Part shown: piece after piece, positions 1-20,000 of the stretch
Numbering within the stretch: position 1 is the stretch's first letter
How the letters are laid out: every line of letters begins with the position of its first letter
Origin: an uncultured virus (IMG/VR IMGVR_UViG_3300021963_006795)
Taxonomy: Duplodnaviria > Heunggongvirae > Uroviricota > Caudoviricetes
Length of the DNA: 20,000 nt
Reading direction: 5' to 3' (one strand)
IMG/VR virus record: IMGVR_UViG_3300021963_006795
Program-made: the position numbers and the translations under genes
Notes under the pieces: model-generated
Databases searched by the model: none
What the model was told of the DNA's origin: nothing
What the model saw: the letters and a program-made list of their open reading frames with translations, nothing else

Positions 1-75
1 AGAGAATGGCAGTGTTGCCGTACTGGTTGTAACCGCTGCTAAAAGAGGCAGGGCTACTGTAAAGAAATTTTGCAC
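1..75 (-). CDS. 5' end of a truncated gene with a signal-peptide-like N-terminus (possibly a secreted or cell-wall enzyme)
   Basis: GTG at 75 opens VQNFFTVALPLLAAVTTSTATLPFS, which runs off the window edge. Hydrophobic N-terminus, downstream of a promoter and a structured leader. Confidence 0.5.
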   Translation of the reverse strand, partial: MQNFFTVALPLLAAVTTSTATLPFS

Positions 76-82
76 TAAATTT

Positions 83-155
83 AATTGAACTCTACATCCG
101 TATAGGCAAAGGAGAAGTTCCTCTTTCTCAAGAGGCAGTGCCCACGGCTCTAATT
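83..155 (-). ncRNA. Candidate structured 5' leader RNA
   Basis: Minus-strand pairings AAUU-A-GAGC/GUUC-AAUU, CCGU/ACGG and GGGCA/UGCCU, plus a CCUCUU-GAGA-AAGAGG GNRA hairpin. GC-rich relative to its flanks. Confidence 0.5.
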
Positions 156-175
156 GTCACGATCAAAGTCTTATA

Positions 176-203
176 ACAAAAAACCCACCTTTAAAAGTGG
201 GTT
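176..203 (-). terminator. Rho-independent terminator ending the hli/petF/peroxiredoxin transcript
   Basis: AACCCAC-TTTTAAAG-GTGGGTT followed by TTTT on the minus strand. Confidence 0.7.
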
Positions 204-209
204 AAAAAC

Positions 210-238
210 ATTATAAGTTAATATTTATTACTTGTCAA
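210..238 (-). promoter_or_regulatory. sigma70-type promoter with an embedded late-type ATAAATA
   Basis: TTGACA (238-233), 17 bp, TATAAT (215-210): perfect consensus. Confidence 0.75.
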
Positions 239-246
239 ATTACGGA

Positions 247-753
247 TTACCGACCTTTTAGATAAGTTAGAATATTTTCTGGAGTGCTTACTTCATAAGG
301 ATCTTCTTCAACATTATCATGCATTCCAAATTCTACAAAATCTTTTTCAAGTTTCATATCATTATATACTGCAGCATAACGCCAAGAACGAATACCAAAT
401 CCAAGATTTGATTTCATAACTGTCATACCAAGAGACCTAGTTAGATATGCATTTCCATCAGGAATTAATTTTACATTTTCAATTCCTTGATCTTTTGCCC
501 AAGCATTCATTACAAATGGATCATTTACTGATACACAGTAAACTTCATCAATACCTTGACTGATAATTTCATTATATTCTTTTTCAAATCCAGGTAATTG
601 AAATGAACTGCATGTTGGCGTAAATGCTCCAGGCAATCCAAAGATTACTACTCGCTTTTTGGAAAATAAATCATTTGTAGTTTTAGTTACAAACTCATTA
701 TTTTCACGAAATACAATTCGACAGGTAGAAATATATTCAGAAAGGTTAGTCAT
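247..753 (-). CDS. Peroxiredoxin (Prx5/redoxin family)
   Basis: PGAFTPTCS peroxidatic motif, CVSVNDPFVMNAW, RSWRYA. The ATG at 753 lies just after the hli stop, so the ORF-track start at 762 is probably too long. Confidence 0.9.
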   Translation of the reverse strand: MTNLSEYISTCRIVFRENNEFVTKTTNDLFSKKRVVIFGLPGAFTPTCSSFQLPGFEKEYNEIISQGIDEVYCVSVNDPFVMNAWAKDQGIENVKLIPDGNAYLTRSLGMTVMKSNLGFGIRSWRYAAVYNDMKLEKDFVEFGMHDNVEEDPYEVSTPENILTYLKGR

Positions 754-755
754 AT

Positions 756-875
756 TCACCAAACTCCAGGAATAATTTGACCAGTAGTAAGATAAGTGCC
801 AACAGCGATAATGAAACCAAGCATCGCTAGACGACCGTTGAGGATCTCTGCCTCAGGTGTAAATCCAAATTTCAT
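756..875 (-). CDS. hli: High-light-inducible protein, 39 aa (not in the ORF track)
   Basis: Manual translation MKFGFTPEAEILNGRLAMLGFIIAVGTYLTTGQIIPGVW, with the ExxNGRxAMxG motif and TGQIIPG tail. AGGAG RBS upstream. Confidence 0.95.
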   Translation of the reverse strand: MKFGFTPEAEILNGRLAMLGFIIAVGTYLTTGQIIPGVW

Positions 876-887
876 TTCGTTTCTCCT

Positions 888-1073
888 TTATTTTACTTTG
901 GAATAGATAGATGTTTCACCATAATCACGGTGAATTTTGTAACCAACAACTGCTCCCTTAGTGTTCATAAGTGCAGGCATAAAGACAATTGTAAAAAATA
1001 CTGCTGGTGCTCCAATAAACAGAGCAGCAACGATTACATAGTAAGTCAGCAGTTCAACTAGAGAGTGTTCCAT
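888..1073 (-). CDS. Small membrane protein, hypothetical
   Basis: [35 protein letters not shown]..., one long hydrophobic segment. ATG at 1073 overlaps the end of the upstream ORF. Confidence 0.7.
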   Translation of the reverse strand: MEHSLVELLTYYVIVAALFIGAPAVFFTIVFMPALMNTKGAVVGYKIHRDYGETSIYSKVK

Positions 1074-1368
1074 TATAAGGGTGTTGTTGTTTGAGTTCAG
1101 GATTTGGTTGTGAAGGAACAACTGGGTTCCTTGATTTGTTTTTAATTACGATGAATGCATCGTTTTGATAAGTGACTGTTCCAAAAGGTTTTGCCCATTT
1201 TGGATTTGCGTTTGGACTAGTAGCAGTTCCTGTTACTGCTACTCCACCGATCTCAACAGAAAGTTCGTCATTGGCATCCCATCCAAGTTCTTGGAGGGCA
1301 ATAGCAAATTGTCCTAACATTCCAGGAGTGCCCATAACGCGCTCCTCTGGTTCAAGGTTGCCAATCAC
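1054..1368 (-). CDS. Hypothetical protein, 104 aa
   Basis: ORF track. GTG start overlaps the petF stop (GTGA). Confidence 0.7.
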
Positions 1369-1658
1369 AGATTTTCTTCCTGTTCAGTAAGGATAACACA
1401 ATCGCTGGTAGGATAAGCAACGCAAGTAAGAATCCAACCTTCCGCTTGTTGCTCATCATCAAGGAACGATTGTTCTTCATTGTCAACTGTACCAGAAACT
1501 AGTTTACCAGCACATGCAGAACAAGCTCCAGCACGACAGGATGAAGGAAGGTCAATACCTGCTTCTTCTGCTGCTTCAAGAATGTACTGATCATCAGCAC
1601 ATTGAATTGTAGCTTCAGTACCACCAGGAGATTGGAGAGTAATGTTAAAAACTGTCAT
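1365..1658 (-). CDS. petF: Plant-type [2Fe-2S] ferredoxin
   Basis: [10 protein letters not shown]...LTCVAYP cluster motif and QSFLDD. ATG at 1658. Confidence 0.97.
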
Positions 1659-1744
1659 TAGTAGGTTTCGCAAATTTTTTCAACAGATGCTGCCAATAAA
1701 ACTAAAAAGGCAACTGATGTCAGTGTAAATAAAAATGATGTCAT
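1658..1744 (-). CDS. 28-aa single-helix membrane peptide (not in the ORF track)
   Basis: [35 protein letters not shown] upstream, TAATG overlap with the petF start. Confidence 0.7.
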
Positions 1745-1758
1745 TGTCAAGTCCTATG

Positions 1759-1953
1759 TCAGAAAATTCCAAAAAATAGTTTTCCAGTAAATGCGTAAGA
1801 AATAGCACCAGCAATGATTCCCATCATTGCCCAGCGACCATTGTACTTTTCCTTTACTTGATTGGGAGTATCCATACCGTAGTTTTCATAATACATTGCA
1901 GGTTCTTTAGCAAACATATTCATTTGCCCGAACTCGTTTTTTGTTACCGTCAT
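1759..1953 (-). CDS. hli: High-light-inducible protein with N-terminal extension
   Basis: EKYNGRWAMMG motif and C-terminal TGKLFFGIF. Confidence 0.9.
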   Translation of the reverse strand: MTVTKNEFGQMNMFAKEPAMYYENYGMDTPNQVKEKYNGRWAMMGIIAGAISYAFTGKLFFGIF

Positions 1954-1979
1954 TATCTTTTGTAAAGATTTACAACAAC

Positions 1980-2008
1980 AGTATATATAACACTTTTAGA
2001 TTTGTCAA
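1980..2008 (-). promoter_or_regulatory. sigma70-type promoter for the hli-petF-hli-peroxiredoxin unit
   Basis: TTGACA (2008-2003), 17 bp, TATACT (1985-1980). Confidence 0.75.
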
Positions 2009-2808
2009 GAGGTTTCTTGAGTTTGATTTGACGGATTTGTGATTCTACCTAGATAAGGATCATAATCCATTAAGAAACTAATATCGAATTTTGATCCTTG
2101 AGTTTCCCAAAAACCAAACTGCGCTTCATAATTTTTCTTATGAAATACATCTACATGTTCCGGATGAATAGATGATCCTAGTTCTGTTCTATAGAGAAGA
2201 AGTGGAATAGAATAAGTATTTCCAGAATTATACAAAAGATCATCTGCAACTGGACGAGGTTTCATTCCATTATCAAGTCTATACTTATCAACACCTTTAA
2301 TGTGATGTTTGATAAGTTTTTCAGCATGATGTCGATTAATCAAATAACATGCTGTAGAGAAGTCATTTACAAACCTCTTATGAAGTCTAACATGGATATC
2401 TCCAGTACAAATAATAGCAATCTGAACAACATCCCAATCGTAAGGAATTCTTGAATAAAAATCATTCCAAGTAAAGTTCCAATATCTTACCAGATCCAAA
2501 CTACAATCATCTTCCATAATGATTGCATAAGGACTATCAGATGTATCGTACCAGTGTTTGATTGCTTTTAAGTGTGATGTAATACATCCAATTTCACCAG
2601 AAGTAACGCTTGGAGGATATGTGCCTTTTAAGATGCTACCAAGGTCATCTTCTCTACCATCATATGCAGAGATACGAGTATAGTTTTGAATCTCCCAATA
2701 TTTAAATTGATCTTCCATATATTGTTTTCTTTCCGGTTGACCGTCAAGATTTATATAATAGATTGGACCAATATTTCTTAGTTTGTAAGTAGATTTATTT
2801 TTATCCAT
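2005..2808 (-). CDS. Glycosyltransferase family 25
   Basis: IYYINL...ERK, RISAYDG, GEIGCITSH, IIMEDD, ACYLINRHHAEKL, PVAD are all typical GT25 motifs. Confidence 0.9.
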   Translation of the reverse strand: MDKNKSTYKLRNIGPIYYINLDGQPERKQYMEDQFKYWEIQNYTRISAYDGREDDLGSILKGTYPPSVTSGEIGCITSHLKAIKHWYDTSDSPYAIIMEDDCSLDLVRYWNFTWNDFYSRIPYDWDVVQIAIICTGDIHVRLHKRFVNDFSTACYLINRHHAEKLIKHHIKGVDKYRLDNGMKPRPVADDLLYNSGNTYSIPLLLYRTELGSSIHPEHVDVFHKKNYEAQFGFWETQGSKFDISFLMDYDPYLGRITNPSNQTQETS

Positions 2809-3595
2809 TAATCTTTTTTAGTAATAAAGAAGTTTTAAGAAATGAACTAGGTGAATTGATAATAATATTCGTTCTTGATAAAATTGTCAAATCAATTAAA
2901 GAGTCAATAACACTTTCTTTAGTTCTTTCAACATTATCACACCAAGAAGAATTTTCATTTACTTTCTCAACATAATGATCTTTTTCTCTGATAATAACAT
3001 TATCAAGTTGATTGAATTTTTGTTCGGTTGATTTGTCATCAGACAAGACAAAGAATTTATTTTCTTGTTGATTCTGAATCCATTTATATTCTCTATCAAA
3101 TTTAGGAACAACTGTATCAAAATCAGTTGCTCTTAGATGAACTCCAATAGTAAATTCATCAATTTCATTTTCAACAATAAACTCATTTGACTTATCCAAA
3201 TACAGAGACTTGAAAGGTATAGTTTTACCAGATTCGATTACCAAACTCTCATCCATCCAATCTGGAATCCAGTTATTATTATAAACATAATTTCCATCGT
3301 CCAATATAGGAAGACTTTCAATTCCAGAAAATGAATTAATATTATAATTCTTTTTTCCGACTACAAAATCTTGATGCATAATAAGGATGCAATCAGTAAA
3401 ATTTTGTAGAGGTTCATCTATAACTGCGATTTCTTTATTGTCAAAGATTTCATCAAAAGATAACCTACATGCAGATGTATCTCTCCAATTTACAACTGGA
3501 ATAAGATTGTAGTGATTAGATACTGCAAGACCACCTAGAAGAGTTCCATACCTATTTCCAAACCCACCATCACAATAAATGAATAGTTTGTTCAT
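2801..3595 (-). CDS. Putative fucosyltransferase (GT-B fold, NodZ/GT23/GT11-like)
   Basis: GGFGNR, IGVHLRATD, FFVLSDD, DLTILS...SSF. Confidence 0.75.
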   Translation of the reverse strand: MNKLFIYCDGGFGNRYGTLLGGLAVSNHYNLIPVVNWRDTSACRLSFDEIFDNKEIAVIDEPLQNFTDCILIMHQDFVVGKKNYNINSFSGIESLPILDDGNYVYNNNWIPDWMDESLVIESGKTIPFKSLYLDKSNEFIVENEIDEFTIGVHLRATDFDTVVPKFDREYKWIQNQQENKFFVLSDDKSTEQKFNQLDNVIIREKDHYVEKVNENSSWCDNVERTKESVIDSLIDLTILSRTNIIINSPSSFLKTSLLLKKING

Positions 3596-4179
3596 GTTAC
3601 AGCAATTAATCTATCATCAGTTTTTTTGTGTAGATCTAGTTCAACAATATGCACTTCTCTATCAGGATAAAGACCTAGAATAAAATCACGAAGATCTGTA
3701 GCATTCTCTGCAGTTTGAACATCTTCACAAATATAAATTCCACCCTCATTTAGATATGGAAAATAATTCTCAAAGTTCTTCATTTGCTGAGTAAGTTGAT
3801 GATTCGCATCATCAATAATAATATCAAAACTTAGATCTTGAAAATGCCCTTCAATAAGAGTTGGACTTTCGCAGTCAAAATTGAATAGAGTAATTCTTTG
3901 ATGACTGTTTACATCTGCCATTACAGCATCACCATCAACAGGTTCAAACTGGTAATGCCACTGACCATCTTTCTGTGAGAAATCTTCTACTCCATAAATC
4001 TGAGAATTTTCAAAATACTTTTCCCACATCTTTAGAGAACCACCGAATAGAACTCCAATCTCAAGAACATTAAGTTCTTCAGTTCTACGATCAGAAAAAG
4101 TTTGCTCATACCAATCAATATATGAGTGTGCAGTTCCTTTATCAGTTTTAAACTGGGTATGAATATCAGTTAATTTCAT
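3592..4179 (-). CDS. Class I SAM-dependent methyltransferase (sugar O-methyltransferase-like)
   Basis: TDK..HSY..Y, VLEIGV..GGSL.MW, FDIIIDD..H, LNEGGIYICED. ATG at 4179. Confidence 0.85.
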   Translation of the reverse strand: MKLTDIHTQFKTDKGTAHSYIDWYEQTFSDRRTEELNVLEIGVLFGGSLKMWEKYFENSQIYGVEDFSQKDGQWHYQFEPVDGDAVMADVNSHQRITLFNFDCESPTLIEGHFQDLSFDIIIDDANHQLTQQMKNFENYFPYLNEGGIYICEDVQTAENATDLRDFILGLYPDREVHIVELDLHKKTDDRLIAVT

Positions 4180-4966
4180 ATGATTCTCTCCATTGATCAT
4201 AAAGTTCTTCATTTAAATATTGATCTACTTCTAGATCCATTGATGATTGATTTTGAACAGACATTACTCTTCGTTCAAAATTAGTCACAGGATCATCTTT
4301 AGTAGACCCATTACTCTTAAAGTGAACAGTGTAAGTTTCATCTGTCAATTCAGAATCAGCACATACTTCAAGTTCATTCAAATATCCAATATTAAGATCA
4401 GAACTTTCTCTAAGAATAGTGTTCATTGCTGGTGTTTCGTGAGGGAATGGTGTTCCATTCTCACCAAATTCTTTCATTTTATTAATCCACTTCTGAACAA
4501 AAATCTTTGACTTTTGTGGATTATTAAAGACTACAAAACTAGCAATCTCACTAATAAAGATTCCATCAGCACGAGTATGTCCACCAGTTTTCATAGTGGT
4601 TACTTGAATATCATACTCAGTATTAATGAGAGATTCAATATCTTTCATAACACAAACATCACTATCAATCATCACAACAGGATGATCAAAGTCAATCATA
4701 TGAAATAGTTTATTCAAAGTTTGAGTTTTCATTTGAGTTGCTTTTACCCAACCTTCAGAATGAACTCCACTATATTCATCAGAACAGTCTGTATCTAAAA
4801 TACTAATTTTATTTTTACTAGCAATAGATTTGCGATATTCACCGAGTCCACTATCTGCAACATAAATCCTATCAATATTTTTACAGTTTTTTAGAACTGA
4901 ACTTGTGAAAATATCAAGGAAGGGATAATAAGACTTATTCGCTGTTGTAAAAATACTATACTTCAT
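4166..4966 (-). CDS. GT-A glycosyltransferase (nucleotide-diphospho-sugar transferase/GT77-like)
   Basis: VVMIDSDV DxD motif preceded by W...K. Glycan operon context. Confidence 0.7.
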   Translation of the reverse strand: MKYSIFTTANKSYYPFLDIFTSSVLKNCKNIDRIYVADSGLGEYRKSIASKNKISILDTDCSDEYSGVHSEGWVKATQMKTQTLNKLFHMIDFDHPVVMIDSDVCVMKDIESLINTEYDIQVTTMKTGGHTRADGIFISEIASFVVFNNPQKSKIFVQKWINKMKEFGENGTPFPHETPAMNTILRESSDLNIGYLNELEVCADSELTDETYTVHFKSNGSTKDDPVTNFERRVMSVQNQSSMDLEVDQYLNEELYDQWRESYEIN

Positions 4967-5505
4967 TTAACCACTTGAGCAACGATAATGTCATTAGGTA
5001 CATGACCATTTTCATATGATACCTCATACTTATTATTAATGGCAAATACCCTTTCAACAATCTCTTCTTCAGAAATTTCCCATCCCCAGGTGCTCCCTTT
5101 ATCACCAAAAAGACGACGATCATCAATTAGAAGAGTATTAGTTTTAGTTTTTAATTTAGAAATTTCTTCTAGTTCAAAAGGCAGAGGACATTTATATTGA
5201 CCCTCTACATCTCCATCCCAGTGAGCATCTAACCAGAATGTAGTCTTACCACTAATCTTTTTTAGAACATCACCAAAAACCTCAAAGGTATCACCTTCAA
5301 TAATAGTAACTCTACCTTCTTCGATTTCATTGGCAAATTTTTCTCTATTAAATTGCGCCTTTTCAGGATCAATCTCAATAGAATAGATCTTTTCAAATCC
5401 ACACTCTAGTGCAACTTCAACTGCTTCTCCCCAGAGTGTACCAGTTTCCACAAAATTTTTGTTCTTATATTTACTAAGAACTTCTTTTGACAATGTAGTG
5501 CTCAT
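4963..5505 (-). CDS. Putative SAM-dependent methyltransferase
   Basis: FVETGT..G, IYSIEID, IEGDT, FWLDAH, LIDD.R. Confidence 0.8.
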   Translation of the reverse strand: MSTTLSKEVLSKYKNKNFVETGTLWGEAVEVALECGFEKIYSIEIDPEKAQFNREKFANEIEEGRVTIIEGDTFEVFGDVLKKISGKTTFWLDAHWDGDVEGQYKCPLPFELEEISKLKTKTNTLLIDDRRLFGDKGSTWGWEISEEEIVERVFAINNKYEVSYENGHVPNDIIVAQVVK

Positions 5506-6827
5506 TAAAATCCTCGCTTAATATCAGGTTCAAATGGATAGTTTGATGTAGTCAGGTATTCATGAAGAACTGACTTATATTTTGAATTCTTAAGTGTATG
5601 GTCTAACCATAAAAATTCTTGTACCACATATTTATCCAGATATGGGTAACGGGTTTCGATGCCATAAGATCCAGCAACATACTCTTCTTTTGCTAAGTAT
5701 GAAACCATCGTGCTTCCATAGAAGGACGCCCAAGGGAAAATGGTAGACAAGTCTTCTGGAAATAATCCTCCAAAGTTACTATGAAGAAATTTCTTTTCTC
5801 CATTAAATCCATAATCAGAAAAGATTTCATCGGATCCAGAACCAGAAAGATAAACTTTTTTACCTTCTTTTCTAGCAGTATCACAGATCATAGACAATCC
5901 ACAAGAACCATTATCATCCTGAAGTCGTCTATCAAACTCATTATAATCGCTACTTGAAGAATAGATACGATATTTAAATTCTTCTACATTACGGTTGATG
6001 TAATCACGATATTGCCAACGATTATCCTGCAAGTATTGTCCAGAAGAATTGTCATTAAACATGGAGAATCTTTTGTCCAAGACTTCTTGATTCTCATGTC
6101 CAACTACGGCATATGCTTTATAAGGAACATTCTGTTTGTTCAATTCACATGCAATCCCACCGCTATCATATCCACTTGAAAGTCCAATAAAAATACTTTC
6201 ACGAAGATTCCTAGTGCGCTTACTAACAGAGTTTTCAAATGCAGCAATCCAATCAGAGAAATCTGTTTTGTGCTGAGTTAAATCAAAGTCATATACATTA
6301 AACTGATCAACCTGTTCTCTTGTTTGGAGATTATAAACCTGAGCAATATTTGCATCTAGTTTAGTTACATTAGTAAACCCAAGAGACTTTACTGCAGACT
6401 CATAACTAGCAACTGCTAGTTTCTCTCCGATAGAAAACCATAAAGGTTTGGTTGCAAATACATCCGTAGAAATAATAAACTTTTCATTTTTAAAATCTAC
6501 AAGAGCAATAGCAAACTCTCCATCAAGTTTTTTTACAAACTTATCACCATACTTTTTGTATAGTGGAATCAAACATTCACCATCAGATTTATAATCTCCA
6601 AAATCTTGATAATTATAAATCTGCCCATTATAAACACAGACGATTTGATCGTCATAATCCACGAATGGTTGTTCAGTAAACTCTCCAGTAATTGATAGAA
6701 TATTATGAACGAAAGTATATCCATTCACATCAATACTATTCGTAGAGTCTGGTCCACGAAACTTCATGAAATGATTTGTATATTCCAAATCATCTACTTC
6801 TTTATCGGTAAAAAGAAAACTACACAT
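5505..6827 (-). CDS. Asparagine synthetase-like (AsnB) glutamine amidotransferase, probably glycan-modifying
   Basis: N-terminal nucleophile Cys2 (MCSF), RGPD, NGQIYN, LDGEFA, LSSGYDS PP-loop, SGSGSDEIF, ETRYPYLD. Confidence 0.9.
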   Translation of the reverse strand: MCSFLFTDKEVDDLEYTNHFMKFRGPDSTNSIDVNGYTFVHNILSITGEFTEQPFVDYDDQIVCVYNGQIYNYQDFGDYKSDGECLIPLYKKYGDKFVKKLDGEFAIALVDFKNEKFIISTDVFATKPLWFSIGEKLAVASYESAVKSLGFTNVTKLDANIAQVYNLQTREQVDQFNVYDFDLTQHKTDFSDWIAAFENSVSKRTRNLRESIFIGLSSGYDSGGIACELNKQNVPYKAYAVVGHENQEVLDKRFSMFNDNSSGQYLQDNRWQYRDYINRNVEEFKYRIYSSSSDYNEFDRRLQDDNGSCGLSMICDTARKEGKKVYLSGSGSDEIFSDYGFNGEKKFLHSNFGGLFPEDLSTIFPWASFYGSTMVSYLAKEEYVAGSYGIETRYPYLDKYVVQEFLWLDHTLKNSKYKSVLHEYLTTSNYPFEPDIKRGF

Positions 6828-7501
6828 TATCCCCTTCTATTATGATTGGATGTTACTATTTGTGGCATTATAGAATTACCTCTAATTGTGTTTGCTCTGC
6901 CTGGCATAATGGAAGGTTTAATACCAAGTTGATGACAAACGAAAGGAAAACTAATTTGATCTCTTGATGAGAACATACAGATTTGTTCCCACCACATCAT
7001 ACCCATTCTTTGGGTCAATTCAGTATTCCTTTGCACTCTTACTGGAAGTTCATATAAACCATTGTCCTCAGGATAACACATATCCCTATAGAAATCAAGT
7101 TGATCTTCAATTAGATTGGGATAATCAAATCCAATCTGTTTGACCAACTCTCCTTCTTTATATACACAATTCCTTTCTGGGTGTTTGAAAACTGCAACAT
7201 CACTATCATTTAAATAAGTATCAATTACAGTTTTTGGATCTGCTTCCAAAACATGAGTAGAATCTATCCAGAAATAATAATCATATCCTGGAGCAAATAA
7301 AAAAGGAAGCACCTTATAGATTTTGGCGTTCCTTCTATTTTTATATTTTGGATCTGAAGAAAACTCTGCTGCCTTCTTTACAGACCATCCAGATACATTT
7401 GTTTGTCTATCAGAAAAGGCAAAATAATCTACTCCATCATGAGGTTTGATTGGGAGTAAATTATTTGTACCAATTGATGCTGTTAATACTGCTATCCTCA
7501 T
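6827..7501 (-). CDS. DUF616 (TOD1/MUCI70-like) glycosyltransferase
   Basis: K.LP.LF...YDY..WID, FKHPERNCVY.E, W.EQI...SSRDQISF. Confidence 0.8.
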   Translation of the reverse strand: MRIAVLTASIGTNNLLPIKPHDGVDYFAFSDRQTNVSGWSVKKAAEFSSDPKYKNRRNAKIYKVLPFLFAPGYDYYFWIDSTHVLEADPKTVIDTYLNDSDVAVFKHPERNCVYKEGELVKQIGFDYPNLIEDQLDFYRDMCYPEDNGLYELPVRVQRNTELTQRMGMMWWEQICMFSSRDQISFPFVCHQLGIKPSIMPGRANTIRGNSIMPQIVTSNHNRRG

Positions 7502-8316
7502 ACACGAACTCTAGTCAAATAATATTCCTGACTTTTAATATATCTAGACAATTCATCAGAAGACATTTGTTGCACCCTTTCCCACTCTCTGTTATTACTT
7601 TCCATGTGAGGATTATTGAACCAAGAGTTTTCAGATCTAACATGTTCTAGATGATAGACAGTATCATTGACTCTATGAACTGCATATCCAAGTGTCACAA
7701 ATCTAAAGTATCTCTCAACATCTTCTGGAGCATATGCTACAAAGTTTTCATTTTCTAAACCACCTTCGATGTAAACATCTCGATTAAAAAATTGACAGAA
7801 ACCATACTTAGAATAATAATCTTTGGATTTAGATTCTAAAACTTTTAAATCAAAGTCATTATTCAAAAAGTCTGATACCAATTCATCAGTAGCAAATACT
7901 TGTTTTTGATATTCACCATCACCATAAGGATATACTACATCAGAATTTCCATTCAGGATATTATTATAAGCAAACACATATGATTTAATAGGAAGAATAA
8001 TATCACAATCATAATTTACTACAACTTTTGTAGTAGAGTCCATGATCATATCATTAAGAACTCTTTGACGATGAAATGCAGGTGAGTCTGATTGTTCAAA
8101 TATATGCTTAATACATGAAACATCTTCACAAAATTCAGTGATCTGTGGAAGAGCATCTCTAGCAAAAACAGATTCTTTATCAACTTCCTTTACAATAATA
8201 TTAGTATCAAAGTTGGAAATGATATAACAAAGACTAGTGATAATATTTCTTAGTCTATCAGAACTTTCAATCCTAATAGGAACAATGAAAGTTGCTTCTT
8301 TTAAATCAATTTTCAT
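7498..8316 (-). CDS. Glycosyltransferase (GT2/GT7-like)
   Basis: TFIVPIR...DRLRN, NYDCD, GGLENENF.AY.PED.ER. Confidence 0.8.
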   Translation of the reverse strand: MKIDLKEATFIVPIRIESSDRLRNIITSLCYIISNFDTNIIVKEVDKESVFARDALPQITEFCEDVSCIKHIFEQSDSPAFHRQRVLNDMIMDSTTKVVVNYDCDIILPIKSYVFAYNNILNGNSDVVYPYGDGEYQKQVFATDELVSDFLNNDFDLKVLESKSKDYYSKYGFCQFFNRDVYIEGGLENENFVAYAPEDVERYFRFVTLGYAVHRVNDTVYHLEHVRSENSWFNNPHMESNNREWERVQQMSSDELSRYIKSQEYYLTRVRV

Positions 8317-9058
8317 CAGGATACCTCCGCGTGTCTTTATGTTTTTCAGTTATATACATTAGTTCGTCTCTATTGACTAACCAAGAACCTTCTGGATGTT
8401 CAACTCTCATATCATATTGTACACCAGAACTACTCATTCGATCTGGGTGTTCACGATTTGCAACTAAAATGTCTTCCAAAATAATTGGCATACCATGAGC
8501 GTATCTCATCCGATGATATAAATCAGTATCAATTAGAAGTTTAATGCTTTCATCCATGTGTATTTTTGCCTCATTAAGACAGGCGAAGCATGTTGGACTA
8601 CCTAAAAGATTTCTTCCTTCAAGCATCATATCAGTCCAACGAGGAACCATAGGACGATTAGTAGATTTACCATCTACAGTATGAGCAAATCCATGCATCA
8701 TCCACTTACCATCATTCTCCTCAAACCCTTTATGAATTATTTCTAATGCTTGATCATTTACAAATACATCATCCTGATAGATTAATTTAATAATTCTACC
8801 TTCGGCATTATCAAAAGCACAATTTGTATTCGGCGCTTGCAATCCTCTACCGTTAGGATTTTTTGTATATGTAATTTCAAACTCTTCACTTGCATCTTTA
8901 GCGAAGTTGAAGATCTCATCATCAACACTATGATCAGAAATTACAATATCAAAGTCTTGAAATGTTTGAGTTCTTAGAGAATCAAAGATCTGACTTAGAT
9001 AAAATACTCCTTTACCTTTAAATTCATAAGTGGGAATACATACTGAGATTTCACTCAT
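8306..9058 (-). CDS. Glycosyltransferase family 2
   Basis: ISVCIPTY, SLRTQTFQDFDIVISDHS, YQDD. Confidence 0.9.
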   Translation of the reverse strand: MSEISVCIPTYEFKGKGVFYLSQIFDSLRTQTFQDFDIVISDHSVDDEIFNFAKDASEEFEITYTKNPNGRGLQAPNTNCAFDNAEGRIIKLIYQDDVFVNDQALEIIHKGFEENDGKWMMHGFAHTVDGKSTNRPMVPRWTDMMLEGRNLLGSPTCFACLNEAKIHMDESIKLLIDTDLYHRMRYAHGMPIILEDILVANREHPDRMSSSGVQYDMRVEHPEGSWLVNRDELMYITEKHKDTRRYPDEN

Positions 9059-9855
9059 AGTTTAACCCACCTTTCAGGAATGATATCCTTAGTGTCATTA
9101 TTAGCAGTATATCCACTATCGCCAAACCATCTGGATGGAGCAATAACAGTTCCACGATTCGCTAGCCATGCTCCCCACCAACTGAAAGAACTATTTGCAA
9201 TAATGAAATCATTACACATAGACATCAAACACATATCATAACGATTATCATTTCCTTCTGCAATCAAGAAACGATCATCAGAAAATAGATCTTGTTGTTT
9301 ACACCATTCAGGATCATCAGAGAAAATAATTACTTCTCGATTAGAATCAAAATTACTTAAAGCATTCTGATAATAATCTACACTACATGGAGGATGATCT
9401 TGAGACTTTTGAACATAGTCAGTTCTTCTAACATGTAGAGAAATTGGATTGCTTACTTGAGAAACAAACTCTTCACAGGTTTTTACTATCTCGGATTTAA
9501 ATGAAAAATCTTCACGAATACTATCTGAAACATTTTCAAAGTATTTTTCAGTTTGAAAATATCCAAAAATGGAAACACAATCGGGACAGTTTTTCACATA
9601 GTTCTCATCATATGCAAAAGTCTTTTCTTGATAAACTCCCAATAGATTACCATGACATTCTACATGCCCAATATGTTCAACTCCAGGAAGTTCAAATGTT
9701 TCAAATAATTGATGATCTTTCCATTCATCTTTAAAATCTGAGTGTGGGATACAAAAATTATAATTGTGATATGCTGCAATTCCTCTCAGTGCAGCATACT
9801 GAAACATTTGATTTCCAAGTCTTCCATGAAGACCTAAATGATTAAACCCAATCAT
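9055..9855 (-). CDS. Alpha-1,2-fucosyltransferase (GT11)
   Basis: GRLGNQMFQYA, GYFQTEKYF, SLHVRRTDY, FSDDPEWC, IIANSSFSWWGAWL. Confidence 0.95.
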   Translation of the reverse strand: MIGFNHLGLHGRLGNQMFQYAALRGIAAYHNYNFCIPHSDFKDEWKDHQLFETFELPGVEHIGHVECHGNLLGVYQEKTFAYDENYVKNCPDCVSIFGYFQTEKYFENVSDSIREDFSFKSEIVKTCEEFVSQVSNPISLHVRRTDYVQKSQDHPPCSVDYYQNALSNFDSNREVIIFSDDPEWCKQQDLFSDDRFLIAEGNDNRYDMCLMSMCNDFIIANSSFSWWGAWLANRGTVIAPSRWFGDSGYTANNDTKDIIPERWVKL

Positions 9856-10721
9856 AAGAATTTTAAAATAGTATTGACTCGATTGATATATGTATGATTT
9901 TCTTTTACGAAGATCATCGCCGCTTTCATATCAACTTTACTTTTCTTATCTGCTTCTAGAAGATTTGTATACAGAGTTTCTGGTGTTCCTCCGTAAACAA
10001 CATGATCTCCAAATGCTCTTTTTACAAAAGGAGAGTTGGTTCCAGTAATCCTACCATAACTAATATTTTTAAATATTCTACAAGGAATATATCCACATTG
10101 CAAGTGCCAGTCACTTCTAAAATCTGGACATAAGAATGAAGATCTAATTAGTTTTTTATTTTCCTCATCAGAAGCATTTTGAGTAAATACAGTAAATTCG
10201 ACCTTGTGATTTTGTTCAAGAATATTAGCAAATGATTGTGCCCACCAAGGACCTTGTTCATAGAGCATTCCAATATAATTCAAGGTCTTATTTGAAGAAT
10301 TAAACTTTACTGGATTATTTTCATCAATCTCGTGAGGAAGTAAGTCTGTTCCCCAAGTTTGATAAAGAGTTCTAGTTGATTGATCCCAATATGCAAGATC
10401 TTCAACTTTTTCATGTACTTCTAAACTGGGAAGATAGTTTCCAAGTTTTAATACATTTTCATAAGGAACTCCAGCATCAGTAAAATACTTAGTGTCAATA
10501 TGATGAGTAATATACTTACAATCTTTACGCAAAGGCATTCCTCTCTTTACAGAATCTTCTGTGAAGAAAACAGAATCTGCAAAATCATACTGATTTAAAT
10601 CATCTCTATTATCAATCCAATACACCTCGTATCCAAGATATTGAAATGCTTTATAGTATGAACTATGAATATATCCATGAGTGTGTTCATGGAGTTTGTG
10701 TCCCCAGATAAAAATTTTCAT
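9852..10721 (-). CDS. Putative glycosyltransferase (GT-B, CgeB/Glyco_trans_1_2-like)
   Basis: YIPCRIFK.ISYG and C-terminal HTYINRV. ATG at 10721. Operon context. Confidence 0.65.
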   Translation of the reverse strand: MKIFIWGHKLHEHTHGYIHSSYYKAFQYLGYEVYWIDNRDDLNQYDFADSVFFTEDSVKRGMPLRKDCKYITHHIDTKYFTDAGVPYENVLKLGNYLPSLEVHEKVEDLAYWDQSTRTLYQTWGTDLLPHEIDENNPVKFNSSNKTLNYIGMLYEQGPWWAQSFANILEQNHKVEFTVFTQNASDEENKKLIRSSFLCPDFRSDWHLQCGYIPCRIFKNISYGRITGTNSPFVKRAFGDHVVYGGTPETLYTNLLEADKKSKVDMKAAMIFVKENHTYINRVNTILKFL

Positions 10722-10722
10722 T

Positions 10723-11535
10723 TTAATAATTGATAACATCTAAAACCTGACCTTCTCCCTTTAGAAAAATTTTATCCTGAAGGTCCCATGATTTATTATA
10801 AACCATAATCTTTCCATCTCCAAATTCTGTATTTCTTTTACTTGAAAATGGAGAAAGTCCCACATAATAATTATTTTCTGTAGATGATATTCCACGAATC
10901 CATCCACCAATTGTAATATAATCTCCAGAATTGCTAACTACAGATCCATATCTAGAACTTAATGTATAAATTTTTCCACTTTCTTTCCAAATGCTATGAG
11001 ACTGATATCCCATATTTCTAATTATATTTGTTGGTTGAGAATATAATGAATCAAACTCAAGAATAAAACTACCTTCATTCCAATTATGTGCCAATATGTA
11101 TAACTTATCATCACCATAAACGGAATTAAAATGATAGCAATCTCTGTATTTTACTTGGTCTTTTCTTTCCAAAGGAACCCATCTATTCCAATTCTTTCCA
11201 TTGTAAATTGCTAACGCATCACCATAACTACAAGTACAGACTAAATTATTTTTCCAAAATCCAATTCCATGAAGATCTTGCAATTTAAAACATTTTGGTT
11301 TTATTTCTTTTACAAAATTTAAAGATTTATCAAAAATTAATATCTTTCCATCTTCTTTATCTGGAGTAATTAATTCATTGTTACTATTAATATCACTATT
11401 TCTGGAAGCAACATAAAAATTCCCATCGGGACTTTTTGCTATTCCAAAATATAAACCTTGTCCTCTATGAATTACTTTTATTTCTCCAGATGGATTTACT
11501 AAAAGAATAGATTTTGTTGTTGTGACTAAAAGCAT
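10723..11535 (-). CDS. Predicted beta-propeller protein of unknown function
   Basis: Repeated blade-like segments: YFGIA, DLHGI, HFNSV, SHSI, WIRGI. Confidence 0.6.
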   Translation of the reverse strand: MLLVTTTKSILLVNPSGEIKVIHRGQGLYFGIAKSPDGNFYVASRNSDINSNNELITPDKEDGKILIFDKSLNFVKEIKPKCFKLQDLHGIGFWKNNLVCTCSYGDALAIYNGKNWNRWVPLERKDQVKYRDCYHFNSVYGDDKLYILAHNWNEGSFILEFDSLYSQPTNIIRNMGYQSHSIWKESGKIYTLSSRYGSVVSNSGDYITIGGWIRGISSTENNYYVGLSPFSSKRNTEFGDGKIMVYNKSWDLQDKIFLKGEGQVLDVINY

Positions 11536-11542
11536 TTTTCTA

Positions 11543-12493
11543 TTAATAATTTTCTTTAAACCATTCGTATGTCATTTTCAGTCCCTCAACAATATTAATT
11601 TTGGGACTCCATCCAAGACTCTTAATTTTATCTACATTCATAACTTTTCTCATAGTACCGTTGGGTTTACTTGTGTCCCATATAATTTCACCATTAAATC
11701 CAACAATGTTAGAAATTGTATTCGCCAATTCTTTAATTGTAATATCAATACCAGTACCAACATTAACTATTTCTGGATCATTATAATTCAACATCAGAAA
11801 TAAACATGCATCTGCAAGATCATCAACATGAAGAAACTCTCTCATAGGAGATCCATCTCCCCAGAGGGTTACTGGGTATTGATAAGATCCGCCAAGATCA
11901 TGTCCAATATTATCTTTACCATCATGAAATTTGCGAATTAATGCAGGCAAAACATGAGAACTATTTAAATCAAAATTATCATTTGGACCATATAAATTAG
12001 TTGGCATTAATGAAATTGCATTAAACCCATATTGTTCATGATAAGATTGACACATTTTAATTCCAGCAATCTTGGCAATCGCATATGCATCATTAGTTGG
12101 TTCCAATGGACCAGTCATTAACTGATCTTCAGTAATTGGAATGTTAGCGTGTTTGGGATAAATGCATGATGATCCTAGGAAAAGAAGTTTCTTAACACCA
12201 TGTAAATGAGAAGATTTAATAACATTTGTTTGAATTAAAATATTATCAGTAATAAAATCTGCTTTATATTGACTGTTTGCCATAATGCCGCCAACTTTTG
12301 CAGCAGCAAGAAACACATATTCTGGTTTATGAATAGTGAAAAGATTTTCTACTGCCTCTTGATTTGTTAGATCACACTCACTACTAGGAATGAGAAGTAA
12401 ATTATTATATCCCTCTTCTCTTAATTTTCTTACAATTGCAGATCCAACAAGTCCATTGTGACCTGCTACGAAAATTTTAGAATTACTGTCCAT
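11543..12493 (-). CDS. fcl: GDP-L-fucose synthase
   Basis: [55 protein letters not shown] at 12493. Confidence 0.97.
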
Positions 12494-13484
12494 AAATGCA
12501 CATGTCCTCAACTAATTGTTCAAATGAAATTTTAGGTTCCCATCCAAGATTTTGTTTTGCTTTTGTAGGATCTCCTAGAAGAGTTTCTACTTCTGCAGGT
12601 CTAAAATATTTTGGATCTACAGCAATAACTTGATTACCACTATTTGTATCATATCCAACCTCTTTTAAACCTTCACCCTTCCACGCAATTTTCATACCAA
12701 AATAAGGTGCTGCTTTTTCAACAAATTCTCTAACAGAATATTGTTCTCCAGTAGCAATAACATAATCTTCTGGAGTTTCTTGTTGAAGCATTAACCACAT
12801 TGCTTCAACATAATCTTTTGCATGGCCCCAATCACGCTTAGCATTAAGATTACCTAAGTATAAAATATCCTGAAGACCGCAAGAAATCTTAGATAAACCC
12901 TGCGTAATCTTACGAGTTACAAAAGTTTCTCCACGACGAGGAGATTCGTGATTAAATAGAATTCCCGTACATGCATACATTCCATAAGATTCACGGTAGT
13001 TTTTAGTCAACCAGTATGCATAAACCTTTGCACATCCATAAGGAGAACGAGGATAAAATGGAGTGGTTTCTGTTTGAGGAATTTCCTGAACAAGACCATA
13101 CATCTCTGATGTAGATGCTTGATAAATTTTACAAGTTTTTTCCATCCCTAGAATTCTAACTGCTTCAAGAATTCTAAGTGTTCCTAATCCATCCACATTT
13201 CCAGTATATTCAGGAAGTTCAAAAGAAACTTTTACATGACTTTGTGCAGCAAGATTATAAATCTCATCTGGTTTTACTTTCTGAAGTACATGAAGTACAT
13301 TTCCAGAATCTGTCAAATCTCCGTAATGGAGATTAATTTTTTTGTAGATATGATCAATACGATGAGTATTGATCAGAGATGCTCTGCGAACAATTCCGTG
13401 AACTTCATAACCTTGTTCTAGTAAAAGTTCTGCTAAGTATGATCCATCCTGCCCTGTAACACCAGTAATTAATGCTCTTTTCAT
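12483..13484 (-). CDS. gmd: GDP-mannose 4,6-dehydratase
   Basis: [66 protein letters not shown] at 13484. Confidence 0.98.
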
Positions 13485-13497
13485 ATTTAATAACAAC

Positions 13498-14112
13498 TTA
13501 TTTTCCAGTATACTCTATGTTAAAAGAAAATGTCAATCTCATATTATCTCTACATTCACTACCGGTATCTACACCATGATCTAACCATGGCGGAAATAAT
13601 ATAATATCTCCGGGTTCAATATTTGGTTCAAAAAAATCACAAAAATATTTAAACATACTAGAATCTGGAGAATTAAATTCTTGATGTCTATTTATTTTAT
13701 GATAATTATATGGTTTGATAAATGTAGTTGGTATATTTCCCTTATTATAATATACTCCACACCAGTAAGGAGGTTTAGAAATAATTCCCGGTATATGATC
13801 ATGCTTTTCTTGTCCCTGATTATCATGATAAATGTTATACCAAAGTTGATTTAATTCAAACTCTGAAGGAATATTTAATACTTTAAATACTTCATGAAGA
13901 TCTTCAGTTAAGTGAGAATACATTCCAAATCTTATTTCATCACTAAAAAAATCATCTCCACAAGAAGATCCAAAAGAAGTATTTAAAGGTTTAACCCATT
14001 CGTCAGGTTTTCTAACACTTTTTTTAACTTCTGGAAACTTGTAAAGATGATGTTTAGTAAATTTAAACTTTATAAAAGGTACAGGAAACAAAGATTTCAA
14101 TTCAACTTTCAT
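13498..14112 (-). CDS. Putative 2OG-Fe(II) oxygenase (TIGR02466-like)
   Basis: LFPVP N-terminus, WYN.Y...[27 protein letters not shown]. Confidence 0.85.
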
Positions 14113-14116
14113 AAAT

Positions 14117-14359
14117 TCACTTACTCAATTGTGCAATAAGTGCTTCTAATCTATTCTCAAGTGCAGTAATTCTATCATTAATAGTAGATTCTTTTCTAGG
14201 AGGTAGATCAGGAAGTTCTTCATTATTTAACTTTGAAGATCCTCCTCCACATGGAACATGAGATCTTGATTCTAAAGCAGCAAGTCTTCTTTCAACTTCC
14301 AAGTCAATTTTAGGAGAGTAAGATGAAATATCTGAAATGATCGGTTTTCTTGTTGCCAT
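14117..14359 (-). CDS. Hypothetical protein with two short coiled-coil segments
   Basis: ORF track. Internal repeat RLAALE / RITALE. Confidence 0.7.
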   Translation of the reverse strand: MATRKPIISDISSYSPKIDLEVERRLAALESRSHVPCGGGSSKLNNEELPDLPPRKESTINDRITALENRLEALIAQLSK

Positions 14360-14386
14360 TTTAATTTAAAAATTTTGAACTAATAT

Positions 14387-14393
14387 TATTTAG
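14387..14393 (-). promoter_or_regulatory. Putative T4-type late promoter (CTAAATA) upstream of the glycan operon
   Basis: CTAAATA lies just after the terminator and about 28 nt before the ATG at 14359. The motif is short and the DNA AT-rich, so support is weak. Confidence 0.4.
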
Positions 14394-14421
14394 AAAATAA
14401 AAGGGACTTTAAAGTCCCTTT
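14394..14421 (-). terminator. Rho-independent terminator (palindromic, possibly bidirectional)
   Basis: AAAGGGACTTTAAAGTCCCTTT followed by TATTTT. Confidence 0.75.
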
Positions 14422-14429
14422 ACTCAGTT

Positions 14430-14529
14430 GCAGGCTCGCCACCAATTCTTTAACTGGAAATTGGAAACCAGGCGGGAGTAACCTCCACATCCGCACCACT
14501 TGCCTTTTTAAGGAATGGCAAGAAACCTA
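14430..14529 (-). ncRNA. Structured RNA with two tandem H-type pseudoknots and UGGYG motifs (probably related to the cyanophage wcaG/manA Rfam motifs)
   Basis: AGG-UUU-CUUGCC-AUU-CCU-UAAAAA-GGCAAG-UGGUG and CUGG-UUU-CCAAUU-U-CCAG-UUAAAG-AAUUGG-UGGCG, with a GGAG-GUUA-CUCC hairpin between them. Lies upstream of gmd/fcl. Confidence 0.7.
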
Positions 14530-14739
14530 TTTTGTTGCAGAAACAAAATTATTAATAGTCTCCGCTTGTTCTAGAACTTGATTAAGTGTTGGAAACTCTG
14601 GATAATCCATTGATACTTCTTTTTTCTCATTTTCATTCCAACAACGAGCAGTATCATACTCTATACTAAACTGATCGTTTAGCATATTATATGCTTGTTT
14701 AAAAATTTCAAAACGAAGTTCATAAGGTGTTTTGGACAT
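14527..14739 (-). CDS. Small phage protein (KTPYELR...PTxxxVxxxAxxIxxFVS)
   Basis: ORF track. GGAG RBS preceded by CA repeats. Confidence 0.8.
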   Translation of the reverse strand: MSKTPYELRFEIFKQAYNMLNDQFSIEYDTARCWNENEKKEVSMDYPEFPTLNQVLEQAETINNFVSATK

Positions 14740-14770
14740 AATTAATCTCCATGTGTGTAATGTGTGTGAA

Positions 14771-14863
14771 TAGGGTCATTTGACTCCACCAGTACTTTTA
14801 AAGTCTCTCCGTGACTATGAGGGTTGCTCTCGACCAGGGCGCTTTTAATGTCATCCCGAGACA
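14771..14863 (-). ncRNA. Structured RNA with two tandem hairpin/pseudoknot units (manA/wcaG-like candidate)
   Basis: UGUC-UCGGGAU-GACA-UUAAAAG-CGCCCUGGUCG and AGUC-ACGGAGA-GACU-UUAAAAG-UACUGGUGG, with a compensatory U-A to A-U change between the units. Confidence 0.65.
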
Positions 14864-14868
14864 ATTAC

Positions 14869-15087
14869 TCAAGCACTTACTTGTTCATTTTCAAAATCAT
14901 AAAGAAGATTATCAATTAGAATCTCATAATCATCCATAGGATCATTTGTAAATTCTACCCCAATGGATTCATAATAACGCTTTACCTTTTTATAAAGTTT
15001 TGGGTTTTTTACATCCAGATAAAAGTCTCCATTTGCAGCACCACGAAGAGTACTTAGGTCTTTTTTAAATTTAGAAGAAAGTGTCAT
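14869..15087 (-). CDS. Hypothetical cyanophage-type protein, 72 aa
   Basis: ORF track. Directly downstream of a consensus promoter. Confidence 0.8.
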   Translation of the reverse strand: MTLSSKFKKDLSTLRGAANGDFYLDVKNPKLYKKVKRYYESIGVEFTNDPMDDYEILIDNLLYDFENEQVSA

Positions 15088-15110
15088 TGGTAATGTTTGT
15101 TGACTTTTTA

Positions 15111-15139
15111 AGTATAGGAAAAAATATCCAGTTTGTCAA
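15111..15139 (-). promoter_or_regulatory. sigma70-type promoter
   Basis: TTGACA (15139-15134), 17 bp, TATACT (15116-15111). Confidence 0.75.
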
Positions 15140-15153
15140 GTCTTGTGGACAGT

Positions 15154-15816
15154 TTAAGATTTGACCACTGGATAAAAATTTTTCAGATGATTTCCATTTA
15201 AAAAATCTGTCTTCATATTGTTATAGGGTGTTGGATCCCATTCTTTTGGTTTCCAATGCACATACATGTTTCTGTAGTATTCCCCATTAAAAGGAGTTTC
15301 TCTACCATGAACACAAAGACTTTCATAAAGCAACATATCACCATCTTCAAAATATACTTGATGATGATTATTATCATGATCGTAAAAATCTAAAGGCCAA
15401 TTTTGATTTGATTTTTGATCAATATAAATTATACAACTTATAATATGAGTATCAATACGATCTCTATGAAGATGAAGCACAGAATTTTTTATGTAACTTC
15501 TAATTCCATATCCCCAAGATCTTTCTAATTTTACTTTAGACCATTCTTCTACAATTGGAGTTATTTCATCATAACATAAATCAAATAAATCTTGAGAAAT
15601 TTCATTTCTATAATAATAAGGTTTAATACTATTTTTTACAGATATACCACCACAAACTACAGTTTTATATTCTTTTGAATACTCATTTTCATTTACTTTT
15701 TCGGAAAATTTTGCAGTTGAATATACTTTTTTTATTTCAGAATATAAATTTTCAGGTATTTTTACTTTCAAAAAAGGAACTTCATTGAATTTAGGTGGTT
15801 TTGTTTTATCGTTCAT
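15154..15816 (-). CDS. 2OG-Fe(II) oxygenase-like protein
   Basis: GIRSY...LHLHRD (HxD), WPL, GDMLLYES..VHGR (distal His). Confidence 0.8.
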   Translation of the reverse strand: MNDKTKPPKFNEVPFLKVKIPENLYSEIKKVYSTAKFSEKVNENEYSKEYKTVVCGGISVKNSIKPYYYRNEISQDLFDLCYDEITPIVEEWSKVKLERSWGYGIRSYIKNSVLHLHRDRIDTHIISCIIYIDQKSNQNWPLDFYDHDNNHHQVYFEDGDMLLYESLCVHGRETPFNGEYYRNMYVHWKPKEWDPTPYNNMKTDFLNGNHLKNFYPVVKS

Positions 15817-16948
15817 CTACATAAACTCCATTTTTTTCATATTTCCAATGAGGGTGTTGTGATAAAGCCCAATTTAATTTTTCTCCTCTACCATCATAAT
15901 ACCAATGAATAGACTTATTAATATTAATAAAATTATTTTTATCTATGTCTATCTTTAGATGGTCTTCTACTTTCTTTCCGTTTATTCCTCTAATAATATT
16001 TATTCTAGAACTAAAAGTTGAAAGGTATGTTCCATAAAATAATTCAGATTCTGCACAAATTAATTGTTCTACTATTGCCTTTTCTAATTCATTTAATTCA
16101 TAATTAAAATCATCATAAAAATAAATTTTATATTCCTTTGATACTTCTTCAAAATATTCCCTATCAGTTTCATCAGTGCAAATGTATAAAGGTATATCTT
16201 TATCAAAAAATAATTTTATTCTTTCAAGTAGTTTATGTTTATCTCCAATACAAGATTGATATTCTGGAGCGAAATCTAAGAAATCTGTTCTCCTTACATG
16301 AACAGAATTATAATTTCCAATTTTATTTTTTACATTATCTGCCATTTTATAATACTTAGTATTATATCTTAGACAACCATTAATAATTTTTTTAATCTCA
16401 TTTCTTTTAGATTCCTCTCCAGCATATACAGAATACCAGTGTTGAGAAAATAAATTTTGTTCAAAGTGTATAAACTTTTGAGTTATATTTGAAATATTTA
16501 ATATCTTTCTTTCATTGGAAAATTTTTTAAAGTCTTTTCCAAATGCATTATTAGAACAAATTACCCAATCTACATCAATTAAACATGTTTCAGAATCAGT
16601 TTCTTTTTTGTATGGACCAAATTTAATTTCTGCTACATTTGGAATTACATCTTTAATATTTTTTGTGTAAGATTTAGGTCCTTCTAGTTTATCATAATTA
16701 CCTTTAAATTCTGGAACATCTAAAAAATCTATACAATCAATATTATTGTAGATAAATTCTTTATCAAATATATCCATTATATCAATATAATCTTCTTTAT
16801 CTTGAGATTTACAAACAGAATATAACCAAACTTTATGAGGTAATATTAATGTTCGTTTAGAAATTATGGATATTGCTATTGCCAATTCATAAGAAAGAAG
16901 TACATTACATAATCCTGCGTAATATGGAGAGAAAGAAATATATTTCAT
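15806..16948 (-). CDS. O-fucosyltransferase family protein (POFUT2/GT68-like)
   Basis: GLCN near the N-terminus, YNSVHVRRTDF, LYICTDE, AIVEQLICAESELFYGTYLSTFSSRI. Confidence 0.8.
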   Translation of the reverse strand: MKYISFSPYYAGLCNVLLSYELAIAISIISKRTLILPHKVWLYSVCKSQDKEDYIDIMDIFDKEFIYNNIDCIDFLDVPEFKGNYDKLEGPKSYTKNIKDVIPNVAEIKFGPYKKETDSETCLIDVDWVICSNNAFGKDFKKFSNERKILNISNITQKFIHFEQNLFSQHWYSVYAGEESKRNEIKKIINGCLRYNTKYYKMADNVKNKIGNYNSVHVRRTDFLDFAPEYQSCIGDKHKLLERIKLFFDKDIPLYICTDETDREYFEEVSKEYKIYFYDDFNYELNELEKAIVEQLICAESELFYGTYLSTFSSRINIIRGINGKKVEDHLKIDIDKNNFININKSIHWYYDGRGEKLNWALSQHPHWKYEKNGVYVDER

Positions 16949-16965
16949 TTTTAAATAAAAAATAA

Positions 16966-17058
16966 TAGGAGTGGAGGGAGTCGAACCCCCAACCGCGCAC
17001 TAATCTGGTGCATACAGAAGGTATAAGCTTCTCGCTCTGCCAATTGAGCTACACTCCC
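16966..17058 (-). tRNA. trnI: tRNA-Ile(UAU) with a long variable arm
   Basis: GGGAGTG/CACTCCT-A acceptor stem, GCTC/GAGC D stem, AGAAG-CTTATAC-CTTCT anticodon arm, GCAC-CAGATTA-GTGC variable arm, TTCGACT T loop. Confidence 0.85.
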
Positions 17059-17093
17059 AAAAAAAGCATAACGATTATGGTGCTTCGTTATGT
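17059..17093 (-). terminator. Terminator-like hairpin directly upstream of tRNA-Ile
   Basis: CATAACGA-AGCACCATAA-TCGTTATG followed by C and a T7 run. Confidence 0.55.
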
Positions 17094-17185
17094 TGTGTAT
17101 AAAGATTAATTAACCAAATATCATCTTCAGTTAATTCCTTTTTTTCTTCAGTTTTTTCTAAATTTTCAACTTCCACCTGTTCCAT
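17075..17185 (-). CDS. 36-aa acidic peptide (not in the ORF track)
   Basis: MEQVEVENLEKTEEKKELTEDDIWLINLYTQHNEAP. Starts a few nt after the oxygenase stop. Confidence 0.55.
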   Translation of the reverse strand: MEQVEVENLEKTEEKKELTEDDIWLINLYTQHNEAP

Positions 17186-17191
17186 TTTTTA

Positions 17192-17884
17192 TTAACGAAG
17201 TTTAGGTCCTAACATCCAAGATACCAGGGATATTCTTTTACCACTTTTTATTTTAGTAACTCTATGGGGAACTCTTGAATCAAAGATAATCATTGTTCCT
17301 TTCTTTTGTGGTGGCATAACAACTCTACCGTGATAATCCATTATTTGGAATTTTCCACCTTCATATTCTTCTGGATCACTTAATAAAAGAGATGCACTTA
17401 ACTTTCTGGTATATTTTCTATCTGTGGTTGTTCCATAGTCAGAGTGCCATGTATAATGACCTTTTTGATCATATGTAGTAACTTGAATTCCATTCAAATA
17501 GTTTAAATCATATTCCCACAATTCTCTATTTGCAATATTAAAATAATGAGAGAATATTGATGAAATCCAATGCTGTTCATACCACCATGATACTCTAGAA
17601 TCTCTAAGTTTTACTATTGTTTGTCCTTCCATTGCATTAGGACCAACTTCAGAATCTTGAAATTGATCTTTTGGAATATTATCATATTCTTTAATAATAA
17701 GATCTACAAGATCACTTGGAATTGCTTGTTCAAAAAATGCAACTGGACTATTTACAATTAAATGCTCTTCTGCTCTTGGTGGAGGAGGAAGTTCTTGACC
17801 CATTTTATTAAATGCATCCAAAATAATTTCTCTTGGATCAATAATTTGTTCATCCTCATTTAGTAGTAAAACTTCTCTTGCCAT
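17192..17884 (-). CDS. 2OG-Fe(II) oxygenase (PKHD/prolyl-4-hydroxylase-like)
   Basis: Q.T.Y...GHYTWHSD, RKLS, YEGG, IFDSRVPHRVT, GKRISLVSW..GP. Confidence 0.9.
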   Translation of the reverse strand: MAREVLLLNEDEQIIDPREIILDAFNKMGQELPPPPRAEEHLIVNSPVAFFEQAIPSDLVDLIIKEYDNIPKDQFQDSEVGPNAMEGQTIVKLRDSRVSWWYEQHWISSIFSHYFNIANRELWEYDLNYLNGIQVTTYDQKGHYTWHSDYGTTTDRKYTRKLSASLLLSDPEEYEGGKFQIMDYHGRVVMPPQKKGTMIIFDSRVPHRVTKIKSGKRISLVSWMLGPKLR

Positions 17885-17903
17885 ATTAATTTAGTTAAAC
17901 GAA

Positions 17904-17977
17904 TCGGAGTGATAGGATTTGAACCTACGGCATCCCGCTCCCAAAGCGGGTGCTCTACCAAACTGAGCTACACTCCG
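17904..17977 (-). tRNA. trnP: tRNA-Pro(UGG)
   Basis: CGGAGTG/CACTCCG-A acceptor stem, CCCGC-TTTGGGA-GCGGG anticodon arm, GGTTCAAATCC. Confidence 0.95.
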
Positions 17978-17991
17978 TTTGGTTGTATTTA

Positions 17992-18020
17992 AATATATCA
18001 TATAATTATTTTTTTGTCAA
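17992..18020 (-). promoter_or_regulatory. sigma70-type promoter upstream of tRNA-Pro
   Basis: TTGACA (18020-18015), 17 bp, TATATT. Confidence 0.6.
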
Positions 18021-18166
18021 CTATTCCATCCCAAATATTTTTCTATGGGATCTTTTCTTGTTTTAACAATTTCAACTGCTCTTTTATAAAACATATTATC
18101 AGTATTACCAGATTTTTCAAAGGTCTCTTTAATTTTGACCCAGTTTTCGTAAGTGTGTTGATCCAT
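18017..18166 (-). CDS. 49-aa hypothetical phage protein (not in the ORF track)
   Basis: MDQHTYENWVKIKETFEKSGNTDNMFYKRAVEIVKTRKDPIEKYLGWNS. Same strand as all other genes. Confidence 0.75.
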   Translation of the reverse strand: MDQHTYENWVKIKETFEKSGNTDNMFYKRAVEIVKTRKDPIEKYLGWNS

Positions 18167-18261
18167 CTTAAAATGAAGATAGTACAACTATATACTATTA
18201 AAAGAACTTTCAGTGTCAACAATTGTGTTCATATTGTAACACTGTTTAAGAAATTGTTAAG

Positions 18262-18344
18262 CGGAAAGAACAGGAATCGAACCTGCGAAGGTGTTACCCC
18301 CAGCCGCTTTCAAGGCGGTGTCCTCGACCAACCGGACTCTTTCC
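18262..18344 (-). tRNA. trnS: tRNA-Ser(UGA)
   Basis: GGAAAGA/TCTTTCC-G acceptor stem, CCGC-CTTGAAA-GCGG anticodon arm, long variable arm, GGTTCGATTCC. Confidence 0.85.
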
Positions 18345-18348
18345 AATA

Positions 18349-18606
18349 CTAACGAATTTCAAAGTCTAGTTTACGAACTTTTCTTTGTCTTCTTGCTTCT
18401 TGCCAAGCAATATCTTCTGAAGTTAAAAACTCTTTTCTATTTGTTTCTTTATAAGAGTTTAACATAACAACATTGGATAAATCAACCGCAGTTATTTTGT
18501 TTCCTCTGACAGTTGCCATATTTGGACAACCACAAGAAACTGTTTTATTTTCTATTGCTTGCATTTCTTTATTACAAGACTTACATCTTATCTTAATAGG
18601 TTCCAT
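18349..18606 (-). CDS. Small Cys-rich (zinc-ribbon-like) phage protein
   Basis: CKSC...CGC motif. ATAAATA late-type motif upstream. Confidence 0.8.
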   Translation of the reverse strand: MEPIKIRCKSCNKEMQAIENKTVSCGCPNMATVRGNKITAVDLSNVVMLNSYKETNRKEFLTSEDIAWQEARRQRKVRKLDFEIR

Positions 18607-18645
18607 AATATACTCATAAGAGATATTTTATTTATCACTTTAAAA

Positions 18646-18718
18646 TGGAGAATAGGGGACTTGAACCCCTGACATCCTGCTTGCAAAGCAGGCACTCTAC
18701 CAACTGAGTTAATTCCCC
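18646..18718 (-). tRNA. trnA: tRNA-Ala(UGC)
   Basis: GGGGAAT/ATTCTCC-A acceptor stem with G3:U70, CCTGC-TTTGCAA-GCAGG anticodon arm. Confidence 0.95.
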
Positions 18719-18720
18719 AA

Positions 18721-18792
18721 CTCCACAACCTGGGATCGAACCAGGGACCAGTCGATTAACAGTCGAATGCTCTACCGCTGAGCTATTGTGGA
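18721..18792 (-). tRNA. trnN: tRNA-Asn(GUU)
   Basis: TCCACAA/TTGTGGA-G acceptor stem, CTGTTAA anticodon loop, GGTTCGATCCC. Confidence 0.95.
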
Positions 18793-18797
18793 ATAAA

Positions 18798-19014
18798 GGA
18801 AGTTACTGGACTTACACCAGTTCAAAAGGCATTGTCTGCTTGTCTCGATTCTTTGACTTAACTTCCGTGATGGAGTAAGTGTGATATACCTCATAAGGAT
18901 ATAACAGAGACTTACTCTCTATCTTAGAAAAGGAGATCTCTTGGGCGAACCCGCAGGATCACTTCTCTAAATTTGCTACGGCATTCTGGTTTATCTTTCC
19001 AGTGCAAGTAGCAA
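18798..19014 (-). ncRNA. Multi-hairpin non-coding RNA of about 215 nt between tRNA-Gly and tRNA-Asn
   Basis: Four consecutive stems (TTGCTAC/GTAGCAA, TTAGAGAAG/CTTTTCTAA with a GGG-TTCG-CCC tip, GAGTAAG/CTTACTC, GGAAGTTA/TAACTTCC). No ORF in the track. Confidence 0.65.
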
Positions 19015-19015
19015 G

Positions 19016-19086
19016 AGCGAGCAACGAGGATCGAACTCGTGATTCCAACTTGGAAGGATGGCGTGTTACCGCTACACTATGCTCGC
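19016..19086 (-). tRNA. trnG: tRNA-Gly(UCC)
   Basis: GCGAGCA/TGCTCGC-T acceptor stem, CTTCCAA anticodon loop, GTTCGATCC. Confidence 0.95.
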
Positions 19087-19091
19087 AATAA

Positions 19092-19124
19092 GACAATTAT
19101 AAAGTAATTGAGTATAATTGTCAA
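19092..19124 (-). promoter_or_regulatory. sigma70 promoter embedded in an inverted repeat
   Basis: TTGACA (19124-19119), 17 bp, TATAAT (19101-19096). Inverted repeat GACAATTATA...TATAATTGTC. Confidence 0.75.
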
Positions 19125-19197
19125 CAGGCAAGGTAGGACTCGAACCTACAATCGACATCTTAGAAGGATGCTGCATTATCCATTATGCTACTTGCCC
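19125..19197 (-). tRNA. trnR: tRNA-Arg(UCU)
   Basis: GGGCAAG/CTTGCCT-G acceptor stem, GCATC-CTTCTAA-GATGT anticodon arm, GGTTCGAGTCC. Confidence 0.95.
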
Positions 19198-19204
19198 ATG
19201 GATA

Positions 19205-19241
19205 CTTGACAATCATACCAGATTAGTGGTGAGTTGTCAAG
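19205..19241 (-). promoter_or_regulatory. sigma70 promoter with extended -10, flanked by an inverted repeat
   Basis: TTGACA (19240-19235), 17 bp, TGg-TATGAT (19217-19212). Inverted repeat CTTGACAA...TTGTCAAG. Confidence 0.7.
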
Positions 19242-19291
19242 AGTGGGAGGTGTCTTTCTGTGCTGTCTGCATAGCGACTGCCCCGACCACT
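19242..19291 (-). ncRNA. Candidate small structured RNA of about 50 nt
   Basis: GC-rich segment starting at the predicted +1 of the 19297-19325 promoter. AGUGG/CCACU closing stem, inner GUC-GC-UAU-GC-A-GAC hairpin. Confidence 0.4.
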
Positions 19292-19296
19292 TATTA

Positions 19297-19325
19297 ATAA
19301 TACCAGACCTCTCTTCTCCTGTCAA
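19297..19325 (-). promoter_or_regulatory. sigma70 promoter with extended -10
   Basis: TTGACA (19325-19320), 17 bp, TGg-TATTAT (19302-19297). Confidence 0.7.
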
Positions 19326-19561
19326 CCCCTATCTTCAAACTCTTTCTGAAGATCCTTAGCGAGTTGATCATATTTTCTTTTCATCATAAAGTTTGTTATA
19401 GGATTCTTAGGATGTAATCTAATCATCCAATAAACTCTTTCAAAATTTATTTTAATTAATTTTCCTATAAGGTCAATTAATCTTGGTCCATTTGGATCTA
19501 CAATAATTACATAAGAAATTATTACAAATATTGTTATCCAAATGTAGTAAGAATAAATCAT
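19322..19561 (-). CDS. Hypothetical protein with an N-terminal transmembrane helix
   Basis: ORF track. Perfect late motif TATAAATA at 19573-19580 upstream. Confidence 0.75.
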   Translation of the reverse strand: MIYSYYIWITIFVIISYVIIVDPNGPRLIDLIGKLIKINFERVYWMIRLHPKNPITNFMMKRKYDQLAKDLQKEFEDRG

Positions 19562-19575
19562 CTAAAAAAAGATAT

Positions 19576-19911
19576 TTATAGTCTCAAAGAATTAAATTCT
19601 TCTTCTACTGATTCTTTATCTAAACCTTGTTGACCAAATCCATAATTATTTTCTCTAATAGATTCAACTTTATCTTCTCTTAGTTCTAGAACTGTATTAT
19701 TCCATGCCCTTGAGAATTTTCTGTCATATTCCTGAATATATTGTTCTAGATAATCTGATGCTAATAGAGATAGTTTTTCTACACGATCATTATCTTTTTC
19801 GGAAGAAGCGTCGTAGATAACATCTAGTAACTCCTTAATATAGATTAGTTTTGTAGACTCTTGTTCTAGGTCGTTCATTACTTCCCAAACTTTATCGTAA
19901 TTAATTGCCAT
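19576..19911 (-). CDS. Hypothetical helical protein, 111 aa
   Basis: ORF track. AGGA RBS, overlaps the end of the upstream ORF. Confidence 0.75.
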   Translation of the reverse strand: MAINYDKVWEVMNDLEQESTKLIYIKELLDVIYDASSEKDNDRVEKLSLLASDYLEQYIQEYDRKFSRAWNNTVLELREDKVESIRENNYGFGQQGLDKESVEEEFNSLRL

Positions 19912-20000
19912 AATCCTTTTCCCAATTTTCTTTTTCTTGTTTACGAAGTTTTTTAAGTTCTTTCATCATTTCTTTAATTTCCTGATATGCAGTTTCTGGA
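19901..20000 (-). CDS. 3' end of a hypothetical protein (truncated by the window)
   Basis: ...PETAYQEIKEMMKELKKLRKQEKENWEKDYGN-stop at 19903-19901. Confidence 0.65.
   Translation of the reverse strand, partial: PETAYQEIKEMMKELKKLRKQEKENWEKDYGN

Follow-up and report, generated by a model that had tools for sequence, protein, structure and literature searches.

Organization of the locus

The window (the whole 20,000-nt stretch of viral DNA analysed here), whose closest DNA relatives are Synechococcus phages, carries on its minus strand a promoter, two small open reading frames (ORFs), four RNA units and a terminator, all confirmed at the positions given in a first-pass annotation. A sigma-70-type early promoter-like site (TTGACA-17-TATACT, 15111–15139, 11 of 12 matches) lies upstream of a 72-aa ORF (ORF72, 14869–15087), and a promoter-like TATAAT box is visible by eye at the equivalent site before the ORF72 homologues of S-SM2, Bellamy and S-SRM01. 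Units 1 and 2 follow, then a 70-aa ORF (ORF70, 14527–14739) that belongs to no family and has 122 relatives in viral contigs, and then units 3 and 4. Downstream of unit 4, an intrinsic-terminator-like hairpin of nine pairs with a T-run (14400–14421) is overlapped by a weak promoter-like site (TTTAAA-17-AATAAT, 14385–14413, 9 of 12 matches). Judged by its consensus sites only, the promoter-to-terminator stretch would form one transcription unit.

The first gene past the terminator encodes an 80-aa coiled-coil-like protein (ORF80, 14117–14359, minus strand, phrog_35121). Beyond it, a GDP-mannose 4,6-dehydratase gene (gmd; PF16363, 521 bits) and an NAD-dependent epimerase gene of the GDP-fucose synthase (fcl) type (PF01370, 226 bits), together spanning 11543–13496 on the minus strand, head a same-strand glycan block of approximately 9 kb that reaches to about 5505, with glycosyltransferases further on. 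Other neighbours of the small ORFs are oxygenases and sugar enzymes. ORF72, ORF70 and ORF80 have no family match in Pfam or PADLOC, and in PHROGs and the ESM Atlas they fall only into families of unknown function or clusters of viral hypothetical proteins.

ORF72 itself belongs to phrog_552 (function unknown) and is widespread in T4-like cyanophage contigs, a relative being encoded in 591 of 600 pattern matches. Its AF2 model is all-helical (pLDDT 90.3), with no fold match in the PDB at E ≤ 0.001 (best E = 4.1), and Pfam, PHROGs and the PDB fold comparison revealed no recognisable RNA-binding fold or family. When loci were chosen by the RNA pattern alone, ORF72 or its neighbour gene was found upstream in 85 of 120; ORF72 is thus strongly syntenic with the arrays, and a link between protein and RNA is conceivable.

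Units 3 and 4 form a canonical wcaG RNA

The first-pass annotation had described the units as H-type pseudoknots with an A-rich third loop, followed by a UGGY motif and usually a small hairpin, a description that covariation among relatives supports. It had also pointed to the orphan motif wcaG, correctly so for units 3 and 4: the segment 14428–14530 (minus strand) aligns to the Rfam wcaG model (RF01761) over positions 1–98 of 98 with 84.4 bits (cut-off 42, E = 7e-15), and is a full-length, already catalogued member of that family. It consists of unit 3 (14494–14528), a P2 hairpin (approximately 14470–14493), unit 4 (14437–14471) and the tail UGGCGAGCCUG. The cultured phages S-SM2, Bellamy and S-SRM01 each carry a wcaG copy that scores 93–101 bits. 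The features that define wcaG, two hairpins each followed by UGGYG and a loop pseudoknot, are found here and recur in all four units. The same Rfam search, run at E ≤ 10 over 14300–15250, returned 17 matches in all, and none was to manA, ToxI, antiQ or CptI, the other families named at first pass.

Among long units selected on stem S2 only, stem S1 is 98% paired, with pair counts of UA 30/CG 13/GC 4/AU 3 and GC 30/AU 11/UA 10. S1 covaries in every unit type and S2 covaries in units 3 and 4, bearing out the earlier proposal that both stems of these two units keep their pairing despite differences in sequence. A MAFFT alignment of whole wcaG copies misplaced the first unit and was excluded from the counts. 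We rejected a helix in which the sequence just 5′ of unit 3 would pair with the 3′ tail and close the structure, as aligned wcaG copies show no consistent co-change by eye.

Units 1 and 2 are a compact form of the same block

Units 1 and 2 (14771–14866) returned no match in Rfam, wcaG included, at E ≤ 10 with permissive filters, and for this reason we file them as a variant of the wcaG block rather than as an Rfam member. They are an uncatalogued compact form of that block, made of a pseudoknot, UGGY and a small hairpin. Unit 1 (14829–14866, minus strand) comprises S1 UGUC/GACA, the loop UCGGGAU, the linker UUAAAAGCGCC and CUGGUCG. The small hairpin after it (GAG...CUC, 14819–14831, minus strand), read from the sequence as a P2-type output helix, shows compensating changes by eye in relatives (GGG/CCC, GGU/ACC and GGA/UCC). 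Unit 2 (14784–14819, minus strand) comprises S1 AGUC/GACU, the loop ACGGAGA, the linker UUAAAAGUA and CUGGUGG, and runs into the hairpin GGAGUC-AAAU-GACCC (14773–14787, minus strand), a connector typical of array position 2; UGGUGGAG(U/C)C is present in 75 of 219 distinct short-unit 3′ contexts. A covariance model built from 85 related short units (R1) scores unit 1 at 42.8 bits (E = 2e-12) and unit 2 at 52.2 bits (E = 3e-15), and the next best site in the 20-kb window reaches 7 bits.

The support for units 1 and 2 is comparative, drawn from the sequences of relatives, and not from nested folding energy alone, by which they are not unusually stable (z = +1.45). Loop position 2 pairs with a G or A of the linker (CG 66, UA 19, 0 unpaired), and the base preceding that linker G/A is the partner of loop position 5 (GC 13, AU 12, UA 3, 0 unpaired). 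In 53 distinct unselected short-unit matches S1 is 99.1% paired, the same loop–linker pairs recur as CG 44/UA 9 and GC 9/AU 8/UA 4, and the covariation score is reached by 0 of 500 shuffles. The S1 stems first proposed for units 1 and 2 are thus borne out, whereas the proposed CGG:CUG contact never varies on both sides, and the contact lies in another register. A pair between loop position 7 and linker position 5 was rejected as inconsistent (G-C 28, U-A 14, other combinations 43). CsrA-type GGA-loop sites were ruled out, because loop position 5 is variable and changes in concert with the linker; HDV-like and other self-cleaving ribozyme folds were set aside because the unit has no room for extra helices and no Rfam match.

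The four units form an ordered array interrupted by a gene cassette

A strict unit scanner applied to 512 kb of related loci recovered 267 short and 297 long units, and on shuffled copies 0 short units, 5 long units and no arrays. That the fold operates at the RNA level follows from the presence of G-U pairs and from the orientation of the 97 + 42 model matches, every one of which falls on the coding strand. In relatives, four units in the window's order (short, short, long, long) form one uninterrupted array; 21 distinct contiguous arrays of this kind have no internal ORF, and in 15 of them the connectors follow one another as they do in the window (UGGUCG, then UGGUGGAG, UGGUGCGG and UGGCG). 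Pairings differ among the units, and it is therefore the fold that is conserved, while the sequence is not homogenised. Tandem Repeats Finder gave 0 rows at score 30 for near-identical direct repeats; the best unit-to-unit match, in which units 1 and 2 share 75% identity, is only 24 nt long, and no repeat was detected between units 3 and 4.

Compared with the contiguous arrays, units 1 and 2 appear as the upstream half of an array, separated from units 3 and 4 by an inserted cassette of approximately 240 nt (14529–14768, minus strand). The cassette comprises a CA-rich leader (14752–14768), GGAG (14747–14750) and ORF70, whose stop codon overlaps S1 of unit 3. At the junction, two contiguous relatives (L145 and L107) read ...GACCCUAUU-AGGUUUC.... 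When 55 distinct upstream contexts of the leader and ORF70 were sorted by eye, 21 were units, 22 tRNA genes and 11 promoters; ORF70 with its leader is a portable cassette. The ORF had been proposed as a component of an RNA–protein module, to be looked for between the RNA pairs of relatives, and it is absent from the 21 distinct contiguous four-unit arrays. S-SM2 and Bellamy have a homologue of ORF80 between their short pair and wcaG.

Relatives of both RNA pairs are found, at 85% likeness, in contigs of four metatranscriptome libraries, although these contigs carry neither strand nor ends and are not proof of transcription. The four runs share 4–8% of words, and their contigs cover the conserved parts of the relatives; in one run (X3), four contigs tile 14433–14866.

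Terminators, start codons and downstream genes

Of 75 arrays whose last unit is long, 71 have a terminator within the next 110 nt. Where all units are short, the array abuts ORF starts, and 70 of 72 such arrays show no terminator. UGGUCG, a G..C hairpin and, within 4 nt, an AUG succeed one another in 58 of 219 distinct short-unit contexts, and in 48 of these 58 the 5′ half of the hairpin holds a Shine-Dalgarno-like purine run. At the terminator, relatives carry a strong composite element, with the −35 box in the hairpin loop and the −10 box after the T-run; TTGNNN-16..18-TANNNT is present at the terminator of 72 of 98 distinct arrays, and only the window's copy of the terminator-fused promoter is weak. 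Because the terminator of relatives is fused to a strong promoter, downstream genes could be transcribed there without passage through the RNA.

In 58 distinct cases, the first ORF with 80 aa or more downstream of canonical wcaG arrays codes for a nucleotide-sugar enzyme 43 times (32 epimerases/dehydratases, 9 cytidylyltransferase-like proteins, 1 nucleotidyl transferase and 1 mannose-6-phosphate isomerase), an association for which conserved synteny among related phages may be partly responsible. Comparing the pairing of terminator 5′ arms with aptamers gave no clear mutually exclusive antiterminator. The arms show a weak preference for the native aptamer over the other aptamers (−9.47 versus −9.05 kcal/mol, permutation p = 0.003), an effect of 0.4 kcal/mol in which the native aptamer has a median rank of 28 of 87.

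A model for the array and its alternatives

We favour, at a probability of about 40%, the reading that the locus is a cis-acting four-unit regulatory RNA array of the wcaG family, placed in an early phage transcript. Each unit is a compact H-type pseudoknot (S1, S2 and the A-rich third loop) that is followed by the invariant UGGY and then by what we call an output helix. Internal units have a simple hairpin in this place; where long units close an array, as in canonical wcaG, the helix is an intrinsic terminator, and where short units do so it is a hairpin holding a Shine-Dalgarno-like GGGAG just before the start codon. The folded state of the knots would decide whether the output helix forms, and would itself depend on a small ligand or, with lower probability, on a protein factor. 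In the window, units 3 and 4 would then gate read-through at 14421–14400 into ORF80 and the GDP-fucose/glycan genes. The conserved aptamer fold with covariation is what a riboswitch would generally display, and we infer that the array may sense a signal and control read-through or translation. The caveat already entered at first pass, that an attenuator is possible, stands, and an attenuator is the reading that we prefer. The literature searched reports no ligand or mechanism for wcaG.

The packing of units between genes would also suit a role in RNA processing or stability, which we consider unlikely: the knots would punctuate polycistronic early transcripts, stopping a 5′-to-3′ exonuclease or marking and protecting cut ends, with the result that the next ORF would be protected or a stable small RNA left together with the terminator. 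Exonuclease-resistant viral pseudoknots provide an analogue. Units are packed between a stop and the next start, the ORF70 stop even overlapping unit 3, and in the 58 contexts above an AUG lies at most 4 nt past the hairpin. The promoter fused after the terminator makes the array a transcript 3′ end, and a convincing antiterminator is missing. Among the samples the motif occurs only in phage sequence; none of the 151 host-family genomes sampled yielded wcaG, which is unusual for a metabolite sensor. (A bacterial-genome scan with TGGTGCGGATGG-N6-18-CCGCC was discarded as chance: among the 120 matches listed, 0 adjoin a unit, and their median GC is 0.67.) At four loci, units stand 0–1 nt behind tRNA 3′ ends, a placement that fits processing or stability better than a bacterial-type switch, but only these 4 of 223 distinct tRNA–unit pairs adjoin. 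Punctuation also leaves unexplained why wcaG precedes nucleotide-sugar genes (43 of 58) and why four different connectors keep a fixed order. Extended to the family, this reading would make wcaG an autonomous viral transcript-punctuating module of approximately 36–45 nt (pseudoknot–UGGY), located after ORFs or tRNAs and before the following cistron, that blocks exonucleolytic decay or directs end-processing rather than sensing a metabolite, an idea by analogy that we hold to be rather doubtful. If it were true, the four-unit array and its terminator would give a stable phage small RNA. By a further analogy, with the T-box, the invariant UGGY could conceivably pair with the RCCA 3′ end of tRNA.

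Less probable still is factor-dependent or polymerase-directed antitermination, in which the array would bind a phage or host protein, or RNA polymerase itself, and cause read-through into the glycan operon, much as the put RNA of HK022 and the EAR element of Bacillus promote antitermination. The terminator that nearly always follows arrays ending in a long unit (71 of 75), the same-strand glycan block of some 9 kb ahead, the want of a clear switching helix, the absence of wcaG from the 151 sampled host-family genomes and the tight upstream synteny of ORF72 and its neighbour gene (85 of 120) would all accord with it. The short-unit arrays that have no terminator (70 of 72) do not, nor does an ORF72 without a recognisable RNA-binding fold or family.

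The suggestion made at first pass, that single pseudoknots are cut out of the array to bind the co-transcribed small proteins or to soak up a defence RNase as a ToxI-like decoy, is very improbable: tandem pseudoknots with A-rich single strands, a terminator that would yield a discrete RNA and the metatranscriptome contigs (which are not proof of transcription) agree with it, but the locus has no toxin-like gene, its three small ORFs match nothing in Pfam or PADLOC, ToxI, antiQ and CptI are absent from the Rfam matches at E ≤ 10, there is no tandem sequence repeat, pairings differ between units, and 34 of the 55 contexts of the portable ORF70 contain no units.

Significance and comparison with known systems

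Half of the finding is already catalogued as wcaG, and the antitoxin-like idea is without support. Since 2010 wcaG has remained an orphan among structured RNAs, and the question of its function is now more testable. The motif proves to be built from a repeated pseudoknot block, whose short form (approximately 36 nt, with its own covarying tertiary pairs) is small enough to serve as a construct for testing ligands or nucleases. The arrays keep a fixed order of four units, their output helices are terminators or ribosome-site hairpins, and the terminator usually has a promoter fused to it. These features bear on the control that cyanophages exert over the glycan-modifying genes in their genomes.

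Type III antitoxins (ToxI, antiQ and CptI) resemble the array in having tandem pseudoknot-forming units and A-rich single strands, and differ from it in that the array has no adjacent ToxN/AbiQ/CptN-type endoribonuclease gene and no Rfam or defence-family match. The preQ1-I riboswitch is a small H-type pseudoknot aptamer, and the glutamine riboswitch of cyanobacteria and cyanophages consists of tandem small aptamers. By analogy, the short unit looks similar to preQ1-I-like aptamers (a 4-bp hairpin, a loop that pairs 3′ of an A-rich strand, approximately 36 nt, in tandem), yet the units have no Rfam match to either riboswitch.

Composite promoter/terminator motifs of T4-like phages, termed PeSLs, were reportedly described by Arbiol in 2010. 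In the portions of the later account drawn on here (Comeau 2014, PMC4122927), a PeSL combines a stem–loop with a fused early promoter of the sigma-70 type whose spacer measures 17 nt, and is located in variable regions beside small ORFs and tRNAs. Composites of the same design follow wcaG arrays in relatives of the window (72 of 98). The PeSL papers concern coliphage, Vibrio and related T4-like phages, and the word 'Cyanophage' does not appear in the 2014 main text (PMC4122927); in the 404 kb covered here, 45 composites occur, and 43 of them stand directly behind wcaG-type units (11 judged by eye). The window itself keeps the hairpin at 14421–14400, while its promoter match is only 9 of 12.

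The closest comparison is with wcaG as first published, an orphan riboswitch candidate (RF01761; Weinberg et al. 2010, Genome Biol 11:R31, PMC2864571). As described in the portions of that paper used here, the motif occurs in T4-like cyanophages ahead of exopolysaccharide-type genes (PMC2864571), and the window, a T4-like cyanophage or marine setting ahead of such genes, matches this description. The 2010 consensus drawing labels a pseudoknot (PMC2864571, Additional files 5 and 6), and the alignment pairs GGG with CCC (PMC2864571); the loop–linker pairs drawn there differ from those that covary in the short form here. Its seed alignment contains first units of both the short and the long form, together with UGGUGGAGUC tails and tandem copies that adjoin one another (PMC2864571). 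The same portions of the paper (PMC2864571) say nothing of the terminator/promoter composite that is almost always found downstream. In the window, units 1 and 2 are both of the short form, and the array comprises four units split by a gene cassette.

Results

All elements of the locus lie on the minus strand of the window, which is part of a 44-kb viral record and whose nearest DNA relatives are Synechococcus T4-like phages. Along the RNA from 5′ to 3′, a promoter-like TTGACA-17-TATACT (15139-15111; 11 of 12 consensus matches) is followed by a 72-aa ORF, ORF72 (14869-15087), two small folds (units 1 and 2; 14866-14784), a CA-rich leader (14752-14768) with GGAG ahead of a 70-aa ORF, ORF70 (14739-14527), a second pair of folds (units 3 and 4; 14528-14437) and a terminator-like hairpin with a T-run (14421-14400), confirming the elements and places described in the first-pass annotation. 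An O-fucosyltransferase-like gene and seven tRNA genes lie 5′ of the array. The genes 3′ of the terminator encode an 80-aa ORF (ORF80), a 2OG-Fe(II) oxygenase, GDP-mannose 4,6-dehydratase, an fcl-type epimerase and several glycosyltransferases. The same-strand glycan block (5505-13496, minus) comprises gmd, the fcl-type epimerase, a GT11 fucosyltransferase, GT2, a TOD1/MUCI70-like transferase and an asparagine-synthase-like amidotransferase. The seven tRNA matches fall within 16966-19197 (minus), including a weak one at 18262-18344 (30.8 bits vs cut-off 29) and a long one at 16966-17058 (93 nt). A 220-aa ORF (15154-15816, minus) carries the PHROG label ferrochelatase (E 2e-11), which looks doubtful; its only Pfam match, to 2OG-Fe(II) oxygenase, is sub-threshold.

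Units 3 and 4 with their intervening hairpin form a full-length wcaG RNA (RF01761), scoring 84.4 bits where 42 is the cut-off and covering all 98 model positions; wcaG is one of the families to which the first reading had pointed. In its published description, wcaG is a candidate riboswitch found in marine metagenomes and in T4-like cyanophages, with exopolysaccharide or high-light genes on its 3′ side (Weinberg et al. 2010, PMC2864571), and in two later cyanophage genome papers it is annotated and nothing more (PMC9964418, PMC9602691). No ligand or mechanism for wcaG was found in the literature searched. Units 1 and 2 have no counterpart among Rfam families at any E up to 10. The same elements stand behind the ORF72 (phrog_552) homologues of phages S-SM2, Bellamy and S-SRM01, where changes in a 4-bp hairpin compensate, and scanning viral contigs once by pattern and twice by synteny yielded 280 further loci. 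A model built on 85 distinct short units picks out just two places in the window (52.2 and 42.8 bits; next best, 7 bits) and 97 places in 83 loci chosen via ORF72 alone, all 97 on the coding strand. This conservation and specificity place units 1 and 2 beyond chance. Because the 2010 seed alignment already holds copies with a short-form first hairpin, UGGUGGAGUC tails and adjacent copies paired on one scaffold (PMC2864571, Additional file 5), units 1 and 2 fit best as a double-short variant of wcaG architecture. One half of the array is catalogued; the other half is of that kind too, but as a new variant.

The 2010 consensus drawing labels a pseudoknot (PMC2864571, Additional file 6). Among 51 distinct long units chosen solely for a paired second stem (S2) and fixed spacing, the first stem (S1), the pseudoknot helix, is 98% paired with both-sided changes in three of four pairs. 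It has a covariation score of 0.725 (shuffles, 0.26), in support of the S1 and S2 originally drawn for units 3 and 4. In 53 distinct, unselected short units, S1 is 99.1% paired (types AU, CG, UA and UG). The CGG:CUG contact proposed for units 1 and 2 did not fare as well, being invariant save for a one-sided C-to-U change. Instead, loop position 2 covaries with a linker G/A (CG 66, UA 19) and, only in the short-unit class with an 11-nt linker, loop position 5 covaries with the base preceding that G/A (GC 13, AU 12, UA 3), both without exception, around an invariant GG. Every unit leads into UGGY and a helix that starts immediately and covaries by eye (GGG/CCC, GGU/ACC, GGA/UCC). For units 1 and 2 the nested folding energy does not stand out (z = +1.45), and wcaG together with the terminator reaches only a modest value (z = -1.83). 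The units are repeats of structure, not of sequence: Tandem Repeats Finder reports no tandem repeats, and the match between units 1 and 2 covers 24 nt with 75% identity. Two related loci, L086 and L202, carry an intermediate unit with a 4-bp S1 (GCCC/GGGC), a 5-bp S2 and then C-UGGUGCGG, a bridge between the short and long forms.

Over 512 kb, a strict scanner picked out 267 short (S) and 297 long (L) units, compared with 0 short, 5 long and zero arrays in shuffled copies. Arrays occur as S, LL, SS, SSLL, SLL, SSL, SL, LLL and a few others. In 15 of 21 distinct contiguous SSLL arrays the connectors run UGGUCG, UGGUGGAG, UGGUGCGG, UGGCG, an order identical to that of the four window units. The junction between units 2 and 3, which in relatives such as locus L145 reads GACCCUAUU-AGGUUUC, is interrupted in the window by about 240 nt made up of the CA-rich leader, GGAG and ORF70, and unit 3 opens with bases of the ORF70 stop codon. 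There are 122 relatives of ORF70, and an ACACACA-type leader precedes them in 55/55 distinct contexts. Sorting by eye what lies 5′ of this leader gave 21 contexts with units, 22 with a tRNA gene, 11 with a promoter and 1 with another element. ORF70 is therefore a portable cassette that landed by chance in the array, and not the partner of the RNA that had been supposed. The leader seems to move together with the gene and may enhance translation; its form, ACACACAnnACACACA then GGAG then AUG, is kept in all 55 contexts whatever lies beyond (L205-L284; window 14752-14768). A small conserved hairpin, CUCUGAACCUUCGGGUUCUUUA, sits between the tRNA 3′ end and this leader in loci L228, L233, L241, L247, L263 and others.

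Arrays ending in a long unit have a terminator within 110 nt in 71 of the 75 whose flank was long enough to judge; in 23 others it was too short. Behind arrays of this type, the first ORF of 80 aa or more encodes a nucleotide-sugar enzyme in 43 of 58 distinct cases, a count that omits ORF80 since the family search had already given it no family. Arrays made up of short units alone adjoin ORFs and are without a terminator in 70/72. Among 219 distinct short-unit contexts, 58 have an AUG no more than 4 nt beyond the hairpin that follows UGGUCG, and in 48 of these 58 the 5′ half of the hairpin carries a GGGAG-like run. Judged by translations, the usual ORF here is a 75-aa membrane protein (phrog_2318), the most common ORF after single short units and absent from the window; examples of 75-77 aa lie at L006 2994-3218, L028 3206-3430 and L003 ~2990-3236.

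Of 120 loci chosen by RNA pattern alone, 85 have ORF72 or its neighbour, the phrog_481 gene, on the upstream side. Units directly follow tRNA 3′ ends in 4 of 223 pairs; in L094, L100, L201 and L222 a short unit begins 0-1 nt past tRNA-Ile or tRNA-Met (ARAGORN). wcaG was found in none of 151 sampled genomes from the family of a Cyanobium genome, by a search that does find the wcaG of the window record.

Discussion

We tentatively read the locus as a cis-acting regulatory array (probability about 0.4). The folded knots would decide whether the helix after UGGY forms, this output helix being a terminator in the window and a ribosome-site hairpin elsewhere, with gated read-through into the glycan genes as the predicted outcome in the window. 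In its favour are three features typical of riboswitch-type elements, namely covariation of the fold, platforms of two kinds and a functional association with genes. Against it stand a weak antiterminator signal (0.4 kcal/mol, p 0.003), the absence of wcaG from the sampled host genomes, the units directly behind tRNAs and, in relatives, a promoter fused to the terminator. These four observations keep two rivals serious: a processing or stability module, which we consider somewhat unlikely, and factor-dependent antitermination, which is less probable again. The antitoxin-like or protein-sponge role favoured in the first-pass annotation found zero positive support and is very improbable.

The fused promoter places a -35 box (TTGNNN) in the terminator loop and TANNNT past the T-run, with 16-18 nt between them, in 72 of 98 distinct arrays that end in a long unit, most commonly as TTGCAT-17-TATAAT or TTGACA-17-TATAAT. 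Examples lie at L003 3360-3400 and in L086, and the candidate counterpart in the window, with a weak promoter match, spans 14385-14421. The 404 kb of ORF72 loci hold 45 such composites, of which 43 follow wcaG-type units (11 of them judged by eye). The composite behind wcaG arrays fits the description of PeSL, an element of other T4-like phages (PMC4122927).
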